Source: Methanomassiliicoccaceae archaeon (GTDB lineage Archaea > Thermoplasmatota > Thermoplasmata > Methanomassiliicoccales > Methanomassiliicoccaceae). From it: a stretch of 64,000 nucleotides of DNA. The position numbers were made by a program, and so were the translations under genes. Numbering within the stretch: the stretch's first letter is position 1; each line of letters opens with the position of its first letter. This document shows, piece by piece, positions 1-64,000 of the stretch. The stretch covers positions 512,001-576,000 of the forward strand of contig JAXGZN010000002.1 of assembly GCA_040776945.1 (NCBI GenBank). Direction: 5' to 3'. The notes under the pieces were generated by a model. That model made no database searches. It was not told the origin of the DNA and saw only the letters and a program-made list of their open reading frames with translations.

Positions 1-1261
1 CGATGAAGGGGACAGCATCCTCGACATCAGACCAGTGGTGTTGGAGCTATCGGACAAGGACTCGTTTCCCACGACCGACATGGGTCTGCGACTGGAAGAG
101 GGCATGTCCGTTGAGACCTGCGTAAGGGTCGACCTCGATCCCAGGTCACCCATCAGCTGCGAGCAGTTCCTGGTGGTGGCCGGTGCGGGCAGGATCGATA
201 TCACGGACCGCACCGCCACCTACGTGGGCAACTCGAAGCGCATGGACGTGACGCTCGTGCCGGAGCACATTGAGGTGCGGGAGGATGGAGACGTCACCGT
301 CCGCAACCAAGGCGTCTTCACCGGCCGCATTTACTTCTACCGCAAGCGACGCCAACTGTCATTGGCGCATAATCATGTAGGTAGGGTGATCGCCGGTCAT
401 GAGCTGGTAAGGCTCGCGCCTCTAAGTTCGCACATTACGATCATCTCCAATCCTTCCCGGATCATGACCATCGGAATGACCCAGAAGGACGCCCAAAACT
501 TCCTGGAAGCAAGAGGGCTCAAGCAAAAGAGGACCGGCCTGCTGGACGATACCGCGCTGGTGGGCGAACAGGAGCCCGAACTCACCATGGATATAAAAGA
601 TGGCATGGAAGTGGAGACATTCGGCGTCCTGCCGAAGAAAGTATCCGTCTGGGAGTTCGATGACGTGCGCGCGCCCCGGACCGTGCACTATCTGCGCAAG
701 ATGACCGGTCTGGACCACAAGCCCATCGGGACGATGAAGGTTTTCTTCACTTATCCTGAAATGCCCATGATAACCTTCGTTGGCAATGCCAAGGAGGCTT
801 CCGTGCTGCTGCCTGAGAACCCCTTTGAGAAAGATTCCCCAAGAGGACAGGTCGGCATAACCAACATGTCCCGGCCGAACCGCGGGACCATTGGGATCCG
901 GCTTGATGGCAGCTCGGAGTTCGGTCCGACCGGCGAGGAGAGATATGGGACCAACGTGGTGGGGACGGTGCTCTCGGACCTCGAGACCCTCATGAAGGAC
1001 ATCCAGGACGGGGATATCATCTATCTTCGAGAGCGCCGGCCGGGGGAAGAGTTCAAGCCCCAGGCGGCCGAGGCTCCCAAGAAGCAGGAACTGTCCTTGG
1101 ACGAGATATCGGATATCGCACGCCAGGCCGAGTTCATGGAGCACGCACCTCCAGCGAGCCCGTTCCTGGGCGGGTCATTGCCGGCCAATGAGCGTAAAAC
1201 CTCCGTAAAGGACGAGAAGAAGGGGGGAAGGCCACGAGCGAAGAGATCGAAACAAGAATGA
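1..1261 (+). CDS. mmp3: Methanogenesis marker protein 3 (5'-truncated by window edge)
   Basis: Cyclophilin-like motifs (VGITNMSRPNRGTIGIRL..SSEFGPTGE, APRTVHYLRKMTGL); first gene of the marker operon; frame open to the window start. Confidence 0.85.
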   Translation, partial: DEGDSILDIRPVVLELSDKDSFPTTDMGLRLEEGMSVETCVRVDLDPRSPISCEQFLVVAGAGRIDITDRTATYVGNSKRMDVTLVPEHIEVREDGDVTVRNQGVFTGRIYFYRKRRQLSLAHNHVGRVIAGHELVRLAPLSSHITIISNPSRIMTIGMTQKDAQNFLEARGLKQKRTGLLDDTALVGEQEPELTMDIKDGMEVETFGVLPKKVSVWEFDDVRAPRTVHYLRKMTGLDHKPIGTMKVFFTYPEMPMITFVGNAKEASVLLPENPFEKDSPRGQVGITNMSRPNRGTIGIRLDGSSEFGPTGEERYGTNVVGTVLSDLETLMKDIQDGDIIYLRERRPGEEFKPQAAEAPKKQELSLDEISDIARQAEFMEHAPPASPFLGGSLPANERKTSVKDEKKGGRPRAKRSKQE

Positions 1262-1659
1262 TAGTCATCGCGCCCAGCTCGGAGCTGACGCCGGACCAGA
1301 TCGCCCGGTTCATCCATTCGCTGGGCCTAGAGCTTAATGTAAAGGAAACATGCTACGGCGCCAACATTGAAGGGCCACGGGATATCGTGCGCAAGGCGCT
1401 CAGCGAGGTCCGCAAGCTTGACCCCAACAGGATATTCTCCAAGATCAGGGCCTTCCCCATTGGCGACGAGAGGAGGTGCCGAGCCCACCATGGCTCCCGC
1501 CCGGGGTTCAACCAGGTGGAGAAAGAGTGGAGAGACCTCTCCATGATAGACGTGGCCCTGTGCGCAGCGGACCTAGGGGAAATATGCGAGCTTCCTCCCA
1601 GACCCAAGCAATTGCCGGTGAAGCGGCTCAAGGAAATAGCAGACGAGGTGTCGAAATGA
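1258..1659 (+). CDS. mmp6: Methanogenesis marker protein 6
   Basis: VKETCYGA, FPIGDERRCRA..GSRPGFNQ motifs; ATGA overlap with mmp3. Confidence 0.85.
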   Translation: MIVIAPSSELTPDQIARFIHSLGLELNVKETCYGANIEGPRDIVRKALSEVRKLDPNRIFSKIRAFPIGDERRCRAHHGSRPGFNQVEKEWRDLSMIDVALCAADLGEICELPPRPKQLPVKRLKEIADEVSK

Positions 1660-2087
1660 AGGTGTTCATGATCCCGCCCAACAGCCTTATCCTATACGAT
1701 CTGGTCGAACGCTTCGGCCACCAACCTCTCTCCCTGATGGGCGAGCTGCGCGACCATGTGGTGGAGCCGGAGGTGGAGTCCCCGCCCTTGAACCTTTCTC
1801 AGGACGACATCATGAGGGGGTTGAAGTACGCAGGGATAGAGGTCCCCTCCGGCATCCGGGGCCGCCTTGCCATCTGGGGCCCGATGGTCGATGAGGCGGA
1901 GGCGGCCATCATAATGCATGATATGCCCTACACCTTCGGCTGCGTGGGATGCCACCGTACCAACCTGATGCTCACCTACATGGTCAGGCGGAAGGGCATC
2001 CCGACGCTCGAGGTGCACTATCCTCATGATGACAATGAGGCCAAGGTCATGGTCTCCAAGATCAAGGCCTTCCTGGAGGGACTGTAA
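1656..2087 (+). CDS. mmp5: Methanogenesis marker protein 5
   Basis: Start at [13 protein letters not shown] (ATGA overlap); [16 protein letters not shown] and [10 protein letters not shown] motifs. Confidence 0.85.
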
Positions 2088-2088
2088 T

Positions 2089-3321
2089 ATGGCCATCAAG
2101 ATCGCACAGCTGTCCTGCGGGACGGAGTATTCTGGAATACAATCTGAGATCGACCACGCCGCCGACACCGTCGGAGGCAAGATGGTCTATCCGGACGTCG
2201 CGTTCGATGACATCAACCGCTCGGTCGAGGAGTTCGGCTTCGACCCCGCCTCTCCCCAGCTCCGCCTGATGATCGCTCGCGCCAAGGCGCTCGCCGACGG
2301 GCACTACGACGCGGACGCGGTGTTCATCGCCACCTGCTTCCGATGCGCGGAGGCGGCCCTGGTCAGGAACGAGGTTCGGAGGTACATACAGGACCACACC
2401 AAGCTGCCTGTGGTCACCTACTCGTTCACTGAGCGCCTGAAGGCCGCCCAATTGCTCACCCGCATGGAAGCCCTGGTCACCATAGTGGAGAAGAAGGAGC
2501 TTCTCGCCAGGGAACGCCAGGTAGGTCTTACCGCGGGCATCGATTCCGGGTCCTCGACCACCAAGGCCATGATCATGCGCGACAACGAGATCATCGGCAA
2601 GTATTGGACCCCCACCGGACCGGTTCTGGAGACCGGACTGGAGGTTTTCGAAAAGGCTCTGGAGGATGCGGGGGTGAAGCAGAGCGAACTGGAAGGCATC
2701 GGTGTCACCGGCTACGGGCGTTTCCTTATCGGCAAGAAGCTCGAGGCCAAGCTGGTGCAGGAGGAGCTGACGGTCAATAGCAAGGGTGCGGTCTGGCTCG
2801 CTGACCGGCAGAAGGGAGAGGCCACCATCATCGACATCGGAGGGATGGACAACAAGGCCATCACCGTGCGCGACGGCATCCCTGACAACTTCACCATGGG
2901 CGGCATCTGCGCCGGCGCGTCCGGCCGGTTCTTGGAAATGGTGACCAAGCGCCTTAGGGTCCCCATCGAGGACCTCGGCGCCCTCGCCGATAAGGGTGAC
3001 TGGCGAAAGGTGAACATGAACTCCTACTGCTCCGTCTTCGGCATCCAGGACCTGGTCACGTCGCTTGCAGCAGGCAACACCATCGAGGATGTCGCCGCGG
3101 CTGCCTGCCACTCCGTGGCCGAGCAGGTCTACATGCAGCAGCTGCAGGAGATCGACGTCCGCCAGCCGGTCATACAGGTGGGGGGAACGAGCCTGATCAG
3201 CGGACTGGTGCACGCGGTCGGAGAGATGGTCGGGTCTGCGCCCATCATACCAAAGAACTCCCAATTCATCGGAGCGGCCGGGGCGGCCCTGCTGGCCTCC
3301 GGCTTCCTCGAGGGGCTTTGA
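2089..3321 (+). CDS. mmp15: Methanogenesis marker protein 15 (BadF/BadG/BcrA/BcrD ATPase activase family)
   Basis: [52 protein letters not shown]. Confidence 0.9.
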
Positions 3322-3887
3322 TGACCCTGACCGACGAGAGATTCGCTTACGAGAACTTCGAGTCGATCTTCCGACAGACGCTCCAGGACCTGGGCATCTC
3401 CAGGAGCGTGCTCGGTTTCAGGATAATCGCCAATCCTGGAGCCCCCTATTTCCTGATCTCCATCAGATTGGGACGGGCACGATCGGCCATTAAGGTATCG
3501 GACATGTCCCAGCTCAATCCGCACGCCGGCGGTACGGCCTTGACCATCATTGATGAGGGTTGGGCGCCTGCCTTGCTGAACAAGCTATGGCAGCGGTACG
3601 GACGCGATCGGGTGGAACAGATGACGAGGTTCGAGATGCTGGTCCGGGGAGTGAGCGTGGATGAGCTGTCGAACTTGGAACTTGACCCCGGAGAGGAGCT
3701 GAAGGCCAAGGTCCTGGACGCCGTCTGGAGGCTCTTCCCGGAGGGCTTCACCGTGCGCTACGAGATAGTGGACGAAAGGGCCATGACCATAATCGGCACG
3801 GAGCATGACATGAGGCCGGAATGGATCGATGTCGCGAGGATGGTACATAAGGAGATGAGCGCCAGGGAGGCAGATCCAGATGTATGA
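3318..3887 (+). CDS. mmp17: Methanogenesis marker protein 17
   Basis: Operon position; [12 protein letters not shown] and FPEGFTVR motifs. Confidence 0.75.
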
Positions 3888-4812
3888 GGTGCTGATGTAT
3901 GACGGCGGCGTCTACCGCGTGAACGAGCTCTATGAGCTGGTCGAGGACGTCGGAGGGTTCGTCATCCAGAAGACCCAGATCCAGGTCCAGATACTGGTGA
4001 CGATGGCCATACCGGAGGAGGAGCGCCCGGTCATAGAGGCTAAGACCCGGGAGCTTGGCGGCAAGATCGTGCACGTACCGCTCGCCGGGACCGAGGTCGC
4101 GGTCGTCGCACCTACGCTGGGGCGTCATCATATGCCCCATCCAACCTGCGACATCGCCGAACAGCTGCGCAGGCTCGGAGCGATCACTGTTGTCATGGGC
4201 CTCGCTCGAGGGAAAGGACGAAGGACCTCCCAGATCAGCGCCGATGAGAAGGCGATCATCGAGGAGTACGATGCGGCCGTGTTCGTTCTGGGCAACTTCA
4301 AGGATTGCATCCTGGAGCACAAGGTCAAGCTGTTCGAGGAGATCGAGATCCCGGTGGTCGTGGTGTGCGGACCGCAGATGGACGACTTGCCGCACTGCGA
4401 GGCCATCGTATGCGGTGTCGGCCGAAAGGTCGAGAGGATGCGCAGAGAGGAGGAGATCGCCCGGCTGAACGAAGTATCGGTCGCCATCGAGAAGGTGGTC
4501 AAGGAAAGGCGCCGCTTCCTGGAGGAGGACCCCTTGTTCGTCCATCCCGCAGAGGTCAAGGACCGCATCGCCGAGCTCGAGCCGGTCGAGCGCAGCCTGC
4601 GGCCTGCGCCTGTGGTCCTGCACTTGGACGGCCTCAGGGTGAAGATCCCCTATAAAGAGTGGAAGGACCAGATCGCCGCGGTCGAGGTGTACGGGCACCG
4701 GCTGGGGGACATCGCAACGATATCCGACTCCCGTCTCGGGGGCAGCACCCTCATAAAGATCAAGACCCGCTCCGAGGTAGAGGACCACGACCGCCGCGCG
4801 AAAAAGGGATGA
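3880..4812 (+). CDS. mmp7: Methanogenesis marker protein 7
   Basis: YDGGVYR..EL.ELVEDVGG, PTLGRHHMPHPTCDIAE, GLARGKGR. Confidence 0.85.
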   Translation: MYEVLMYDGGVYRVNELYELVEDVGGFVIQKTQIQVQILVTMAIPEEERPVIEAKTRELGGKIVHVPLAGTEVAVVAPTLGRHHMPHPTCDIAEQLRRLGAITVVMGLARGKGRRTSQISADEKAIIEEYDAAVFVLGNFKDCILEHKVKLFEEIEIPVVVVCGPQMDDLPHCEAIVCGVGRKVERMRREEEIARLNEVSVAIEKVVKERRRFLEEDPLFVHPAEVKDRIAELEPVERSLRPAPVVLHLDGLRVKIPYKEWKDQIAAVEVYGHRLGDIATISDSRLGGSTLIKIKTRSEVEDHDRRAKKG

Positions 4813-4816
4813 GCGT

Positions 4817-5251
4817 ACGAGCGCGCCCGGAGCGTACATACTTCTCTTCCGCCTTTCCGCACGAACGGTGGCCATCGGCCGGCTTGGGACCTATGGTCTC
4901 GAGGAAGGTCGCTACGCCTACGTCGGCTCGGCCATGAACGGTCTTCGAGCAAGGACCGCACGCCACTTAGAGGCCCGCGGAAAGAAGAGGTGGCACATCG
5001 ACCACCTTATGGGCGAGGCGGAGGAGAAGGAGGCGCTCCTAGTGCCGTCGGACGTGGACATCGAGTGTGCGCTGGCCGATCGCCTGAGGTCGATGCCGGG
5101 AACCATCGAGCCGATACCTGGCTTCGGAAGCTCGGACTGCCGCTGCAGTTCACACCTGTTCCTCATAGACGATGCCGCTTACCAGGAGCTCACGCGGCGC
5201 AGCAGGCCTTCGCCGTTCCCAAATTCGAGGTTGCTCCCACCAGATTGGTAG
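4817..5251 (+). CDS. DUF123 / Uri-superfamily GIY-YIG endonuclease (start uncertain)
   Basis: GAYILL...YAYVGSA...RWHIDHL...FGSSDCRCSSHL; the conserved N-terminus lies upstream of the ORF-track GTG at 4868. Confidence 0.75.
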   Translation, partial: TSAPGAYILLFRLSARTVAIGRLGTYGLEEGRYAYVGSAMNGLRARTARHLEARGKKRWHIDHLMGEAEEKEALLVPSDVDIECALADRLRSMPGTIEPIPGFGSSDCRCSSHLFLIDDAAYQELTRRSRPSPFPNSRLLPPDW

Positions 5252-5673
5252 GTCCAGAACGTTTTTGTATGATGAACATCTAAATAGATAATGCTCAGAG
5301 GCGGAAGGCGCATCAGAGCGGCTCGAGGATACCGTGTCCGTTAAACTACGGTCATAGGTCCATCAAGGTCCATTCACGTTCGAAAGACCGTACATGGGTC
5401 CGAGCTTCGAAAGAAGCAACAAGGACAAATGTCCATCCAACAAAGGACGTATCCTGATAAGGATCGTTCTGGAGGGAATGGCGCTCATCAGGACCGAGCG
5501 AGGTGATTGCCAGGTGCCTGATGGGACCGCTGCGAATGCGCCCGCAATCTCTGGGCCATTTCGATATCTTCTGATGTCTGGAGACGGTCTTAACAGCCCC
5601 CGGCGGGGCATAGGGTTCTTATATTCCAATGCGACTATCTGGTCAAGATTTCGTAACGCCCAGAGGGTATTAA

Positions 5674-7269
5674 ATGGAAGCTGTCGCCGATACTTCTGAG
5701 AAGTCACAGAAACCCTATGTGAAGAAGCTCAAGGACGCCATCGGAGCGGAGAACGTTAAGACCAGTGAGATGGAGAGGTTGCTATACAGCCACGACTCCA
5801 CTGGCCTCCCTAAGGAGATCGACATCGGGTTCAAGGTGATCCCCGACGTGGTGGTACGACCCTCCTCCACTCAGGACGTTCAGAAGATCGTAAAGATCGC
5901 GGCCGATGCGGGCGTGCCCATCACTCCGAGGGGCGCGGCCACCGGATACGTAGCGGCAGGCGTTCCCGCCGCCGGAGGCATATCCCTCGACATGGTGGCC
6001 CGCATGAGCAAGGTCCTCAACATCGATGAGGAGAACATGACCATCACCTGCCAGGCCGGTGCCTCGTGGGGAACTGTCTACGATGCCGCTTGGGAAAAGG
6101 GGTTCCTTCTCGGGGCCTATCCCAGCAGCTTCCCCAACGCCTCCGTGGCCGGATGGATCGCCATGAACGGAGTGGGGATGGGCAACTACAAGTACGGATC
6201 GGCGGGCGACAACATTCGCAATATGGTGGTCGTCCTCCCTAACGGGACGATCATCAACACCGGTTTCGACTCATTGGCCGACAACATGACCGGCTATAAC
6301 CTCAACCGATTGTTCGTGGGTACGGAAGGGACCTTGGGCGTCATAACCGAGGTCACTCTGAAGCTTTACCCGAAGCCCGAGGTGTTCCGCCCCCTCGCCT
6401 ATTCGTTCGAGAGCCTGGACAAGGTGGGCGCGCCCTTGAAGGACCTGACTCGAAGCAAGGTCACGCCTCTGCACGTGGCCTGGTCCGACGGCAACCACTT
6501 CAAGTACCTGCGCAAGATGGGACACGACGCCCCCGAGGTCGGCTGCCTCTGGCTCGTGACGCTTGAAGGCGACAAGGCCATGGTCGAGTACGAGGAAAAG
6601 GTGATCGACGAGATCGTTGCCAAGCACGGCGGCAAGAAGGAGAGCTACGAGCTCGCCCAGCACGAATGGGACGAGCGCTGCTATGAGTACCGGACCTCCA
6701 TGCTTGGGCTCGGGACCTCGGCCTCTGAGATCCTGATACCGGTGGGTACCTATGCGGACGCGGTCAATGGCCTCTACGACCTCATGAGGACCATGAAGAT
6801 GGAGGGAGCGCTCATCGGGGTCCTGGTCGACCGGAACTCGGCAATGATCATGCCTTATTACCTCTTCGACAAGGAGTCCCTGGTCAAATCGATGACCTCA
6901 TTATCGTTCGCCTATAAGGCCGGTGACGTGGCCAAGGCGCTGGGGGGAAGGCTGATGGGCGGCTTCGGGCTGTTCATGAGCTCTCAGCTCAAGCCTCTTC
7001 GAGGCGAAGGCTATGAGGTCCAAAAGGCCATCAAGGAGGCCCTTGACCCGAAGGAGATAATGAATCCCGGCAAGCTGTTGGGAATGGAGACCCGCTTCAA
7101 GCTGCCTGTCGGCGCGGGGTTGTTCGGCTTCGGCATGGGCGCGATGTCCGTCGCCAAGAAGATATTGCCCAAGGACAAGATGATCGATGAAAAGGCCAAG
7201 GACCTCCACATCGAAGAACTGGACAAGGAGAGGTTCGAGCAGCACAAGAACGATCCCCTCAAGAAGTAA
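5674..7269 (+). CDS. FAD-binding oxidoreductase (GlcD / D-lactate dehydrogenase-like)
   Basis: PDVVVRP..TQDV, TPRGAATG, GYNLNRLFVGTEGTLGVITE, DPKEIMNPGK. Confidence 0.85.
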   Translation: MEAVADTSEKSQKPYVKKLKDAIGAENVKTSEMERLLYSHDSTGLPKEIDIGFKVIPDVVVRPSSTQDVQKIVKIAADAGVPITPRGAATGYVAAGVPAAGGISLDMVARMSKVLNIDEENMTITCQAGASWGTVYDAAWEKGFLLGAYPSSFPNASVAGWIAMNGVGMGNYKYGSAGDNIRNMVVVLPNGTIINTGFDSLADNMTGYNLNRLFVGTEGTLGVITEVTLKLYPKPEVFRPLAYSFESLDKVGAPLKDLTRSKVTPLHVAWSDGNHFKYLRKMGHDAPEVGCLWLVTLEGDKAMVEYEEKVIDEIVAKHGGKKESYELAQHEWDERCYEYRTSMLGLGTSASEILIPVGTYADAVNGLYDLMRTMKMEGALIGVLVDRNSAMIMPYYLFDKESLVKSMTSLSFAYKAGDVAKALGGRLMGGFGLFMSSQLKPLRGEGYEVQKAIKEALDPKEIMNPGKLLGMETRFKLPVGAGLFGFGMGAMSVAKKILPKDKMIDEKAKDLHIEELDKERFEQHKNDPLKK

Positions 7270-7314
7270 GCTCCAAACCGTTTTCCTAAAACCATTCTTT
7301 CGTTCTTTCCTTCC

Positions 7315-7330
7315 GAGGGCTTTCGCCCTC
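7315..7330. terminator. Short hairpin in a T-rich tract after the FAD oxidoreductase
   Basis: GAGGGC-TTTC-GCCCTC preceded by pyrimidine-rich runs. Confidence 0.35.
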
Positions 7331-7979
7331 AAGTTCTAATTTTCCAAATGGTTGCCTAGACCGTTCACCAGCGGGCCTAGAGATCCCTCAATCATCCCGC
7401 AACGCATGGTAAGCAGGCCTCCCTCAGCGTTCGTTCAAGGCTCCTTCCATGCGTCGGACCGAAGCGAGAGCAAACTTTCCGTTCATCGGCCTTATCTCCC
7501 AGGTAGGCGCGTTGGGACCTCGAGTTGAATGGTCTCAACACACGGGCAGAGGTGAAAGGATCTCAACTCAAGAAGTCCTTTCCCATACACGACGCCAGAA
7601 AGGAATGTGCAAAGGCGTTACGGTCCGGACAGGGACCTTATCGTTCAGACCTCAACGGCAAGGTCCGTCTCGTCCAGGACAGTGCCGCCAAGCGGACAAT
7701 ATGGTCTCCATATGCGGCCTTTACGAGGGACGGCATCGATACTGTGCGGAGACTCGCAGAACATGACAGGATGCGAACGTTTGGGGGGCCTTCTAAGGCT
7801 GGATCTCGCCTGCGGTCACAATTGCCTCCCTGCTCCAAACGCTCTCTTTTCTGGAAGATCCGATATGGCTCTTGGACCTCCGGTCACGGGAGCCGGCCCA
7901 TGTGTCTTTCCCAACGCCGCTCTCCATTTAATGATAAGGTCCCCCGCCCATCAATGGTAAGGGACCCGTTAGGGAACGA

Positions 7980-10511
7980 TCACTTCCCGTATTTCCTTTT
8001 CACCTCTGGAGTGTACCTCCTCAGCAGCGCTGCGTTGCTGACCACCGATACCGAGCTCATGGCCATCGCCGCGGCGGCCACGATGGGATTGAGCAGCAGT
8101 CCAAAGAACGGATACAGCACCCCTGCGGCAATGGGGATGCCTGCGGAATTGTAACCGAGCGCCCAGAACAGGTTCTGGCGTATCTTGGTCAACGTCCTCT
8201 TGGAGAGCTGGATGGCGGCCACCGCATCGAGCAGGTCGCTTCGGATCAGAACTATGTCCCCGGTCTCCATGGCCACATCGGTACCGCTGCCTATGGCGAT
8301 GCCTACGTCCGCCTGCGCCAGAGCCGGCGCGTCGTTCACTCCGTCCCCTATCATGGCCACCCGTCTGCCCTCGGCCTGCAGCCTGGCAACTTCCTGTGCC
8401 TTGTTCTCCGGCAGGACTTCGGCGATGTAGCGGTCGATGCCCACCTGGGAGGCGATGACCTTTGCTGTCCGGGGGTTGTCCCCGGTCAGCATGAGCACAT
8501 CGATCCCCATCTCCTTTAGCTCGGAGACCGCCTCCTTGGACGTCTCCTTCACCACATCGGCAACGCCTATTATGCCTATGAGAGCGGGGCCCGAGGACAC
8601 CAGCATTGCGGTGCGGCCCTCCTCCTCCATGCGCTGCAGGTCGGTCTCCGCTACGGACATGGATATCCCGTTGGAATCCATCATCCTCCTGTTTCCTATG
8701 AGAACTGTCCGCCCGTCGACAACTGCCCTCACTCCCTGCCCGGGAACGGCCTCGAAGCTATCAGCATCAGGGACCGATACGCCGTCTCTCATGGCCCGGC
8801 GGACGATGGCCTCGGCCAGAGGATGCTCGGAGCTCTTCTCCACCGCGGCGGCGGTTCTCAGGACATCGGCCTCGGTGCCATCCAGGACCAAGATGTTGGT
8901 GACCTCCGGTTCTCCTTTGGTGATAGTGCCGGTCTTGTCCATGATCACCAACTGGACCTTGCCTGTGTTCTCCAGGGCCTCAGCGCTCTTGAACAGTATG
9001 CCGTTCTCGGCCCCCTTCCCTGAGCCGACCATGATTGCCGTCGGCGTGGCCAGGCCAAGCGCACAGGGACACGATATCACCAGGACAGAGATGAAAATGA
9101 TCAGTGAGAACACGAACCCCTCGTCCCCTCCCACGAGAACCCCGTAAGCGTAGAGATACCAGATGAAGAACGCCACTGTGGCGATGACTATGACCGCCGG
9201 CACGAACCATGCCGACACACTGTCGGCATACCTCTGTATGGGGGCCTTCGATGATTGGGCATCCTCCACCAGTCTGATTATCTGCGCCAAAGCGGTGTCC
9301 TTTCCCACCTTGGTGGCTCGGACCTTGAGGACCCCGTTCTTGTTGATGGAACCGCCGACCACAGGTGATCCCGAGGTCTTGTCGATCGGTATGGACTCAC
9401 CGGTGATCATGCTCTCGTCGACCGCGGAACTGCCATCCTCCACCGTTCCATCGGTAGCGATCTTCTCCCCAGGGCGAACGATGAACAGATCATCGACCTT
9501 CAGGAGCTCGACCGGGACCTCTATCTCGGCCCCGTCCCTGACGACCCTGGCGGTCCGGGCCTGTAGTCCCACTAGCTTGCGTATGGCCTGAGACGTCCGC
9601 CCCTTGGCCTTGGCCTCAAGGTATTTGCCGAACAATATCAGGGAGATGATCATGGCCGAGCTGTCGAAGTAGGTGTGATGATGGAAAGGTATCAGCGATG
9701 GGAAGAACACCACGGCCACTGAATAGAAGTACGCGGCCGATGAACCCATTGCGATCAAGGTATCCATGTTCGCGCGGCGGTTCTTCAGAGCGTAATAGGT
9801 GCCCAGGTAGAACTGGAAGCCTGCTATGAACTGAACCGGGGTGGCCATTATGAACAGCAGGAGGTTCTCGAACCCGGATATGCCCAGCGCCGCCCCCCAG
9901 CCGAAGAAGTCGAACCCGATCATGAGGACCATTATCGGAACGCTCAAGGCAAGGGAGAACACAAGAAGGGTCAACTGTCTCTTCTGTTCCTTCTCTCTTT
10001 CCGCCATCTCTGTGTCCAGAGTCTCGGACTCCAGCACCTCGTAGCCCGCGTTCACGATGGCGGCCTTAATCGCTTCGAGGGTCACCATCTCCGGGTTGAA
10101 TCGAACCATGGCCTTCTCCGTGGCCAGATTGACACTGGCGGAGAGGACGCCTTCCATTGCGGTCAATACATCCTCTATTATGCCGGCGCAGGAGGCGCAG
10201 ACCATGCCTTTGATCCCCAACGTGACCTGGTCCACCGCTACGTCGTAGCCTGCCTTCTGGACGGCGGCGGCGATCTTCGATGGATCGACCAGCGAAGGAT
10301 CGTATACCACCCGGGCCTTCTCAGTTGCCAGGTTGACCGGGGCCTCTATCACCCCTGGCAATTTCCCGATGGCATCCTCGACGGTACCAGCGCAGGATGC
10401 GCAGGTCATCCCGGTAACTCCCAATGTTATCGTCTTCGTCGTTCCCGGACCAGGCTTCGGGGGCGGCAAAGGGCAGACCTCATCATTGCACGGCTCGTTC
10501 ACGCCAAGCAA
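7980..10511 (-). CDS. copA: Copper-translocating P1B-type ATPase
   Basis: Two HMA domains (GMTCASC, GMVCASC), TGES, CPC, DKTGT, SEHPL, GDGVND, YN and MAMSS motifs. Confidence 0.95.
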   Translation of the reverse strand: MLGVNEPCNDEVCPLPPPKPGPGTTKTITLGVTGMTCASCAGTVEDAIGKLPGVIEAPVNLATEKARVVYDPSLVDPSKIAAAVQKAGYDVAVDQVTLGIKGMVCASCAGIIEDVLTAMEGVLSASVNLATEKAMVRFNPEMVTLEAIKAAIVNAGYEVLESETLDTEMAEREKEQKRQLTLLVFSLALSVPIMVLMIGFDFFGWGAALGISGFENLLLFIMATPVQFIAGFQFYLGTYYALKNRRANMDTLIAMGSSAAYFYSVAVVFFPSLIPFHHHTYFDSSAMIISLILFGKYLEAKAKGRTSQAIRKLVGLQARTARVVRDGAEIEVPVELLKVDDLFIVRPGEKIATDGTVEDGSSAVDESMITGESIPIDKTSGSPVVGGSINKNGVLKVRATKVGKDTALAQIIRLVEDAQSSKAPIQRYADSVSAWFVPAVIVIATVAFFIWYLYAYGVLVGGDEGFVFSLIIFISVLVISCPCALGLATPTAIMVGSGKGAENGILFKSAEALENTGKVQLVIMDKTGTITKGEPEVTNILVLDGTEADVLRTAAAVEKSSEHPLAEAIVRRAMRDGVSVPDADSFEAVPGQGVRAVVDGRTVLIGNRRMMDSNGISMSVAETDLQRMEEEGRTAMLVSSGPALIGIIGVADVVKETSKEAVSELKEMGIDVLMLTGDNPRTAKVIASQVGIDRYIAEVLPENKAQEVARLQAEGRRVAMIGDGVNDAPALAQADVGIAIGSGTDVAMETGDIVLIRSDLLDAVAAIQLSKRTLTKIRQNLFWALGYNSAGIPIAAGVLYPFFGLLLNPIVAAAAMAMSSVSVVSNAALLRRYTPEVKRKYGK

Positions 10512-10643
10512 TTGACCTAGCCTTTCAATTAACTTTGCCCCGATAAAAAGGAGAGTCGGGTCCCTTTACGAACGTAAGGTCGAGGCGGGCCGCCCCTCTC
10601 CGAATGGGAAGTAATTTTAACATAGCGTTCCAAAGGATAGAGC

Positions 10644-11234
10644 ATGATGGGATTGGATGAGAACGATTTGAACATCCTCAACGTTCTCCAGACCAATGGT
10701 CGACTATCCTATCGGCAGATATCCGAGAGGATCAGGATATCTGTTCCCACGGTGAGCAGCAAGATCGGCAACCTAGAGCGGATAGGCATCATCAGCGGTT
10801 ATCACGCCCGACTCGACCCTGAGAGGATGGGCGAGTTCAGCGCCATGGTGACGGTGAAGGCCCGCCCCTCGGAGCTGCCTGTGGTCATACGCCATTTTAA
10901 AAGTGATGACCAGGTGCGGCAGGTGTTCCTGCTGACCGGCGGTCGCCTTCTCCTCATATGCACATACGTGGATGTGCGAGCGCTGAACGAGTTTGCCTCC
11001 AAGCTAGCTTTGATCCCTGAGATATTGGACTATGACGTTGCTAACGTGATAGGCGTGGCCAAGGAGCTGCACAGAGCGGTCGTGGCCTCTGGGGCATCGC
11101 CGACCGCCAAGTGTGCCAATTGCGGGATCGAGATACGAGGGGGTGCCCTCCGCCTTAAGAAGGGTTCCTTGGTCCATCATCTATGTTCCGAAGGCTGCCT
11201 CGCCGCTTTCCGCGGCCGTCTGGGTAAATTATGA
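10644..11234 (+). CDS. Lrp/AsnC-type HTH regulator with C-terminal TRASH domain (CopR/CopT-like)
   Basis: LDENDLNILNVLQTNGRLSYRQI wHTH; CANCG...HHLCSEGC TRASH motif; divergent from copA. Confidence 0.85.
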   Translation: MMGLDENDLNILNVLQTNGRLSYRQISERIRISVPTVSSKIGNLERIGIISGYHARLDPERMGEFSAMVTVKARPSELPVVIRHFKSDDQVRQVFLLTGGRLLLICTYVDVRALNEFASKLALIPEILDYDVANVIGVAKELHRAVVASGASPTAKCANCGIEIRGGALRLKKGSLVHHLCSEGCLAAFRGRLGKL

Positions 11235-11290
11235 TGAGATGGGCCGCGGCCGGTTGGAGCAGCCCTATCATCAACACATGGTCAGATCGT

Positions 11291-12055
11291 TCAGCGGTCG
11301 TCGGAGAGCCGGCTCTCAGGGGTCCCTAGGAGCAGATCGGGCAGCGACCTCACGCTGTCGATGAACACAGAACAGCCGGCCCTTATCCAATCATCGCGCC
11401 CGAAGGTGCCGCTCAGAACACCGATGAAGCCGGCCGAGACCGAGCGGGCGCAGCTGAGGTCCATCCCATGATCGCCAACCAAGACGCAATCTACGGCCTT
11501 GAGCCCCATCATGCCAGCGATCCTCTCCATCGCCTTGCCGTTCGGTTTTGCCTCCTCCTCAGGAAAATCGTCCCGGCAGATCATCGGAACCGTCATAAGG
11601 TCCAGACCAGCGTAGTGTATGGCGGCCTGGGCGTATGCACGGGACCCACGGGTCAGGATACCGATGGCGAGGCCTGCCCCCTCGATACTAGCGAGACAGT
11701 CCTCGGCACCTTCGATCGGAGTGGTGTCGGCAACGTGCTCTATCTCCGTCATGTTCATGATGTCGCTCATGGCCCGATGCAACTGCGGGACTTTTCCCCC
11801 TAGACCATTGGCCTTTAGATAGTTCACCGCTTTTGCGAGATCATCGGCGGTGGTCCTTCCGCCTTCAAGCTCTGATGCCGGGATGCCGTGGGCGATGAGC
11901 CCTCCAACGATCCGGAGCCTCATCAGGCCGAAGTTGACGGTGGAATTGATGAGCGTGCCGTCAAGATCGAACACGACGCCGCGGACGCGCCGACCGAGGT
12001 TGCGAGGAACGATCACGCTGTCCTCATCACCCTCCGGATATTTAGTGAGGTCCAT
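11291..12055 (-). CDS. HAD-superfamily hydrolase (phosphoglycolate phosphatase-like)
   Basis: FDLDGTL, ILTRG, KPNG, VGDHGMD. Confidence 0.85.
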   Translation of the reverse strand: MDLTKYPEGDEDSVIVPRNLGRRVRGVVFDLDGTLINSTVNFGLMRLRIVGGLIAHGIPASELEGGRTTADDLAKAVNYLKANGLGGKVPQLHRAMSDIMNMTEIEHVADTTPIEGAEDCLASIEGAGLAIGILTRGSRAYAQAAIHYAGLDLMTVPMICRDDFPEEEAKPNGKAMERIAGMMGLKAVDCVLVGDHGMDLSCARSVSAGFIGVLSGTFGRDDWIRAGCSVFIDSVRSLPDLLLGTPESRLSDDR

Positions 12056-12141
12056 GCATGCTCATTATCAATAGAAATAATAGCAGGCCAGATGGCTATC
12101 TGCAAGGCGTCATTACCAGTTTTGATATTTAAAGGTATTCG

Positions 12142-12170
12142 GAGCATGCTCAACTACCTCTTTTATATTT
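12142..12170 (+). promoter_or_regulatory. Palindrome GAGCATGCTC followed by the TATA box of the repeat-peptide gene
   Basis: GAGCATGCTC at 12142-12151; TTTTATATTT at 12161-12170; SD-like GGTGAGG at 12202-12208. Confidence 0.6.
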
Positions 12171-12212
12171 CAAAAACCAAAACGGTCTAAAAAGGAAGAC
12201 CGGTGAGGAAAG

Positions 12213-12434
12213 ATGAAAGCAAGAACAATGACCCTGATTGGATTCGTAGCGCTCTTATTGGCCGCGTTCGGCACGGTCGCAGTGGTAGCTGACGTGGCCT
12301 CGGTGAACCTCATCATTCCAGGAATAGACCCGCACATCATCCCGGGCATCGATCCTCATATCATCCCCGGTATCGATCCGCACATCATTCCAGGAATAGA
12401 CCCGCACATCATCCCGGGCATCGATCCTCATTAA
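12213..12434 (+). CDS. Secreted precursor peptide: signal peptide plus 5x IIPGIDPH
   Basis: MKAR n-region, hydrophobic h-region, VVA|D cleavage-like site; own TATA box, SD and terminator; repeats differ only synonymously. Confidence 0.85.
   Translation: MKARTMTLIGFVALLLAAFGTVAVVADVASVNLIIPGIDPHIIPGIDPHIIPGIDPHIIPGIDPHIIPGIDPH
12312..12431 (+). repeat. Five tandem 24-bp coding repeats, pattern A-B-C-A-B
   Basis: A=ATCATTCCAGGAATAGACCCGCAC, B=ATCATCCCGGGCATCGATCCTCAT, C=ATCATCCCCGGTATCGATCCGCAC. Confidence 0.95.
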
Positions 12435-12438
12435 GCTC

Positions 12439-12480
12439 ATTGCCTCTTGCCCCCCTCGAGGCAATATATTTTTTATTTTT
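12439..12480 (+). terminator. Hairpin plus T-tract between the convergent peptide and STAND genes
   Basis: ATTGCCTC (12439-12446) pairs with GAGGCAAT (12458-12465), followed by long T runs. Confidence 0.65.
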
Positions 12481-12481
12481 C

Positions 12482-15172
12482 TCAGGCCAGGCTAGCAAGG
12501 GCCTGCTCGACCTCTTTTTTTAGATTCTCCGCAGACCCATGCGTAGTGAGCTGCAACGCCTCCTGAAGCAGACCGCTTGCGCCCTCTTTATCGCCGTTCT
12601 TTATGAACTGCTGGGCTATCTCATACAGCCAGCGCCCCAGAAGTAGGGGCGCGTCTTGCCTTCTGATGGTTTCCAAGGCATCGGTGAACTCGGCCTTGGC
12701 CCACTCCCACTCCATTCTCTTGTTGAAAATATAGCCGCGCATCAGGTGCAGGTCCGCCAACAGAACATTGTTCCCGAGCTTCTCGAATATCTTGCTCGCT
12801 TGGTTGATATGCTCTTGAGCCTGTTCCAGCATGTCGATCTCCACATACACGACCACAGCGTTCCTGAGCGCATATCCTTGCAGCTCCAGGTTCCCGGAGG
12901 TGCGGCCCATTTCAGCCGCCCGCTCGTGATATTTGACCGCCTCAGAATAGTTGTGCACCTCTGCCAGGCTTGTACCAAGACCGATGCATATCTTGGCGAT
13001 ATTGTCTACATCCCCTGTCCTTTCTATGACCTCCAGCGCCTCCTTTTTATATTTGATGGCCTGGTGATGGTCGATCAATGACGAGTACACGCGCCCGATG
13101 CCATACAAGGCCAATCCCAGACCGATATCGTCCATAGCGCTTTGTGCAAGTTCCATAGAACGGCGGAAGGCAACCATTGCATCTTGGTGGCGGCCTCGGT
13201 TCTGCAGAACCCCTCCCAGGTCGTAATAGGTCTCCACCAGTGCGTGAGGGTCTTTCACGTCCTCCGCCAACCCAAGGCTCCGCTTGAGATATTCCTCGGC
13301 CTTATCGAACACCGAGCGCCTAAGGTAGATAGCGCCAAGCCTGCGGTTGACCTCAGCTAGCAGTCTGCGGTCCGTTTGCGGATCGCTCAGGCCTATGATC
13401 TCCTCGAACCTGGTTATCGCCTGGTCCCACTCTCCGCGAACCTCTAGGACATCGCCCTCGAGGAGAAGAAGCTCCATCTTCTCACTTCGATCGATGTTAT
13501 CGCACTGTGCCCTAAGAGATGTGAGGAGAGGTGCGAACGGAAGGCTGTAGCCCTTGGATATGATGTCCCGGCCGCTGCCTGCCGCGATCCGCACCGCGGT
13601 GCTGTACTCCTTGGCCATCAAGCAATGGTACAACGCCTCCACGTGCGCTGGAGCGGAATTATCCAAGAGGTAATACCTGGACGCTGCCTTGTGATAGGTA
13701 ACGCGCTGCCGCGGAGAAAGCCGGGAGTAGAAGAAGTCGCGCAGCAGGTCATGCATCCCGATCATGCGACCTAAGGACTCATGCATCAGCGATTTGGAAA
13801 GGAGTGAATCTATGGTATCATAGTCGACGAGGTAGTCCTTGTACTCCATCTCCTTCTGGAAAAGACCAAGGTCTTTGGCGATCTCTTCCTCCATGGTGAA
13901 GAAAGCGTCAACGAGCACCGGATAGCGGAACACCGAGGCGATGTCCATTATCCTGCGCTCGGTTATGTCGAGCTTGGAATATACCTCCTGCTCAATGAAC
14001 ATGCGGACGTTCTTTCCCAGAGCGCTCTGCGGACCGTCCACCAGCTCCAAAAAGAGAGGATGCCCTCGGGTGGCCCGGTATATGTCCATCAGCTCGTGCT
14101 CGGGCAGTTCGCGATTCCGCATGAGGCGTAGAGAGCTCTCAACATCCAGGCCCTCCAGCATCATCTCCTTGACCTGCCCCTTGAAGACGGCCGCACGCGA
14201 GTAGAACGAGGGGATCTCACGACTTGTGCAGATCAAAGAGACGTCAGAGATGGACTCAAGAACGATCACCATTGCGGACAGGAACTCTTGCACCGTCCTG
14301 TCCCCTTTCTGAACATCGTCGATGATGAACACCGTTGGCAGGTCCTGGAGGTCCATCTCCAAGATCCCGCATACCTCTCCTACCGCCGGGCTGTCCGTCC
14401 TAGAAAGATATCGCTCAAGCCCCTTCTTGCCGAGCTGCGAAAGGAATTCCGCGATCGGCGTGAGAAGGATCTTTAGGTTCACCCATTCATGGACCCGATA
14501 CCAGTATACGTGCCTCTGTTCCCTTATGTCCTGGACGAACTTCGCGAGGAGAGTGGTCTTCCCGATCCCCGGGATGCCGCAGACGGCCATTATGCTCGCC
14601 GTATCAGAGTTGAGAAAGTCGATAAGTTCGGCCATCTCTTTCTGCCTTCCATAGAAGCTGCGGACCGTTGGCTTGCGATCGGTGTAATCCACGAACCTCC
14701 GCTCCTGCTTAACTTTCCCCTCGTGGAAAGAAGAGCAGTCAAAGCTCCCCCTCGACACGCTGATCGCGAGGTCGAGGAAGGCATATCTCTTCGGCAGATA
14801 CAGGGACAGCTTGCCCAGCTCGTCCTCATGCACCTTGCCATCAAAATCGATAATGTTGATCTTGGTGCGTTCGATCTCGAGCTTGAGATTGAGGGCGTTC
14901 TGATAGCCGCTGGGAGTTAGGAAGTAGACCTTTTTTACACTGGCGAACCCCTTGACATGTCTGGTGTGGACCTCGACCACGCCTTCCCCTTCCATGCTAT
15001 TTACGATCTTGGAGACATTGTTCCGTCCGACATCGACAGCCTCAGCTATCCCTTCCTGGGTAACGGTCGCCGGAGCGTCAGGATCTTGCTGATACCTCTG
15101 GTATGCCAGGAGGTGCAGGATGACCCTCTCACGCACGGTAAGCAGGGACTTCCTGGAGGAGCGGTTCACCAA
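12482..15172 (-). CDS. wHTH - STAND-class P-loop NTPase - TPR regulator
   Basis: N-terminal wHTH (TQEGIAEAVDVGRNNVSKIV..KKVYFLT); FYGRQKE, Walker A GIPGIGKT, Walker B VFIIDD, TSRE, GHPLFL; C-terminal TPR-like repeats. Confidence 0.85.
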   Translation of the reverse strand: MVNRSSRKSLLTVRERVILHLLAYQRYQQDPDAPATVTQEGIAEAVDVGRNNVSKIVNSMEGEGVVEVHTRHVKGFASVKKVYFLTPSGYQNALNLKLEIERTKINIIDFDGKVHEDELGKLSLYLPKRYAFLDLAISVSRGSFDCSSFHEGKVKQERRFVDYTDRKPTVRSFYGRQKEMAELIDFLNSDTASIMAVCGIPGIGKTTLLAKFVQDIREQRHVYWYRVHEWVNLKILLTPIAEFLSQLGKKGLERYLSRTDSPAVGEVCGILEMDLQDLPTVFIIDDVQKGDRTVQEFLSAMVIVLESISDVSLICTSREIPSFYSRAAVFKGQVKEMMLEGLDVESSLRLMRNRELPEHELMDIYRATRGHPLFLELVDGPQSALGKNVRMFIEQEVYSKLDITERRIMDIASVFRYPVLVDAFFTMEEEIAKDLGLFQKEMEYKDYLVDYDTIDSLLSKSLMHESLGRMIGMHDLLRDFFYSRLSPRQRVTYHKAASRYYLLDNSAPAHVEALYHCLMAKEYSTAVRIAAGSGRDIISKGYSLPFAPLLTSLRAQCDNIDRSEKMELLLLEGDVLEVRGEWDQAITRFEEIIGLSDPQTDRRLLAEVNRRLGAIYLRRSVFDKAEEYLKRSLGLAEDVKDPHALVETYYDLGGVLQNRGRHQDAMVAFRRSMELAQSAMDDIGLGLALYGIGRVYSSLIDHHQAIKYKKEALEVIERTGDVDNIAKICIGLGTSLAEVHNYSEAVKYHERAAEMGRTSGNLELQGYALRNAVVVYVEIDMLEQAQEHINQASKIFEKLGNNVLLADLHLMRGYIFNKRMEWEWAKAEFTDALETIRRQDAPLLLGRWLYEIAQQFIKNGDKEGASGLLQEALQLTTHGSAENLKKEVEQALASLA

Positions 15173-15225
15173 GCCAGAATGAGGATATTAGGAATAAAAT
15201 GTTTCTAATAAATTCAGCAAAAAAA

Positions 15226-15251
15226 GAGCATGCTCAAAATCGTATTATATA
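15226..15251 (+). promoter_or_regulatory. Second GAGCATGCTC palindrome plus TATA box in the STAND/DUF835 divergent region
   Basis: GAGCATGCTC at 15226-15235; TTATATA at 15245-15251. Confidence 0.6.
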
Positions 15252-15294
15252 CGCACAAGGAGAAAATAGGTATGAAGAATACAAGGTGATCGGA

Positions 15295-15843
15295 ATGAAC
15301 AACGGTTCCAAGATATCCCTGCTCCTTGAGGACTATCCTCGGAATGGCTATCACATATACTCCAAGATCGTTGGTCGCTCCACCAGCGGCCTCTGCATTT
15401 CCCGCCTGCATCCCGAATACGTGGGCCAGAAGTACGGCCTGGAGATGTCCAAAAGATACTGGCTAAGCGGCCAGAGCGGCGTTGACGTGATCTCCCCTAA
15501 GTCCCTTAACCACCTCCTCAAAGTGATCCGCCAGGAGCTTAGGGGCAGATCGGGAGGAACAATATTCCTCGACGGACTGGAATATCTTCTTCTATTCCAC
15601 GATATGAACAGGATACTTGGCATCCTAGAGCAGATCGATTCCCTCCTCAGGGAGGCCAAGGTGGAGCTCATCGTGGCTATGGACCCCCTGACCTTCGAGC
15701 AGAAGGACCTCGATACGCTTTATGCGGCCTTCCCTCACTCTTCCAGTGAAGAGATGATGGCAAGGCTGTCTGCCCAGGGCCCCTCGGCCATGGCCTCGAC
15801 CAGAGCGGTGTCCGCACCTCCCAGGGCCAGTCTGCGGGTCTGA
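15295..15843 (+). CDS. DUF835 domain protein (inactive KaiC/RecA-like)
   Basis: GLCISRLHPE, YWLS, ISPKSL, IFLDGLEYL, MDPLTF; GGTGA SD before ATG 15295. Confidence 0.8.
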   Translation: MNNGSKISLLLEDYPRNGYHIYSKIVGRSTSGLCISRLHPEYVGQKYGLEMSKRYWLSGQSGVDVISPKSLNHLLKVIRQELRGRSGGTIFLDGLEYLLLFHDMNRILGILEQIDSLLREAKVELIVAMDPLTFEQKDLDTLYAAFPHSSSEEMMARLSAQGPSAMASTRAVSAPPRASLRV

Positions 15844-15955
15844 GAGGGAGACCACTCCCCTTCCCCAAATCCCTTAATTTCTTTTGTCTGCCCTTTTCAT
15901 CGGTCATGGCTCCTTGCCCGTTTGGTCACGGAACGGACAAGAGGGTCCGATGGGC

Positions 15956-16510
15956 TCAGATGCATTCACTAGGGGTCACGATCTCGGCGAAGCGCCTGAG
16001 GCGGGCAACATATCGCGGGTCCATGGACAATGGGTCCAGAGGGACGAGCATGAGGGCTCTCGAGGCCATGATCCCATCGTTCACCTGTTCAAGGAACATC
16101 TGCACTTTGGTGGGGTCGTTGAACAAGGTCAAATACTCCACGCCCTCAAGGAGCACGACCGCGTTCCTCTTGCCCATTAAGAACGTCGAGACACGCTGCG
16201 ATATCCTGTGAAGCTGGTTCGGCGGAATGTTGGCAGCACCCGGCCGCTCGCTCAGCCAAGCGCATTCCAGCGATACTCCGGGCATCTGCTCTTGAAGCAG
16301 ATCTGGGTGCAGGCGGGTGACACACAGTGCCTTTGAGCCGGAAAAGACGAAATCCTGCAATATCCTCAGCGTCCTCTCCATCTTCTTCTCGCAAACGAAA
16401 TATATCCTTCCGAAATCAAAAAGGAAATCCTCTCCGGCGCTCAAGCTCACAAGGTCGGCACTCAATGTGTTGCCTCTCTGAGGAATCGGCACGGACGAAT
16501 TCACTTCCAC
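15956..16510 (-). CDS. DUF835 domain protein
   Basis: ALCVTRLHPD, WLSE, IPPNQL, VLLEGVEYL, LDPLSM. Confidence 0.8.
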   Translation of the reverse strand: MEVNSSVPIPQRGNTLSADLVSLSAGEDFLFDFGRIYFVCEKKMERTLRILQDFVFSGSKALCVTRLHPDLLQEQMPGVSLECAWLSERPGAANIPPNQLHRISQRVSTFLMGKRNAVVLLEGVEYLTLFNDPTKVQMFLEQVNDGIMASRALMLVPLDPLSMDPRYVARLRRFAEIVTPSECI

Positions 16511-16652
16511 AACCCCGGAACGAGGTCTGGGGCGTTATCAAGATTGTTTTAGATATATAAAAAGCCAATCTCGTAAAAGTTCGAAAGGGTGCCCCACCGC
16601 CCTCCCATCGATCTCTCCGAGAAGGCGAACGGGGCAGGACAGGCCTCACGCT

Positions 16653-17972
16653 TCACCGCACATTGTTCATCTCTCCGCTGAGGTATTTGGCGTAACCGCC
16701 CATGTCAAGAAGGCCATGCCCGGAAAGGTTGAACACTATGGTCTTCTCTTCGTTCTTCCTCTTGGCCTCGAGCGCCAGGTCCATGGCCGCCTTGATGGCA
16801 TGCGAGGATTCGGGTGCAGGGACTATCCCTTCAGCACGGGCGAAGATAATCGCGGCTTCGAACGTCTGCAGCTGCTCATAGGACACCGCACGGGCGAACC
16901 CCTGATCGACCACCGCGGTCACGGCCGGGGCCATCCCATGGTAGCGGAGCCCGCCGGCGTGTATCGAGGAGGGCACGAAGTCGTGGCCCAAGGTATACAT
17001 CTTCAGCAGAGGGGTCATTCCTGCGGTGTCGCCGAAGTCGTACCGGTTCTCGCCCTTGGTGATGGAAGGGACCGAGGTAGGCTCGACCGCTATGAACTCG
17101 GTATCGATCTTCCCCTTGATCTTCTTCCCGATCATCGGGAAACTGAACCCGGCGAAGTTGCTCCCTCCGCCCACGCAGCCGACCATGTAGTCGGGAACAA
17201 CGTCGATCAGTTCCAGTTGTTGCATGACCTCCTGGCCGATGACGGTCTGGTGCAGCATTACGTGATTGAGCACACTGCCCAAAGAGTATTTCGTGTTGGG
17301 CTGGTGGATGCAAAGCTCGATGGCCTCGGAGATGGCGATCCCCAGCGTCCCGGGATGGTCGGGGCGTTCTTTCAGGACCTTCCTGCCATACTCGGTCTCG
17401 CTGCTGGGTGATGAATGCACCTTGGACCCGTAGGTCTCCATGATGAGACGCCTGAACGGCTTTTGGTCATATGACACCCTGACCATGAACACGGTGCAGT
17501 TCATGTCGAAATGGGCGCAGGCCAAGGCAAGCGCGGAGCCCCACTGTCCTGCGCCCGTTTCCGTGGTCAGGTTCTCCACCCCTTCCTTCATATTGTAATA
17601 CGCTTGGGGCAGGGCCGAGTTGGGCTTATGCGACCCAGCAGGAGAGAGGTCCTCGCGCTTGAAATAGATCTTGGCCGGGGTCTTAAGGAAGGCTTCCAAC
17701 CGCCGGGCTCTTTGCAGCGGCGACGGCCGGCCCAACATCAGATACGAATCCCTGACCTCTTCCGGTATGTCGATATATCTTTCGGTGGACATCTCCTGGG
17801 CGATGGCGGCCTTCGGAAATATCGCCGCAAGTTCCTCAGGCCTTGCCGGTTCCATGGTCTGAGGGTTCAGAGGAGGCGGGATAGGCACTGGCAGGTCGGC
17901 AGCAATGTTGTACCATCTGCGGGGGATGTCATCGATGTTAAGGATCACCTTGTCTTCAGCGTGTATTGCCAT
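16653..17972 (-). CDS. trpB2: TrpB2 (tryptophan synthase beta-like PLP enzyme)
   Basis: [48 protein letters not shown]. Confidence 0.93.
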
Positions 17973-18038
17973 GTCTCAAGGGAAAAGGATGCTAAATATT
18001 TAACACTTATGCGTATTGATGAACACATATGAACATTA

Positions 18039-19802
18039 TCAGCCACATGTATCGCATTGCATCGCCCCCTCCTCGCTATGGACAAAGCGTCCGCATACCG
18101 GGCAGCATCTCCTGTTCCTTGTTGAGGTGAGCACCTGATCGGGTCTCGACCCCTCTCGATATACAGTAATTCCCTTGCATCCCCTGCGGTGCGCATGGAT
18201 GAAAATGTGCCTAACGTCCGCCCAGGTTGCAGAAGCAGAGAGGTTGATGGTCTTGGATACAGCATTGTCGACATGCCTCTGGAAGGCCGCCTGCATATCT
18301 ATCTGGTCACCTGGCGGGATATCATGGGCTGTAAGAAAGACCTGTCTGACGTCCGACGGCACATCCTTCAAGCCCTGGATCGACCGTGTGCCAGCTATCT
18401 TCTCCAACAGCTCAGGGGATAGGAAGCCCCCCTTTCTGGCCGCCTCCTTGAAGAGGGGCAGCACCTCGTACAGGCGTTGTCCCTCAAGCGCGCGCCGAGA
18501 ATAGGAAACGGCGTAATAAGGCTCGATCCCAGATGAACAGCCGGCGATCAAGCTGATCGTACCGGTAGGGGCTATGGAGAGCAAGGTGGCGTTCCTTCGT
18601 GGCCCTTTGATGATCGAAGCATCGATGCTGGGGAAGCTCCCCCTGGACTCAGCTATGGTCCGCGAGGTGCGTTCCGCCCTCTCTCGAATGAAGGCCATAA
18701 GCTTGTCTGCCAACCGCAGTGATGCTGAGCTGCCGTAAGGAAGACCCATCCTTACCAGAAGGTCCGCGAACCCCATTATTCCGAGACCTATCTTGCGATT
18801 CATCTTAACGACCTCGGCGGTTTGGACAAGAGGAAAGCGGTTGGCATCGATGACATTGTCCAGGAACCTGATGCCCAGGTCCACCGTTCTCGCCAAATGG
18901 TCCCAATCCACTTTTCCATCAGATGCCATGCGGTCGAGGTTCACCGAGCCGAGGTTGCAGGCCTCGAACGGCAGCAGAGGCACTTCCCCACAAGGGTTGG
19001 TCGCATCTATGTTCCCTTGTTCTGGTGTAGGGTTGTCCCGGTTCACCGTGTCGATGAACAACGCTCCCGGGTCTCCGACCCTCCAGGCAGATGTGGCCAT
19101 CCTTTCTAGGATATAGGACGCTGAGATCGTTCGGACCTTCGTTCCATCGCGAGGGTTCACCAGATCATATCCTTCACCGTGCGCTGCGCGGTCCATGAAA
19201 TCGTCGGTCACCGCCACCGATAGATTGAAGTTCGACAGGGAGGAGAGGTCCTCCTTGACGCCAATGAACCGCTCGATGTCCGGATGGTCGACCCTCAGGA
19301 CGCCCATGTTCGCTCCTCGTCTCCGGCCTCCCTGCTTAATGGAATTGGTCGCGGCGTCGAAGACCGTCATGAACGATACCGGGCCGGAAGCGACCCCGCC
19401 AGTTGAACGGACGATGTCCCCCTCCGGCCGCAGGTTGGAGAAGGAGAAACCGACCCCGCCCCCTGTCTGTTGGACGATCGCCCCGTATTTTATCGCATCA
19501 TAGATGCTCTCTATGGAGTCCCCGACAGGTATCACGAAGCATGCCGATAGCTGCTGTATGCTGGTGCCGGCGTTCATCAGCGTCGGTGAGTTCGGAAGGA
19601 ACTCCAACGAGCGCATCGCCTGGAAGAACTCCTCCTCTTCGTTCCCGCGATCGCCATACAGCTCGTTCACCGCCGCGACATTGGATGCTACACGACGGAA
19701 CATCTGCTCTGGCGTTTCTATGGTCTGGCCGTTCTCATCCTTCATTAGATATCTCTTCTCCAGAATGAGCATCGCATTTGGCGAGAACGAAGGCGGCCGC
19801 AT
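18039..19802 (-). CDS. nrdJ: Class II (adenosylcobalamin-dependent) ribonucleotide reductase
   Basis: PNSPTLMNAG, LSACFV, RRGANMG, TNPCGE, ACNLGS, IAPTGT, KGITVYR; C-terminal Cys pairs. Confidence 0.92.
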   Translation of the reverse strand: MRPPSFSPNAMLILEKRYLMKDENGQTIETPEQMFRRVASNVAAVNELYGDRGNEEEEFFQAMRSLEFLPNSPTLMNAGTSIQQLSACFVIPVGDSIESIYDAIKYGAIVQQTGGGVGFSFSNLRPEGDIVRSTGGVASGPVSFMTVFDAATNSIKQGGRRRGANMGVLRVDHPDIERFIGVKEDLSSLSNFNLSVAVTDDFMDRAAHGEGYDLVNPRDGTKVRTISASYILERMATSAWRVGDPGALFIDTVNRDNPTPEQGNIDATNPCGEVPLLPFEACNLGSVNLDRMASDGKVDWDHLARTVDLGIRFLDNVIDANRFPLVQTAEVVKMNRKIGLGIMGFADLLVRMGLPYGSSASLRLADKLMAFIRERAERTSRTIAESRGSFPSIDASIIKGPRRNATLLSIAPTGTISLIAGCSSGIEPYYAVSYSRRALEGQRLYEVLPLFKEAARKGGFLSPELLEKIAGTRSIQGLKDVPSDVRQVFLTAHDIPPGDQIDMQAAFQRHVDNAVSKTINLSASATWADVRHIFIHAHRRGCKGITVYREGSRPDQVLTSTRNRRCCPVCGRFVHSEEGAMQCDTCG

Positions 19803-20064
19803 GTGGTCAAGAATATGTTTGGAGGGCTAAATCCCTTGCCTGCCGTCGTTCGCCGCCCCTCATTATTCAGCAAGGAAAGAGGTAAGACCGTGGACCGGCC
19901 AAAGAGGTAATTAAAGAAAATGGCGAACAACACAACGATCGGAGACCATCCTGGGCAAATGGTCAAAGACCGTTAGCAAGGGGGCGGAAAAAGGGAGGCG
20001 ACGACAGGTCTTAACCGCTCAGCGGTGGTCATTGGACGATCGCAAGCTCTTCGGACCTTTTCGA

Positions 20065-20955
20065 TCACTCGGTCCTTTGCAGCACGCCTCGGGAGTACCA
20101 TGCTCTGGCAACCTTCCTTACCTTCAGTTCCATTCGAAGGTCCGCCGAGGACAGATTGCCTTGGTCCGTGATGATGTGGGAGAACAGCTCCAAGGGGGTG
20201 CTCTCGAACATCTGTACATGCTCTGTGAGCCTCACTCCGAGCCCATTGGTCGTTACTGATAGGTCTGACAGGACGACCGGGCAGATCTTGCTCCAGCCGC
20301 ATACTGCGTAGGCCTCCAGGTCGTGAACTCTGGCCGCTTCGGCCAGAGCCCTTGTCCCGACCTTGTTCACAAGGCCAAAGGGAGTGACGGAATCCGCCCC
20401 TACGATGGCCCCATCGAGGTGTTCCATTCGGGCGAAGACCGTTGAATCGTAAATTACCTCGGCCTCCATCCCCTGGTCAGCCAGCAGTTTTGCGAACTGA
20501 CGTCCCTCTCCTCCTGGCGATGACTCGGCCACGCTGACCCTCAGTCTCCGGTTCTTTGACATGCTCTTGAGCACCTGGGCCACCGTTGAGGAGTGCGAGG
20601 TGGTCATGAACCACCGCCCCTTGAGGATGCGCGAGGCATGCTCAGCGATCCGAGCCGCGCTCTTCCTTTCCCTCTCCATGGACTCCATCAGCGTCTGGCG
20701 GAGCGACCCGGCGCCCTTGTTCCCCTGTTCCATCATAAGCATGATGGTGTTGGCGATGTTGAAAACAGGTGCGATGCTTGGCCTCGCCTTATAGATGCCG
20801 ATGGAGAAATCCTCCCAATCCGAGGCCGGTATGGCAGAGAGATCCTGCTCCGATATCGATAACAGACTGTTGAGGATCGATGCATGCATCTCCGATGCGC
20901 CGGAGGAGGTATCTTCCGCCAAGGTCTCCGTTATCTCAGAAAGGCGGGGGTCCAT
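20065..20955 (-). CDS. eIF-2B alpha-like / sugar-phosphate isomerase family protein
   Basis: DTSSGASE, RPSIA, TTSHSSTV, AESSPGGEG, VGADS, VNKVGT, FESTP. Confidence 0.8.
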   Translation of the reverse strand: MDPRLSEITETLAEDTSSGASEMHASILNSLLSISEQDLSAIPASDWEDFSIGIYKARPSIAPVFNIANTIMLMMEQGNKGAGSLRQTLMESMERERKSAARIAEHASRILKGRWFMTTSHSSTVAQVLKSMSKNRRLRVSVAESSPGGEGRQFAKLLADQGMEAEVIYDSTVFARMEHLDGAIVGADSVTPFGLVNKVGTRALAEAARVHDLEAYAVCGWSKICPVVLSDLSVTTNGLGVRLTEHVQMFESTPLELFSHIITDQGNLSSADLRMELKVRKVARAWYSRGVLQRTE

Positions 20956-21078
20956 GGCTACTGTATATTTAATTCGACATATAATCGTTGGCCAAATGGC
21001 GGTTCAGCCATAGGTGCGCATGGATATCAGAAGGATGCATAATAAAAAGAAGAAGGTTGGTTTGGTAGGCCGTTCTCT

Positions 21079-21552
21079 CTAGGCGTAACTGGACACGACC
21101 TCGTCGGATATGTGCTCGAGCATCTCAAGCTTCTGAGGATAATGATTGCGGGGGTCCAGACTTATTATCAAGTTGCTGCCATCCTCATTGACCTTGCCGG
21201 TGGCCCTTGCCAGAACGTTGAGCACAGGCCGGAACCCGTTCCACATCTCCAGCACATCCAGGCCGTTCAATACAATGATCCCATCTTTGTTATCCTTCAG
21301 GAAGGTATTGATGTACTTCTCGAACGCCTGAAGGTTCATCGGCGGTATGCATTCTGGATTGGGCCTCGTGCTGAGCCACATGGTCTCCAGCATATGCTCA
21401 TCAAAGTCCAACTGGCTTCTCAGCAGGCGCGGCGGATTCTTTGAGATATAGAGAGCCTTTCGGCCTTTGTCCAACTCCTTCCTCAGGACCTGATGGGTCC
21501 TCAACGGCACGCGCTCCTCGAACAGGTAGAACTTCCCCTTCGATAGTTTCAT
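21079..21552 (-). CDS. DUF835 domain protein
   Basis: ALYISKNPP, WLS, IPPMNL, IVLNGLDVL, SLDP; GGAGGG SD before ATG 21552. Confidence 0.75.
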   Translation of the reverse strand: MKLSKGKFYLFEERVPLRTHQVLRKELDKGRKALYISKNPPRLLRSQLDFDEHMLETMWLSTRPNPECIPPMNLQAFEKYINTFLKDNKDGIIVLNGLDVLEMWNGFRPVLNVLARATGKVNEDGSNLIISLDPRNHYPQKLEMLEHISDEVVSSYA

Positions 21553-21818
21553 CTTATGCCCTCCTTTTCCGAACCAATTCCATGAGAGCTTGTGAATATT
21601 AGTCTGTTGCCCGTTGGTGATTATCAAAAAGTGATAATAACGCCGCAAAAAAAGCGTACTTTTGGTAATTAATGATGTACACATTCTTACTGGATAGTTA
21701 GAAATTCATGACGGAGGTTATATTACTTGATGCTATTGATAATGATAATATACTGGGATCATAGGAAATACTGGATGGACCAGTGAAGAAAGAGCAGAAA
21801 AAAAATGGACGGAAAATG

Positions 21819-22119
21819 TGTCAGGTGAGGGTAGTAGGCCCCCTTCTGTTTCAGGCAGCATTCAACTAAGCACCCTACCCGTCGGTCCTGAGCTGTCATC
21901 CCGACTGTTTGGGCTTGCTCCAGTGGGGAGTCGCCGTTTCACCAATTCCATGGCCAACGTCACTGCCGAGCAGATCACCCTCGGCCATGGCTGTGTCGTT
22001 TCTGCGCCCTTGCCCTGGCTCTCACCAGATCGCTTGCGCGATCCACCTTTCTCGCGGAGGGGGGACCTTCCTCAGCTGGGTCGAAGACCCTACCGTCGGC
22101 CGCCCTCCCTCTCCTGACA
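21819..22119 (-). ncRNA. rnpB: Archaeal RNase P RNA
   Basis: Reverse strand has GAGGAAGGTCCCCCC (P4 5' strand) and AACAGAAGGGGGCCTAC (P4 3' strand); terminal P1 pairing TGTCAGG/CCTGACA. Confidence 0.92.
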
Positions 22120-22363
22120 GCCTTTCCAAGGTCAAAGATGTATAATAACGTTCTTCCCTTTTCAGGCCATCATTATTGTATTATATGATGCATATAATAT
22201 CCGCTGAAAGAGCGTATGACAGACAATTGTCAGACATTTCACTCAAATTATTACACTATTAGTCGGACGTTTTTCAGCGCAATTATATATGTACAGATTA
22301 ATACACATGATAAGTAAAATAAAGGTTCGCCTCGTTCCTTTTTCGATGTCATCCTTAAATGCC

Positions 22364-22388
22364 GTCCGTTCGACTCGGACCCTCGGCA
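22364..22388 (+). other. Orphan tRNA 3' end (T-arm, acceptor 3' strand, discriminator)
   Basis: GTCCG-TTCGACT-CGGAC-CCTCGGC-A; no matching 5' half seen upstream. Confidence 0.5.
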
Positions 22389-22723
22389 GGAGGAAGGCTA
22401 GTTACAGGCATCGGACGAACATCCTCGTCATTTGCTATCGGGCGCGTGATGCTCCCTAGGCCGTCGACGTCATCATGGGGACATGAGCACCTCTCGGACC
22501 GTGGCCGAATGGTCATTCCGCTTTCCACTTTACCGACCTAATTACCTTGTCCCTCCCTATGGAGAAAGCATCTCCCGGCGCGCACTGTATCGCATGAGCG
22601 ATGCCCAGTCCACAGAGGACCCATCGGTAATACCGGTCACAGGCCATGCGCCCGTTGCAGAGACCTGCATTTCCAGAACATGAGAGAACTGTGGAGAGCA
22701 CCGATCGGAGAAGACGTGAATAG

Positions 22724-22807
22724 TGCAGGGGGTGCGATTTGAACGCACGGACCACTAAGGACTAGACCCTCAATCTAGCGCCGTTGGCCAAGCTTGGCTA
22801 CCCCTGC
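22724..22807 (-). tRNA. tRNA-Leu(GAG)
   Basis: GCAGGGG acceptor stem, CTAGA-TTGAGGG-TCTAG anticodon arm, long variable arm, GTTCAAATC T-loop. Confidence 0.95.
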
Positions 22808-22927
22808 GTTTAGGCCACCTTATATTGGCACCGAATATAAAGATTGTCCTGGGATGCGATACCGACCCCTCCTCCAATCAGCCGGCGGCAGCAGTTCGGA
22901 CCGGCACCCAGGACATCAATGGGCCCT

Positions 22928-23332
22928 CTATATCAGCCTCTTTCCAGCGTTCGCGCCAGATGAACAGTCGAACACATCGGTGATCTTGAACACCAGGAGA
23001 GAACGGCACTTCAGCTCGGCCTTCCTTGAGCTGACCATCTCCTTCATTTTTTCATATTCAGAGCCACTGTCCACGACCTTCACATCGCCCTTCAGCTTCA
23101 GGCACCCCTTGACGCCTTGTGTCCAGACATAGAGCGAGGCCCTGGGGTTCTCCTTCAGGTTCTTCAACGTGGTGTCCATGAACTGATTGCCTATCCAAAT
23201 GGTCTCAGGGTCGATGAGGAAGACGGATCCGACGGGAACGACGTTCGGCTCTCCGTTCTTGGATGCGGTTGCCAGGGGGAAGTGTTTGGTAGCTTTCAGC
23301 AGTTCTTCCATTTCAGAGGTGAGCTTTGCCAT
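22928..23332 (-). CDS. Pyridoxamine 5'-phosphate oxidase-like FMN-binding protein
   Basis: LATASKNGEPNVVP, TLKNLKENP, C-terminal GANAGKRL. Confidence 0.85.
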   Translation of the reverse strand: MAKLTSEMEELLKATKHFPLATASKNGEPNVVPVGSVFLIDPETIWIGNQFMDTTLKNLKENPRASLYVWTQGVKGCLKLKGDVKVVDSGSEYEKMKEMVSSRKAELKCRSLLVFKITDVFDCSSGANAGKRLI

Positions 23333-23454
23333 GAACTTGAATCGGCCTTCTGATTATTTACAATTGACCACTGAGCGGAGTCCAACCGCAATTCTACGGG
23401 GAAGTGAGGAAAATAGGGGATATACTCATAATGGGGGTCCGATAATGATGGACC

Positions 23455-24582
23455 ATGGACGCGCAGGAGTTATCGGCACTTTTCCCGCCAATCGACCGAG
23501 CGTGGCTGGAGCGTGCGCGGAAGCGGTTCGCCAGTCCTTTCATGGGCACTAAGTTCGACCGCATCGCCGTCGATCCGATGATGCTCTCACACGCTGCGGT
23601 GGTCTGCGGCTTTACCATAGGCGACTTCTATAAGCAGCCTGAATTGGGAGCGTCGTGCGTCGCCTATGCTTCCCAGCTCTATGATCTGCTGCCTGTTACC
23701 CATTGGTACTTCTCACTTCCTTGGATCAGCGAGCTCGGTGGAGAGCTTCGCTATACGGACCTGTTGCCGCCGACCGTTTCCAACATCGTTGTGAAGACCC
23801 CCGAGGACGTCGATCTCGTGGAGGTACCCGGGATCGAGGAGATCCGAAAGGGCTGGACCTATAGTCAGATGACCAGGTCCAACGATTTCATCAAGGAGAA
23901 CATCCCGGAGATGTTCGTGCCCATAGCGTCGGTCTCCGACCTGCCCGGCTCTGCCGGTCAGCTATGCGGGGTGGAAACGTTCATAATGTGGACCCTGACC
24001 GAGCCGGACCTCGCCCATAAGCTCACCGCGAAGTATACCGAGACCGCAATAGAAGGAACAGGGGCGATAGCTGACCGCTATGGGATGGCAATGATATCCA
24101 CAGGATCGGTCCTTGGGAACAATGACATATTCAGCGATCAGGCGGTGCTCGATTATTCTGCCAAATACCTCCGAAAGCTTGTGGAGGGAGCTTTCCGCAA
24201 GGGTGCTGGCCCCCAGCTGTTCTACCATATGTGCGGAAACCATGAGACCGATTACAAAGTGTTCAAGGACGTGGTCATTTGGTCCCCCTTCACCATCATC
24301 CAGCTTGGGTACAAAGGGCGGGACGTGTTCCCTGCGGACGAGATGGCCAAAGAGTTCGGACAGCTCGCCACCGTCATGGGCTCGGTGGACACAAGGCTAA
24401 TGATAGATCCAAATCCTCGGGCGGTTTACGAACAGGCCAGCAGGCAGATAGTGGCCGGTCGGGACAGCCCCAACGGCTTCATACTCGGGACGGCCTGCGA
24501 GACCCCGCCTTACACCATACCTGGCAACATCTATGCCTTGGTGCAGGCGACAAAGGACCATGGAACATACGGTCATTGGTGA
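23455..24582 (+). CDS. MtaA/MtbA-like methylcobamide:CoM methyltransferase (UroD family)
   Basis: Zn ligands YHMCG and GFILGTACETP; GSVD; size fits the family. Confidence 0.8.
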   Translation: MDAQELSALFPPIDRAWLERARKRFASPFMGTKFDRIAVDPMMLSHAAVVCGFTIGDFYKQPELGASCVAYASQLYDLLPVTHWYFSLPWISELGGELRYTDLLPPTVSNIVVKTPEDVDLVEVPGIEEIRKGWTYSQMTRSNDFIKENIPEMFVPIASVSDLPGSAGQLCGVETFIMWTLTEPDLAHKLTAKYTETAIEGTGAIADRYGMAMISTGSVLGNNDIFSDQAVLDYSAKYLRKLVEGAFRKGAGPQLFYHMCGNHETDYKVFKDVVIWSPFTIIQLGYKGRDVFPADEMAKEFGQLATVMGSVDTRLMIDPNPRAVYEQASRQIVAGRDSPNGFILGTACETPPYTIPGNIYALVQATKDHGTYGHW

Positions 24583-24903
24583 GATCTGGTTCCCTTTAAC
24601 TGTCGAAGTGAGACCATCGTGAGATGGGGTCAAGGAACATGACAGGCCGTTCCTCATGCCGCCCTTAAGGTAGAAATGCGGAAAGGCGGCCAACGGTGGG
24701 GGCAGAATGCCTGGCTCCTTCCATTCTTCTCGGACCGCCGATCCAGAAGGACCTTTCACCGGCCCATCTGCCGCTATTCGGACCAGGACGAGCAATCGCG
24801 TTGATAAATAGCATGACCACAATAAGGATTCAGTGGCCGGACAGATCGTGACGTTCGTAACGGTCGATCGGACGCCGGCCTTTGCGAAGACCGAGATGGA
24901 GAC

Positions 24904-25050
24904 ATGAACACAAACAGGATCAATACGGAGTGCGATAAGTGCGGAGCCAAGTTCGAGACCTTGTATGAGCTGGATGAACACATGGAAGATGTTCACGGCG
25001 ATCTAATGCGGAAGCGGGCGATCCCGCGGAAGAAGCCTAGGAAGAAGTGA
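24904..25050 (+). CDS. 48-aa C2H2 zinc-finger microprotein
   Basis: MNTNRINTECDKCGAKFETLYELDEHMEDVHGDLMRKRAIPRKKPRKK; GGAG SD; downstream hairpin and T-tract. Confidence 0.8.
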   Translation: MNTNRINTECDKCGAKFETLYELDEHMEDVHGDLMRKRAIPRKKPRKK

Positions 25051-25057
25051 CCTTTCC

Positions 25058-25093
25058 GATCGGCGGCATTTGCCGGCCGATCCTTTTGGTTTT
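25058..25093 (+). terminator. Hairpin plus T-tract after the C2H2 microprotein
   Basis: GATCGGCGGCA...GCCGGCCGATC followed by CTTTTGGTTTT. Confidence 0.55.
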
Positions 25094-25203
25094 AACGGCG
25101 ATCTCAGGATCGCGCTTAATGACCTTGTTCTTGTCAGTGAGGGGTACGGAAGCTCTAAGTCTCAGGTTATGGGAGCAGGCTCCATCAACAAAAATAAAAT
25201 ATA

Positions 25204-25227
25204 CATAATCATCATATGGTGATTATG
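25204..25227. promoter_or_regulatory. 24-bp near-perfect palindrome (putative operator)
   Basis: CATAATCATCAT-ATGGTGATTATG, one mismatch, next to an AT-rich promoter. Confidence 0.55.
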
Positions 25228-25623
25228 GTGATATATGTGCCTTCGATGGCTACGCAACCAAGCTTGATCGAGAGCTGGTCTTTAGCCGACCTAAGATGCA
25301 ATGTCTATGAGGGGGAGAGGCAGCGATCAAGGTCTGTCGAGAGAGACCGGCCTCCTTTCTCAACATGGGAGGGCGCCGGCTGGCTGACCTCGGAACAAGT
25401 AGGTCTCGGCGCAAGGGAACGCATAGACTGGACCCGATCGGTCATCGGCGCCTCGGTGGCGGCCGCGGGAGGCCTGTGGTTGATGGCGATCCTGAAGTTC
25501 GACGTGCCTTGGATCTCGGTGCTCCCCCTGCTCCTAATGCTCGCTGGTAGCTTTATTATCGCCGCATCCCTTAACCCGGCATCAGCTAACGGGATGACCG
25601 CCAATGACCGATGTGACCATTAG
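25216..25623 (+). CDS. Small membrane protein with 2 TM helices (true start probably further downstream)
   Basis: Two hydrophobic segments in the C-terminal half; overlaps the start of the next gene. Confidence 0.45.
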   Translation: MVIMVIYVPSMATQPSLIESWSLADLRCNVYEGERQRSRSVERDRPPFSTWEGAGWLTSEQVGLGARERIDWTRSVIGASVAAAGGLWLMAILKFDVPWISVLPLLLMLAGSFIIAASLNPASANGMTANDRCDH

Positions 25624-25987
25624 AGGGATCGATGACGAGACGTACTCAAGGTTCGCGGCTGAGGCCAAGCGGCGTGGGGTCTCCATCGGGGAGCTGACCA
25701 CCCAGGCCATGAGCTCGTTCATCGCGGCGGACACTGGCCCAAGCTACCGCATAGGGGACATCGACGCGCTGACCGTCTCTCGTTCGGACCTTGAGTCCCT
25801 GGAGGGACCGGTGACACTTGAAAACATAGACATGCTTGAGTTCGACGGAACGGTCGATTGGCCCACCTTCAGTCAAAAGGTGAAAAGGATCGAGAACGTG
25901 GACCTTCTTGTACTGTCGAAGGGCCTGTCCAAGTTCCAAGTCCTTACAAAGAGCAAGAACGTGTCCCTCATTCGTTCGAAAAAGTGA
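25604..25987 (+). CDS. Protein with N-terminal ribbon-helix-helix (FitA/CopG-like) domain
   Basis: MTDVTIRGIDDETYSRFAAEAKRRGVSIGELTTQAM. Confidence 0.7.
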   Translation: MTDVTIRGIDDETYSRFAAEAKRRGVSIGELTTQAMSSFIAADTGPSYRIGDIDALTVSRSDLESLEGPVTLENIDMLEFDGTVDWPTFSQKVKRIENVDLLVLSKGLSKFQVLTKSKNVSLIRSKK

Positions 25988-26014
25988 CCATCCGTTCCTT
26001 GATAGAGCGAAGGC

Positions 26015-26464
26015 TCATCGCCAAGGATAGTGCTTGGCCCTCTTGTCGGCCCATTTCTCTATACCATGCTCGCGGATCATCTGGTGGTTATGCTCGATGG
26101 TCTTGCCATGGAATCTTTTCAGGGCCGCGAGCTTCATGCAGGTCGCGCTGCTCTCGCATTCCCAGCAGCCTCGGAAGCCCTTCTGCTTCACGCAGTCTCG
26201 GACTATGCACACCTTCTTGCCGCCTCCGGTGGCGCAAGGACCCTTGCATTCAATGGCCTCTATCTCGTCCAACACCCTTATGAATATGGGGTAGTCAAGC
26301 AGCTTGCCGTAGGCCTGGGAACGGAGGTATGCATATTGATCGAACTGTACCTCGTCAAGCGCCTTCTTCAGCTCTTCGACCGCCAGGAACACCCGCTTGT
26401 CATGGGGAATGCAATCGCCGCAGTAGAGGCCGCAATAGGAGGTCCGAGCGTTGGGATCCGACAT
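26015..26464 (-). CDS. DUF3795-like cysteine-rich protein
   Basis: SYCGLYCGDC, CKGPC, CIVRDC, GCWEC..C. Confidence 0.75.
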   Translation of the reverse strand: MSDPNARTSYCGLYCGDCIPHDKRVFLAVEELKKALDEVQFDQYAYLRSQAYGKLLDYPIFIRVLDEIEAIECKGPCATGGGKKVCIVRDCVKQKGFRGCWECESSATCMKLAALKRFHGKTIEHNHQMIREHGIEKWADKRAKHYPWR

Positions 26465-26524
26465 GGTAATCGGTCCCCCGAGCTTCGCTTCGGCGTTTGA
26501 AGCTTTCGCACTCAGCTCGCCGTT

Positions 26525-28015
26525 CTAAGAGGGTGGCGGGCCGACCAGCGCCCTTTGGGGCAATGGGCATGAAGGGCCGGAGGGCGGGCCTTTGTTCCAG
26601 TCTCGGGAACTGAGCTCGATCCCCCACTCCGACAGAAAGGTATCCAGCCACCAATAGAGGTCGTGCTCCTTCACCACCTTGCGGAGGGCGTGCACGTTCC
26701 TTTCCCGTTCCTCCGTGGTCATGGTCAGTGCTTTAAGTATAGCTCTGGCGCTCATCTCGACATCATACGGGTTCACTATAAGGGCGGCGTTCATCTCCTC
26801 GCTCGCGCCGGCGAACTCGCTGAGGATGAGCACACCCTGATCGTTGAGGGTGATGTACTCCTTGGCCACCAGGTTCATCCCGTCGATGACCGGAGTGATC
26901 ATCGCAACATCGGCCATGATGTAATATGCCATCAGCTCCTCCTGGGGAACAAAGCGGTTCATGTATATTATCGGCGTCCAATTGGGCTGCTGGAACCTGC
27001 CGTTGACCCTGCCCACGGTCTCCTCGACCTGCCTTTTCATCTCACGGTACTCGCTGATGACCTCCCTTGTAGGCGATGCCACTTGGATGAAGGAGACCTT
27101 GCCGACGAACTTCGGATTGCTTTCCAGGAAGCGCTCGAATGCAAGGAAGCGGTTGAGGATCCCCTTCGTATAGTCCAACCTGTCAACGGCGAAGATCACA
27201 TGCGGGATGTCCATCCTCTTCCGCATCCTTGCCGCCCTTTTACGCAATCTCTCGTCCCGGCCCCGGGACGAATAGGCCTCATAGTCGATGCCCAGGGGAA
27301 AGGACTTGGCTCGCGTCACCCGTCCATTGAGCTCGACCGCGGATGAGGTCACGACCGCTTCCGGGAGCTCCCTCTTGACGGTGGACAAAAAATTGTTGAC
27401 ATATGCTGACGAATGAAAGCCAATGAGGTCACAGCCCAGGAGCCCCATGATAAGTTCCTTCCGCCAAGGGATGCATGCAAACGTCTCCACTGCCGGGAAG
27501 GGCACATGCCAGAAGAGAGCTATGCTCACCTCTGGGCGCTCCTCGCGGACCAGGCGTGGCACCAGGCAGTAGTGAATGTCCTGGATCCAAAGCCGACCAT
27601 CGTGCTCCAGCTCTTCGACCGCCGCGGCGGCGAACTTGGCGTTGACCTTCTTGTAGGTCTCCCAATATTCCTTTTCGAACAAGGCGTTCTCCTGAAACAT
27701 ATGGCACACCGGCCAGATGACCCGATTGCTGAAACCGTAGTAGTAGTCGGCAACCTCCTTGGTGGTCAACCAGATCCTTCTAAGTGTATATCTGGGGTCC
27801 TCGACCGGCACTTGGATCCTACCCTCGGGACCGGAGGTCTCCATATCCGCACTGCCGCTTCCCCAGGCGATCCAGGTGCCGCCCGTCATCCGCATGACGG
27901 GATCAAGGGCTGCGACCAGGCCTCCGGCAGGAACTCGGCACTTTATGCCCCGTTTGCTTCGCTCATGGACATAAGGCTCTCTATTGGACATCAGTACGAT
28001 CCTGTTGCTGCCCAT
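26525..28015 (-). CDS. otsA: Trehalose-6-phosphate synthase (GT20)
   Basis: GGLVAAL, YYYGFSN, FWHVPFP, VDRLDYTKG, DGMNLVAKEY, LSEFAGA. Confidence 0.92.
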   Translation of the reverse strand: MGSNRIVLMSNREPYVHERSKRGIKCRVPAGGLVAALDPVMRMTGGTWIAWGSGSADMETSGPEGRIQVPVEDPRYTLRRIWLTTKEVADYYYGFSNRVIWPVCHMFQENALFEKEYWETYKKVNAKFAAAAVEELEHDGRLWIQDIHYCLVPRLVREERPEVSIALFWHVPFPAVETFACIPWRKELIMGLLGCDLIGFHSSAYVNNFLSTVKRELPEAVVTSSAVELNGRVTRAKSFPLGIDYEAYSSRGRDERLRKRAARMRKRMDIPHVIFAVDRLDYTKGILNRFLAFERFLESNPKFVGKVSFIQVASPTREVISEYREMKRQVEETVGRVNGRFQQPNWTPIIYMNRFVPQEELMAYYIMADVAMITPVIDGMNLVAKEYITLNDQGVLILSEFAGASEEMNAALIVNPYDVEMSARAILKALTMTTEERERNVHALRKVVKEHDLYWWLDTFLSEWGIELSSRDWNKGPPSGPSCPLPQRALVGPPPS

Positions 28016-28160
28016 TCAACCCAGATAAATAGACCAGCCACCTGTATTTAAGTTAGGGGACATGGCCAAGCACCAAAACGGCGGTCATCAGCTAAGGATT
28101 ATCCGGTGTGATAATCGATAAGCAATGTTGATATGGGCAAAATAGGTCGAGAGGGTAAAG

Positions 28161-28703
28161 ATGCTAGCTCTGACCCATTTGGTCTTCGCACTTCTGCTGA
28201 TCTCGGTTTTCCGATTGGACCGCAGCAATGCTTTCGCCGTTTTGCTCTTTGGGGTCCTCATCGACCTTGACCATACATTTGGGTTTGTGGAGTTCCTGGC
28301 CAGAGAGGGACTGAGCAATTCTCTCGACTACAAGGCCGCGATGGCCTCGAACATCCAGTGGAAGAGCATGTTCCACAGCCCGGAGGCCGCCCTTTTGATA
28401 ATGCCTCTTTCCGTCAACTACAGATATGGGATCCCGTTCGTGGCCTGGGCGGCCCATATAGCCATGGACCATGTCCAGATCAATTACCTAGGGGTGATGT
28501 CCAGCATCGAGTTCTTGTTCCTAGGCATGCTGCTGGCCGCATTGGCCTGCAGCGAGATCAGAGGCATGCGCAAGAACGTTCCCAGCGCAAGCTTTTCCGA
28601 TATGCTGGCATGGGAAGCGGATCGCACGAGGACGTGGTTCGGCGAACTGCCCGTCCTAGGGAGCGTCATACGGTATCTAGGACCTCGAGAAAGCCTTTCG
28701 TGA
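28161..28703 (+). CDS. Membrane metal-dependent hydrolase (YdjM-like)
   Basis: TH, DLDH, FHS and HIAMD motifs in hydrophobic context. Confidence 0.7.
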   Translation: MLALTHLVFALLLISVFRLDRSNAFAVLLFGVLIDLDHTFGFVEFLAREGLSNSLDYKAAMASNIQWKSMFHSPEAALLIMPLSVNYRYGIPFVAWAAHIAMDHVQINYLGVMSSIEFLFLGMLLAALACSEIRGMRKNVPSASFSDMLAWEADRTRTWFGELPVLGSVIRYLGPRESLS

Positions 28704-29664
28704 ACTCCTTGGTGCCCATCCGGCCGCCCGCATCGAAGGTTCTCACCCCGATCTCTAGGGCCTCAGTGACCGTTCTCTCGATCCTCTCCGCCCGCGCCGG
28801 CATGCCCAGATAATCGAGCATCATCGCCGCGGAAAGGATCGCCGCCACCGGGTTCGCGCGGTCCTGACCCGCAATGTCTGGCGCGGAGCCGTGCGTTGGC
28901 TCGAACAGGGCGAACCCGTCGCCCATGTTCACCGAGGGTGCGAAGCCCAGCCCGCCGGTCAGCGCGGCGGCCTCGTCCGATAGGATATCCCCATAAAGGT
29001 TCAAGGTGATCAAGCACTCCAACTTTTCGGGCTGCTGCACCATGGCCGCTGCCGCGGCATCGACCAATAGCTCCTTGGCTTCGAGCCCTGAGCCCGCGAC
29101 CCTCTCCCGGAAGATCTCCCGGAACATCCCGTCAGACCTCCGCAGGACATTGCTCTTGTGAACGCAGGTTATGCTTCTGCGTCCTTCGCCAAGGCAGATC
29201 TCGATGCCCTTATCCACGATTCGCCGGCAGGCCCGGCGGGTTATCTTCCGCTCGGTGATCACGCCGTCCTCGACCTCCCGCTCGACCCCGGTGTACATCC
29301 CTTCGGTGTTCTCCCGCACGATGACGACGTCAAGGTCGACCAGGCCAACGGTGCGATGCCATCGGCGCACCGGACGTATGTTGGCAAAGAGGTCGAACGC
29401 CTTCCTCAGGTGCAGAAGCGGAGAACGGTATGAGGGATCGTAGGCCACCGGGGAGGTGATCGCTCCGAAGAGGGCGGCGTCGCTTTCCTCCAAGAGGTCC
29501 AAGGTCTCCTGAGGCAGATATGAGCCAGTTCTTTGAAAGCAGGCAAGGCCCATCCCTGCCTCCATGATCTCTATGTCCGCGTCCACCGCCCTTACGGCCT
29601 CAAGCGCTGAGGCGATGACCTCCGGCCCGATGCCGTCCCCGCGGATTACGGTGACCCGCTTCAT
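28666..29664 (-). CDS. Isocitrate/isopropylmalate/homoisocitrate dehydrogenase family
   Basis: GDGIGPEV, RENTEGMY, HKSNV, NLYGDILSD, FEPTHGSAPDIAG. Confidence 0.9.
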   Translation of the reverse strand: MKRVTVIRGDGIGPEVIASALEAVRAVDADIEIMEAGMGLACFQRTGSYLPQETLDLLEESDAALFGAITSPVAYDPSYRSPLLHLRKAFDLFANIRPVRRWHRTVGLVDLDVVIVRENTEGMYTGVEREVEDGVITERKITRRACRRIVDKGIEICLGEGRRSITCVHKSNVLRRSDGMFREIFRERVAGSGLEAKELLVDAAAAAMVQQPEKLECLITLNLYGDILSDEAAALTGGLGFAPSVNMGDGFALFEPTHGSAPDIAGQDRANPVAAILSAAMMLDYLGMPARAERIERTVTEALEIGVRTFDAGGRMGTKEFTKGFLEVLDTV

Positions 29665-30608
29665 CGGGCATCCAGCCTCTCTAGGAGGCTTGCCACAATG
29701 AACGGCAGGGTGATCGTGGCGTCGCCCTCTACCGTAACGTGGTCGGCCCTTTCCTTGACCTTGCCCCAAGAGACCGCCTCGCGGACCTGGGCCCCTGATA
29801 GCGAACCGTCATACTCCGCCGCGGTGGTCAGGTAGACAGCACGGTCCAGACCGCCGCGGAACTGGTTCCACCATATCGTGTGGTGCTTGGAGATGCCTCC
29901 GCCTATCATGAGGGCCCCGCTCTCCTTGGCGTCAAAGACCAGGTCCATGAGGTCCTGCTCATCTTGGAAGAGGTCCAACTTGAACTTGCGATGGTCCTGC
30001 CAGTACATCCACAACTGGCTTCCGAAGGACCCGTCGGTTATCCCCGGGACGAACACCGGGACCTTGTTGCGGTGGCACCAATGTACAAGAGAGCGCTCAT
30101 CATCGATCCGCGATCCAACCTCGTCCACTATCTCGCGCGTGGAGATCGAATCTCGGTCCCTGAGGATCTCCTTGAACATGGGCTGAAGCTTCCTCTCGAG
30201 CACGATGCCGTAGCTGGTATTGGGTACCAGAACGTTGCCAAGACGGTTCAAACCCTCACGATGCAGCTTAACGTCGTCCATGTGGAAATCGCCATGATAA
30301 TAGCTCTTCCAGGTCCTCGCGAGATCATGGTCCAAGGTGCCACAGGTCGTGATGATGGCATCGATCAGGCCGCGTTTGACCATCTCGACGATGGCCCCCC
30401 TCGTCCCGGTGGCCATGATGCATGCCGGGAACGACAGGAAGGTGGTGCAGCCCTCCTTGCGAACCATCTTTTCCATTATGTCCACGGCCTCTGACAGCTT
30501 CCGTCCGGTAAAGCCGCCGGACTGCCTAAGCTGGACCATTAGAGAATCGACAGTCATTCCCCGCTCGTACTTGATGTCCTTGACCGGTCTCCTGGCCTTC
30601 ATAACCAT
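29661..30608 (-). CDS. dys: Deoxyhypusine synthase
   Basis: NRLGNVLVPN, PGITDGSFG, IGGGISKHH, DGSLSGA..REAVSWGK, EGDAT. Confidence 0.93.
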   Translation of the reverse strand: MVMKARRPVKDIKYERGMTVDSLMVQLRQSGGFTGRKLSEAVDIMEKMVRKEGCTTFLSFPACIMATGTRGAIVEMVKRGLIDAIITTCGTLDHDLARTWKSYYHGDFHMDDVKLHREGLNRLGNVLVPNTSYGIVLERKLQPMFKEILRDRDSISTREIVDEVGSRIDDERSLVHWCHRNKVPVFVPGITDGSFGSQLWMYWQDHRKFKLDLFQDEQDLMDLVFDAKESGALMIGGGISKHHTIWWNQFRGGLDRAVYLTTAAEYDGSLSGAQVREAVSWGKVKERADHVTVEGDATITLPFIVASLLERLDAR

Positions 30609-30659
30609 ATGCTCCGTGAGGGTGAAAAGCAATCCTCTGGACCTAGATATATATTGGCA

Positions 30660-31304
30660 TCAGTCCGAGGCCACTCCTCCCTCCGCGGCCGCAAGAACGG
30701 GGCCCTGCCCGTCCCCCACTGTCCCAAAGGCCCTATCCCACGCTTCCAGCTGCTCGTTGAGCATGCGACGGGTGGCAGCCTCATCGCCGTCATTGTTCAA
30801 TATGCCCCATCCCTTGGAAAGCATGAGCATCTTCTCCCGTGACTTGACCAAAGAAGGCAGGTTCTCGAACATCTCCTGTCTGTCCTCCCTCAGGGCGATC
30901 CTGTGAAGCGCGTTCTCCGGCTCGATGTCCACGAGGAGCAGCCGTTCTGGCAAGGGCAGCACCTTGGAGAATATCTCGTACCCCTGCCGGGCGATCCGCT
31001 TCGGGAGATAGGCGGTGCCCATTATGTAGCGGACGAACACCAGGTCATCATACTTGCAGGGTTCTCTCCTCATCTCCGCCACCGAGCTGAGAACATCGAT
31101 GATATAGAAGGCCGTGGAGAGGGCGAACATCAAGGCACCCTTCCCTTGGAGGGCCCTCCGGGACAATTGTCCGGCCCAACGGTCCGAGGGATGGACCTGC
31201 ACATGAACGCTCTCCCCTCGGGCTTCGTAATAATCCTTGATCCAACCTGCGACCGTGCTCTTACCAGAGCCGTCGAGGCCATCAATAACGATCCATCTCT
31301 TCAC
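30660..31304 (-). CDS. tmk: Thymidylate kinase-like P-loop kinase
   Basis: IVIDGLDGSGKST, VRY, EMFEN. Confidence 0.75.
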   Translation of the reverse strand: MKRWIVIDGLDGSGKSTVAGWIKDYYEARGESVHVQVHPSDRWAGQLSRRALQGKGALMFALSTAFYIIDVLSSVAEMRREPCKYDDLVFVRYIMGTAYLPKRIARQGYEIFSKVLPLPERLLLVDIEPENALHRIALREDRQEMFENLPSLVKSREKMLMLSKGWGILNNDGDEAATRRMLNEQLEAWDRAFGTVGDGQGPVLAAAEGGVASD

Positions 31305-32032
31305 CAGAGACCTCCGGAGAGCATGAACTGGACCGTCACCACGAGACCGGCGGTGAGGAGGGGCACGATCAGATTATCATATGCGCCGGGGGAGAGCATC
31401 TCGACGAAGGCCACGAAACCACCGGAGAGCGCGGCAAGGCCGAAGGCCTGGGCGATAGTGTACGGGAAAACGTTCAGTCCCTGTCTTAAGCTGCCGAGCT
31501 GGGTGTAGAAGGCGATAACCACCAGGGTCGCCAGGAACGTGACCAGCGCTACGGCGCCGGTTCCAGCCCAGCTTTTTTCCCTCCACGATCTCCTTCTCCC
31601 ATATCGCTTTCCGACCAGCCCGCCGATCCCATCGCCATAGGCCATTGCTGCGATGGCAATGCTCGCTGCCAGCCTATCGTTGAAAAGGACCAATGCGAGC
31701 ACGCTCCAGGAGACCGCGTAGAACACCAGCCCGTAGCTATGCCCCTCGGCGCTTGCCTCCTCCAATAAGGAGCCATCGAGCACGCGGACAGGGGAGATCG
31801 GCGATATCAACAACAGAAGCAGGGCGAACGGCGCGGCCGCCAAGAAGGACATGATGAGGCTTGAGTCAAAAGCCCACCAGATAAAGACGATGTTGCCGAC
31901 CAGGATGTGGACGGCCTTCCGGAAAACACCTTTCCCCGGCCATTTCATCCTCGCTCTCGAAGCGATGAGGACCACCAACGACACGTAGGCGTAGACGCTG
32001 ATAAGGCCGAGGAGGTCCCCGATGCTCGCCAT
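31301..32032 (-). CDS. CTP-dependent polyprenol/dolichol/phytol kinase family membrane protein
   Basis: RKAVHI, GDGIGGLVG, KSWAGT, DNLIVP. Confidence 0.85.
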   Translation of the reverse strand: MASIGDLLGLISVYAYVSLVVLIASRARMKWPGKGVFRKAVHILVGNIVFIWWAFDSSLIMSFLAAAPFALLLLLISPISPVRVLDGSLLEEASAEGHSYGLVFYAVSWSVLALVLFNDRLAASIAIAAMAYGDGIGGLVGKRYGRRRSWREKSWAGTGAVALVTFLATLVVIAFYTQLGSLRQGLNVFPYTIAQAFGLAALSGGFVAFVEMLSPGAYDNLIVPLLTAGLVVTVQFMLSGGLW

Positions 32033-32174
32033 GTCGTGTTGGGAACTGCCTGCCCGTAGTTATATCTATTCGGCCACATTCAACCTGCCAGGACCATCTT
32101 GCCATGGCCTTGCGGGGGCAAGTGGGTCAAAAGAGGTAAAATATGGTCCGCGGCATCTCCCGGGCGGTGCTCAA

Positions 32175-33206
32175 TTGATCGACACGGTCGTCCTGGTGGC
32201 CGCGGTGGTGGCGGTGACGCTTTTCTTTGCCTTCACCAATGGCTTCCAGGATGCCAGCGCAACCGTCGCCACGATGATAGCTTGCCATGCGATAACCCCA
32301 CGGGCCGGGGTGATGTATTCGGCCCTGTTCAGCTTTCTGGGGGCCATGCTTGGAGGGAGCGCGGTCGCCTTCACCACCGAGACGCTGGTGAGCGTAAGCG
32401 ATGCCCAGCTCATGGTCCACGTGCTTCTGACCGCTACCTTGGCTGCTGCCGGATGGAACATAATAACCTGGTGGTTCGGTCTTCCATCATCATCTACCCA
32501 TGCGCTCGTTGGCGGCCTGATCGGCAGCGGCATGGCCGGGGCAGGGAGAGGGAGCGTGGATTGGGGGCTGTCCGAGCTCATGGGCGGAGAATTGACCGGC
32601 ATCGCCAAGGTCCTGATGTTCTTGGTCATTTCGGTCGGCATCGGCTTTATCAGCGGCCTCCTGGTAAAGAGGTTCAGCATGATATCGCTCCGCAATTCAA
32701 AGCGGACCGTCAACGGGACCATACGGCACGCTCAGTATCTCACCACCGCTGTTCTGGCCTTTGCGCGCGGGGCCAACGATGGCCAGAAACAGATGGGAAT
32801 AATCGCTATCGCCTTGGCCACTGGAGGCCTCATCACGATGCATCAGATCCCGATATGGGTTCGGGGAGCGGTTGCGATCGCGATCTCCGCAGGCACTATA
32901 GGCGGGGGATGGAAGATAATGAGGACCTTGGGGCGGAAGATATATCCCATCAAACCCATCGATGCTCTCAGTTCACAGATCGCTTCTTCGAGTTCCATAG
33001 TGCTCTCGACCCTCGCGGGGGCCCCGGTCTCCTCGACCCAGGTGGTCGCCTCAAGCGTTATGGGGGTGGGGGCCGGCGAGCGGGTGAAGATGGTCCAATG
33101 GGCCGTCGGAAAGCATATCGTCATCTCTTGGATGCTTACGATACCTGCGTCAGCGCTCCTCTCGGCACTCTTGTTTAATATCCTCGCATATCTCTCAACG
33201 GTCTGA
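32175..33206 (+). CDS. pit: Inorganic phosphate transporter (PiT family)
   Basis: FTNGFQDAS, GLPSSSTHA, GANDGQK, PVSSTQ. Confidence 0.88.
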   Translation: MIDTVVLVAAVVAVTLFFAFTNGFQDASATVATMIACHAITPRAGVMYSALFSFLGAMLGGSAVAFTTETLVSVSDAQLMVHVLLTATLAAAGWNIITWWFGLPSSSTHALVGGLIGSGMAGAGRGSVDWGLSELMGGELTGIAKVLMFLVISVGIGFISGLLVKRFSMISLRNSKRTVNGTIRHAQYLTTAVLAFARGANDGQKQMGIIAIALATGGLITMHQIPIWVRGAVAIAISAGTIGGGWKIMRTLGRKIYPIKPIDALSSQIASSSSIVLSTLAGAPVSSTQVVASSVMGVGAGERVKMVQWAVGKHIVISWMLTIPASALLSALLFNILAYLSTV

Positions 33207-33217
33207 GGGGCCTTAGC

Positions 33218-33862
33218 ATGGATGAAGAATGGAGAAAAGGTAAAGGAGGGCTGCTGGACTCCATATTTCCCAAGAAGTATGATTTCCACGGAATGTTATA
33301 CAGCCAGGCCTCGCTGACCGAGGCAGGGGTGGATGCCCTCAACGAATGGCTGATGCACGGGGACATCACCATGGAGCCGAGCGAGGTCAGGGACATCGAG
33401 CAGCGGGCCGACGATGCCCGAAGGTACATGGAGGGACTGCTGCTCGAGGCCTTTTCCACCCCCTTCGACCGGCAGGACATCTATTCCTTCTCCAGACAGA
33501 TCGACAACATCTTGAACTTCTGCCTAAGCACCGCTCTCGAGATGAGGGCGTTCGGGGTAAGGCCCGACGGCCCGATCATGACCATGACGGCGGCCCTTCA
33601 GCGTGGAACGGAGATGGTCAAGGATGCGGTCCTGATCTTGCCCAAGGACCCCGCCAGAGCACAGGCCATGATAAGAGATATGAGAAGGAAGGTAAGCGAT
33701 ATCGAGAGGACCTATGTCTCTGGGCTCGCTGTCCTTTTCTCTGCAGGCGAGCCGATCGAGGTGATGAAGAAGCGTGAGGTCTACCACCATCTGAAGGACG
33801 CCGGCCGAGCGCTGAGCATCACCATCGATATCCTGCACCGCATAATAGTGGAGCAGGGCTAG
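33218..33862 (+). CDS. DUF47 / PhoU-like Pit accessory protein
   Basis: E.RADD, FSTPFDRQDI; directly downstream of pit. Confidence 0.85.
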   Translation: MDEEWRKGKGGLLDSIFPKKYDFHGMLYSQASLTEAGVDALNEWLMHGDITMEPSEVRDIEQRADDARRYMEGLLLEAFSTPFDRQDIYSFSRQIDNILNFCLSTALEMRAFGVRPDGPIMTMTAALQRGTEMVKDAVLILPKDPARAQAMIRDMRRKVSDIERTYVSGLAVLFSAGEPIEVMKKREVYHHLKDAGRALSITIDILHRIIVEQG

Positions 33863-34023
33863 GCCAGCCATTCGGCCTTCCGGGGCCAGGACCGCGTTTC
33901 GAAAAGTGATAATCGCTCGATCAATAACGAATAGCCAGCATCGGACCGGGCCTGGTTCGCATTTCAAGAATCAATATATAGGTGAATCCTAATTTAGCCC
34001 CAAAACCTGAAGAGGTTCTGATT

Positions 34024-36207
34024 ATGGCTATTGAAATCGACGCCTGGGTATATCTGATACCAGTTGCTGGCGTAATTGGCCTTTTAGTCGCGCTCCTCCT
34101 GACCCGTACGATATTCAGGAAGGACCAGGGCACCCCCGACATGCAAGCCATCGGAGATGCCATTCGCGAAGGGGCCATGGCCTATTTGGCCCGCCAGTAT
34201 AAAACGATCGCGATCATCAGCGTGATATTAGGAATTATCATCGCTATCGGGCTAAGGTACGAGGTCGGCATCGCCTTCCTTCTTGGAGCCTTCTTCTCCG
34301 CCCTGTCCGGCTACATCGGCATGTACGTGTCGGTGAAGAGCAACATACGGACCGCAAGCGCGGCGAGGAGGACCCTGAACGAAGCGCTCCAGATCTCTTT
34401 CCGCGGCGGCGCCGTATCCGGCATCGCCGTCGTTGCCCTCAGCCTTCTGGGCGTAGCGGGCATCTTCTTCGTGTACCTGTTCTACATAGTTGCTGAGCCG
34501 ACCTCTGCCCCGATCGGGTACAACCTGGAGTCCTGGCACGTCGTGGAGACCTTGAACCTGGCAGTGGGCTATGCCTTCGGCGCGTCCTTCGCGGCCCTGT
34601 TCGCCCAACTGGGCGGCGGTATCTACACGAAGGCCGCCGATGTGGGCGCTGACCTTGTGGGCAAGGTCGAGGCCGGTATACCCGAGGACGACCCCCGGAA
34701 CCCCGCGGTCATCGCTGATCTGGTCGGGGACAATGTCGGCGACTGCGCTGGACGTGGCGCCGACCTGTTCGAGTCAACGGCGGCCGAGAACATCGGCGCC
34801 ATGATCCTGGGCGCCGCCATCTTCGGGCTCACTGGCAACATAGACTGGGTGTTCTTCCCCCTCGTCGTCCGTGCCTTCGGCCTGCTCGCCTCCCTCATCG
34901 GCATCATGCTGGTCAAGCTGAAGAGCGAGGATGAGGAGCCGATGAAGGCCTTGAACCGCGGATACTATGTGTCGGCCATACTCGGTGCGATAGGCTTCTA
35001 CTTCATCTCCCAGGAGATGCTCGGCGCGTGGCAGTTCTTCGCCTGCGGCATCATCGGCATCGTCCTGTCGATAGCCATAGTGTACATCACCCAGTACTAT
35101 ACCGCGGGTGAGTACAGGCCCGTGCGGGAGATAGCCAAGGCGTCAGAGACCGGCCCGGCCACTAACATAATCACTGGTTTCTCCATCGGTCTGGAGACCA
35201 CTGCGATGCCCATCATCGCCATAGCGCTCTCCCTGCTGGCCGCTTATTTCCTTGGACAGGATGCCGTGCACACCGTCATGCCTGCGAGCGCTGTTGATGA
35301 CAACGCCATGTTCATCTTCGGCCTGTTCGGCACCGCCGTCGCCACCATGGGCATGCTGGCCACCGCCGCGTTCGTTCTGGCGATGGACACCTTCGGGCCC
35401 ATAACCGACAATGCGGGCGGCATCTGCGAGATGTCCCAGCAGCCTGAGGAGATACGCGAGCGGACCGACCGCCTTGACGCTGTCGGCAACACCACCAAGG
35501 CGCTTACAAAGGGTTACGCCATGGGCTCCGCGGCGCTGGCGGCCTATCTGCTGTTCGCCGCTTACTTCCAGGAGATAGCCACAAAGCTTAACCAGCCCCT
35601 CCTTGATGTCTTCAAGGTCGACATCGCCCAGCCGCCGGTGTTCGTCGCCGCTCTGATCGGTGCCATGCTGGTCTTCCTGTTCTCCTCCCTGGCCATACGT
35701 GCGGTGGGCAAGGCCGCCTATGACATGATCAACGAGGTCAGAAGGCAGTTCAGAGAGAAGCCGGGCATACTGGCGGGAACGGACAAGCCCGATTACGCGC
35801 AGTGCGTCGACATCTCGACCAAGGGCGCCCTCAAGGCCATGATCCTGCCGGCGCTGCTGCCGGTCCTGGTGCCCATAGCGCTCGGTCTGATCTGGCGCTA
35901 TGCATACCCCGACGCGGTCAACCAGATCGCGGCCCAGTCGGTCGGCGCGTTCCTGATGGTCGCGACCATCGCCGGTATCCTGATGGCCACCGTGCTCAAC
36001 AACGGGGGCGGCGCATGGGACAACGCCAAGAAGTACATCGAGACCGGGCACCACGGCGGGAAGAAGAGCCCTGCTCACGCCGCCGCGGTCGTCGGGGACA
36101 CCGTCGGAGATCCGTTCAAGGACACCGCCGGTCCGTCCCTTCACGTGCTGGTGAAGCTTCTCTCCACCATCACCCTGGTCTTCGCCGGGCTGTTCATCGT
36201 CATGTAG
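34024..36207 (+). CDS. hppA: Membrane-bound pyrophosphatase, probably K+-independent H+-pumping
   Basis: GGGIYTKAADVGADLVGKVEAGIPEDD, DNAGG, GNTTK (Lys at the K+-determinant position), GDTVGDPFKD. Confidence 0.93.
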   Translation: MAIEIDAWVYLIPVAGVIGLLVALLLTRTIFRKDQGTPDMQAIGDAIREGAMAYLARQYKTIAIISVILGIIIAIGLRYEVGIAFLLGAFFSALSGYIGMYVSVKSNIRTASAARRTLNEALQISFRGGAVSGIAVVALSLLGVAGIFFVYLFYIVAEPTSAPIGYNLESWHVVETLNLAVGYAFGASFAALFAQLGGGIYTKAADVGADLVGKVEAGIPEDDPRNPAVIADLVGDNVGDCAGRGADLFESTAAENIGAMILGAAIFGLTGNIDWVFFPLVVRAFGLLASLIGIMLVKLKSEDEEPMKALNRGYYVSAILGAIGFYFISQEMLGAWQFFACGIIGIVLSIAIVYITQYYTAGEYRPVREIAKASETGPATNIITGFSIGLETTAMPIIAIALSLLAAYFLGQDAVHTVMPASAVDDNAMFIFGLFGTAVATMGMLATAAFVLAMDTFGPITDNAGGICEMSQQPEEIRERTDRLDAVGNTTKALTKGYAMGSAALAAYLLFAAYFQEIATKLNQPLLDVFKVDIAQPPVFVAALIGAMLVFLFSSLAIRAVGKAAYDMINEVRRQFREKPGILAGTDKPDYAQCVDISTKGALKAMILPALLPVLVPIALGLIWRYAYPDAVNQIAAQSVGAFLMVATIAGILMATVLNNGGGAWDNAKKYIETGHHGGKKSPAHAAAVVGDTVGDPFKDTAGPSLHVLVKLLSTITLVFAGLFIVM

Positions 36208-36327
36208 GCGATGGATGCCAAACTCTTTCCCTTTTCATTTCATCCAGCATCTTTTTGATATATATCGAGAAACCTCAGCTTTATATATGAGTTGACTTAT
36301 CCCACAATCATCGTTCGAGGCCACGCT

Positions 36328-36894
36328 ATGTATCTATTGACAACGAAGGAGAAGGTCGTCCGCATTCCGCCGGAGCGTTTGGGCGAGGACCTCACTGACG
36401 TTATTAATCAATTGAGCTGGGAGTCCTTCGAGGGCAAGATCGAGGGCTCCGACTCGCTAACTCTGTTGGTTTCCCACGTCGAACCGGTAGGCCAGGGACG
36501 CATCGTCCATGGTGACGGCGCCATCTATCAAAAGGTCAAGTTCGATAGTCTCGTCTTCCGCCCGCAGCTGCAGGAGATTATTGAGGGGACCGTCGTAGAG
36601 GTGCTGAAGTTCGGCGCTTTTGTAAGGTTCGGCCCGCTTGACGGACTCCTTCACATCAGCCAGATAATGGATGACCGCATCGATATCGACGCTGACAACG
36701 GCAGGCTCCTTGGAAAGGACACCAAGCGCGATCTGAAGATCGGCGACAAGGTGCGTGCCCGCATAGTTGCCCTAAGCCTCAATGAGAGGAGCCCCCGAGA
36801 GTCCAAGATCGGCCTCACGATGAGGCAGCCCGGTCTCGGCAAGATCGAATGGATCGAAGAAGAAAGGAAGAAGACTAGCGGAGGCGCCACATGA
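36328..36894 (+). CDS. rpoE1: DNA-directed RNA polymerase subunit E' (Rpo7)
   Basis: VRIPP, GRIVHGDG, S1 domain FGAFVRFGPLDGLLHISQ, KIGLTMRQPGLG. Confidence 0.95.
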   Translation: MYLLTTKEKVVRIPPERLGEDLTDVINQLSWESFEGKIEGSDSLTLLVSHVEPVGQGRIVHGDGAIYQKVKFDSLVFRPQLQEIIEGTVVEVLKFGAFVRFGPLDGLLHISQIMDDRIDIDADNGRLLGKDTKRDLKIGDKVRARIVALSLNERSPRESKIGLTMRQPGLGKIEWIEEERKKTSGGAT

Positions 36895-37076
36895 AGCTCC
36901 AGAAGGCGTGCAAGCATTGCAGCTTTATCAGCGAGGGGGATACCTGCCCCCTTTGCAGCAATCCCACTTCCAGGGACTGGCAGGGCTACGTCATAATCGT
37001 GGACCATACCCGGTCGGAGATCGCGAAGCGGATGGGGATAAATGTCAACGGAAAGTTCGCCCTCAAGGTACGCTGA
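36891..37076 (+). CDS. spt4: Transcription elongation factor Spt4 (RpoE'')
   Basis: KACKHC..CPLC, DWQGYVII, GKFALKVR. Confidence 0.95.
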   Translation: MKLQKACKHCSFISEGDTCPLCSNPTSRDWQGYVIIVDHTRSEIAKRMGINVNGKFALKVR

Positions 37077-37599
37077 ACTGCGGTGCCCCCGCAGAGGTTG
37101 GCGGTTACCTGAGAGCATGAGGGAGCAGCTTGCCGCCGGTCTTGGTAAGATGATCTCGTTAGCGGACCTGATCGCCGAGCATAAGGCATGCCGTTCCCTC
37201 ATAGCCGTAGGCGACATGGTATCGTTCACTCTGCTGGACAGCGGCATCGAACCGGACCTCGTCATCTATGACCTCAAGACCGAGCGCAGGCCGTACACCT
37301 CTCTTGCGGCCAAGCTCGCTCAGATGAAAGGGATAGATGCCAAGGTCGAGAACCCGGCAGGGCAGATAACGAACGAGCTGGTGCGGGAGATCGCATCGGC
37401 ACTTGAAAGGAACGTTCCAACGAAGCTCTTTGTCGAGGGCGAGGAGGACCTGGCAGCGCTGGCCTGCGTGGCCATGGCCCCTCTGGGCTCTTGCCTGGTA
37501 TATGGCGTGCCCGGAAAGGGCATGGCCATGATCAGGGTCGATCAAGAGGCCGTACGCCAGGCCAGATCTATGATAGACTCTATGGAGGAATTGAACTGA
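37042..37599 (+). CDS. DUF359 GTP-dependent dephospho-CoA kinase
   Basis: VGD, D.KTER, NPAGQIT, VEGEEDLA, YGVPGKG; conserved operon position. Confidence 0.88.
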   Translation: MSTESSPSRYAELRCPRRGWRLPESMREQLAAGLGKMISLADLIAEHKACRSLIAVGDMVSFTLLDSGIEPDLVIYDLKTERRPYTSLAAKLAQMKGIDAKVENPAGQITNELVREIASALERNVPTKLFVEGEEDLAALACVAMAPLGSCLVYGVPGKGMAMIRVDQEAVRQARSMIDSMEELN

Positions 37600-37925
37600 A
37601 GCTAGATATCGTCAGCAAGTACGAGAACAAGACCATGGACAGGTTCGAGGTCAAGTTCAGGACCGAGCATGCCGGAGAGGCGTCTCCAAACCGCGACGCC
37701 GTGCGCACCGCTCTGGCCGGGGCCATGGGAGTACAGAAGGAAAGGATCGTCGTCCACAGCATGGCCTCGGAGTACGGCACCGGCGCCAGCGGCGGGGAGG
37801 CCAACATATACAGCTCCGCCGAGAGCGCAAAGAAGCATGAGAAGAACTATATCCTGGTCCGCAACGGCCTGGCCGAGAAGAAGGCCAAGAAGCCTAAGAC
37901 CGTGGCCACCAAGAAGTCGAGGTGA
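37596..37925 (+). CDS. rps24e: 30S ribosomal protein S24e (apparent CTG start)
   Basis: (M)KLDIVSKYENKTMDRFEV..SPNRDAVR..EKNYILVRN; GGAGG SD 7 nt upstream of the CTG. Confidence 0.9.
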   Translation: MKLDIVSKYENKTMDRFEVKFRTEHAGEASPNRDAVRTALAGAMGVQKERIVVHSMASEYGTGASGGEANIYSSAESAKKHEKNYILVRNGLAEKKAKKPKTVATKKSR

Positions 37926-37930
37926 TCTAG

Positions 37931-38179
37931 ATGGCGAAGGATGCTGGAGACAAGAAGTCCGACGGAAAGAAGGACGCCGGCAAGGGCGCGGCCAAGAAGG
38001 GCGGGGCAGCAAAGAGCGAATCCACGTCCAAGAAGGACAAGTATTCGGTGGAGGGCGGCAAGCTCGAGCGAAAGGGCAGGAACTGTCCGAAATGCGGCCC
38101 TGGAGTGTTCCTCGGAGAGCACAAGGACCGGAACTCCTGCGGCAAGTGCGGCTATACCGAGTTCAAGGCCAAGAAGTAA
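37931..38179 (+). CDS. rps27ae: 30S ribosomal protein S27ae (eS31) with Lys/Gly/Ala-rich N-terminal extension
   Basis: [27 protein letters not shown]. Confidence 0.95.
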
Positions 38180-38261
38180 CCCTTTCCAATATTTTCCAAA
38201 TCCCTTATCTTTTCCCGACCGACCGGCAACCTAAATACTGGCAAGATATCGGCGGTAATGA

Positions 38262-39083
38262 ATGCGTTGCGGCTTCATTGGCTATGGGAACATGGGGAGC
38301 GCGTTGGTCAAGGCCCTAATAAGGGACGGCTCGCTCCAAGAGCGGGATGTCGTGGTCCACAATCGTACACCTGAGCGACTGGCTGACCTGGTCCGGGAGC
38401 ATCCCAGGGTTCGGGTCGCAGACTCGCTGTCCAGCATAGCCGGGAACGTCGATGTGCTGTTCATCTGCGTCCACAGCACGGCAGTGCCCGATGTTCTTTC
38501 TAAACTAGGAGGCGCCTTGCATCCGGAGACTCACCTGATCACCATCAATGGTGGGGTGAACATAGCGGACCTGGAGGCGGTGCACGGGGGTCCAGTGAGC
38601 AAGGTCATACCTTCGATCACCATCGGGACCGGCCGGGGGATCGCTCTGATGTCCCATGGAAAGAAGGTCAGCAGGTCCAAGGCCGAGGCGCTCGAGATGC
38701 TCCTTTCCCGCTCCAGCAAGGTCATGGTGCTCCCGGAGGAAAAGATCGGTGCGGCCACTGATATGACCAGCTGTGGCCCGGGCCTAATGGCGTCGATGAT
38801 CTCTCATTTCGCGAGCTCCGGCGCTAGGGCCGGAAGGCTCGATCCAAAGGAGGCCATGGCCTTGACCTTAGAGACGCTGATGGGCACCGCTCTCCTTCTC
38901 TCTGAGAAAGGGGAGACCCCGTCTGAGATCACCGGGCGGGTCGCTACCCCGGGCGGGATCACCGAGCATGGCCTGAAGGTCCTGAACGCAGAGCTGCCAG
39001 CGGTCCTCGACCGCATGTTCGAGGCCACAGGACGAAAGAGGGCGGAGGTCAAGGGCTCGCTTATGGGGGCGGGCCGCCGCTAG
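38262..39083 (+). CDS. proC: Pyrroline-5-carboxylate reductase family (ProC/ComER-like)
   Basis: GFIGYGNMG, TSCGP, VATPGGIT. Confidence 0.8.
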   Translation: MRCGFIGYGNMGSALVKALIRDGSLQERDVVVHNRTPERLADLVREHPRVRVADSLSSIAGNVDVLFICVHSTAVPDVLSKLGGALHPETHLITINGGVNIADLEAVHGGPVSKVIPSITIGTGRGIALMSHGKKVSRSKAEALEMLLSRSSKVMVLPEEKIGAATDMTSCGPGLMASMISHFASSGARAGRLDPKEAMALTLETLMGTALLLSEKGETPSEITGRVATPGGITEHGLKVLNAELPAVLDRMFEATGRKRAEVKGSLMGAGRR

Positions 39084-39147
39084 GGCGCTCTGGAAGGGGC
39101 GTTCAAGCGAGAATATCTTTATTACCACCTTTTCCATCAGATAGCCG

Positions 39148-39243
39148 GGACTCGTAGTGTAGCTTGGATATCACTGAGGCCTCCGGTGGTCCTTTCAGGT
39201 CCAGGGAAAGCCTCGAACGGGGGTTCGAATCCCCCCGAGTCCG
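39148..39243 (+). tRNA. tRNA-Arg(CCG) with a 22-nt intron at 37/38 (39187-39208)
   Basis: GGACTCG/CGAGTCC acceptor stem; GAGGC-CTCCGG[intron]A-GCCTC anticodon arm; GGGGG-TTCGAAT-CCCCC T-arm. Confidence 0.9.
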
Positions 39244-39841
39244 CCTTTATTTGGGCGCTTTGCAGATCGTTAATGATAGGGGGTTTCTCGCAATACCTGG
39301 GTCATTTCTTAGCGAGAAGGCTCAGAGATCTCTTTCGGCCCTTCACCCTTGGCCATCGCCCCGAAAAATTGCATTATGGAAGAAAGGGAAAGGGCCGAGG
39401 GAGAAGGATGGCATTCGATTGTATTCAGGACCGGACCGATCTAATTTTCCATCATTTGAGCGCGATCGAGCCTTGCCCTCGCTATGGAACGGGGTCTGAC
39501 CGCGGCATTGGCTCTCCCGTTCCTGCCTATCCTTGACCAAAGGCGGCCCGTTCCGTGAGGTGTCTGGGCCGCGACGATCGGTGAACGAACGTCGATCATT
39601 ATCGCATCACCGATGGACAACGGACGGTTCGCAAGCCCGGGAGTGCCGACCATCTTCAGCCGGTGAAAATGAGGAGCGTTTCGCCTTGAGGTGGAGCAAG
39701 GCAAAGCCGATCAAGGCCTAAGCTCCCTATGACCAGGGAGGACGGTAGCGGGACAGACGGCCCCTGTGTTGTTCCCTGACAAGTACCGCCCACGGACAGC
39801 AGTATGCTTTATCTGACCCCCGGTCGTTGTCGGCCCCGACA

Positions 39842-40765
39842 ATGACTCCCTCTATCGTGGCGGACGGCCTCACCAAGAAGTTCGGTGACCTTCTCGCCGT
39901 GGACAACATCTCCTTTTCGGTCGAGAAGGGCGAGTTCTTCGGCCTCCTCGGTCCCAACGGGGCAGGGAAGACCACGACCATACGCATTCTCACTGGCGTG
40001 CTGAAGCCAGAGGCCGGCAAAGTTACGATCGACGGCATAGATCTGAGGAAGGACCCCCTGATTGCCAAAGAGAGGATGGGAGTGATCCCCGAGGTCGGAA
40101 CAGTATATCCAGATATTACCGCCCGGGAGAACCTGGAGCTCTTCGGACGCTTCTATGGACTTTCAAGGAGATCAAGGGAGGATAGAGCGGACCAGATGCT
40201 CAAAGACCTCGGGCTCCATGACCGGGCCGATAGTCCGGTGAAAGGCTTCTCCAAGGGGATGAAGCAGAGGATAAGCATCGGATGCGCCATGGTCCATGAG
40301 CCATCGGTCCTGTTCCTGGACGAGCCGACCGAGGGCTTGGACGTCCAGAGCCGAAGGCTGATAGTGGACAAGGTCAAGGCCATGAACGCCAAGGGCTGCA
40401 CCGTGGTCCTCACGACCCACAACATAGAGGACGCCAGCCGCCTGTGCCAGAGGGTCTGCATCATCAATAAGGGTAAGATCATCGCCATAGATACGCCGGA
40501 GCACCTGAGGTCGGCCTATGAGCGGACAAGGTCGATCGAGGTCTCGTTCGATCGCAAGGTGGACTGTTCCCTCTTCTCAGCGAGATGCGTGACCAAGGCA
40601 GAGGAGTACGGCGACAAGCTTAGGATCCACACCTCTAACGTGGACGAGGCCATCGGAGAGATAATGAGGATCAAGGAGGAGCATGGACTGAACATCATAT
40701 CCATGTCCACGCTCGGGCCGAGCCTGGAGGATGTTTTCGTTAAGCTCACGGAGGAGGCCAAATGA
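39842..40765 (+). CDS. ABC-2 exporter ATP-binding subunit (DrrA-like)
   Basis: GPNGAGKTT, FSKGMKQR, LFLDEPT, TTH. Confidence 0.92.
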   Translation: MTPSIVADGLTKKFGDLLAVDNISFSVEKGEFFGLLGPNGAGKTTTIRILTGVLKPEAGKVTIDGIDLRKDPLIAKERMGVIPEVGTVYPDITARENLELFGRFYGLSRRSREDRADQMLKDLGLHDRADSPVKGFSKGMKQRISIGCAMVHEPSVLFLDEPTEGLDVQSRRLIVDKVKAMNAKGCTVVLTTHNIEDASRLCQRVCIINKGKIIAIDTPEHLRSAYERTRSIEVSFDRKVDCSLFSARCVTKAEEYGDKLRIHTSNVDEAIGEIMRIKEEHGLNIISMSTLGPSLEDVFVKLTEEAK

Positions 40766-41514
40766 GGTATTCGATATTCCTGCGGGGGGCCGTGGCCACC
40801 GCTCGCAAGGACATCAGGATCTATTACCGCAAGGCGCCGGTTTTCATCTTCGGACTCATTCTTCCGACCTTTCTGTTCTTCGCTTTCTTCGTCGGCCGCC
40901 AACTGAACATCGCCCAGTACTTCCCCGGCTTCCTGGCCATGACCATATTCTTCACCGCCTCCTCGGTCGGGCCGCTGATAATACCATGGGAGAAGCAGGC
41001 AGGCACCTTCGAAAGATTGCTGACCCTGCCGGTCAGCATACCGACCATCGTGCTCGGCGACACTATGGCGGGGATGCTGTTCGGGATAATGATAAGCCTC
41101 ATCGTCATGCTCTTTGGCGGGGCGATCCTGGCAATATCGATGCCGCTGGCCTCCATCGCGGTCTTGCTGGTCCTTTTTCTACTGGGCAACCTCTGTTTCG
41201 CCTCTCTAGGCGTGCTGCTTTCCGCTCCGGCAGGCAGGGTACCATCCAACGTGATGATGCTGTCGTCGCTGGTCAGGTTCCCCCTGATATTCATATCTGG
41301 GATCTTCACGCCCCTGACCGAGCTCACTGGGGCCGCCCGGACCATCAGCATGTTCTCTCCCCTGACCTATCTCTCGGACGGGCTCAACGCGGCCATGTCT
41401 CAGCCGTCGGTGATGCCCGTGCTCGTCGATATGGCGGTGCTGGTCTTTTTCACGGCGGTGTTCCTGGTGGCCGCAAGCGTGGTGCTGGAGAGGAAGGCCT
41501 TGAAGGGGCTGTGA
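40762..41514 (+). CDS. ABC-2 exporter permease
   Basis: About 6 TM helices, EKQAGTFERLL, SGIFTP, SPLTY. Confidence 0.9.
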   Translation: MRYSIFLRGAVATARKDIRIYYRKAPVFIFGLILPTFLFFAFFVGRQLNIAQYFPGFLAMTIFFTASSVGPLIIPWEKQAGTFERLLTLPVSIPTIVLGDTMAGMLFGIMISLIVMLFGGAILAISMPLASIAVLLVLFLLGNLCFASLGVLLSAPAGRVPSNVMMLSSLVRFPLIFISGIFTPLTELTGAARTISMFSPLTYLSDGLNAAMSQPSVMPVLVDMAVLVFFTAVFLVAASVVLERKALKGL

Positions 41515-41632
41515 ATCGTTCCCCCGGACCGCTACCGCTTCAGGGTCTTGGCGACCCTGCCTTCCAAAGGGTCTAATGAGGTCTACTGGCACGTTCAGAT
41601 GGTCCGGACGGACATCACAGGGCAACGGGGTT

Positions 41633-44275
41633 TCAGTTCGTTCCCAGTCCTGAGCCTTTCCCTTCTTCGCTCTCATCAAGGTCCTGAGAGTGGCGGCGAT
41701 AGAACAGCGATTTCATCAGCTCCACGAGCAAAAAGTACGATGCCACGAACACGATCAGGAAGATGTAGAAGGAAGGAGGCAGAGGGACGAACGAAAATAT
41801 GCCAGATAGCGGGGAAAAGGGGAGCATCAAGGCGAAGGACACCACCAGAACTGTCGTAACGACCAACGGCAGGCTCGGCCTGCTCCTGAAGAATGGTCTT
41901 TTTCTTGTGCGTATCGCGAAGACGATCAGGGTCTGGGTGGCGATGGATTCGACGAACCAGGCCGTTTGGAACATGGCGTCCGTGGCATGGAATAGGAAGA
42001 TCAGGGCCCCGAAGGTAAGGAAATCATATATGGAGCTGATCGGTCCGAAGAAGATCATGAACTCGCGGATATATCGAATGTTCATGCGTTTCGGTCTCTC
42101 GACATATTCCTGGTCGACATTGTCGGTGGGTATCGTTGTCTCCGATAGGTTGTAGAGCAGGTTCAACAAAAGGAGCTGCAGCGGCAGCATGGGAAGGAAG
42201 GAAAGGAAGATCGAGGCGCCTGCCGCGCTGAACATGTTGCCGAAGTTTGAGCTGATGCCCATCTGGATATACTTCATGGTATTGCCGAAGGTCTTGCGCC
42301 CCTCCATCACCCCATCGTTGAGCACGCGGAGATCGTTCTTCATCAGTATGATGTCCGCCGCCCCCTTGGCCACGTCCACGGCATTGTTGACCGATATGCC
42401 CACGTCGGCGGCACGGATGGAGGGCGCGTCGTTCACCCCGTCGCCCATGTATCCGACCACATGGCCGTTGGCCTTCAGCGCCAAGATGATGTCATCCTTC
42501 TGGGACGGGTTCACACGGGCGAAGATGTTGGCCCGCTCCACCGCGTTCCCGAGGTCCGCCTTGGACATCTTCTCGATGTCCCTGCCCGTCAAAACGCCGG
42601 TGACCTGAAGGCCGATCTCCGAGCACACCTTCTTGGTGACGAGGTCGCTGTCACCGGTGATGATCTTAAGCTCTATCCCAGATCCCTGAAGGACCTTGAT
42701 GGAATCCTTGGCGCTCTCCTTGGGAGGGTCAAGGAAGGCGACAAAGCCTACGAAAACCAGATCGACCTCATCGTCAACGCTGAACGATCTTCTTTCATGC
42801 CCCACGGGCCTGAAAGCAACGGCCAACAGCCGGAGGCCGTCCAGGCTCATGGACCGTGACAGCTCGGCGATCGATCCCAACGCTTCCTGGTCCAGCGGCC
42901 GCCGCTTGCCCTTGAGCTCGTAGGTCCGGGCATCCTTGATGACCTCCTCCGGCGCCCCCTTGGTTATCAAGATGGTCTCGGGCCCCCTTCTGACGACCAC
43001 GGTCGCCTTCTTCCTCACGAAGTCGAAGGGTATCTCGTCGATCTTCTCGATCTCGCCGGCGTCCACGCCTCCATGGGACAAGATGGCCGCGTCCAAGGGG
43101 CTCTTTATCCCCGTCCCCATGGAACTGTTGATGTAGGATAGCTGGAGCACCAGCGCATCGTCCTCCCCCCGGGCGTCAACGAACTTGACCGCCGCCACCT
43201 CGTTCTCGGTGAGCGTGCCGGTCTTGTCCGTGCACAGCACGTCCATGCTGCCGTAGTTCTGGATCGACTCCAGCCTCTTGACCACCACATCCTTCCTGCT
43301 CATGTGCAGGGCGCCCTCGGAAAGGTTGATGGTGATGATCATGGGCAGCAGTTCCGGCGTGAGGCCAACGGCCAGTGCAACGGAGAATAGGAGAGATTGC
43401 AGCAGATCACGTTCATCCAGAACATTGATCAGGAAGACGAAGACGATCAGAACGATGGTCACCCTCATGATGAGGTAGCCGAACCTGCGAGAGCCCCGCT
43501 CGAACTCCGTCAGCGGTCTTCGCTGGACAAGACGCTCAACTATGTGCGCGTACTCGGTGGAGCGCCCGGTCCGCACCACCACCGCCTTGGCCGATCCCCC
43601 GGTCACCGAGGTCCCCAGGAAGAGATAGTTGGTCCAGTTGGCGGATTCCTGCACCATGTCCTCTCTCAACGCTCCAGCGCTCTTCTCGACGGGGAACGAT
43701 TCCCCCGTCAGGACGGATTGGTCGATGTACAGGTCCTTGCTGTCAAGTATCCGGCACCCGGCGGGAACGATGTCTCCGCTGGATAGCAGAACGATATCTC
43801 CTGGGACGAGATCGGCCAAAGGGACCTCTTTTCTCTCCCCGCCCCTCATTACCGTTGCTGTTAGCGCCACCTTTCTGCTCAATTCTTCCGACGCCCTTTC
43901 CGCGCGCCGCTCCTGCACGAACTGGAGGCTGCTGGAGAGGACGACGATGGTGAAGATGACGGCCGCGGAAACGGGGTCACCGGTAAGGACGGTCAGGGAC
44001 CCTGCCGCCAAGAGGATCAGGGATAGGGGGTCCGCGAAGTACCTCCCGAACTTCACCAGCCGATTCTCTTTTTTTCGCTGGACCAGCTCGTTCTTCCCAT
44101 AGACACCGAGCCTGCGGCCGGCATCCTGCGGGTCAAGGCCGGCCTCGGAACTGTTCAATCTTTCCAATAGCTCCGCTCTCTCAAGAGTGAGGAGATCGGA
44201 TATGGAGACGAGACCTTCCTTATCGAAGGCCGGGTCGTTCCCTGCCTTTGAAGCGGCCATCTTCTCCTTCACCAT
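41633..44275 (-). CDS. mgtA: Mg2+-translocating P-type ATPase
   Basis: LTGES, AVGLTPELLP, CTDKTGT, GDGVND, SSNFGNMFS, FQTAWFVES. Confidence 0.93.
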   Translation of the reverse strand: MVKEKMAASKAGNDPAFDKEGLVSISDLLTLERAELLERLNSSEAGLDPQDAGRRLGVYGKNELVQRKKENRLVKFGRYFADPLSLILLAAGSLTVLTGDPVSAAVIFTIVVLSSSLQFVQERRAERASEELSRKVALTATVMRGGERKEVPLADLVPGDIVLLSSGDIVPAGCRILDSKDLYIDQSVLTGESFPVEKSAGALREDMVQESANWTNYLFLGTSVTGGSAKAVVVRTGRSTEYAHIVERLVQRRPLTEFERGSRRFGYLIMRVTIVLIVFVFLINVLDERDLLQSLLFSVALAVGLTPELLPMIITINLSEGALHMSRKDVVVKRLESIQNYGSMDVLCTDKTGTLTENEVAAVKFVDARGEDDALVLQLSYINSSMGTGIKSPLDAAILSHGGVDAGEIEKIDEIPFDFVRKKATVVVRRGPETILITKGAPEEVIKDARTYELKGKRRPLDQEALGSIAELSRSMSLDGLRLLAVAFRPVGHERRSFSVDDEVDLVFVGFVAFLDPPKESAKDSIKVLQGSGIELKIITGDSDLVTKKVCSEIGLQVTGVLTGRDIEKMSKADLGNAVERANIFARVNPSQKDDIILALKANGHVVGYMGDGVNDAPSIRAADVGISVNNAVDVAKGAADIILMKNDLRVLNDGVMEGRKTFGNTMKYIQMGISSNFGNMFSAAGASIFLSFLPMLPLQLLLLNLLYNLSETTIPTDNVDQEYVERPKRMNIRYIREFMIFFGPISSIYDFLTFGALIFLFHATDAMFQTAWFVESIATQTLIVFAIRTRKRPFFRSRPSLPLVVTTVLVVSFALMLPFSPLSGIFSFVPLPPSFYIFLIVFVASYFLLVELMKSLFYRRHSQDLDESEEGKGSGLGTN

Positions 44276-44717
44276 GGGCTCTCTGATGCATTTTTCCAGG
44301 ACTCGCTAGATAAAGACATCGGCAATGGCATTTCGAACGAACCTTCCCCGGGAAGCGGCATCCCGGGACACGTTGCTCACGCGTTCCATATCATCTGCGG
44401 TTCTCCCGCCCACCTAGGCGGATGATCGGCGGAAGAGGGGCCGCGCTCCCGGAGGCGTCCCGCGAAGGGACAGGGCTCTCAGGCTGCCTCACGGATGTTC
44501 ACCTCCTCCCAGGGAGCTCCAGGGCTATAGGAACGCCATAATGGGGAGCGGCCTTTCTGTCCCAGGCCTACAAAAGTGCGTCGCTCCGTTGTACGCGGCT
44601 GAAAAATCCATCTAAACGTGTTGGGATTGGCGACGACTCCCTCAGGTTCTGCCAGTTTCCATCCCAGTGCCCTAGGTGGTCATGTAGTAGAACATATGTC
44701 GCGTCTGCGAGGCCCGC

Positions 44718-45851
44718 CTACCTCCGGAACTTTGTCCGGTTCCGATAGATCATCAGTGCGACCACGGTGGTCGATACTCCCACGAATACGAAGATGTAGG
44801 CCAACAGGTATGGGCCGATCTCAATGGGAGGGCCCGCGACAGGGTCAACGGTACGGTCCGTCTGCGAAAGCACAACTATGGTGATCAGGTCCCTCGCAGT
44901 GCTGCCCTCCGCGTCGGTCACCAGCAATCTGACCGTATAGGTGCCAGCCTCATGATATTCGTAGGAGAAGGATGCACTGGTGAAAACCCCGCCGTCCCCA
45001 GTGGACCATGAGTACGAATAGGGCGCGACCCCGCCGGCGACCTCTGCGGACAGGGCCGTGTTTAGCGGGGACCTTCCGTTCGTAGCGGTGGATAGGATGG
45101 TAGCGATCATCTGAGCGGCCATAACGGTAACGGTCACGCTGGCCTCGGACCTCGTTCCCACGCTGTCGGTGACCTCCAACGTGACGTTATAGCGGCCAGA
45201 TCTGGCGTATCTGTGCTCAATGTCGGGGTCCTCTGAGGTCGAACCATCTCCGAAGCTCCAAGCATAAGAATATGGTCCGATGCCGCCTGTGACGCGAGAA
45301 TTGAAGGCCACGTCCAGGGGCGCGGGGCCGCCAATGGAAGCGGCAGTGATGGCGACCGTGAGTGGCGGAGGCTCATTGATCGTGAAGTTCGCGGCCAGCT
45401 TCTTCGTGGCCTGATCAAGGATCGTGAGGGTCTGGCCTTTGACATAGATGATTCCCTCGTAGATGCCAGGAACTACGCCCGCTGTGGTGAGCGTTCCCTT
45501 AAGGGTGACCGACCCTCCCTTGGGAATGGACTTGTTCCCGATAAGTTGTATTTCATCCGTCCTGTTGTTCCATTTGATCTCGTACCTTGCTTCGACGATA
45601 TTGATCGCCGTGTTCCCTTCGTTCGTGAGATCGACCTCGAACTGCACTGTCTGGTTAGGATAAGCCGAGTCGGGACGGACAACATAGTCCTTGATCTCCC
45701 AGGCCGACGCGGTCCCGCTGGCCGCGAACAAGACGCCGCCCATTATGGCGGCGGAGATGACGATCGCTGCTGAGGTCAGTGCACCAAATCGCTTCAACTT
45801 ATCAAGAGGCGGCACGGTCTGTGGGAACTTAACATTTACTTCGCGGCCCAT
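44718..45851 (-). CDS. Membrane-anchored surface protein with two PKD domains
   Basis: N-terminal signal segment; YSYAWSFGDG and YSYSWSTGDG; C-terminal TM helix with basic tail. Confidence 0.85.
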   Translation of the reverse strand: MGREVNVKFPQTVPPLDKLKRFGALTSAAIVISAAIMGGVLFAASGTASAWEIKDYVVRPDSAYPNQTVQFEVDLTNEGNTAINIVEARYEIKWNNRTDEIQLIGNKSIPKGGSVTLKGTLTTAGVVPGIYEGIIYVKGQTLTILDQATKKLAANFTINEPPPLTVAITAASIGGPAPLDVAFNSRVTGGIGPYSYAWSFGDGSTSEDPDIEHRYARSGRYNVTLEVTDSVGTRSEASVTVTVMAAQMIATILSTATNGRSPLNTALSAEVAGGVAPYSYSWSTGDGGVFTSASFSYEYHEAGTYTVRLLVTDAEGSTARDLITIVVLSQTDRTVDPVAGPPIEIGPYLLAYIFVFVGVSTTVVALMIYRNRTKFRR

Positions 45852-45924
45852 GTCATCCCATCGAGGGCAGGCATGAGGCCGTGCAGGATGTCCCGCGAGA
45901 TCACACCTCTATATTCTTCAGCGC

Positions 45925-46425
45925 TCACTGGACATATATTTTGGTGAACGAATCGGCACTGAGCTCGGACAAGGGGACCGGCACCGTGATGATCAACTGC
46001 GACAGGCTCTCTCCCGGGCCAAGGGTCACCGTCCGTGAGTTCATGTAGGTGTTCCCGGAAGGAGTATGGACCTCGCAGACCACGGAAGCGGTCCGCTCGA
46101 AGAACGCGTTATCGTTGCGTATCTCGGCCGTGAACACGAAGCCGAGCCCGATGTTGACAGACGTGGACCTGGTGACGGATATTCCCGGCAGGAGAACATA
46201 GCCGAGCGCTAGGAGGACGACGATGGCAAGGGCTCCGAGAACGATGAGCCTGCCGCGCCTCTTCCCTGGGGGCACGTACGGAGCGCTACCGGAAGGCGTC
46301 ATTCTCGAACCACAGGAATTGCAGAAGGCCGCGCCCTCCTCGTTCGTCTTGCCACATCTGTAACATGTTGCCAAACCGTCACCGGGCTCGAGAGACAATG
46401 GGCCGACAAAAAGGTTTGGCGGCAA
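45925..46425 (-). CDS. Zinc-ribbon, single-TM membrane protein (start possibly near 46371)
   Basis: CYRCG..FCNSCG, TM helix, beta-rich C-terminal domain. Confidence 0.7.
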   Translation of the reverse strand: MPPNLFVGPLSLEPGDGLATCYRCGKTNEEGAAFCNSCGSRMTPSGSAPYVPPGKRRGRLIVLGALAIVVLLALGYVLLPGISVTRSTSVNIGLGFVFTAEIRNDNAFFERTASVVCEVHTPSGNTYMNSRTVTLGPGESLSQLIITVPVPLSELSADSFTKIYVQ

Positions 46426-46478
46426 TTCTCTGCAAGGGGGCTTTCCGACGACAAAGGTCCGCGCGGGCGGTCCTCGTC

Positions 46479-46922
46479 CTAGCTTTTACTGGTCGTCCGG
46501 ATGACCATCACCGGGCAATGGGCAAACCTGACGACCTTTTCCGCCACACTGCCCAGGAGGAAATGCCTAGCTCCGGTATGGCCCCTGGTGGCCATTACCA
46601 CCAGGTCATGTTCCCTGGAAGTCTCAATGATATCGCGCGCCGGCGATCCCCTGGTGACGATGGCCTTGGCCCGCACCCCCGCCTCTTCGGCCGCCCTCAT
46701 CGCGGCCTCCGCCGCGGCCTCCGCCGCTTTCTGCTGATAGCCGTATACGTCCGGCATCCCCATGCCCTGCTGGATGCTTACGGCGGCCTGGATATCGATG
46801 ATGCTCATGATAGTTACCTCGGCCCCCATGATCTTGGCCAGTCCAATGCCTCTTAGCACAGCGGCCTGGGCGTTCATGCTCCCGTCGGTGGGTATAAGTA
46901 TCCGCTTGTACAGGGCCATCAT
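46479..46922 (-). CDS. Universal stress protein
   Basis: ILIPTDGS, GSPA, LLGSVAEKVVR. Confidence 0.92.
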   Translation of the reverse strand: MMALYKRILIPTDGSMNAQAAVLRGIGLAKIMGAEVTIMSIIDIQAAVSIQQGMGMPDVYGYQQKAAEAAAEAAMRAAEEAGVRAKAIVTRGSPARDIIETSREHDLVVMATRGHTGARHFLLGSVAEKVVRFAHCPVMVIRTTSKS

Positions 46923-46988
46923 ATCACCATATCGGCTGCTGGAACATAGCCCGTTCGGTGCTTGCAGTGGGACACGCCTCCAGAGAGG

Positions 46989-48710
46989 TCACTTTCCAGC
47001 CTCCTTTTCCAGGCCGCACCTATCGAGCATGGGTGCGGAGGGCTCTCCCCTGTCCTTAAAGGAGGTGCTCGCCCCGGCCTCATGATACTCCTCCGAGCTC
47101 TTGAGAGGCACGCTCTTGATCATCACGCTCACCGCCAGCACTGAAAGCACGATGACCGCCCCCATGAAGAACGCGTAGGTGATGCTGTCGCTCAGGGCCA
47201 GTCTGACGATCTCCAATATATGGTCGGGTAGGGGAGGATCGGCCGGGACCAGGAGAAGCTGGCCAAGGCTGTTGGCGCCGGCAGGGAGCCGGTCCAGCTG
47301 TTCAGGGGTGAAGCTGCCAGATAGCTTGCTCACCATCCGTGAACTGACGATGCCGCCCATGACCGCGATCCCCACGGTCCCGCCTATGCTGCGGAACAGG
47401 CTCATGGAGCCGGTGGCGACCCCCATGTCTTTCTTGGGCATCACGTTCTGGGCCGCTACGATATAGTTGGACATCAGCGCCCCCAGGCCGGCGCCCGTGA
47501 CTATCAGGAAGGCCACGGCCTCCGCGGCGGTGCTGCCGGAATGAAGCGTGGAGAGAAGGTACATGCCCAATGCGCAGATCGGAGGGCCGATCACGAGCCA
47601 GATCTTGTAGCCTGTACGCCTCAGCAGGAAGCCGCTCCCTATCGAGGTCAACATGGCCCCGAACATGAGCGGGATGATCAGTTCCCCGCTGTTGCTGGCG
47701 CTCATCCCCACCACCGCCTGGAGGAAGAGCGGGAGGTAGGATATCACTCCGAACATGCCGAAGGCCATGACGAAAAGGCCCACGCTCCCAAGGCTGAAGA
47801 TCGGCTCCTTGAAAAGTCTGAGAGGGAGGATAGGGTCGGCCGCTCTCTTCTCGATTAGGACAAAGGCGGACAGGCATGCCATCGACAGCGCGGTCAGTCC
47901 CACGATCTCAAAGCTGGTCCAGGCGTATGTGCTTCCGCCCCAAGTTATCACCAGCAGGGCGGGGGCCAGCGCGCCGATAAGGGCGATCATGCCCGCGTAG
48001 TCCACCGGCAGGTTCCCGCGGTCGGTGAGCTTGGGGAACTTCATCGAGGTCACCAGTATGGCGAACAGGCCAACAGGCAAGTTGACGTAGAAGACCCACC
48101 GCCAGTCCGTATGATCGACTATGTAGCCACCCATCAGCGGTCCGACGATGGTTGAGAGGGCGAACACAGCACCCAGCATCCCCTGTATCTTTCCGCGCTC
48201 GGTCGGCGCGTAGAGGTCGGCAACGGTGGCCATGGAGATGGGCATCATCGTTCCGGCGCCAAGGCCCTGAACGAACCGGCAGGCGACCAGCATCTCCATC
48301 GAGCTGGACATCCCGGCGAGGAACGAACCGGCCATGAACACCACCATCCCTATCATGAAGATGGGCTTCCGTCCGGACCGATCGGAGAGCTTGCCCGCGA
48401 TCGGTATCACCACGGTCTCCGCCAACATGTAGGCGGTGAACAGCCACGAGTAGAGACCCATTCCGCCGAGCTCGCTCACTATCTTGGGCAGTGCTGTGCC
48501 AACGACCGTCTGGTCCAGGCTAGCCAGCAGCATGCCTAGGGCGAGGCCGAGCATGATGAAGGACCGGCTGCGGGTCCTCCTGTACTTTGCCGCCTCCTCC
48601 TCGCTCATGGTGGCCGGGCCGTCTATCGTCTTGCTCCTCCTTTTTAGCATGAGATGCTCCTTGACATGGTGATCATTCATTATGGACGTCGTCAGCCGGG
48701 GGATGCCCAC
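46989..48710 (-). CDS. MFS drug:H+ antiporter (DHA2/EmrB family); start uncertain
   Basis: LDQTVVGTALP, GKLSDRSGRK, WRWVFYVNLP; about 14 TM helices. Confidence 0.9.
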   Translation of the reverse strand: MGIPRLTTSIMNDHHVKEHLMLKRRSKTIDGPATMSEEEAAKYRRTRSRSFIMLGLALGMLLASLDQTVVGTALPKIVSELGGMGLYSWLFTAYMLAETVVIPIAGKLSDRSGRKPIFMIGMVVFMAGSFLAGMSSSMEMLVACRFVQGLGAGTMMPISMATVADLYAPTERGKIQGMLGAVFALSTIVGPLMGGYIVDHTDWRWVFYVNLPVGLFAILVTSMKFPKLTDRGNLPVDYAGMIALIGALAPALLVITWGGSTYAWTSFEIVGLTALSMACLSAFVLIEKRAADPILPLRLFKEPIFSLGSVGLFVMAFGMFGVISYLPLFLQAVVGMSASNSGELIIPLMFGAMLTSIGSGFLLRRTGYKIWLVIGPPICALGMYLLSTLHSGSTAAEAVAFLIVTGAGLGALMSNYIVAAQNVMPKKDMGVATGSMSLFRSIGGTVGIAVMGGIVSSRMVSKLSGSFTPEQLDRLPAGANSLGQLLLVPADPPLPDHILEIVRLALSDSITYAFFMGAVIVLSVLAVSVMIKSVPLKSSEEYHEAGASTSFKDRGEPSAPMLDRCGLEKEAGK

Positions 48711-49317
48711 TGTTGGCGAGCGTCCCGGGCCTCATTCCCAGCAGCCTCTCGCTCAGCACCTGCATTGCTTGGCGTTGCTGCCGCAGCTCCGTTCCCGCAC
48801 GGGTCTCCGGCAGCTCATTGCTCAGGCCGTAGGCCATTGACAACAGCGCAATAGCGGTCTCTCTCGGCAGGTCCGTGTCGAAAAGACCTTCCTTCACACC
48901 TTGACGGACGATATCCTCCATCGGCCCGGTCATGAACGACAGTGCCCGCCTCTCCATCGACAGCCTGATCGAACGGTTCCTCTCCTGGCGGAAGTAGGAC
49001 ATGAGCGTTGAGGAGCGGGAGGCCACGTCCTGCCGAGCGTCCATCAGGGCGTTCAAGCGCTCGACGGCATTGAGCCCCTCCCTCCTCATGACCTCGGCGA
49101 TTGCCGATTCTATCTCGTCCTGAAGCATTTCCAGAAGGATTGCGAGCACTTCCTCCTTGGACCCGAAATAATAGTAGAACAGGCCTTTGGCCACCCCCAC
49201 CCGGGCAGCGACGTCATCGATGGAGGTGTTCTCGAACCCCTTTTCATTGAAGAGGCATCGCGCCGCCTGGATGAACTCATTCCTTCTATCATTGCGGGTC
49301 GCCGCAGAGTGCCCCAT
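48673..49317 (-). CDS. TetR/AcrR family regulator
   Basis: LFNEKGFENTSIDDVAARVGVAKGLFYYYFGSKEE. Confidence 0.92.
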   Translation of the reverse strand: MGHSAATRNDRRNEFIQAARCLFNEKGFENTSIDDVAARVGVAKGLFYYYFGSKEEVLAILLEMLQDEIESAIAEVMRREGLNAVERLNALMDARQDVASRSSTLMSYFRQERNRSIRLSMERRALSFMTGPMEDIVRQGVKEGLFDTDLPRETAIALLSMAYGLSNELPETRAGTELRQQRQAMQVLSERLLGMRPGTLANSGHPPADDVHNE

Positions 49318-49327
49318 CTTGATCAGC

Positions 49328-49340
49328 TGACCGTCAGTCA
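49328..49340. promoter_or_regulatory. Putative TetR operator TGAC-N5-GTCA
   Basis: TGACCGTCAGTCA between the AT-rich box and the tetR start. Confidence 0.5.
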
Positions 49341-49466
49341 AATGAAAGCTCATATTTATGCGTTGCTTGCCCGGGGCCCATCATCAGCATTTGGTCAAGA
49401 AGGCCCCAAAGCATCGACCGGAAATAGGAAAAGGGTTTTATCGGCCAAGGGTCTAGAGGAGACCGC

Positions 49467-50630
49467 ATGTTCCTGACCAGGGATGAAGAGGCCATGCTGG
49501 CCGGCGAAAAGGGAGAGGGCATAAGAACAGCGATGGAGCTGCTGGTCGCTCTCGGCGACATATATGAGGCGAAGAGGCTGGTACCCATCGTTTCCGCGCA
49601 TCTTTCCGGTGTATCCTACAAGACAATCGGGGAGGGAGGGATCAGCTTCCTTCAATCTTTGGCCAAGGACGCTAAGGTGCGGGTGCCTACGACGCTGAAC
49701 CCTGCAGGCATGGACCGCGAGAAATGGAAGGAGATGGGCATATCTCCCCGTTTTGCCGACCGGCAGCACCTCATCATCGAGTGCTACGGGAAGCTGGGGG
49801 TCGATACTGATTGTTCTTGCACCCCATACCTGGGGAACAACGTGCCCAAGAAGGGCCAGACCTTGGCCTGGGCGGAATCCAGCGCTCTCTCCTTCGCCAA
49901 CTCGGCGATCGGAGCGAGGACCAACCGGGAGGGCGGCCCTGGGGCGCTCGCCGCTGCAATAATCGGAAGGACACCGGAGTACGGCCTTCACCTGGATGGC
50001 AACCGGACGCCGGGCATCGTGGTGGAGGTCGAGGTCGAGGAGGTCGATTACTCCCTGCTCGGACATGCCGTGGGCTCTTCGGTCGGGAACCGCATCCCCT
50101 ATTTCCGCGGCATCAGGCCTACTGCTGACCAGCTCAAGACATTGGCGGCGGCGATGGCCGCGGCCGGATCGGTGGCCATGTTCCACGTTGAGGGCGTTAC
50201 TCCCGAGGCCGACCCCCTATCGATCGAAGGCTTGGAGAGGCTGCATCTCGGCCGGGCCGAGGTGGAGGCGGCAAGGAACAAGCTGGACCGCGGGAGGGAC
50301 CCCGAGCTGATCGCCCTCGGCTGCCCACACCTCTCGGTCGATGAGATAAGAGGCCTGGCCGCCAAGCTCGAGGGGAGGAAGCGGAAGGGCGATGCCGAGG
50401 TGTGGTTCTGTACCTCCCGGCACACCGCGGCAAAGTGCCCCCGCGAGCTGGGGGTTCTGTCGAAGTTCGGTAAAGTGGTATGCGATACCTGCATGATAGT
50501 GACCCCTATAGAGGAGAGGTTCAGAAGCACCGCCACGAACTCTGGGAAGGCGTGCTGCTACCTGCCCAACCTGTGCTCCCAGAAGGTCGTGTACCGATCT
50601 ACCGAAGGATTGCTGGAGATGATATCCTGA
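49467..50630 (+). CDS. Aconitase X large subunit (phosphomevalonate dehydratase large subunit)
   Basis: SAHLSGVSY, TTLNPAG, SCTPY, AWAESS, GARTN, GCPHLS, DTC, TNSGK. Confidence 0.88.
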   Translation: MFLTRDEEAMLAGEKGEGIRTAMELLVALGDIYEAKRLVPIVSAHLSGVSYKTIGEGGISFLQSLAKDAKVRVPTTLNPAGMDREKWKEMGISPRFADRQHLIIECYGKLGVDTDCSCTPYLGNNVPKKGQTLAWAESSALSFANSAIGARTNREGGPGALAAAIIGRTPEYGLHLDGNRTPGIVVEVEVEEVDYSLLGHAVGSSVGNRIPYFRGIRPTADQLKTLAAAMAAAGSVAMFHVEGVTPEADPLSIEGLERLHLGRAEVEAARNKLDRGRDPELIALGCPHLSVDEIRGLAAKLEGRKRKGDAEVWFCTSRHTAAKCPRELGVLSKFGKVVCDTCMIVTPIEERFRSTATNSGKACCYLPNLCSQKVVYRSTEGLLEMIS

Positions 50631-51394
50631 TACTCAAGGGCAGAGGCATATCCAAGGGCCGTGGGGAGGGCGAGGTCGTTCTGAGCGAGTCACCGGTATC
50701 GTTCCTCGGCGGCGTGGAGCCCTCCACCGGTAACATCGCAGGCCGGGAGGACGGCCGCTCTGTAAAAGGCAAGGTGTTCGCGTTCCCTCAAGGCAAGGGC
50801 AGCACCGTTGGCTCCTATGTCCTCTTGGAGATGAGACGGAGGGGAACACTGCCGGCGGCGATCATCAACTCCGTGGCCGAGCCGATCGTGGCCACAGGAT
50901 CGGTAATGGCCCGGGTTCCCATGGTCGACCGCATTGACCTTGGGCTGCTAAGGGAGGGCGACCTCGTGGTGGTGGACGGCGACAGCGGAACGGTTGAGCT
51001 GCCGGGTGTACGGGAGAACCATGTTGTGAGCTGCGTTCTTATGGACGGAGAGAAGATGCTCCTATTGAAGCGCAGCAGCGAGGTCGGCACCTTCCGCGGC
51101 TATTGGGCGTCGGTCAGCGGGTTTGTAGAGGAGGACGAGACGCCAGCGGAAACGGCCTGCAAGGAACTGCAGGAAGAGATCGGCCTGGACCTGATGTTCG
51201 AAAAGGAAGGCAGGACCGTCACAGTAAGGGACGGATGCACGGTATGGCATGTGCACCCTTATCTGTTCAGGGCCACCCGTCCCAGGGTGGTGATCGACTG
51301 GGAGCACACCGAGTACAGCTGGGTGCGCCCCCAGGACCTAAAGGATTTCCAGACCGTTCCAGGGCTTGCGGGGATAGTGCGGGACCTTCTCTAG
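50627..51394 (+). CDS. Aconitase X small (swivel, DUF126) subunit fused to a Nudix hydrolase (apparent CTG start)
   Basis: (M)ILKGRGISKG, SFLGGV, KGSTVGS, then the Nudix box GFVEEDETPAETACKELQEEIG and DWEH. Confidence 0.85.
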   Translation: MILKGRGISKGRGEGEVVLSESPVSFLGGVEPSTGNIAGREDGRSVKGKVFAFPQGKGSTVGSYVLLEMRRRGTLPAAIINSVAEPIVATGSVMARVPMVDRIDLGLLREGDLVVVDGDSGTVELPGVRENHVVSCVLMDGEKMLLLKRSSEVGTFRGYWASVSGFVEEDETPAETACKELQEEIGLDLMFEKEGRTVTVRDGCTVWHVHPYLFRATRPRVVIDWEHTEYSWVRPQDLKDFQTVPGLAGIVRDLL

Positions 51395-54300
51395 AAGGTC
51401 ACGTCCACTTCCTTCTCCAGCAGGTTCATCTCATGAGGGTCCAGTGTCGACGGGTTCATCGCAAGCATCAGGATCGAGTGATGTATGGCAACCTGGTCCC
51501 GCAGGGACTGGACGAACCTCAGCACTGTAAGGAAGTTGTTGTTGGTGATGAGGTACTCCAATCCGTCCAGCAAGATGATGCCTCCGTTCTTGGACAGGAA
51601 CTGCTCAAGCGAGAAGCTGAGCTTCTCCAGGTCCTTTGGCCGGAGACTGTCATCCTTGCCTATGTTGGTCAGCCATATAACCGGGGTATCTCCGAGGTTG
51701 TACTTTGAGCGGACCTTCAGTGGGTAGTCCCGGGTCACGCAAAAGCCTTTCACCCCCTTCTCGATGGCCTCGACGAACAGCGAATAGGACCGCACGCCCT
51801 TCTCCTCCTTGATCAGGTATGTGAACCCCGGTTCCAGAGCGGAAGTGCTCTTTGTCGCATTCTTTTCCTCGGGCTCATCCTCGACCTTGATCATCGCCAC
51901 GGGGCTATGGCATGCCGGGCACTCGTTCTCGTACGGCTGCACCGGCTTCTTGCAATTGCAGCATTCGGTGACCCTTGTGAAACCTCCGGAAGCTGCATGC
52001 TCCATAATGGAGTCCACGGTCTTGCTCCCCAGCCCCTTCACTTCACGGAGGTCCTCTTTGCTGGCCATGGTTATCTTGTCCACCGAGTCATATCCGGCGT
52101 CATAGATCATCTCGGCCTTGAGATGGTTCATACGCGGCACCCGCATCAGGTACGCGAGCATGCGGCCCTTGTCTTCCCGCACAGGCGGGGCCTCGACCTT
52201 TGCCGGCGCGGCCTCCTGTCTAGATAGATAGTGCACTATGTTCCTCGCGTCGTTGCGTGACACCCCCTCGATGGCCGCGAGGCTTGCCTCGTCCGCACCC
52301 CTCATCTCCTCGAGGGAGGCCTTGCCCGCCCTTATCAGCGCGAGCGCGGTCTCCTGGGACATCCCGGGCACCCTGGAGAGGTCCTTGATCCTTTCCTTCA
52401 TGCGAAGCGAGGACAGGGCAATGTCCACCTTGTGCTTCTCAATGTCCCAGCTGGCAGCGTGCTCGCCCTTCGGTTCACTGACGAGCTCCAGCTGTAAGGA
52501 CCTGGTCTCCTTCATGACGTGGTCCTTCCAGGTCTTGAAGTACCCCTCCAGCTGGGCAGGGGCCTTGACCTCGGTTCGGACGAACTCCTCGACATCCAGC
52601 TTCATGTCCTTCCGCATCTGCTGGATGCGGCGGATCAGCTCTCGAGTATATCCTTCCGCCTCGATCTCAGGGGTGACCTCGAAATCTATGAACAGAGTGC
52701 CATCGGCGAACTCCACGGCCACGATGTTATCTGGCAGGGAGGTCGAGAACGACACCATCCCCGGCTCGATGCGAACGGCCTGGCCTTCGATGCCCAGCGA
52801 GTACTCGCCCCTTTCGATGGCCTCTTTGACCTTTTCGGCCGGTCGGTTCTTGAGCATGACAGCGATCTTGGCCGACCACTGCCGATAGACCTTGCCGATG
52901 GCGTTTGGATTGGGGATGACCTCCAGACGGAGCTCATGCCAGGTGTGGCCCGGTGCGACATATTCTACGCTCTTAACGTTCGCCTGGGAGAGGAGCACCT
53001 CCTCCATCGGCCTAAGAAGGTCAAGTACCTCTTGGGACCGGGATTGGATGATGATGCGCTTCAGCGGCCAGCGTAGCTTGATGTTCTTCTTCTGCCTTTC
53101 CTTGGTGATCTCGTCCACCAGTTCCTGCATGGTCCGCATGGACGCTTCCAGGCGGTCATCCACCGCCGTGGGGTCGGACATCGGCCAGTCGCACATATGC
53201 ACCGAGGTGAGCTTGCCGTCCAGTGCCTGATAGATCTCCTCGGATATGTGCGGACAGAACGGCGCCAGCAGCTTTACGGTGGTCATCAGCGCCTCGTAAA
53301 GGGTCACGTACGCCGCTATCTTGTCCATGTCCGCGGATTCGGTCCACATGCGGTCCCTGATGAGCCGCACGTACCATCGCGACATGTCCTCCAGGATGAA
53401 CTCCTCGAGGGAGCGGCATGCGCGGTGCAGGTCCAAGGAGTCAAGGTTCCTGGTGACCTCGAGCTTCAGCTTCTCCGTCCGGGAGGCCAACCAGCGGTCC
53501 TCGGGCCTCATGGCCGCGCGGGCCGCCGCCAGGTCGATATTCGATGGCTCGAACTTGTCTATTGACATGTAGGTAGAGGCGAAGTTCACCACGTTCCACA
53601 GGATGTTGAGCATCTTGCGCGCGTTCTTCACCCCCTCGTGCTGGAAGGAGATATCCTCCCATGGGGCCGACACTCGCATGAAGTAGAACCGGACAGCGTC
53701 CGCGCCGAACTCGGCGATGACCTTGGCAGGCTCAATGACATTCCCTTTGCTCTTGGACATCGGCTGGCCCTGAGGATCGAGCATCCATCCATGCATGAGG
53801 ACGCTCTTGTATGGCGCACGGCCGAAGGAGATGCACGAGGAACCGAGCTGGGAGTAGAACCATCCGCGTGTCTGATCATGGGCCTCGGTGATGAACTTGG
53901 CAGGCCACCAGCGTTCGAACTCCGAACGGTTGCGCGGGTAGCCTAGCTGAGCCCAGGAGCACACGCCGGCATCGAACCATACGTCGAGCACGTCATTGAC
54001 GCGCTTCATCTTGCCGCCGCACTTGTCGCACTTGAGCAAAACCCCGTCGATCCACGGCCGATGGAGGTCCATTCCCTTCTGGTAGCCCTCCGCTCCCTCA
54101 AGGTCATCGGTGGTGCCGACCACCTTCATGTGCCCGCAGCCGCAGGTCCAGACCGGCAGGGGGATCCCCCAGTACCGCTGCCTCGAGATGCACCAATCAC
54201 GGGCGTTCATCGTCCAGTCGTACTCCCTTGATGATCCGGCCCACTCCGGGGTCCACTGGACCTTGGCGATCTCGTCCAGCATGAGGTCCTTGACCTCGGT

Positions 54301-55560
54301 GACCCTGAGGTACCACTGGCTCGTGTTGCGGTAGATGATCCCGGAACGGCATCTCCAGCAGTGTCCGTAGCGGTGGTCTATCATGCCCCGATGGAACATC
54401 AGGCCCTTGTCCTGAAGATCGTCCATGATCAGCGCGTTGGCCTTCTTGACCGGCATGCCGTAATATCGGTTTCCGACGTCCTTTGTGAACCTCCCGCTCT
54501 CATCCACTGGGCAGTAAGGCTCCAGGCCGAACTCCCTGCCCAGTTCGAAGTCCTCGGGACCGTGGCCGGGGGCGATATGGACCAGGCCGGTCATGTCCGC
54601 CTCGACCGTCTGTGAAGGTATGACGCGATGCACCCACTTTCCGCTCATGCCCCTTTGTGATTCGATCTCATCGTAAAGGGGAGGGACGTACTCAAGGCCG
54701 ACCAGGTCGTCGCCTTCGATTAGCTGCAGCACCTCGATCTCTTCCCATCCTTCCAGCTGACCTATGGCGTCGACCAGGCCCTCCAGCACGATAACGGTGT
54801 CCGCCTCGCCGCCCCGATGGTAACGCACCTTGGCATATTGGAAGTCAGGGTGCGCAGCGACGGCCATGTTGGCCGGCAGGGTCCAGGGGGTGGTCGTCCA
54901 TATCAGCAGCGACACTCCTGGCTCGTTCTTGACAGGGAATCGCACATAGATGGAAGGGTCCTTCTCGTCAGAGTACTCGATCTCCGCCTCCGCCAGAGCC
55001 GTCTCGCACCTAGGGCACCATGAGATAACGCGATTGGAGGCGGCGAGAAGGCCGCGGTCGAACGCCCGCTTCAGCGTCCACCATGCGGCCTCTATGTAGC
55101 TGGGGGTGATGGTCATATAGGGTTTTTCCCAGTCCAGCCACACTCCCAGCTCCTTGAACTGCTCGGTCATCTTGGCCTGATGGTTCAGAGCGAACTCCTT
55201 GCAGGTGTTGACGAACTTGTCAATGCCGAAGGCCTCTATGTCCTTCTTGCTCTTGATGCCGATGGCCTGCTCGACCTTGACCTCGATGGGCAGGCCGTGC
55301 ATGTCGTAGCCCGGCTGGTCCCTTACATTGAGCCTCTGCATCCGCTTATATCTGACAACGGCGTCCTTGATGGTCTTGTTCCAGGCAGTGCCTAGGTGGA
55401 TATAACCAGTGGTGTATGGAGGCCCATCGACGAAGTAGTAGTCGGCCCCGCTGGCGCGAAGCTCCTTGGTCTTCTTGTAGGCATCGTTGTCTTTCCAGAA
55501 CTTCTGCACCCGCCTTTCCAGGTCGGGGGGGTTATAATTAGCTTGAACCTGCTTTATCAT
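51391..55560 (-). CDS. ileS: Isoleucyl-tRNA synthetase with C-terminal HhH, Zn-ribbon and DUF835 extension
   Basis: DGPPY..HLG, WTTTPWTLP, GLVHIAPGHG, DWCISRQRYWG, PMSKS; extension of roughly 330 aa. Confidence 0.93.
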   Translation of the reverse strand: MIKQVQANYNPPDLERRVQKFWKDNDAYKKTKELRASGADYYFVDGPPYTTGYIHLGTAWNKTIKDAVVRYKRMQRLNVRDQPGYDMHGLPIEVKVEQAIGIKSKKDIEAFGIDKFVNTCKEFALNHQAKMTEQFKELGVWLDWEKPYMTITPSYIEAAWWTLKRAFDRGLLAASNRVISWCPRCETALAEAEIEYSDEKDPSIYVRFPVKNEPGVSLLIWTTTPWTLPANMAVAAHPDFQYAKVRYHRGGEADTVIVLEGLVDAIGQLEGWEEIEVLQLIEGDDLVGLEYVPPLYDEIESQRGMSGKWVHRVIPSQTVEADMTGLVHIAPGHGPEDFELGREFGLEPYCPVDESGRFTKDVGNRYYGMPVKKANALIMDDLQDKGLMFHRGMIDHRYGHCWRCRSGIIYRNTSQWYLRVTEVKDLMLDEIAKVQWTPEWAGSSREYDWTMNARDWCISRQRYWGIPLPVWTCGCGHMKVVGTTDDLEGAEGYQKGMDLHRPWIDGVLLKCDKCGGKMKRVNDVLDVWFDAGVCSWAQLGYPRNRSEFERWWPAKFITEAHDQTRGWFYSQLGSSCISFGRAPYKSVLMHGWMLDPQGQPMSKSKGNVIEPAKVIAEFGADAVRFYFMRVSAPWEDISFQHEGVKNARKMLNILWNVVNFASTYMSIDKFEPSNIDLAAARAAMRPEDRWLASRTEKLKLEVTRNLDSLDLHRACRSLEEFILEDMSRWYVRLIRDRMWTESADMDKIAAYVTLYEALMTTVKLLAPFCPHISEEIYQALDGKLTSVHMCDWPMSDPTAVDDRLEASMRTMQELVDEITKERQKKNIKLRWPLKRIIIQSRSQEVLDLLRPMEEVLLSQANVKSVEYVAPGHTWHELRLEVIPNPNAIGKVYRQWSAKIAVMLKNRPAEKVKEAIERGEYSLGIEGQAVRIEPGMVSFSTSLPDNIVAVEFADGTLFIDFEVTPEIEAEGYTRELIRRIQQMRKDMKLDVEEFVRTEVKAPAQLEGYFKTWKDHVMKETRSLQLELVSEPKGEHAASWDIEKHKVDIALSSLRMKERIKDLSRVPGMSQETALALIRAGKASLEEMRGADEASLAAIEGVSRNDARNIVHYLSRQEAAPAKVEAPPVREDKGRMLAYLMRVPRMNHLKAEMIYDAGYDSVDKITMASKEDLREVKGLGSKTVDSIMEHAASGGFTRVTECCNCKKPVQPYENECPACHSPVAMIKVEDEPEEKNATKSTSALEPGFTYLIKEEKGVRSYSLFVEAIEKGVKGFCVTRDYPLKVRSKYNLGDTPVIWLTNIGKDDSLRPKDLEKLSFSLEQFLSKNGGIILLDGLEYLITNNNFLTVLRFVQSLRDQVAIHHSILMLAMNPSTLDPHEMNLLEKEVDVTF

Positions 55561-55659
55561 CGCAGTCCCTTAAGGCCGGGTAAAGTCCTTTCCTATAATA
55601 ATGCTGATGGTCCCCTAGGCCATGCTGGATAACAGGATTATTTTTCCATGGAATGTCCC

Positions 55660-56703
55660 CTAGCCCCACCGGTCTAGACTGGACTGCGACCTCGGCATGA
55701 CCTCGACCTTCCTTGCCGGCCTCCGCTTATCCACTCGATCGAGGGCGGCAGTGACCCTGGCCTCGGAGAACCCATGGCCCTCGCACAAGAACTCTACGAT
55801 CCGGTCCCTCTCCGGCGGCCTCCATTCGAGCTTGTACTCATCGATGTGCTCCGTCCGCAGGAAGATCTCCCTGACCACCTCGACGTCCGGGATGCTGGCA
55901 TCGATGGACCCGAGCGCTTTCCCGATGGTACCGTGCTCCTTGATGAGCTTCAGCCCCTTCTTGGGCCCGATACCCCGGATGCCCTGGTTATAATCGGTCC
56001 CCATGAGGATGCATAGATCGATGAGCTGCTCCCGGTCCTTCAGCCCGTTCGCCTCCAGGACCTTGTCGAGTTCGATGACCTCGATGTGGATGTCGCGGTA
56101 TTCCTTGCTGCCGGGCATCTTCCGCCGGCCGGTGATGTTAAGGTTGCGAACTAGCCGTGGAGCGCCGAAAAGGAGCGAGTCGTAGTCCTGGGACGAGGCG
56201 GCCCATACATCTCCACGAGCGGCCATATATGCCGCCTGGGCCTCGCCCTCCTCAGGCGCCTGCACCACCGGTATCCCCATGTGGGTAAGGAGTATCCGGG
56301 ACGATCCGACAATGTCGTTGCTGATCCTTGAGGACTGAGCGGCCTTCGTCCTTGCTCTCTCGATGTCTCCCTCGGACACCGCCTCCCTCCACTCCTCATG
56401 GGCCTTGGTCCGGCGTTCCGACCTTTCCGCGAGGGTCTGGGCCTTCATCAAGTGCGGATGCCCATCGAAGATGTATGCTGGCCGGACCCCGGCCTCCAAC
56501 AGGTTGACGTTGCGGTAAAGCAGACCGGCCAGATGGGACGTGACCCTGCCCCGGTCATCCTTGAGGGGCGTGCCGTCAGGTCCGCGGATGATGGAGAGGA
56601 ACTGGTATATGGCGTTGTACGCATCGATGGCCAAGGTGTGCCCGCTTAGATCATCCAGGCTCTTCCGCTCCGCAGGCACTATGTCCGAGAGATTAACTCC
56701 CAT
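55660..56703 (-). CDS. fen: Flap endonuclease 1
   Basis: MGV, AIDAYN, EGEAQAA, SQDYDSLLFG, GTDY, GIGPK; PIP box QSSLDRW. Confidence 0.95.
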   Translation of the reverse strand: MGVNLSDIVPAERKSLDDLSGHTLAIDAYNAIYQFLSIIRGPDGTPLKDDRGRVTSHLAGLLYRNVNLLEAGVRPAYIFDGHPHLMKAQTLAERSERRTKAHEEWREAVSEGDIERARTKAAQSSRISNDIVGSSRILLTHMGIPVVQAPEEGEAQAAYMAARGDVWAASSQDYDSLLFGAPRLVRNLNITGRRKMPGSKEYRDIHIEVIELDKVLEANGLKDREQLIDLCILMGTDYNQGIRGIGPKKGLKLIKEHGTIGKALGSIDASIPDVEVVREIFLRTEHIDEYKLEWRPPERDRIVEFLCEGHGFSEARVTAALDRVDKRRPARKVEVMPRSQSSLDRWG

Positions 56704-56746
56704 TGTGAAAAAAGAAGGGTGGGGCCGGTTATAACGCTTTTCCCGC

Positions 56747-56923
56747 CTAATCCTTCCTGTTCGGGAGGTATAGGACCATCAGCCCCATGGCCATCCACAC
56801 GATCATCACCAGGACCCAGCAGATGTTGATGCTGAGCGCTAGGACCACGATCATGAGCAGCATGGGCAGTACGATGGCGATGAACGGGATGAACCATTTG
56901 GAACTGGTGAGGTCATAGATCAT
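56747..56923 (-). CDS. 58-aa two-TM membrane microprotein
   Basis: MIYDLTSSKWFIPFIAIVLPMLLMIVVLALSINICWVLVMIVWMAMGLMVLYLPNRKD; fills the fen-rpe gap in the same orientation. Confidence 0.65.
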   Translation of the reverse strand: MIYDLTSSKWFIPFIAIVLPMLLMIVVLALSINICWVLVMIVWMAMGLMVLYLPNRKD

Positions 56924-56975
56924 GGGAACGATGGATGATTATGTGGCCCGTTTATGAATGTTTGGTGCCTCGTTC

Positions 56976-57635
56976 CTAGGCAGGATATTTGAACCGCCTC
57001 CACTCCTCCATTTCCGACCTCATGTCCGCGCTTTTAAAGAGCGAGCTCCCTGCGGCGAGCACGCTTGCCCCCGCCTCCACGCACTGCCGGGCGGTGCGGC
57101 CGTTGATGCCGCCGTCGACCTCGATCTCGGCGCAGGAGCCGACGGAGTCGAAGTACTCCCTTGCCTTGGCGATCTTGGGGACGCAATCGGCGATGAACGT
57201 CTGGCCTCCAAATCCCGGGTGGACGGTCATGACCAGAAGGAGATCGATATCATCTAGGTACGGAAGCACGTCCTCGAACGGCGTTTCCGGGTTCAGCGAC
57301 AGACCCGCCTTCTTTCCAAGCCTATGGACCTTGTCTATGCTGGACCGTACGTTGTCGGTCGCCTCCACATGCAAGGTGATGATGTCAGCGCCGGCCTTGG
57401 CGAACTCCTCGATGTATCTTTCAGGTTCAACGATCATCAGGTGCACATCGAAGGGCAGGCGGCAATGGGGCCTCAGAGCGCTCACGACCGCAGGCCCGAT
57501 GGTCAGGTTGGGAACGAACACCCCGTCCATTACATCCACGTGCACCCAATCGGCACCTTCTCTCTCAAGGCGGCGGACCTCCTCGCCCAGGCGGCTGAAG
57601 TCGGCGGACAGGATGGACGGGGCTATCTTCGTCAT
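56976..57635 (-). CDS. rpe: Ribulose-phosphate 3-epimerase
   Basis: IAPSILSADF, HVDVMDG, DVHLM, MTVHPGFGGQ, EVDGG. Confidence 0.95.
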   Translation of the reverse strand: MTKIAPSILSADFSRLGEEVRRLEREGADWVHVDVMDGVFVPNLTIGPAVVSALRPHCRLPFDVHLMIVEPERYIEEFAKAGADIITLHVEATDNVRSSIDKVHRLGKKAGLSLNPETPFEDVLPYLDDIDLLLVMTVHPGFGGQTFIADCVPKIAKAREYFDSVGSCAEIEVDGGINGRTARQCVEAGASVLAAGSSLFKSADMRSEMEEWRRFKYPA

Positions 57636-57660
57636 GGTCCGGCGAAACGCCTGAGCCCTA

Positions 57661-58086
57661 TTAATCCTTAGGGACCACCAGCACCGGGACCTTGGAGTTC
57701 TGGACGATCTTCTGGGAAACGCTACCCATCACCATCTCGCGGAAGCCGCTGAGGCCTCTTGTCCCCACCACTATGGCGTCATATCCCTCGGACGCTACGC
57801 TCAGGATCATTCCCGCGGGGTCCCCCATCTCCACCCTTGTGTCGAAGCGCACGCCCCTGTCCTGGAGGAGCTTCTTGGGCCGATCGAACCTATCCCCCAC
57901 TAGGATGTTCTCCCCGCTGGTGTACGTCGGCTTGGCGATGAAGCCATCAGTGTACTTGTCGGAGACCACATAGATCAGGGTGACCGACGCCTCCAGTCTC
58001 TCCGCCAGCGCCGCCGCGAAGCCGGCGGCGTGATAGGAATCCTCTGAACCGTCTATGCCCAACAGAATCTTCTTGATCGCGCTCAT
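57661..58086 (-). CDS. Universal stress protein
   Basis: ILLGIDGS, GDPA, GTRG, MGSVSQKIV. Confidence 0.9.
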   Translation of the reverse strand: MSAIKKILLGIDGSEDSYHAAGFAAALAERLEASVTLIYVVSDKYTDGFIAKPTYTSGENILVGDRFDRPKKLLQDRGVRFDTRVEMGDPAGMILSVASEGYDAIVVGTRGLSGFREMVMGSVSQKIVQNSKVPVLVVPKD

Positions 58087-58179
58087 TTTCTCCCATTATT
58101 AATTCCAAGCTCATGGAGATAAGGATGACGATGAGGGCCACTGACAAACCTTTTTACATGGCAGGTCGGATTCGGGACC

Positions 58180-58374
58180 ATGGCCGAGGACAAGTGCGGA
58201 GTGGCCGGATGCAATGGGCAGGCGATCAAGTCCTATTCGCGAGAGGCGGTGGAGAAGGCCGGTCTGAGGGCGGCGGACGAGAAGGGCAAGCGCATGCATC
58301 TGTGCAAGGAGCACAACAAGCAGTACAAGAAGGCTACCAAGGAGGACCGGAAGCTGGAGAGCCTAGGCCGCTGA
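58180..58374 (+). CDS. Small basic zinc-finger protein (CxxxxC...CxxH)
   Basis: CGVAGC...HLCKEHNKQYKKATKEDRKLE. Confidence 0.75.
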   Translation: MAEDKCGVAGCNGQAIKSYSREAVEKAGLRAADEKGKRMHLCKEHNKQYKKATKEDRKLESLGR

Positions 58375-58432
58375 GACCTCCTGCCTTCTTCTGGAGGCAT
58401 GCCGAGGCTCTGTGCCTGTGAAGGGGCAGAAC

Positions 58433-59437
58433 ATGTCGAATGACGTCCGGATGGTCTTCCTGGGGACCGGGGGCGGAATGCCGTCCCCGTCCCGGGGGGT
58501 CAGCGCCACCGCCCTTCAGGTCGGCGGGGACGTTCTGCTGTTCGATTGCGGAGAGGGCACCCAGCGTCAGTTCATGCGATCCTCGGTCTCCTTTATGAAG
58601 ATCACCGCCGTTTTCATCTCCCACTTTCACGGAGACCATTTTCTAGGCCGGCCCGGCCTTGTTCAATCGATGAACTTCTCTGGAAGGAGCGCTCCCCTCG
58701 AGATCTACGGCCCCCGGGGGGCCATCGATCTCGTGAAGGCCATGCTGTCGCTTGGCCACTTCAGCCTGGCCTTCCCGGTGACCGTCGGGGAGATGGACGA
58801 CGAGGACGTCGTGGACCTGGGACAGGTCACCGTGACCGCGGTCGCCGGAGAGCACTCAGTGCCCTCATTGTCATTCGTGATCGAGGAAAAGGCGCGCCGG
58901 GGCAGGTTCCATCCAGAAAGGGCGAGGGAGCTCGGCGTGCCCCCCGGTCCGATGTTCGGAGAACTTCAATCGGGCAGGGAGGTGACGGTCGGCGGCCGCG
59001 TCGTGTCGCCCGCGATGGTCATGGGGCCTCCCCGAAAAGGGATCAAGATAGTCATCTCCGGCGATACCCGACCCACCGAGAGACTGGTGAGAGCGGCCAA
59101 GCGCGCCACCGTGCTGGTCCATGAGGCCACCTTGGACTCCTCTCTTCTGGAGGGCGCCAAGAATTACGGCCACTCCACCGCCCGGGAGGCCGGTGAGGTC
59201 GCGAGTGCCGCCGAGGTCGACCTCCTGGTGCTGACCCACATCTCCAACCGCTATGATGACGTGTCCGTTCTCTTGGACGAGGCCAAGGAAGCGTTCACCA
59301 ACGTTGTGGCGGCCCATGACCTAATGTCCATTCAGGTAAGGACGGCAATGGACCTGCCGGCGGACGAGGGATCGGAGGGGCGAGCGGAGGGGGCCGGGGA
59401 CCTTTCCGGCCAAGAAGAGAGGCGGAGCGGGAGCTGA
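58433..59437 (+). CDS. rnz: Ribonuclease Z
   Basis: FLGTGG, DCGEGTQRQ, HFHGDH, SGDT, HEAT, HST, THIS.RY. Confidence 0.93.
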   Translation: MSNDVRMVFLGTGGGMPSPSRGVSATALQVGGDVLLFDCGEGTQRQFMRSSVSFMKITAVFISHFHGDHFLGRPGLVQSMNFSGRSAPLEIYGPRGAIDLVKAMLSLGHFSLAFPVTVGEMDDEDVVDLGQVTVTAVAGEHSVPSLSFVIEEKARRGRFHPERARELGVPPGPMFGELQSGREVTVGGRVVSPAMVMGPPRKGIKIVISGDTRPTERLVRAAKRATVLVHEATLDSSLLEGAKNYGHSTAREAGEVASAAEVDLLVLTHISNRYDDVSVLLDEAKEAFTNVVAAHDLMSIQVRTAMDLPADEGSEGRAEGAGDLSGQEERRSGS

Positions 59438-59476
59438 AGGCAAATTGTATATGGGGAGGTCGCAGTATTCAGGGTC

Positions 59477-60061
59477 GTGAAGCTCATCGATCGCCCGAAG
59501 TACGGTCCTTTGTTCCGCTTCGGAGATTATCATGTGTACAAGACCTTGTCGGTCCTCACCGATGGCAGGCGTAAAGGGCGAAAGCAGCTGGCCGATAGGA
59601 TCGGGGTCGGAGAGGGGAGCATGAGGACCATAGTCGACCATCTCCGGGAGGAGGGCCTGATCGATGTTAAGCAGACCGGCATCAAGATCAACAAGAAAGG
59701 TCAGGAGTTCATAGGCAGGCTGCCTCTGCAGGTCTACGTGCTCGACGTTCCCGAGATCACCCTGGGCCTCAGGTCGGTAGCGGTGCAGGTCAAGGGGGCA
59801 GCGCCCAAGATAAGCTCGGGGATGAAACAGCGTGACCAGGCCATAAAGGCCGGGGCCGACGGGGCCACGACCATAATAGTCCGGGGGGACCGGCTCACAG
59901 TGCCTGTGGACTATGACCTCGACAAGGAGCGTCCGGAGGTGGCGGCGGCCATCAGGCGGCTGTTCGACCTCTCCGATGATGATGTCATAATCATAGGCAC
60001 CTCCACCGAACTGCAGCGTGCCGAAGAGGGTGCCATGGCCGCCGCCTTCGACCTTATCTAA
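59477..60061 (+). CDS. wHTH regulator-like protein (DUF4443/DUF2111 type)
   Basis: [21 protein letters not shown]; [15 protein letters not shown]. Confidence 0.7.
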
Positions 60062-62127
60062 GGCCGCTTCAGCAGCTCAGGTAGGCCCAGAGGGTCAGCG
60101 GTCTCCGGCAGGCAGGCCGTCTCGGTGCATACGTGGGCCATTTCCTTCCCGTCCCTCATTCCCTGTCCCTGCGTCAAGGGGGAAAGGGCTCGCAGCCTTT
60201 CCCCCGCCCGGCCCGGCTCGTTTAGCAGGACCACCTTGTTGGGGACGAAGCGCGAGGAGAGCTGGTTATAGAACGCCCGGGTGCCCTCGGAGCCTCTAGG
60301 TCCGGAGATCACGATGGAGTATGACGGCCCCAGACGCATGTCCACGGCGTTCATCAGATGGGCGTGGTTCTCGGGGGAACCGAACACGGTCCCGGAGAAC
60401 GCGGCCATGGCGGCATCGGCCCTCTCCAAGTATTCCGGCTCCTCGGTGATGCGATATAGGACCAGAAGGTCCATTATCGAGACCGAGTTCCCCGATGGGA
60501 GAGCCCCGTCGTACACCTCCTTCCGCCGAGGCATCGGTCCGCTAGCTTCCCTTGCCTGCATGAATCCGCCCTCTTCAGCGTCCCAGAAGGCCGCCGTCGC
60601 CGTCCTCATGATGCTCATCGCCTCCTCCAGCCATCTAACGTCATGGTCCGCCTGGAACAGCTCTATCAATCCCCAGGCCATGAACGCATGGTCGTCCAGG
60701 AAACCCGGGACATCGGCCGGACCCTCCCGGTACATGTGCAGCAGAGAACCGTCAGGAGCGCGCATCCTGCCGAGGACATGCTCGGCTGCCCGTCTGGCGG
60801 CCTCCAAGTATCTTTCCTCCAGAAATGCGGCGTGCGCTCGGGCCAAGGCCGCTATCATCAGCCCGTTCCAGTCGGCCATTATCTTATCGTCAAGGGCCGG
60901 CCGGACCCTCTCCTCCCTGGCTGCCAGCAGCTTGCTTCTGATCGCTGGGTACATGGGGTCCGAGAGAGCGTCTGCCTGCGCTAGATGCAGAACACAATTG
61001 CCGCTCGGCCGCCCCTGGGGCGGCTCGCGTACATTGCCCTCTTTGCTGAGGCCGAAGAGCCTCCGTGCGGGATCAAGCTCTTCGGGGTCGAGGACCGATG
61101 CGGCCTGTTCCTCCGTCCACACGTAGTATCTCCCCTCCTCTCCTTCGCTGTCAGCATCCTCAGCAGAGTAGAACCCTCCCTCCGGGGAGGTCAGGCGGTC
61201 CAGCACATACCCGAGCACCTCATGCGCAGTCCGGGCATGCTCATCCTTGCCTGTGGCCTGCCATCCCTCGATATATGCAATGGCCAGGAGCGCTTGGTCG
61301 TACAGCATCTTCTCGAAATGGGGGACCATCCAGATCTGGTCGGTGGAGTATCGATGGAACCCCCCTCCGAGCTGGTCGTAAAGCCCTCCCCGCCTCATGG
61401 CGTCCAAGGTCCGATCGACCATCGACAGCGCCTTGGGGTCCCCGGTACGGTTCCAGTATCTCAGCAGGAAGGTCAAGCGGTGCGGGGTTGGGAACTTGGG
61501 AGCCCGTCCAAAGCCGCCATGCCGCTCGTCGAAGGCCCGCATGAGGTTCTGGAAGGCGGTCATCAGGTTTTCCTCCCCTAGGCTGAACCCCGCAGTGCTT
61601 CCCAGCCCTTCCCTTATTGCCTCGATGACCTTATCAGAGGATTCCTCCACCTCCTTCTTTCGCTCCTTCCATAACTGGGCGATCGCAGGCAGTATGGTGG
61701 TAAGCCCGGTCATCCCGCCCTTGTTCTCCTTCGGGAGGTAGGTAGCGGCAAAGAAAGGCTTCAACCCCGGCGTGAGCACCACGGTGAGAGGCCAGCCACC
61801 GCTCCCAAAGAGCATCTGGGCGGCGATCATGTACATCGAATCGACATCCGGCCTCTCCTCCCGGTCTACCTTCACCGGTACGAAGCTATCGTTCAACAGC
61901 CTGGCGATCTCCTCGTCCTCGAACGACTCCTCCTCCATTACATGGCACCAATGGCATGCCGAGTAGCCGATGGAAAGGAAGATCGGGCGGTCCAGGTCCA
62001 AAGCCCGCCTAAATGCCTCCTCCCCCCAAGGATACCAATCCACTGGATTGTGAGCATGCTGCCTGAGATATGGGCTCTTCTCGCCTATCAGCCGGTTAGG
62101 TCTCCTTTCGGCGACGCGGGGTTCCAT
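60058..62127 (-). CDS. YyaL/SSP411-like thioredoxin-domain protein (DUF255)
   Basis: [42 protein letters not shown]. Confidence 0.92.
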
Positions 62128-62375
62128 GCGGGGGATATGGGACCATCAGGTAAGTAAAGGGAGGCGCTCAGGAAAATGATGCAAAATGGGTTGGGGGGAG
62201 GATCGCAATAGCGTGCTGTCCTCCCCCGGTCTTTCTCCTCCTCTCTCGCGTGCGGAAAGGCAGGCCTTCCGCAACGAACTCTCCTCGTAACAAGATTTTA
62301 TGCAACGATATATAAGGGTATCCGACCGTCGTATAAAATGGGGGAGTAAAAGGTTTGGGCGTTCGAATGCTCAGA

Positions 62376-63986
62376 TCAGGCCTGCAGAATGGCGGCCATG
62401 GTCCGGTTGGCCATCTGATCGAAGGTCTCTATCCCGGTTACCTTTCCGGCGTATTCTGAAAGGGCGGCGATGTCGTCCCTCCTAAGATATTCCAGCTTGA
62501 ACTTCCTTGAGCCGGCCATAAGCTGCTTGAGGCCCTCGCCTATCCTATCTTCCATATAGGTGTTCAGACCGACAGCTCCCCACGGAATGCTCTTTCCAAG
62601 CTTCTGGCCAGGGAACCTCCGTTGAAGCTCCGGTGCCTTGACGAAGAAGGTCTCAGGCTCGAAGGTGTACTGGTCGGAGAAGGACTTTGGCAGCTTGCGT
62701 GATTCGGCCAGGCGCGCGAAGTACTCGGACTTCATGACCGCCAGGATGGGAGCGCGGGCCATTCCGATGGCCTTGATCAGGGGGCCATCCCCAAGGTTGC
62801 TCATGGCCATGGACTTGTAGATCTGGGTCTCGTTGGTGAACCCTCCGGCGAACACCAGGTCCGGGACGAAGCGTCCCTGGTCCTTTAAGATCTTGGCGCA
62901 CGCGAGCACCTGGGCCTCCAGATGCACAGTGGGCGTGGACATCTCGTTCATCATGGGGACCGGGGACATCCCGGTGCCGCCGCCCGCGCCGTCGAACGTG
63001 AGCATGTCGATCTTGGCCTCCGACGCCGCCTTCATGGTGAAGGCCACGACCTCGGGGCGATACGCCCCGGTCTTCAGGAACACATGCCTGGCGCCGCTCT
63101 CTCTCAGACCTTCAACGTCCTCAACGAAAGAGCGGTGGTCGGGGAACCCGACCCGGCTGTGCCTTTCGAAGGTCTTGAAACCACCGGACCTGAAGGCCTC
63201 CTGGACCGATGGGTCCTCAGGATCGGGAAGGACGAGATAGCCGCGGCTCTTGAGTTCGATGGCCCGCTCGAGGGAGGAGATCCTTACCTCACCGCCGATG
63301 GCCTTGGCCCCTTGGCCCCACTTGCGCTCGATGATGTTGACCTCGAGCTTGGAGAGAGCATATTGGTCGACGCCCGCGCGGGTGTCCTCCACGTTGGTCT
63401 GGACAGCGATGTCTCCGAACTTCCCGTCCCATAAGGCTCGGAACGAAGAGATCCTGAACTCCAGGTCTGGGGACCGAACGACCTTACCGTCGGAATAGAT
63501 GGAATCGCGGTCCATGCCGCAAACGTTCTCGCCGACGGTCTCGATGATGCCGGAAAGGGCAGAGCCCTTGGCAAGACCGTCCCAGTTCCTTTTCGCCACG
63601 TCAGTGGAGCCTAGGCCTGGAATGACCAAAGGGACCTTTAGCTTGATGGGCCTCTTTGAGCGGCTGGCAACAGTGGTGGTAATGTCGGCGTTCTCGAAGA
63701 ACGCCTTGTCGGGGACCGGCTCGATGCCATGCGCCCCTATGAGCTCAGCAAGGATCTGGAAGTCAGACCAGTCCAGGTGGAAGTCCTTGTTGGAGGCGGC
63801 AGTGCTCTGGCCGAAGTACTCGGTGCTGGGGTAAAGGACCTCCCTTCCCCGGAAGGCGGACTTGCCGACCTCGCACACAGCGGGGCATTCCTCGACACAA
63901 AGAGGGCACATTCCCGACACGGGGCTGATGTCCTCCACTCGCGTTCTTGTTCCGGTCGTTGACCTTGCGTTCTCGATAGATTTCAT
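62376..63986 (-). CDS. FMN-binding glutamate synthase family protein
   Basis: SGMCPLC..C...CEVG, KWGQGAKAIGGE, FDGAGGGTGMSP, FAGG. Confidence 0.85.
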   Translation of the reverse strand: MKSIENARSTTGTRTRVEDISPVSGMCPLCVEECPAVCEVGKSAFRGREVLYPSTEYFGQSTAASNKDFHLDWSDFQILAELIGAHGIEPVPDKAFFENADITTTVASRSKRPIKLKVPLVIPGLGSTDVAKRNWDGLAKGSALSGIIETVGENVCGMDRDSIYSDGKVVRSPDLEFRISSFRALWDGKFGDIAVQTNVEDTRAGVDQYALSKLEVNIIERKWGQGAKAIGGEVRISSLERAIELKSRGYLVLPDPEDPSVQEAFRSGGFKTFERHSRVGFPDHRSFVEDVEGLRESGARHVFLKTGAYRPEVVAFTMKAASEAKIDMLTFDGAGGGTGMSPVPMMNEMSTPTVHLEAQVLACAKILKDQGRFVPDLVFAGGFTNETQIYKSMAMSNLGDGPLIKAIGMARAPILAVMKSEYFARLAESRKLPKSFSDQYTFEPETFFVKAPELQRRFPGQKLGKSIPWGAVGLNTYMEDRIGEGLKQLMAGSRKFKLEYLRRDDIAALSEYAGKVTGIETFDQMANRTMAAILQA

Positions 63987-64000
63987 AGCTTCATCCCCGA

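Follow-up and report, generated by a model that had tools for sequence, protein, structure and literature searches.

In the 64-kb window (the whole stretch of DNA analysed here), a gene for a repeat-containing peptide precursor, a gene for a STAND regulator and two DUF835 genes make up a cassette of four genes. It is vertically inherited in Methanomassiliicoccales, and comparison of related genomes supports these genes being one conserved unit. We propose, giving it about an even chance, that the cassette is a signalling unit: as read from the sequences, a ribosomally synthesised peptide of ~8 residues ending in Pro-His, present here as five copies of IIPGIDPH, would be the putative cognate ligand of the adjacent cytoplasmic regulator. 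A wider claim, held more tentatively and somewhat below an even chance, is that this would be the first archaeal peptide-pheromone system and the first MalT/PH0952-type STAND factor with a genetically encoded peptide inducer. Its signal would be an octapeptide whose -Pro-His carboxy end is free and whose three encodings are interchangeable, and a ribosome-biogenesis kinase locus would be under its control together with the KaiC-like DUF835 proteins.

Archaeal cell-to-cell communication is almost unexplored, and the accessible part of a 2025 Haloferax paper states that little is known of it (PMC12240190). Supplementary files aside, our literature search returned no archaeal peptide signal or receptor, no description of the cassette and no peptide motif strings. 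For methanogens living in digesters, sediments and wetlands, the cassette offers a candidate that can be tested directly, with defined parts: an octapeptide, a receptor, an 11-bp candidate operator and three target promoters.

Organisation of the cassette

Table 1. Features of the cassette and their positions in the window
Feature	Position	Strand	Content or basis
HAD-family hydrolase gene, divergent from peptide gene	11291..12055	-	Pfam Hydrolase/HAD_2
Candidate promoter/operator of peptide gene	12125..12170	+	AT-box, dyad and TATA-like box, read directly
AT-box of peptide-gene promoter	12125-12133		ATATTTAAA
Dyad of peptide-gene promoter	12142-12151		GAGCATGCTC
TATA-like box of peptide gene	12161-12170		TTTTATATTT
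SD of peptide gene	12202-12209		GGTGAGGA, read directly
Peptide precursor gene, 73 aa	12213..12434	+	Leader, five IIPGIDPH units, TAA stop
IIPGIDPH units	12312-12431		
Inverted repeat and T-run between convergent peptide and STAND genes	12440..12481	.	Read directly
Hairpin TTGCCTC...GAGGCAA	12440-12464		Read directly
T-run	12468-12481		Read directly
wHTH-STAND(NOD)-arm-TPR regulator, 896 aa, TTG start	12482..15172	-	Pfam
Second candidate operator, divergent STAND/DUF835-1 intergenic region	15206..15251	+	AT-box, dyad and TATTATATA
AT-box of second operator	15206-15214		Minus-strand reading towards STAND
Dyad of second operator	15226-15235		GAGCATGCTC
Downstream element of second operator	15243-15251		TATTATATA
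DUF835-1, 182 aa from ATG 15295	15295..15843 (longer frame from 15199)	+	Pfam PF05763
DUF835-2, 184 aa, convergent with DUF835-1, own TATA-like box, no dyad	15956..16510	-	Pfam

The first-pass annotation had claimed a 73-aa ORF carrying DVASVNL and five exact octapeptide copies, and both its translation and TRF confirm it. The product reads MKAR, a 22-residue hydrophobic run, DVASVNL, five times IIPGIDPH and the stop, and the DNA has a 24-nt period with 4.9 copies (12311-12427). Three versions exist among the five DNA units, and the differences between them, at 7 codon positions, are all synonymous. With an n-region of +2 and an h-region of 22 aa, the leader is compatible with either a Sec signal or a signal anchor. 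Among 28 tabulated precursors, 27 have an n-region of +1 to +3 and an h-region of 21-30 aa, long enough for a signal anchor, and in several precursors the first unit comes only 3 residues on, without an AxA-like site. The TATA box, SD and terminator ascribed earlier to this ORF all have matching elements in the sequence (Table 1), and the inverted repeat with its T-run is probably a bidirectional terminator, serving as such for the two convergent genes.

The neighbouring 896-aa protein, previously described as wHTH + STAND + TPR and lying tail-to-tail with the peptide gene, is borne out by Pfam and by the ORF coordinates, which place the two stop codons 47 nt apart. Pfam matches cover an HTH (residues 15-80; HTH_Crp_2/TrmB, below their cut-offs), AAA_16/ATPase_2/NB-ARC (173-376; all three above their cut-offs) and TPR_12/TPR_MalT (557-807; 89 bits for TPR_12, and 45.8 bits against a cut-off of 45 for TPR_MalT). 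The protein has the features of the STAND class, that is, a NOD with Walker A, Walker B and a GxP motif, a C-terminal TPR and an N-terminal wHTH. The motifs Walker A (GIPGIGKT, 199-206), Walker B (DD, 285-286) and GHP (370-372) show no variation among 28 orthologues, and the closest solved relative is PH0952 (6mfv; profile match E 4.7e-45 over the NOD); because of this invariance and homology, the regulator looks intact. No TM segment was found in it, and it is single-copy in the genome. A 426-aa wHTH-TPR paralogue (L005) has no small signal-peptide ORF beside it within 1.5 kb on either side.

On the other side of the regulator, Pfam confirms the two DUF835 genes reported before (PF05763, 'iKaiC'; 72.6 and 81.0 bits, cut-off 33.1); searched against PDB sequences, both gave chance-level matches only. 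Among the output domains of archaeal response regulators, the part of the source at hand lists DUF835 as an inactivated KaiC (PMC5847659), and the two proteins are plausible putative outputs of the circuit. The true start of DUF835-1 is probably ATG 15295, since the promoter element falls inside the longer frame, orthologues begin there and RNA contigs begin at 15286-15301. In four metatranscriptome runs, contigs cover the peptide gene (4/4), STAND and DUF835. The two promoter regions (12005-12199 and 15162-15285) have no RNA-contig cover, a gap that is no evidence of level.

The peptide-gene dyad is part of an invariant 11-mer, AGCATGCTCAA, located 8 nt upstream of the TATA box. Within the window there are exactly two copies of the 12-mer GAGCATGCTCAA, at 12142 and 15226, and the whole 2.17-Mb genome has 3 sites of a related pattern, against 0 for the reversed control, so that the sharing of this 12-mer is far beyond chance. 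An earlier reading had one palindrome common to the peptide and DUF835 promoters: this holds for DUF835-1, through these two sites, and fails for DUF835-2, whose upstream region (16511-16600) carries a TATA-like box without GCATGC. The third operator site gave no Rfam and no ARAGORN match.

Conservation of the cassette and of its peptide

A STAND orthologue was found in 40 of 61 related Methanomassiliicoccales genomes, and a peptide gene or an array of mini-ORFs is present in 39 of these 40, which answers positively the question, set beforehand, of whether receptor homologues adjoin peptide ORFs. The conserved neighbours are only STAND, the two DUF835 genes and often the HAD hydrolase; no protease gene is linked to the cassette. 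A DUF835-1 orthologue lies 3′ of the operator in 29/30 loci with the ORF picker and in 29/29 with tblastn, and tblastn also finds a DUF835-2 orthologue in 29/29. The HAD orthologue is upstream of the peptide gene in 19/29 loci, as well as in 4/4 metagenome loci, and is a possible fifth member, which might be driven by the leftward AT-box of a bidirectional promoter. A metagenome scan with the precursor gave at least four confirmed loci, three of the four ending inside the repeats. Alignment A1 was built without L012 and L018.

Two genomes depart from this arrangement. G026 still has the flanking genes, and DUF835 together with its operator, but neither the peptide gene nor STAND; with an operator before DUF835 and no STAND, another factor might therefore read the operator, or the loss may be recent. 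In G060, STAND is split, the dyad is mutated and the precursor was not found. Beyond the orthologues, 54 distant STAND loci (24-35% identity, in Thermoplasmatota including Poseidoniales) showed no repeat-peptide ORF and no 11-mer in a crude screen (a 5-mer at least 3 times, exact motif) which single-copy peptides would escape. Four of the 54 (30-34% identity) have as tail-to-tail partner an 86-aa secreted TSP3-like protein.

The element AGCATGCTCAA-N8-TWWATA occurs in 43/61 relatives, including all 40 with a STAND orthologue, usually in exactly two copies per genome that flank STAND. The reversed control gave 0 matches among the relatives searched, and the element itself gave 0/10 in family f7 and 0/258 in genomes outside the order. 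The 11-mer, which is confined to this clade, stands before the peptide gene and the divergent STAND/DUF835 pair, and in many cases also before a Fap7-like gene. It is upstream of the peptide gene in 29/30 loci (in the 30th it was found further out), with a geometry fixed across loci, the start codon following 61-76 nt downstream, and it occupies the STAND/DUF835-1 intergenic position in 30/30 loci examined. Both sites have the same orientation in the genomes compared. The shared palindrome is an operator-like element that is invariant across the order, and its position fits autoinduction, as had been suggested initially.

The peptide itself is conserved at the level of the unit. In the core IPxx[DSE]PH, 129 codon positions carry synonymous variation and 2 carry replacements over 27 genes, a count that excludes L031/L056 (frame-shifted), L008, L014, L016 and L017 (masked in part) and L010 (gene beyond the flank). 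By this codon pattern, the core is under strong purifying selection, and the small unit is the entity under selection and the functional entity. Between 1 and 13 copies of the unit occur, and variable spacers set them apart in some families. In G008, four leaderless 8-aa cistrons MFGSIGPH form a 114-nt tandem array; the G003/G008 lineage encodes the octapeptide without any leader. Three encodings of the octapeptide are observed: tandem units, spaced units and tandem leaderless mini-cistrons. The last is an unusual prokaryotic encoding of a mature-length peptide. Three loci (L026, L072, L087) have a hydrophilic leader; because of these and of the leaderless lineage, export is either not universal or takes another route.

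Nearly all precursors and all mini-ORFs terminate exactly at ...PH followed by the stop, and the units of L081 end in Ile instead of His. Cyclic or permuted octapeptides, which the first-pass annotation had entertained, were considered and are not favoured, given these ends and the mini-ORFs.

The peptide is identical across most of the genus while the receptors are 80-90% identical. Co-variation of peptide and TPR, one of the checks suggested from the start, was examined at two levels. Within the genus, comparisons with the same peptide give a TPR/NOD divergence ratio of 0.87 (n=21), and those against the MFGSIGPH lineage one of 1.54 (n=8); order-wide, computed without L014, the residual correlation is 0.19, and 103/2000 permutations are as high. 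These values give a weak indication, from few independent events, that the TPR domain may diverge faster where the peptide differs.

Proposed mechanism and rival readings

In the model that we propose, the precursor would be inserted or exported via its Sec-type leader, and proteases not linked to the cassette would release the units, the Pro at position 3 and the penultimate Pro shielding the ends of the peptide. The peptide would accumulate and be taken up, plausibly by an Opp-type ABC importer. It would then bind the TPR sensor, possibly through its free C-terminal carboxylate, upon which the NOD would open, swap ADP for ATP and multimerise, as in MalT/PH0952-type STANDs. Finally, the wHTH would bind the AGCATGCT dyad between the divergent TATA boxes and switch DUF835-1, an unlinked leader-plus-Fap7-like locus and, by feedback, the peptide gene; the regulator itself would probably be a target as well. 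All biochemical steps of this model, from processing and import to binding at the TPR, are what we infer, as is the action of the peptide as activator or inhibitor. As for the importer, an Opp-type binding protein (PF00496) is found in 38/40 cassette genomes vs 2/21 others, a co-occurrence for which gene loss at large in reduced, host-associated lineages might account.

Other readings of the same locus have to be weighed. The STAND protein might sense another cytoplasmic cue via its TPR, the secreted repeat peptide being a product with an extracellular role (in the matrix, adhesion, metal binding or antagonism) and not a ligand; we regard this as unlikely, though far from negligible. An operator before the peptide gene points to control of that gene, not to peptide sensing, and the TSP3-like partner of the four distant homologues is a less obvious ligand. 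Such a product would also suit the very high depth of the peptide-gene contigs in the RNA libraries, a depth which cannot rank genes by expression. It would suit, too, the lack of peptide diversification within the genus; many RRNPP systems, by contrast, show diversification of pherotypes. This reading leaves unexplained, however, why an array of leaderless 8-aa cistrons can replace a secreted precursor, why the TPR diverges selectively in the MFGSIGPH lineage, and why DUF835 stays when peptide and receptor disappear jointly; moreover, the cassette contains no other conserved gene that would produce a ligand. The joint loss of peptide gene and STAND in G026 counts among the points in favour of the peptide as ligand.

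A ligand could also act without leaving the cell. The leaderless mini-cistrons of G008/G003, the hydrophilic leaders of L026, L072 and L087 and a regulator without TM segment would suit a peptide that binds STAND inside its producer, as a bistable switch or translation-coupled timer with no cell-to-cell communication. We hold this to be improbable: the basic n-region and hydrophobic run of 27/28 tabulated precursors would put the units outside the cell, and genomes with the cassette tend to have the Opp-type binding protein too. Several RiPP classes typically have multi-core precursors, and the organisation of the precursor together with a weak NCBIfam match of the TPR region to the RiPP-associated TPR protein HaaT could suggest units that are cores modified by unlinked enzymes, for instance by cyclisation, into an antimicrobial or metallophore. 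The HaaT match, however, has 39.8 bits, far under its cut-off of 1125; neither the cassette nor its neighbourhood contains a conserved modifying enzyme, for which reason the cassette does not qualify as a RiPP cluster, and the mini-ORF form has no leader for an enzyme to recognise. Such a natural product therefore seems quite improbable. Least probable of all, and hardly to be expected, is a membrane-anchored structural repeat protein or an antiviral (Avs-like) STAND locus with a decoy peptide. An h-region of 21-30 residues could indeed be a permanent anchor, and PADLOC gives weak matches to STAND_TPR/Avs4 P-loop regions. A structural repeat is at odds with spacers that vary, with unit numbers between 1 and 13 and with mini-cistrons, while a single-copy orthologue with fixed synteny across the order is no patchy defence island, its N-terminal domain is a wHTH and not a nuclease or protease, and the PADLOC matches concern only the P-loop and generic TPR, without membership in a defence system.

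Comparison with known systems

What the cassette would have in common with known archaeal signals, if the peptide is a ligand, is that a density-type signal exists in an archaeon, possibly in a methanogen. The part of the source available to us lists a carboxylated AHL for Methanosaeta and, for Haloferax, a small molecule resistant to proteases; neither is a peptide, and that part describes no receptor of the present kind (PMC12240190).

The layout of the unit also has eukaryotic parallels, and the cassette resembles them in carrying several identical short units per transcript, in one secreted precursor or in tandem mini-ORFs, with conserved units and variable spacers. Multi-copy peptide-hormone precursors are known from yeast alpha-factor and neuropeptides, and polycistronic small-ORF peptides from Drosophila tal/pri. 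Unlike the cassette, these systems are eukaryotic, have unrelated receptors and use dibasic Kex2-type sites, which are absent here.

The regulator has the same architecture as PH0952 and a profile match to 6mfv, and by analogy its mechanism is likely that of MalT and PH0952: an inducer would bind the sensor, the NOD would open and the protein would multimerise. RecA-like MalK inhibits MalT, and a MalK-like role for the KaiC-like DUF835 proteins would be pure speculation. The inducer of MalT is maltotriose, a sugar, whereas the candidate inducer here is a genetically encoded peptide. For PH0952, the accessible text gives an N-terminal ArsR-like wHTH, a NOD, an arm and a TPR sensor; it names no inducer, and the word 'peptide' is absent from it (PMC6468293). 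If our reading is true, it would supply a natural inducer for this archaeal STAND family of known structure.

Membership in the RRNPP(A) family of Firmicutes and phages was considered and rejected. Its receptors carry an XRE-type HTH (or a phosphatase domain) directly on 5-9 TPRs, in ~300-450 aa and with no NTPase, whereas the regulator has 896 aa, being more than twice as long, with a STAND NTPase (NOD + arm) between HTH and TPR and an HTH that is winged/ArsR-like and not XRE-type. What likeness it has to Rap/NprR (E about 4e-9) is that of TPRs in general, the RapF, RapJ and 5dbk matches being confined to the TPR region. The cassette differs further in being archaeal, in having two DUF835 genes in the unit and in one lineage with leaderless mini-cistrons. 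What it shares with Rap/Phr, NprR/NprX, PlcR/PapR and AimR/AimP is a small propeptide gene adjoining a cytoplasmic TPR receptor with a DNA-binding domain, an Opp-type importer in the genomes and a feedback-like layout. In RRNPP systems, as far as the part of the source at hand goes, the active unit is at the propeptide C terminus and multi-copy pheromone propeptides are common in Rap/NprR/PlcR/AimR systems (PMC9765709). Here, a small propeptide gene adjoins the receptor in 39/40 genomes and the precursors end in a unit whose ligand role is putative. If that role is true, the RRNPP logic of a secreted propeptide and a cytoplasmic TPR receptor would have arisen independently on a STAND chassis.

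The octapeptide precursor and its units

The first-pass annotation had read, in the window, an ORF combining a leader with five copies of IIPGIDPH, an 896-aa wHTH, STAND and TPR protein lying tail-to-tail with it at 47 nt, two DUF835 genes beyond that protein and a palindrome shared by the peptide and DUF835 promoters. All of these are present, and the genes together are called here the cassette. The precursor begins with MKAR, followed by a 22-residue hydrophobic run, DVASVNL, the five exact units and the stop codon. The 24-nt units exist in three DNA versions, which differ at seven codon positions, all synonymous.

Coordinates of the cassette and of related features (positions refer to the window, or to single loci, L, from relatives, the window's own genome or public genome records)
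Feature	Location	Strand	Remarks
Octapeptide precursor gene	12213-12434	+	73-codon ORF
wHTH-STAND-TPR regulator	12482-15172	minus	896 aa
DUF835 genes, two	first most likely from ATG 15295		beyond regulator start
12-mer GAGCATGCTCAA	12142 and 15226
CopA-type P-type ATPase, AsnC/Lrp regulator	7980-11234		just upstream
TrpB2-like and ribonucleotide reductase-like genes	16653-19802		after cassette
426-aa wHTH-TPR paralogue	L005 1495-2775		own genome, contig C1
Third-site element	L035 1372-1525 (own genome, contig C1 ~659060-659231)		~70 nt, T-run; also L039-L047, L049, L051, L052
REC-PAS-PAS gene behind extra operator site of G054	L048 600-1769		contig C24
Convergent 86-aa signal-peptide protein	L090 5167-5427; L106 5169-5429; L113 5117-5377; L117 2446-2706	minus	6-23 nt from regulator stop

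The unit differs between lineages, taking the forms IIPGIDPH (4-12 copies), IIPSIDPH, TIPLIDPH, IIPGLEPH, IPVSDPH / IPVNDPH / IPMSDPH, IPGNDPH, IPGNSPH, IPMLDPH, IPVLDPH, IPFLDPH / IPFIDPH, IPGTDPH and MPLPGVGPH; loci from public genome records add A/VIPGVDPH (12-13 units), IPLLDPH, MIPHIDPH and NIPGIDPI. Its invariant part is the heptapeptide I-P-x-x-[D/S/E]-P-H, the preceding residue being variable even inside one protein. Unconserved spacers of 8-20 residues separate the units in three families (f2, f4 and f6), and PH plus stop is the exact end of most precursors. Copy numbers were left uncounted in L008, L014, L016, L017, L159 and L160, where N stretches cover the repeat region. Database homologues of the precursor are named 'hypothetical protein' only.

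In 27 genes we counted the core codon positions at which the units within one gene differ (L031/L056, frame-shifted, L008, L014, L016 and L017, partly masked, and L010, with the gene outside the flank, were left out): 129 are synonymous versus 2 amino-acid-changing. A chance ORF is thereby ruled out, and the counts show that selection acts on each small unit itself. The frame-shifted locus belongs to the complete one-contig genome G042, where IIPGTDPH is read three times and the same DNA repeat then continues in two other frames; it is either a frameshifted pseudogene or the result of misassembly within the repeat.

A leaderless variant was found in genome G008, where 3.6 copies of a 114-nt unit (99% identity) take the place of the leader-plus-repeat ORF behind the usual promoter. 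Within each unit, an SD-like GGTGG is accompanied by a cistron of nine codons, ATG TTT GGA AGC ATC GGT CCG CAC TAA, encoding MFGSIGPH (four cistrons in total). In the sister genome G003, with an intact regulator of the 896-aa class, the first cistron of this type can be read before an N stretch. MFGSIGPH has the length of the tandem period of other lineages and ends in PH too. These mini-cistrons mean that a mature-length octapeptide can be encoded directly, and they are the strongest sequence argument that the product would be a free peptide of ~8 residues and not a repeat protein. Taken together with the hydrophilic leader of three loci (L026, L072, L087), they also imply that Sec export is not universal.

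The regulator and its relatives

The regulator comprises an N-terminal winged HTH, a STAND NTPase core (NOD) and TPR repeats, with no TM segments. Among solved structures, PH0952 is the nearest to it (6mfv, E 4.7e-45 over the NOD). Rap, NprR-like and AfsR chains match it as generic TPR only; it is a member of the MalT/PH0952-type STAND family. The available part of the PH0952 paper describes a MalT homologue and predicted transcription factor whose N-terminal domain is ArsR-like and whose sensor is made of TPRs, and does not name its inducer (PMC6468293). The window's own genome also encodes a 426-aa paralogue of RRNPP-like architecture, in which weak TPRs directly follow a homologous wHTH (35% identity) and the NTPase is absent; relatives often have two adjacent copies, and no small secreted ORF lies within 1.5 kb on either side of it in the own genome.

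We searched 61 genomes of the order, the window's own included, and found a regulator orthologue, full-length or split, in 40 (47-90% identity), with none in family f7 (0/10) or in genera g3 and g4. The first-pass annotation had asked whether such homologues adjoin signal-peptide-repeat ORFs, and order-wide they do: searches 3′ of each orthologue gave a cognate small gene for 39/40, nearly always convergent and ~30-390 nt away (two on the end of another contig, one 1.3 kb off). Both DUF835 paralogues flank the regulator in 29/29 loci, and in 19/29 the peptide gene has a HAD hydrolase upstream. The few loss cases are compatible with a peptide and a receptor that are retained, or lost, as a pair. 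Peptide gene and regulator are both missing from G026 (99% complete), which still has the operator and DUF835 on one flank and, on the opposite one, CopA, the AsnC/TRASH regulator and HAD; G060 has its regulator in two frames, a mutated dyad, no adjoining DUF835 and no precursor found in 1.2 kb; and G011 has a split regulator and one degenerate unit left.

As to the flanks in the window, the CopA-type ATPase has two HMA domains and the AsnC/Lrp regulator a C-terminal zinc-finger/TRASH-like module; with HAD they form the trio kept in G026. After the cassette come a TrpB2-like tryptophan synthase beta homologue, found at the flank end in 5/29 loci, and a 587-aa gene resembling ribonucleotide reductase, whose C-terminal tail is rich in Cys.

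The proposed co-variation of peptide and TPR domain was seen in the expected direction, essentially in one lineage and among kin that are not independent. Order-wide, TPR divergence beyond NOD divergence correlates with peptide distance at r 0.19, reached by 103/2000 label permutations; the reverse residual does not correlate (r 0.035). Inside the genus the trend is clearer: the TPR/NOD divergence ratio is 0.87 for within-genus pairs sharing the octapeptide (n=21) and 1.54 for pairs with the MFGSIGPH lineage (n=8; TPR 0.304, NOD 0.198, HTH 0.201). These values weakly suggest that the sensor may track the peptide.

Full-length homologues (24-35% identity) extend across Thermoplasmatota, and a crude screen of 54 such distant loci gave neither repeat peptide nor 11-mer. 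Four of the 54 STAND homologues (30-34% identity) stand beside the convergent 86-aa protein, which carries a TSP3-like acidic motif, DxDxDGLPDxWE, and a variable C-terminal tail; DUF835 matches were also found in four (L090, L093, L106, L112). The small gene and the regulator of L090 and L113 are both preceded by a different palindrome centred on CATG (ACACATGTGT or TACATGTA). Given this partner with its own palindrome at both promoters, the layout of small exported product, STAND protein and shared dyad may be older than the octapeptide.

Operator-like element, promoters and candidate target genes

The 12-mer occurs exactly twice in the window. Among relatives the element lies upstream of the peptide gene in 29/30 loci, further out in the 30th, with the consensus tATttaaa-N8-GtAGCATGCTCAA..ACc..TTttATAtt and the start codon 61-76 nt past the 11-mer; a second copy is in the divergent regulator/DUF835-1 intergenic region in 30/30. 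Because the promoter element falls inside the longer frame, orthologues begin at the later Met and RNA contigs begin at 15286-15301, a start of DUF835-1 at 15199 is disfavoured.

The pattern AGCATGCTCAA-N8-TWWATA was found in 43/61 relatives (reversed control, 0 matches), namely all 40 with the regulator, G026, G027 (peptide gene at contig end) and G055 (66% complete), and in 0/10 genomes of family f7. Phylum-wide, 6/301 sampled genomes have it, all inside the order (0/258 outside). A wHTH-TPR paralogue of ~430 aa is present in genomes without the motif, which thus tracks the STAND protein and not the paralogue. Most genomes have exactly two sites, both pointing away from the peptide-gene side, and at each the dyad reads as midway between two divergent AT-rich boxes. 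We infer that these would be bidirectional promoters with a central operator, one for peptide and HAD genes, the other for DUF835-1 and the regulator.

A third site, aligned in 13 genomes including the own genome, precedes a short element (GGAGAAGGyCC..CGGGGA and a GC-rich hairpin) with no conserved ORF and no Rfam match, upstream of a Fap7-like AAA_18 kinase gene; five cassette-free genomes have the kinase gene, with motif and element both absent. The extra site of G054, a DUF835-type operator copy, stands ahead of a REC-PAS-PAS response-regulator gene, a possible lineage-specific regulon member.

A candidate peptide circuit and known systems

RNA libraries contain the cassette genes: in four metatranscriptome runs, each from a different study, window-identical contigs extend over the peptide gene, regulator and DUF835 genes, with no cover on the two promoter regions. 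Such libraries may contain DNA, and contig depths (1523, 1453, 99-184 and ~27 over the repeats; 13, 9, 2-5 and 2-3 over the regulator) cannot rank genes. The Opp/Dpp/Nik-type binding protein PF00496 occurs in 38/40 cassette genomes (the remaining two are only 67% and 79% complete) and in 2/21 without the cassette, both of which keep operator sites; in genus g5 it goes together with the cassette. This co-occurrence hints at a link to peptide import, and stays a hint because reduced host-associated lineages lose many genes.

The best-supported reading, which could equally well prove right or wrong, is that the STAND regulator has the octapeptide as its inducer or anti-inducer. Acting through the dyad, it would govern the peptide gene, DUF835-1, the Fap7-leader locus and probably its own gene. 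The route of the peptide would be extracellular in most lineages, by way of a Sec-type leader, proteolytic release and Opp-type uptake, and the circuit would then be quorum-sensing-like. Free C-terminal carboxylates are often held in a clamp by TPR domains (Hop with EEVD, PEX5 with SKL); this would account for the stop codon that directly follows a unit. Exopeptidases are hindered by X-Pro on the N-terminal side and by Pro-X at the C-terminal end, and these residues could thus define the peptide ends after cuts in spacers.

The main rival, that the peptide is merely an output of the circuit, seems to us rather unlikely, and a loop that is intracellular only still more so. That the product is a RiPP we find quite improbable; a structural repeat protein or a defence locus is the most doubtful of all, the leaderless 8-aa cistrons of G008 arguing for a free peptide and against a structural repeat.

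With the octapeptide as ligand of the regulator, the cassette would work like an RRNPP system but lies outside that family, because its domain architecture is a different one. According to a section of PMC9765709, the propeptides of AimR, NprR, Rap and PlcR systems are commonly multi-copy, with a C-terminal active unit. Archaeal signalling is little known, in the words of the available part of PMC12240190, which names, for Methanosaeta, a carboxylated AHL and, for Haloferax, a small molecule that is not a peptide. Our search of full-text literature turned up no account of this peptide, cassette or operator. The cassette adds to peptide/TPR-receptor signalling and to STAND regulators, both of which are known kinds.

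Follow-up and report, generated by a model that had tools for sequence, protein, structure and literature searches.

The window (the whole 64-kb stretch of DNA that was analysed) contains a gene for a wHTH-STAND(NOD)-TPR regulator, which is flanked by a peptide precursor gene on one side and by two convergent DUF835 genes on the other. These four genes form a conserved peptide-STAND-DUF835-DUF835 cassette. The features of the locus, in window positions, are as follows.

12056 to 12064, strand not assigned: partial copy GCATGCTCA of the box described below, at the start of the HAD gene
12125 to 12133, minus strand: mirrored AT box ATATTTAAA (TTTAAATAT on the minus strand), 8-9 nt left of the site A box
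12142 to 12153, plus strand: site A box GAGCATGCTCAA, 5' of the peptide-gene promoter, with the invariant core AGCATGCT at 12143-12150
12161 to 12168, plus strand: TATA box TTTTATAT of the peptide promoter, beginning 10 nt past the 8-bp core and 52 nt before the ATG at 12213
12213 to 12434, plus strand: peptide precursor gene (73 aa), with a hydrophobic signal-like N-terminus, then five copies of IIPGIDPH, and PH at the end
12482 to 15172, minus strand: wHTH-STAND(NOD)-TPR regulator (896 aa), the proposed box binder, with Pfam matches to AAA_16, ATPase_2, NB-ARC, TPR_12 and TPR_MalT
15226 to 15237, plus strand: site B box GAGCATGCTCAA, between the divergent STAND and DUF835 genes, 54 nt from the start codon of STAND
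15244 to 15251, plus strand: TATA box ATTATATA of the DUF835a promoter, 51 nt before the DUF835 ATG at 15295
15295 to 15843, plus strand: DUF835a, an inactive-KaiC-like domain, 3' of site B (Pfam PF05763, E 2e-20)
15956 to 16510, minus strand: DUF835b, convergent with DUF835a and a member of the conserved cassette (Pfam PF05763, E 9e-23)

The regulator and its neighbouring genes

The regulator has the NOD, TPR sensor and DNA-binding effector domain of a STAND NTPase transcription factor of the PH0952/MalT type. Its NOD matches AAA_16 (1e-10), ATPase_2 (5e-10) and NB-ARC (2e-8) above the Pfam cut-offs, and the P-loop NTPase motifs GIPGIGKTT and IIDDVQ are kept in 10 orthologues. The closest solved relative by sequence is PH0952 of Pyrococcus horikoshii (PDB 6mfv), an archaeal MalT homologue, with an E value of 6e-40 over the NOD. 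The C-terminal TPR sensor, which matches TPR_12 (2e-25) and TPR_MalT (6e-12, at its cut-off), is the least conserved domain, with a mean pairwise identity of 47% against 59-63% for the other domains. Pfam HTH matches alone stayed under the cut-offs. The N-terminal 165 aa were modelled as a MarR/ArsR-like winged helix (pLDDT 91.5), and in a fold comparison of the model the best match was the MarR-family protein MepR (E 4.5e-4), small wHTH chains giving TM values of 0.7-0.77. This wHTH is the only DNA-binding domain in the conserved cassette.

No Pfam family was found for the peptide precursor. In the orthologues, too, site A is followed by a gene of this type, whose repeats are specific to the lineage (IPVSDPH, IPGNSPH, IPFIDPH, LPGVGPH and others), and the precursors carry 4-13 tandem xIPxxDPH units of a putative signal; export and processing of the peptide are predicted from these features. 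A complex prediction of TPR residues 440-896 with precursor residues 34-73 scored 0.00 in a run without controls and bears neither way. On the other side of the regulator, site B is followed in 20/20 loci by a DUF835-like ORF that shares the conserved N-terminus, and a convergent ORF of similar size comes after it, again in 20/20. The label 'iKaiC' for DUF835 is taken from excerpted text of PMC5847659. A search before DUF835b for the box with up to one mismatch gave no match.

In four metatranscriptome libraries (2017, one habitat), there are contigs with the peptide repeats (12311-12431), with the greater part of the STAND gene, and with DUF835a starting at 15286-15293; among the contigs listed (Logan), none spans 12005-12310 or 15163-15285. 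The word depth of the contig with the repeats, which its tandem copies inflate, was 238-1523, compared with 4-13 for STAND and 36-110 for DUF835a, and these values cannot rank the genes, show starts or prove transcription.

A palindromic box upstream of two TATA boxes

The earlier note had described one 12-mer on both sides of the STAND gene, and this was borne out: GAGCATGCTCAA, which contains a 10-bp perfect palindrome, has two exact plus-strand copies in the window, at 12142-12153 (site A) and 15226-15237 (site B), and none of 100 dinucleotide shuffles had any copy. At both sites the box precedes a TATA box, which faces the peptide gene at site A and the DUF835 gene at site B. The distance of 10-12 nt given for palindrome to TTATAT was slightly off: the palindrome ends at 12151 and TTATAT starts from 12163 at site A, a gap of 11 nt, and the corresponding positions at site B are 15235 and 15245, a gap of 9 nt. 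The partial copy abutting the HAD start does exist as noted; however, it is not conserved, as GCATGC lies within 200 nt left of site A in 1/19 orthologous loci, namely in the window's own, and we judge it to be a chance match. A reading of the box as an RNA hairpin or terminator was rejected, because a loopless perfect 10-bp palindrome cannot make a useful hairpin.

In the aligned sites the TATA box begins 10 nt after the core, with the consensus TTTTATAt over 19 aligned A sites and TtTTAtATA over 20 aligned B sites. The position of the box relative to these consensus TATA boxes is clear, and it may be that of an upstream activating site. Archaeal activators such as Ptr2, TFB-RF1 and EarA are reported to bind directly upstream of BRE/TATA, although they belong to other families (Lrp-type and others), are without a STAND module and have different site sequences.

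Distribution in the host genome and the third site

The 2.17-Mb genome has 10 copies of GAGCATGCTC, against about 4.7 expected under a first-order Markov model. AT-rich surroundings are confined to the two copies on either side of the STAND gene (local GC 0.39 and 0.31), the local GC of the other eight being 0.52-0.68. Among the 55 AGCATGCT cores genome-wide, local GC falls below 0.45 in three, which are site A, site B and a third site on another contig. The genome scan at TATA spacing, which the earlier note had proposed, showed that the motif is not randomly spread: box plus TATA at the correct spacing was found at only three promoters, and a reversed-pattern control gave 0 matches. Two further matches with 2 mismatches each (C1:615568 and C1:463127) each sit at the end of a 1.65-kb IS copy with a transposase-like ORF and are probably fortuitous.

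The third box lies outside the window, 5' of a small RNA-like element beside an adenylate-kinase-like gene. Box, TATA and the conserved RNA-like element are found 5' of the kinase gene in 26/26 regulator-positive genomes examined, and all three are absent from 8/10 regulator-negative genomes examined; the absentees include three genomes of one genus (g5), in which regulator and site occur together in three further genomes. The RNA-like element is about 60-170 nt long. Rfam searches of eight third-site loci gave no family at gathering score, and in E-value mode four third-site loci gave only RAGATH-10 (E 2.3), elsewhere in the locus. No convincing antisense target of the element's conserved box was found in its own genome with up to 4 mismatches. 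An assignment of the element to RNase P RNA, which has a similar 5' box, was rejected, since the RNase P RNA of this genome lies at 21823-22115 of the window.

In the alignments, the mirrored AT box is kept as aTATTTAAA at A sites and as ATATttAa at third sites (C sites). It may be a divergent TATA box for the leftward gene or a part of the element. At C sites the neighbouring gene on the upstream side has the strand of the kinase gene and stops directly in front of the box.

Conservation of the box and co-occurrence with the regulator

In a first set of orthologous Methanomassiliicoccales loci with enough flank, site B has the core AGCATGCT without change in 20/20 loci, and the site A core lies within 1.5 kb of the STAND 3' end in 19/20 and at 1.8 kb in the twentieth (L033). 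In a second set, built from genome contigs and overlapping the first in species, the core was found upstream of the regulator in 48/48 loci (site B), downstream of it in 41/41 (site A) and inside the 2.7-kb regulator gene in none. As related genomes are non-independent, counts over loci and genomes in general overstate the support. A TATA-like word follows the site B core in 48/48 loci of this set. The distance from the site B core to the start of the STAND match is 45-92 nt in 67/68 loci, the exception (L014) being an N-terminally truncated match. The core stays invariant even though the identity of the regulator falls to 50% and neighbouring bases vary.

With the box consensus written as (G/T)AGCATGCTCAA, matches to AGCATGCTCAA-N5-9-TTWWAW occur in 28/28 genomes with the regulator and in 3/13 without it, and the reversed-pattern control matched 0/41 genomes (two with a looser pattern). 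Conservation in orthologous promoters, a further check that the earlier note had proposed, holds wherever examined, and the box tracks the presence and absence of the regulator across the 41 genomes. Neither of the computable outcomes that would have spoken against the note's reading, a random distribution or absence from orthologous promoters, was seen. It could still be argued that the two copies have no function and match by chance or are left over from a local duplication, given that the box is a mere 12-mer and that GAGCATGCTC occurs 8 times elsewhere in the genome, in coding DNA. The conservation data already contradict this explanation, which we consider extremely improbable: the core does not vary in any of the orthologous loci, in contrast to its diverging flanks, and both the shuffles (0/100) and the reversed pattern (0/41 genomes) were empty.

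Two of the three regulator-negative matches are explained. In one of these genomes (G027) a peptide gene with its box lies at the contig end. In the other (G026) the peptide and regulator genes are absent and a single hybrid site is left, whose left flank is of the A type and whose right flank is of the B type; the box is retained at DUF835a and at the third site. Either the loss of the regulator is recent in this genome, or another factor can use the box.

Co-variation of palindrome and recognition helix

Three loci of distant homologues (31-34% identity) have other CATG-centred palindromes, of two types, at the same two places. ACACATGTGT in L101 and GAACATGTTC in L110 and L115 have copies on either side of the regulator gene; in each of the three loci a DUF835-like gene comes after the upstream copy, and the spacing to TATA in L101 is 9 nt at both of its sites. 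The recognition helices of the distant homologues read DRAYVSK and GRSTVSK, compared with the invariant GRNNVSK of the AGCATGCT clade. Different palindromes accompanied by matching changes in the recognition helix point to the STAND protein itself as the binder, a case built on three loci and two types of palindrome; most of the remaining 27 distant loci gave no shared box.

A possible AATTGTTC-type box was seen by eye in L106, L123 and L132. It was not counted as evidence, as its upstream copies may be a ribosome-binding site plus start codon.

This co-variation bears on the possibility that the box, though a genuine cis-element of the gene module, belongs to a different factor, such as one of the ~440-aa wHTH paralogues or an unlinked regulator, with the STAND gene as just one of its targets. 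G026, with intact boxes at DUF835a and the third site and no STAND gene, speaks for such a factor. Candidates are at hand: ~440-aa proteins with a similar wHTH (35% identity over 100 aa) occur in all genomes, regulator-negative ones included, and an AsnC-type regulator lies ~1 kb off in the window (10644-11234), G026 having an AsnC-like ORF in the equivalent position next to its HAD gene. However, the box has gone together with the STAND gene in 8/10 negative genomes examined, where the wHTH paralogues are still there, the conserved cassette holds no other DNA-binding gene, and the pairing of different palindromes with different helices in distant STAND homologues also speaks against another binder. 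We therefore regard binding by another factor as quite unlikely.

Proposed regulation by the STAND protein

The box has a spacing shared by several promoters above chance, is conserved in orthologous promoters and is co-inherited with the factor. On these grounds we consider it likely that the box is the operator of the adjacent wHTH-STAND-TPR factor, probably an activating one, with feedback on the peptide precursor and a regulon of three promoters. The earlier suggestion that this protein owns the box is supported by distribution, orthologue conservation, co-occurrence and helix co-variation alike. In the proposed mechanism, the N-terminal MarR-like winged helices of two protomers would read the half-sites of the AGC-AT-GCT palindrome. 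The box abuts the BRE/TATA region, and a ligand-activated, ATP-bound multimer at this position would most likely aid the recruitment of TBP/TFB. The three promoters would then drive the secreted multi-copy peptide precursor, providing feedback, as well as DUF835a and the small RNA-like element. The regulator gene departs divergently from the site B box, and autoregulation would be possible.

The STAND protein might instead use the same operator as a repressor or switch. TBP/TFB would then be blocked by resting or multimeric protein lying between the two flanking TATA-like boxes, a block that the ligand would lift or impose. Everything that argues for the STAND protein as binder holds equally here, and most characterised archaeal regulators are repressors. 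AT-rich TATA-like boxes flank the core on both sides within 10-20 nt in all three site classes, so that a bulky multimer could occlude rather than recruit. In addition, the arbitrium peptide switches off its TPR regulator, according to excerpted text of PMC9232636. Nevertheless, the core is clear of the TATA box and of the expected start site. Its constant 10-nt offset upstream of TATA fits the geometry of known activators, and MalT, a STAND factor with a TPR-type sensor, is an activator. So is AfsR, another STAND factor with a TPR-type sensor, according to PMC10936776. We infer activation rather than repression, and consider a repressor or switch unlikely.

Comparison with known systems

MalT shares with the present regulator the STAND NTPase and TPR-type sensor, together with sites next to the core promoter, and the regulator has a TPR_MalT match in Pfam. 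MalT differs in its C-terminal LuxR-type HTH and asymmetric repeats, whereas the present regulator has a MarR-like wHTH at its N-terminus, which would face a single short, perfect palindrome 5' of an archaeal TATA box. AfsR (SARP-NOD-TPR) has the same likenesses (PMC10936776), and its TPR matches that of the regulator with E 6e-7. The SARP domain of AfsR binds direct repeats at the -35 region.

The locus also resembles PlcR-PapR and other RRNPP systems in having a small, predicted exported pro-peptide gene, with signal-like N-terminus and tandem units, beside a cytoplasmic TPR-sensor regulator, and in its predicted feedback logic. In the case of PlcR, the peptide gene, the regulator and the targets have a single palindromic box in common in their promoters, which gives feedback. 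There is weak TPR similarity of the regulator to NprR (E 5e-9) and Rap proteins (E 1.5e-7). However, RRNPP receptors, homologues of Rap, NprR, PlcR or PrgX, have the HTH directly fused to the TPR, whereas an ATP-driven NOD lies between DNA-binding domain and sensor here. Unlike the RRNPP systems of Firmicutes, the present one has a wHTH rather than an XRE-type HTH, archaeal TATA/BRE promoters, and a precursor with 4-13 tandem copies of the putative signal. It resembles RRNPP in logic and is not a member. Similarly, the arbitrium system of SPbeta phages (AimR-AimP-aimX), as excerpted from PMC9232636, combines a peptide, a TPR regulator at an operator and a small non-coding output, all of which are predicted here; the present system is cellular rather than phage-borne, its putative small RNA is without an Rfam family, and the likeness is one without established homology.

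Excerpted text of the PH0952 structure paper (PMC6468293) names no operator, target gene or inducer. At the present locus, by comparison, one can point to a cis-element, to three target promoters and to a candidate gene for the ligand.

We suggest, tentatively, that the box may be the cis-regulatory core of an archaeal peptide-pheromone (quorum-sensing-like) circuit, in which the TPR of an ATP-driven STAND receptor would sense the xIPxxDPH peptide and the receptor would then bind the box to boost the peptide gene, the DUF835 gene and the small RNA, as one member of a diversifying family of signals, receptors and operators. Related modules appear to exist in a few other Thermoplasmatota genomes, each with a peptide or tiny Pro-rich ORF and a palindrome of its own and with a recognition helix to match. 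A full-text literature search found no description of this box or system, or of a peptide-based cell-cell signalling circuit in Archaea.

For archaeal STAND factors of the PH0952 type, the locus offers a candidate operator (the 12-bp box), candidate targets (three promoters) and a candidate inducer (the product of the neighbouring peptide gene). The co-variation of helix and half-site would be a small natural specificity code for this wHTH, and the pair of box and regulator could be put to use in archaeal genetics as an inducible promoter. Should the peptide be the ligand, the circuit would represent peptide-based cell-cell signalling in Archaea, in the Methanomassiliicoccales, a group of methanogens of digesters and guts.

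Two copies of a palindromic box flank the regulator gene

The earlier note had placed one palindromic 12-mer before both promoters flanking a gene for a wHTH-STAND-TPR regulator. Both copies of GAGCATGCTCAA are indeed present on the + strand, at 12142-12153 (site A, before a peptide gene) and 15226-15237 (site B, before a DUF835 gene), with no further copy within the 64-kb window, and 0 of 100 dinucleotide-preserving shuffles of the window yielded any copy. A distance of 10-12 nt between the palindrome and TTATAT had also been claimed; this is right for site A, where the gap from the end of the 10-bp palindrome is 11 nt, and slightly off for site B, where it is 9 nt. The features concerned are as follows.

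12161-12168: 8-mer TATA box of the peptide gene, TTTTATAT, 52 nt before the ATG (12213)
12213-12434: peptide precursor gene (73 aa), hydrophobic signal-like N-terminus, then five copies of IIPGIDPH to the protein end
12482-15172, - strand: regulator gene (896 aa), HTH-like N-terminal region, STAND NTPase core and TPR repeats
15244-15251: 8-mer TATA box of the DUF835 gene, ATTATATA, 51 nt before the ATG (15295)
15295-15843, + strand: DUF835a
15956-16510, - strand: DUF835b

The 8-bp core of the box is AGCATGCT (AGCTAGCT denotes a mutated version). In the whole genome (2.17 Mb, 59.6% GC), of which the window is C2:512001-576000, GAGCATGCTC is present in 10 copies where about 4.7 would be expected, and only the two copies beside the regulator gene lie in AT-rich surroundings. 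Among the 55 genomic copies of AGCATGCT, local GC is below 0.45 for three, namely sites A and B and a third on contig C1 (site C). The genome was scanned for AGCATGCTCAA with at most two mismatches and a TATA box at 6-9 nt. In this spacing check, suggested in the earlier note, all three sites were recovered, A and C also when read on the minus strand; the other matches were an identical pair at insertion sequence (IS) ends. The reversed pattern used as control gave no match. Chance as the origin of the box copies is, in our judgement, close to inconceivable. The IS-end hits lie in two copies of a roughly 1.65-kb IS with a 516-aa transposase-like ORF (C1:615568, +; C1:463127, -), each carrying AGCATGCTTCA plus TTTAATA near the left end as a 2-mismatch match to the box, which is probably fortuitous.

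A mirrored TATA-like box, ATATTTAAA, lies left of the site A core at 12125-12133. At A and C sites, also in other genomes, an AT box of this mirrored kind (aTATTTAAA) ends 8-10 nt left of the core, and it is kept at C sites although the upstream neighbour there, on the kinase-gene strand, ends just before the box; no leftward gene was seen adjoining it at C sites. The mirrored box may serve as a second TBP site, making the promoter bidirectional, or may belong to the footprint of the protein.

Conservation at orthologous loci

A regulator orthologue, full-length or split and 47-90% identical, was found in 28 of 41 related genomes (own genome included); the remaining 13 contain weak N-terminal matches or none. 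In 19 of the 20 best loci, 45-66 nt separate the core, AGCATGCTC, from the beginning of the regulator match downstream of it; at locus L014 this distance is 225 nt, and the regulator match is N-terminally truncated there. Downstream of the regulator 3' end the core precedes a small ORF in 19 of these 20 loci, and in the twentieth, L033, it lies 1.8 kb away behind a longer peptide gene. The box has the form GAGCATGCTC in close relatives and TAGCATGCTC in distant ones, the 8-bp core and the following CAA being constant while the flanks drift. Presence in orthologous promoters, which the earlier note had proposed to check, was also borne out in a second sample of named Methanomassiliicoccales assemblies with at least 44% regulator identity, partly overlapping the first: in each of the 48 loci with sufficient flank the upstream core is kept and a TATA-like word follows it, and the downstream core is kept in 41 of 41, with TATA in 40. 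In this sample the core was never found inside the regulator gene. One record titled uncultured Leptospirales bacterium MAG (L079) encodes a 49%-identical regulator with a box 78 nt upstream, as at the Methanomassiliicoccales loci, and is probably a mis-binned archaeal contig.

The peptide gene, regulator, DUF835a and DUF835b form a conserved cassette. DUF835 is called 'iKaiC' in PMC5847659. The gene left of site A varies: some genomes have a HAD hydrolase there, others an NAD-epimerase-like gene. Beside the HAD gene in the window lies an HTH regulator of the AsnC type, with a zf-FCS-like motif at its C-terminal end (10644-11234, +), and an AsnC-like ORF at the corresponding place in genome G026 (L031 325-927) indicates that synteny left of the module is conserved. 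The window also holds an archaeal RNase P RNA at 21823-22115 (-; RF00373, 219.8 bits).

The regulator and the peptide precursor

The NTPase core of the regulator matches AAA_16, ATPase_2 and NB-ARC, its repeats include TPR_MalT, and among solved proteins PH0952 of Pyrococcus horikoshii is its nearest relative (E 6e-40). Residues 1-165 were modelled from 31 sequences (pLDDT 91.5), and the model matches small winged-helix proteins of archaea and members of the MarR family. Of all domains, the TPR sensor shows the lowest conservation, with 47% mean identity versus 59-63% for the others. Across orthologous loci the peptide precursors carry 4-13 tandem copies of a lineage-specific xIPxxDPH unit (IPGIDPH, IPVSDPH, IPGNSPH, IPFIDPH, LPGVGPH and others), back to back in close relatives and with 5-25-aa spacers in distant ones, the repeats being masked or collapsed in many assemblies; in some lineages the repeats read (M)PLPGVGPH or PLPGVGPY, and no signal segment is evident. 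Judged from these sequences, the variable TPR domain and variable repeats would fit, and do not prove, a ligand-sensor pair that diversifies while the DNA-binding module stays constant.

Co-occurrence of the box and the regulator

The pattern AGCATGCTCAA-N5-9-TTWWAW matches 31 of the 41 genomes, that is, 28 of 28 regulator-positive genomes versus 3 of 13 negative ones; read backward, it matches none of the 41. A looser pattern, whose reversed control matches two genomes, adds single matches in G017 and G026. In G026 (L031 2950-3070) the peptide and regulator genes are gone and one site is left, before DUF835a. Its box has an A-type left flank and a B-type right flank, consistent with a product of recombination between two direct-repeat boxes. 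G027 has the box in front of a peptide gene with GLPGMTPHLIQ repeats, 280 nt from the end of a contig, and the regulator may be unassembled rather than lost.

A third promoter with an RNA-like element

Site C was found by pattern search on the minus strand of C1 near 659191-659214; it reads TAGCATGCTCTA, 7 nt, then TTTAATA.

C1 about 659060-659230, - strand, outside the window: RNA-like element with its promoter; also in loci L022-L029, L045-L052 and L133-L141

The element spans about 60-170 nt directly 5' of an adenylate-kinase-like gene, and comprises, in order, a conserved 5' box GGAGAAGGUCCRCGGGG (35-56 nt after the site C TATA in the 13 loci measured), a GC-rich hairpin that varies between genomes, and a U-run. 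No Rfam family matched it in a search of the third-site loci, and no consistent ORF was found in it; it is read as a putative small RNA.

All 26 regulator-positive genomes examined at the kinase locus have box, TATA and RNA-like element together, a count that omits G010 (kinase not found with the query used) and G034; the third-site core of G024 is AGCATACT. Among the ten regulator-negative genomes examined, which leave out G018, G020 and G033, all three are absent from the kinase-gene intergenic space in eight (G012, G013, G014, G016, G017, G023, G029 and G037) and retained in two, G026 and G027. One genus (g5) is divided, with three genomes that contain the regulator and every site and three that contain none of these. 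The RNA-like element is confined to genomes that carry the STAND module or did so until recently. That another factor binds the box is quite improbable in our estimate, its main support being G026.

Recognition helix and distant homologues

The recognition-helix segment GRNNVSK is invariant in 10 orthologues (50-100% identity) except for one V-to-I change, and this invariance parallels that of the core. We also considered 30 loci of homologues with 28-35% identity in other Thermoplasmatota. None of the 30 has AGCATGCT at both equivalent places; in three, a different perfect palindrome, again centred on CATG, stands on either side of the regulator gene, ACACATGTGT in L101 and GAACATGTTC in L110 and L115, and for most of the remaining 27 no shared box was found. 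In all three loci the upstream copy precedes a DUF835-like gene. In L101 each copy has CAAAAA after it, then 3 nt, then a TATA box, which is the spacing seen in the window, and the downstream copy precedes a small secreted-looking protein; in L110 and L115 the downstream copy stands before a Pro-rich ORF of 10-12 aa whose ribosome-binding site is strong. The helices read DRAYVSK in L101 and GRSTVSK in L110 and L115. Thus the central CATG and the R..VSK frame are constant, and the outer half-site bases co-vary with the two residues after the arginine. In this small sample, such co-variation is what one would predict for a box read by this wHTH, and it would be hard to explain under an unrelated binding factor.

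Tiny 10-12-aa Pro-rich ORFs, such as MDPDLPPKSPN and MLGPTPPPDDPL, lie downstream of the regulator homologue in L110, L115, L106, L123, L132 and L125, each with a strong ribosome-binding site, in the place of the repeat precursor. Nearly all 41 genomes, regulator-negative ones included, have ORFs some 425-480 aa long, frequently arranged as tandem pairs (C1:294424-294723 in the own genome), whose first 100 residues are ~30-40% identical to the regulator wHTH.

Proposed mechanism and significance

In our view the STAND regulator probably uses the box as its operator, and this is the most likely mechanism. The palindrome, directly upstream of BRE/TATA, would be occupied by two wHTH domains, and a ligand- and ATP-activated multimer would stimulate the promoters of the peptide precursor, DUF835a and the putative small RNA, and possibly that of the regulator's own divergent gene. 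Archaeal upstream activators provide a precedent for stimulation from sites upstream of BRE/TATA. By analogy with these, MalT and AfsR, stimulation is the most likely mode of action; that the regulator binds the box and acts as a repressor seems unlikely.

The proposed logic resembles that of PlcR-PapR, where one box serves regulator, peptide and targets, and of arbitrium, with its peptide, TPR regulator and small transcript. The module is not a member of RRNPP, since its receptor joins a STAND NTPase to a MarR-like wHTH and belongs to the PH0952/MalT branch of STAND factors. Searches of the full-text literature, subscription journals excepted, turned up no description of this box, no ligand or operator for PH0952-type factors, and no peptide signalling of this kind in Archaea. 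An ordinary-looking operator would anchor a previously undescribed candidate archaeal circuit of signal, receptor and RNA, and the box makes this circuit directly testable.

Follow-up and report, generated by a model that had tools for sequence, protein, structure and literature searches.

Within a 64,000-nucleotide stretch of the genome of a Methanomassiliicoccaceae archaeon (hereafter the window), a gene of only 73 amino acids (12213-12434, + strand) ends in five tandem copies of one octapeptide, IIPGIDPH, which are identical in protein and divergent in DNA. The locus raises the question of whether this small open reading frame is a genuine gene and, if so, what the repeated peptide is for. 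The comparisons described below establish that it is a real gene whose peptide is under extreme purifying selection. For its function we favor, tentatively and with a little less than even confidence, a multi-copy precursor of a short peptide ligand that is sensed by the adjacent STAND-TPR regulator, in analogy to the RRNPP systems of bacteria. The features on which the analysis draws are collected in Table 1.

Table 1. Positions of the peptide gene, the regulator gene and associated elements in the window
Feature	Position	Strand	Basis or remark
Conserved AT-rich box ATATTTAAA upstream of the operator-like element; may serve the divergent HAD gene as TATA box	12125..12133	.	Nearly invariant columns in 22 upstream regions
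Operator-like element AGCATGCTCAA with core palindrome AGCATGCT	12143..12153	+	Identical in 22/22 orthologous upstream regions, flanks diverged
Probable TATA box TTTTATATTT, 7 nt downstream of AGCATGCTCAA	12161..12170	+	Conserved in alignment; archaeal TATA identity suggested by sequence and position
Ribosome-binding site GGTGAGG, 4 nt 5' of ATG	12202..12208	+	Read from sequence; GGTG-type sites kept in orthologues
N-terminal basic residues and 22-residue hydrophobic stretch ending ...VVA; probable Sec-type signal peptide or anchor	12213..12290	+	By inspection
Variable linker DVASVNL	12291..12311	+	Sequence and length differ among orthologues
Five tandem 24-bp units, each IIPGIDPH, order A-B-C-A-B	12312..12431	+	Translation and repeat comparison
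Unit bounds	12312-12335, 12336-12359, 12360-12383, 12384-12407, 12408-12431	+	Each translates to IIPGIDPH
Stop codon TAA, immediately 3' of the last His	12432..12434	+	Translation; PH-stop also ends most orthologues
Terminator-like structure (hairpin plus T-run) in the gap that separates the convergent peptide and regulator genes	12447..12474	+	Stem 12447-12464, then TATATTTTTT
Gene of an 896-aa regulator with a predicted winged helix at its N-terminus, a STAND P-loop NTPase (NB-ARC/AAA_16) and about 10 TPR repeats; proposed peptide receptor	12482..15172	-	
Second AGCATGCTCAA copy followed by a TATA-like box, in the upstream region common to the regulator gene and DUF835 gene a	15227..15237	+	
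DUF835 gene a, inactive KaiC-like output domain	15295..15843	+	Pfam PF05763; likely true start 15295 from promoter and RBS context
DUF835 gene b	15956..16510	-	Pfam PF05763; syntenic in 18/20 loci

A repeated peptide under purifying selection

The encoded protein consists of MKAR, 22 hydrophobic residues ending in VVA, the linker DVASVNL and the five repeat units. Unit 1 is identical in DNA to unit 4 and unit 2 to unit 5, and the three unit types differ pairwise at seven (A/B), five (A/C) and four (B/C) positions, all of them third-codon and synonymous. This layout, and the counts of third-position differences between units that encode the same peptide, had been described in the initial annotation and were reproduced exactly. 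Tandem Repeats Finder places this array at 12311-12427 and gives it a period of 24, 4.9 copies and 77% matches. At least nine substitutions are required among types A, B and C, and because the synonymous share of single-base changes to such units is only 23.6%, the probability that all nine would be synonymous is about 2e-6. An open antisense reading frame of 69 amino acids (12255-12464) was considered as the coding frame and rejected; since its repeat units vary in amino acid sequence, the constrained frame is the one on the + strand.

Comparison with relatives extends this result. In eight congeneric species the array comprises 51 units in 29 DNA versions, all of which encode IIPGIDPH; variation is confined to the eight third positions of the unit, where all synonymous codons for I, P, G, D and H are found. 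The N-terminal 33 amino acids of the same genes have a mean identity of only 51%. The earlier proposals that the reading frame is real and that selection on the exact peptide is very strong are thereby borne out, and the free drift of the repeat peptide that would have spoken against them is absent within the eight congeners, although the repeated sequences do differ between lineages. A recent expansion of the A-B block, also proposed from the window alone, agrees with the block duplications (ab)3, (ab)6 and ababa seen in relatives, and copy number across genomes ranges from 1 to 12 or more units. The contigs assembled from public sequencing runs break inside the repeat, so copy-number variation is not readable from them.

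Orthologues are present in the genus and across the order. The element conserved in the family is a heptapeptide core, [IL]P-x-x-x-P-H, present in 1 to 12 or more copies per protein; examples are IPGIDPH, IPGLEPH, IPLIDPH, IPFLDPH, IPGNSPH, IPGNDPH, IPVSDPH and LPGMTPH. Cores are identical inside one protein and different between lineages, and they are separated by spacers of 1 to about 20 amino acids. The octapeptide IIPGIDPH had been put forward as the mature unit on the ground that the stop codon follows the last His directly. The C-terminal boundary holds, as most family proteins end in the same way, but the residue that precedes each core, Ile in this genus, varies between lineages and sometimes within one protein (P0008, P0009). 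This residue is probably best seen as part of the spacer, though it too is constrained in this genus.

The family was searched for with a three-unit DNA pattern and with a protein profile. The pattern, applied to one genome for each of 185,579 species, returned 16 stretches, 14 of them from Methanomassiliicoccus, Methanomassiliicoccaceae or Methanomassiliicoccales. The other two, both actinobacterial (L044, L052), were rejected as out-of-frame chance readings of GC-rich DNA that do not belong to the family, and viral contigs gave 0 matches to the pattern. The profile matches 37 of the 149 Methanomassiliicoccales genomes that are at least 90% complete, distributed over families as f1 10/19, f2 1/1, f3 16/27, f4 3/4, f5 1/1, f6 5/5 and f7 0/91. 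Among the profile-search hits, 24 of the 28 inspected are family members, with 117 further hits lying outside the inspection; four long hits of 162 to 1669 amino acids (P0014, P0016, P0017, P0037) were set aside as unrelated low-complexity repeats. By both pattern and profile searches the family appears to occur only in Methanomassiliicoccales. Pfam, NCBIfam and Rfam contain no match for the peptide or its locus, the best scores of the peptide against a protein atlas (up to 0.81) lie within the chance range and the peptide motif is absent from the literature in a full-text search of a limited collection. Because the gene is small and repetitive, and because in several metagenome-assembled genomes the repeat region is represented by a run of N, it is easily missed during assembly or annotation.

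The peptide gene is represented among contigs assembled from RNA libraries in three studies. The k-mer depths of the short RNA contigs confined to it are 1523, 238 and 99-185, those of contigs from flanking genes are 2-13 and those in a DNA run are 6.9-11.4 for the peptide gene and 6-7.6 for the flanks. These figures give only a hint of a highly abundant transcript, because expression is poorly measured by contig depth and RNA libraries may contain DNA. The N-terminal architecture is the same in orthologues, with small residues following the hydrophobic stretch, which suggests that it may serve as an export signal and be cleaved.

The adjacent regulator and the shared promoter element

The peptide gene is located between a divergently oriented HAD hydrolase gene and the convergent STAND-TPR gene, with the two DUF835 genes beyond the latter, and it adjoins the HTH-STAND-TPR regulator gene in all syntenic loci of the order. 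The surrounding 10 kb or so encode a FAD oxidase, CopA, an Lrp-type regulator, HAD, STAND, DUF835, a PLP enzyme and ribonucleotide reductase; the CopA P-type ATPase and the Lrp-type regulator, which has a Cys-rich C-terminus, are 1-4 kb from the peptide gene. Among the output domains of archaeal response regulators, DUF835 appears as ‘iKaiC’, a KaiC-like domain that is inactive (table in PMC5847659). Synteny alone proves little here, because the whole 20-kb neighborhood is kept across the order, housekeeping genes included.

Patterns of gene loss are more informative about which genes belong together. Among 41 genomes, 25 carry both the peptide and the regulator gene and 12 carry neither. The four others comprise G003 (a run of N in the array), G008 (mini-cistrons, described below), G011 (a single-unit gene next to a regulator read in two pieces) and G027 (peptide gene at a contig end). 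In seven of the 12 genomes that lack both genes the flanks are kept: one side has CopA, the Lrp-type regulator and, except in G023, HAD, and the opposite side has the PLP enzyme. The deletion boundaries differ among these seven. HAD directly abuts the PLP enzyme (PALP) in G017 and in three genomes of genus g3 (G012, G016, G020). G014 has kept one DUF835 gene, and G023 has lost HAD as well. G026 lacks precisely the peptide and STAND genes and keeps the epimerase and both DUF835 genes. The peptide and regulator genes are thus lost together while the flanking genes stay; as the two are adjacent, a single deletion could remove both.

By its domain matches the regulator qualifies as a STAND NTPase with a TPR sensor. 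Pfam detects the NTPase as AAA_16 (9.8e-11), ATPase_2 (5.2e-10) and NB-ARC (2.4e-8), and the Walker A motif GIPGIGKT is invariant among 16 orthologues. TPR_12 (E 2.2e-25) and other TPR families span residues 557-890, and TPR_MalT scores 45.8 bits, its cut-off being 45. Neither Pfam nor NCBIfam gave a Rap, NprR or PlcR match for the regulator. At the N-terminus, HTH_Crp_2 (22.7 bits) and TrmB (20.4 bits) fall below their respective Pfam cut-offs; in the AlphaFold model, residues 39-85 adopt a helix-helix-hairpin arrangement with high pLDDT, and through this predicted winged helix the regulator is a putative DNA-binding protein. The model has an overall pLDDT of 80.5, with about 20 paired helices in the TPR region at a pLDDT of about 90. 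The top structural match is the archaeal STAND-TPR protein 6mfv_A (E 3.6e-17), followed by the TPR superhelices of LGN/Pins, which hold extended peptides; a phage Rap-pheromone complex ranks 39 and a MalT complex ranks 50. The modelled structure therefore fits a peptide sensor and is not specific to one. Complex prediction with TPR residues 440-895 (16-row alignment) and repeat residues 27-73 scored 0.00 in both runs and carries no weight either way.

Evidence that connects the two proteins comes from their joint divergence. For 276 pairs formed by 24 genomes, the sequence identity of the TPR domain (residues 480-895) was divided by that of the HTH and NTPase portion. The ratio, uncorrected for phylogeny, is 0.91-1.07 (mean 1.02) in the 37 pairs with the same peptide core, which include distant pairs from different families, and 0.65-1.06 (mean 0.82) in the 239 pairs with different cores, ranges that overstate the support because pairs of related genomes are non-independent. 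The difference is visible at matched divergence. Where N-domain identity is 0.78-0.80, congeners with the same core have a TPR identity of 0.81-0.84, that of G003 to its congeners is 0.67-0.70 and that of G038 to G030 and G025, whose cores differ by a single Ile/Leu exchange, is 0.66-0.67. A counter-example is G002 (IPSIDPH versus IPGIDPH), with a ratio of 1.02-1.06 like that of same-core pairs, and several very distant different-core pairs reach 0.92-1.03. The trend was replicated in genus g35, with ratios of 1.00-1.05 for three same-core pairs and 0.86-0.96 for 12 different-core pairs. Taken with these exceptions, the covariation gives moderate support to the reading that the TPR domain may recognize the peptide, and it lends indirect support to the sequence-specific recognition that had been suggested from the conservation of the repeats.

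The promoter of the peptide gene also shares an element with the upstream region of the regulator gene and DUF835 gene a. The genome contains four exact copies of AGCATGCTCAA, two of which are promoter-like (12143 and 15227) and two of which lie in coding DNA with no TATA box. Both promoter-like sites are present in every module-bearing locus whose DNA covers both positions, and three loci that are cut off by a contig end or belong to a gapped assembly show a single site. In four genomes that lack the module (G012, G014, G017, G037) the element was not found. Several genomes have a third such promoter, which precedes an RNA or leader beside an adenylate-kinase-like gene; its version in the genome of the window has one mismatch to AGCATGCTCAA, and Rfam gives no match for the RNA behind it. 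A strict promoter pattern is found in 57 of 261 genomes, which is a lower bound because the pattern misses true sites, including those of the window’s own genome. One locus speaks against a simple assignment of the element. G026 has no regulator and retains only the AGCATGCTCAA site on the side of DUF835 gene a, which weakens the assignment of AGCATGCTCAA to the STAND regulator, because another factor may bind it.

Putative precursor forms and possible explanations of the peptide

The presumed precursor takes several forms. Most lineages have an apparent Sec-type N-terminus with basic residues, 20 or more hydrophobic residues and then small residues. In genus g35 the same promoter precedes a gene whose leader of 18-29 residues is basic and hydrophilic, lacks a hydrophobic stretch and leads into 3 to 12 or more units of LPGVGP-X. 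Three species have His at position X, and Tyr, Trp and Val occur there in one species each, two frameshifted assemblies (G223 and G226) having been omitted. The gene of G011 contains a single unit. In the congeners G003 and G008, tandem units of about 115 bp stand behind the promoter, each consisting of a GGTGGA ribosome-binding site, an eight-codon open reading frame (MFGSIGPH) and a hairpin, with four units in G008 and at least one in G003 ahead of the run of N. The small reading frame is identical at 27 of 27 bases between these two genomes; its flanks differ, and a change in the hairpin is compensatory. These mini-cistrons, found in only 2 of 261 genomes, are predicted to be a leaderless form of the peptide. 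A scan of metagenomes for the mini-ORF gave a single match, which has no promoter and was judged to be a chance occurrence. The leader variants argue for a single short unit as the active species and for a target reachable from the cytoplasm.

Under the peptide-ligand reading, the precursor would be exported and cut into peptides of 7-8 residues ending in Pro-His, which would be re-imported, perhaps via binding proteins of the Opp/Dpp type. Three genes for such proteins (PF00496) are present in the genome and are not specific to this system. Inside the cell, the TPR sensor of the adjacent HTH-STAND-TPR regulator would bind the peptides, and the regulator would act at AGCATGCTCAA, just upstream of both TATA boxes. 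At the peptide gene this site would close a feedback loop, and at the divergent DUF835/regulator pair it would provide the output. The tandem copies would raise the molar yield of peptide per transcript.

A more extended form of this proposal, which we consider possible and rather doubtful, is a complete archaeal system for cell-to-cell communication by peptides. A highly expressed propeptide would be exported, processed, re-imported and read by the cytoplasmic STAND-TPR factor, which would auto-induce the peptide gene via a dedicated operator. The exchanges of the last residue in genus g35 (H/Y/W/V) would then represent pherotype-like diversification within a genus, the Sec-type, basic-leader and leaderless precursors would be three solutions to export and the whole would be a convergent counterpart of RRNPP signaling in methanogens of digesters, sludges and sediments.

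The peptide might instead act as a ligand or antagonist of the regulator inside the cell that produces it, with no signaling between cells. The precursor or fragments of it would then bind the TPR domain in the cytoplasm, perhaps serving as a timer or reporting the state of secretion. The signal-peptide-less forms, that is the hydrophilic leader of genus g35 and the eight-codon cistrons of G003 and G008, fit such an intracellular ligand as well as a secreted signal, and the covariation of core and TPR domain is explained equally well by either. We nevertheless consider this explanation unlikely, given that most family members have an N-terminus shaped like an export signal and that an exported peptide would need to re-enter the cell in order to act inside it. 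A missing leader, for its part, does not exclude secretion, because leaderless secreted signaling peptides are known in Firmicutes (PMC10518010).

A hydrophobic N-terminus, repeats rich in Pro and Gly and the hint of high RNA abundance would also suit an unprocessed protein, secreted or anchored in the membrane, with a structural, adhesive or surface role, which the regulator controls and does not sense. This is rather improbable. Eight residues that are invariant over 29 DNA versions would be unusual for a disordered surface repeat, the cores are kept while the spacers vary widely in length, the single-unit, signal-less and eight-codon forms exist and the divergence of the TPR domain tracks the peptide core.

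Multi-core precursors are typical of several classes of ribosomally made, post-translationally modified peptides. The repeat architecture, together with the fairly conserved basic leader of genus g35, could accordingly be that of a modified antimicrobial or cofactor precursor whose enzymes are encoded elsewhere. No candidate modifying enzyme is present within about 10 kb, however, and in most members the N-terminus is variable and the core conserved, the reverse of the usual relation between leader and core; we regard this origin as improbable. Metal binding (Cu, Ni or Zn), which the initial annotation had offered as an alternative function, could be suggested for a His-repeat peptide of the nearby copper-efflux cluster by the one His and one Asp per unit and by the proximity of CopA and the Lrp-type regulator; it is very improbable. 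Species of genus g35 have Tyr, Trp or Val in place of the final His, other lineages have Ser, Thr, Glu, Gly or Pro where this genus has Asp, and Ile, Pro and Gly are as invariant as His within the genus. The gene is lost with the regulator and not with the copper ATPase, and peptide-less genomes keep CopA, the Lrp-type regulator and mostly HAD.

Relation to known peptide systems

Among known systems, the proposed precursor of a ligand for the STAND-TPR regulator most resembles those of the RRNPP type that Bacillota and their phages use (Rap/Phr, NprR/NprX, PlcR/PapR and AimR/AimP). In both cases a small gene stands beside the gene of a TPR receptor (here a proposed one), lineage-specific peptide variants track receptor divergence and a palindromic site is located in the promoter of the peptide gene itself. 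The export-type N-terminus and short active C-terminal peptide of RRNPP propeptides may have a counterpart in the archaeal product, whose N-terminus looks like an export signal in most lineages. RRNPP propeptides with several tandem pheromone copies also exist (PMC11343458), and a further study is said to report them (PMC5199041). The archaeal system, known here from sequence alone, differs in that its receptor is an 896-aa STAND NTPase with a predicted winged helix rather than an RRNPP protein of 300-450 amino acids, in that up to 12 or more identical copies occur and in that the peptide and receptor genes are convergent. We regard the system as an analogue and not as a member of RRNPP, because the regulator is a STAND NTPase of this size with no RRNPP family match. 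As far as we are aware, quorum sensing in which cytoplasmic TPR receptors read peptides has been described in Bacillota and their phages. Among the matches listed by a full-text search of a limited literature collection, none concerns archaeal peptide quorum sensing of the RRNPP type, and no description of this peptide family or of such an archaeal peptide-receptor pair was found in that collection.

Three other systems share single traits with the locus. SIP is a peptide of eight residues that is translated with no leader. Like the SIP/RopB class of Firmicutes, G003 and G008 have eight-codon mini-ORFs with their own ribosome-binding sites beside a TPR regulator, whereas the predicted archaeal mini-ORFs form a tandem array of four with a hairpin after each, and the receptor would be a STAND protein. 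This leaderless class of communication peptides is described in PMC10518010. The STAND-TPR proteins MalT, AfsR and archaeal 6mfv have the same combination of a P-loop NB-ARC/AAA_16 domain and a TPR sensor as the regulator. The known ligands of this class are small molecules or proteins, and we know of no genetically encoded, co-evolving short peptide from an adjacent gene that serves as ligand of a STAND protein. Precursors of the yeast alpha-factor type combine a signal peptide with tandem identical peptides that are separated by dibasic spacers of the Kex2 type, and their copy number sets the dosage. The archaeal gene has a comparable arrangement of a probable signal peptide and tandem identical short peptides, but its spacer can be a single non-basic residue.

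If the peptide is indeed a ligand of the STAND-TPR regulator, archaea would gain a genetically encoded pair of peptide signal and receptor that is testable with a synthetic peptide of 7-8 residues, and a short peptide from an adjacent gene would join the ligands of STAND regulators. The family would then also be a natural case in which dosage is achieved in two ways, by in-frame repeats and by tandem mini-cistrons. For the organisms themselves, the pair would offer a handle on the population behavior of methyl-reducing methanogens in anaerobic digesters.

Mini-cistron arrays and assembly gaps

In two congeneric genomes, G003 and G008, the signal-peptide precursor is replaced by a mini-cistron array under the same promoter. 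Each tandem unit of ~115 bp consists of a ribosome-binding site, an 8-codon open reading frame (MFGSIGPH) and a hairpin, which carries compensatory changes between G003 and G008. Several metagenome-assembled genomes show a run of N in place of the repeat region of the peptide gene. For this reason assemblies often contain only part of the gene or lack it, and a 'not found' result in an N-gapped assembly does not amount to absence of the gene.

Genes around the peptide module

Families f6 and f4 of the order have two genes inserted between the peptide gene and the divergent HAD gene, one resembling an NAD-dependent epimerase and the other small and Lrp-like (both labels assigned by eye). Genome G026 retains the inserted genes despite having lost the peptide gene and the regulator gene. 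The copper-type P-type ATPase of the window and its adjoining Lrp/AsnC regulator are kept in genomes that do not carry the peptide module, i.e. the peptide gene and its STAND-TPR regulator. This Lrp/AsnC protein, with its Cys-rich C-terminus, gives a sub-threshold zf-FCS match (20.4 bits) and has a TRASH-like appearance. The peptide-gene neighbourhood also includes a third DUF835 gene (window 21079-21684), which is syntenic in family f1.

Elsewhere in the window, the BadF/BcrAD-type ATPase and DUF2113 genes are taken here to be methanogenesis markers 15 and 17, and the URO-D-family gene is presumably an MtaA/MtbA-like methyltransferase. Together these genes are consistent with a methyl-reducing methanogen.

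Coordinates of features in the window and the compared loci
Feature	Position	Strand	Remarks
BadF/BcrAD-type ATPase and DUF2113	window 2026-3887		
Copper-type P-type ATPase	window 7980-10511	-	two HMA domains
Lrp/AsnC regulator	window 10644-11234	+	Cys-rich C-terminus; adjoins copper-type ATPase
Terminator-like hairpin and T-run	window 12183-12202	-	within 5' untranslated region of peptide gene
URO-D-family gene	window 23455-24582		
HAD-to-peptide-gene insertions	L037:8696-9718; L060:10546-11568; L070:8817-9797		families f6 and f4
Mini-cistron arrays	L061:8905-9300; L059:7810-8090		G008; G003
N-runs in repeat region	L059 ~7870-7965; L040 ~9790-10010; L063 ~4680-4830; L065 ~5070-5170		
Third promoter	G000:C1:659204 (outside window)	-	element and TATA box; window's own genome
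Third promoter, other loci	L077-L081, L083, L087, L089, L090		element and TATA box

A third promoter with the shared element

The palindromic, operator-like element that precedes the TATA boxes of the peptide gene and of DUF835 gene a also occurs with a TATA box at a third promoter, where it reads AGCATGCTCAA, or AGCATGCTCTA instead in the window's genome. Downstream of this promoter, beside an adenylate-kinase/Fap7-like gene, is a conserved non-coding stretch (GGAGAAGGYCCRCGGGGA-like), for which Rfam yields no match. This stretch is a putative RNA or 5' leader, possibly belonging to the regulon of the peptide module.
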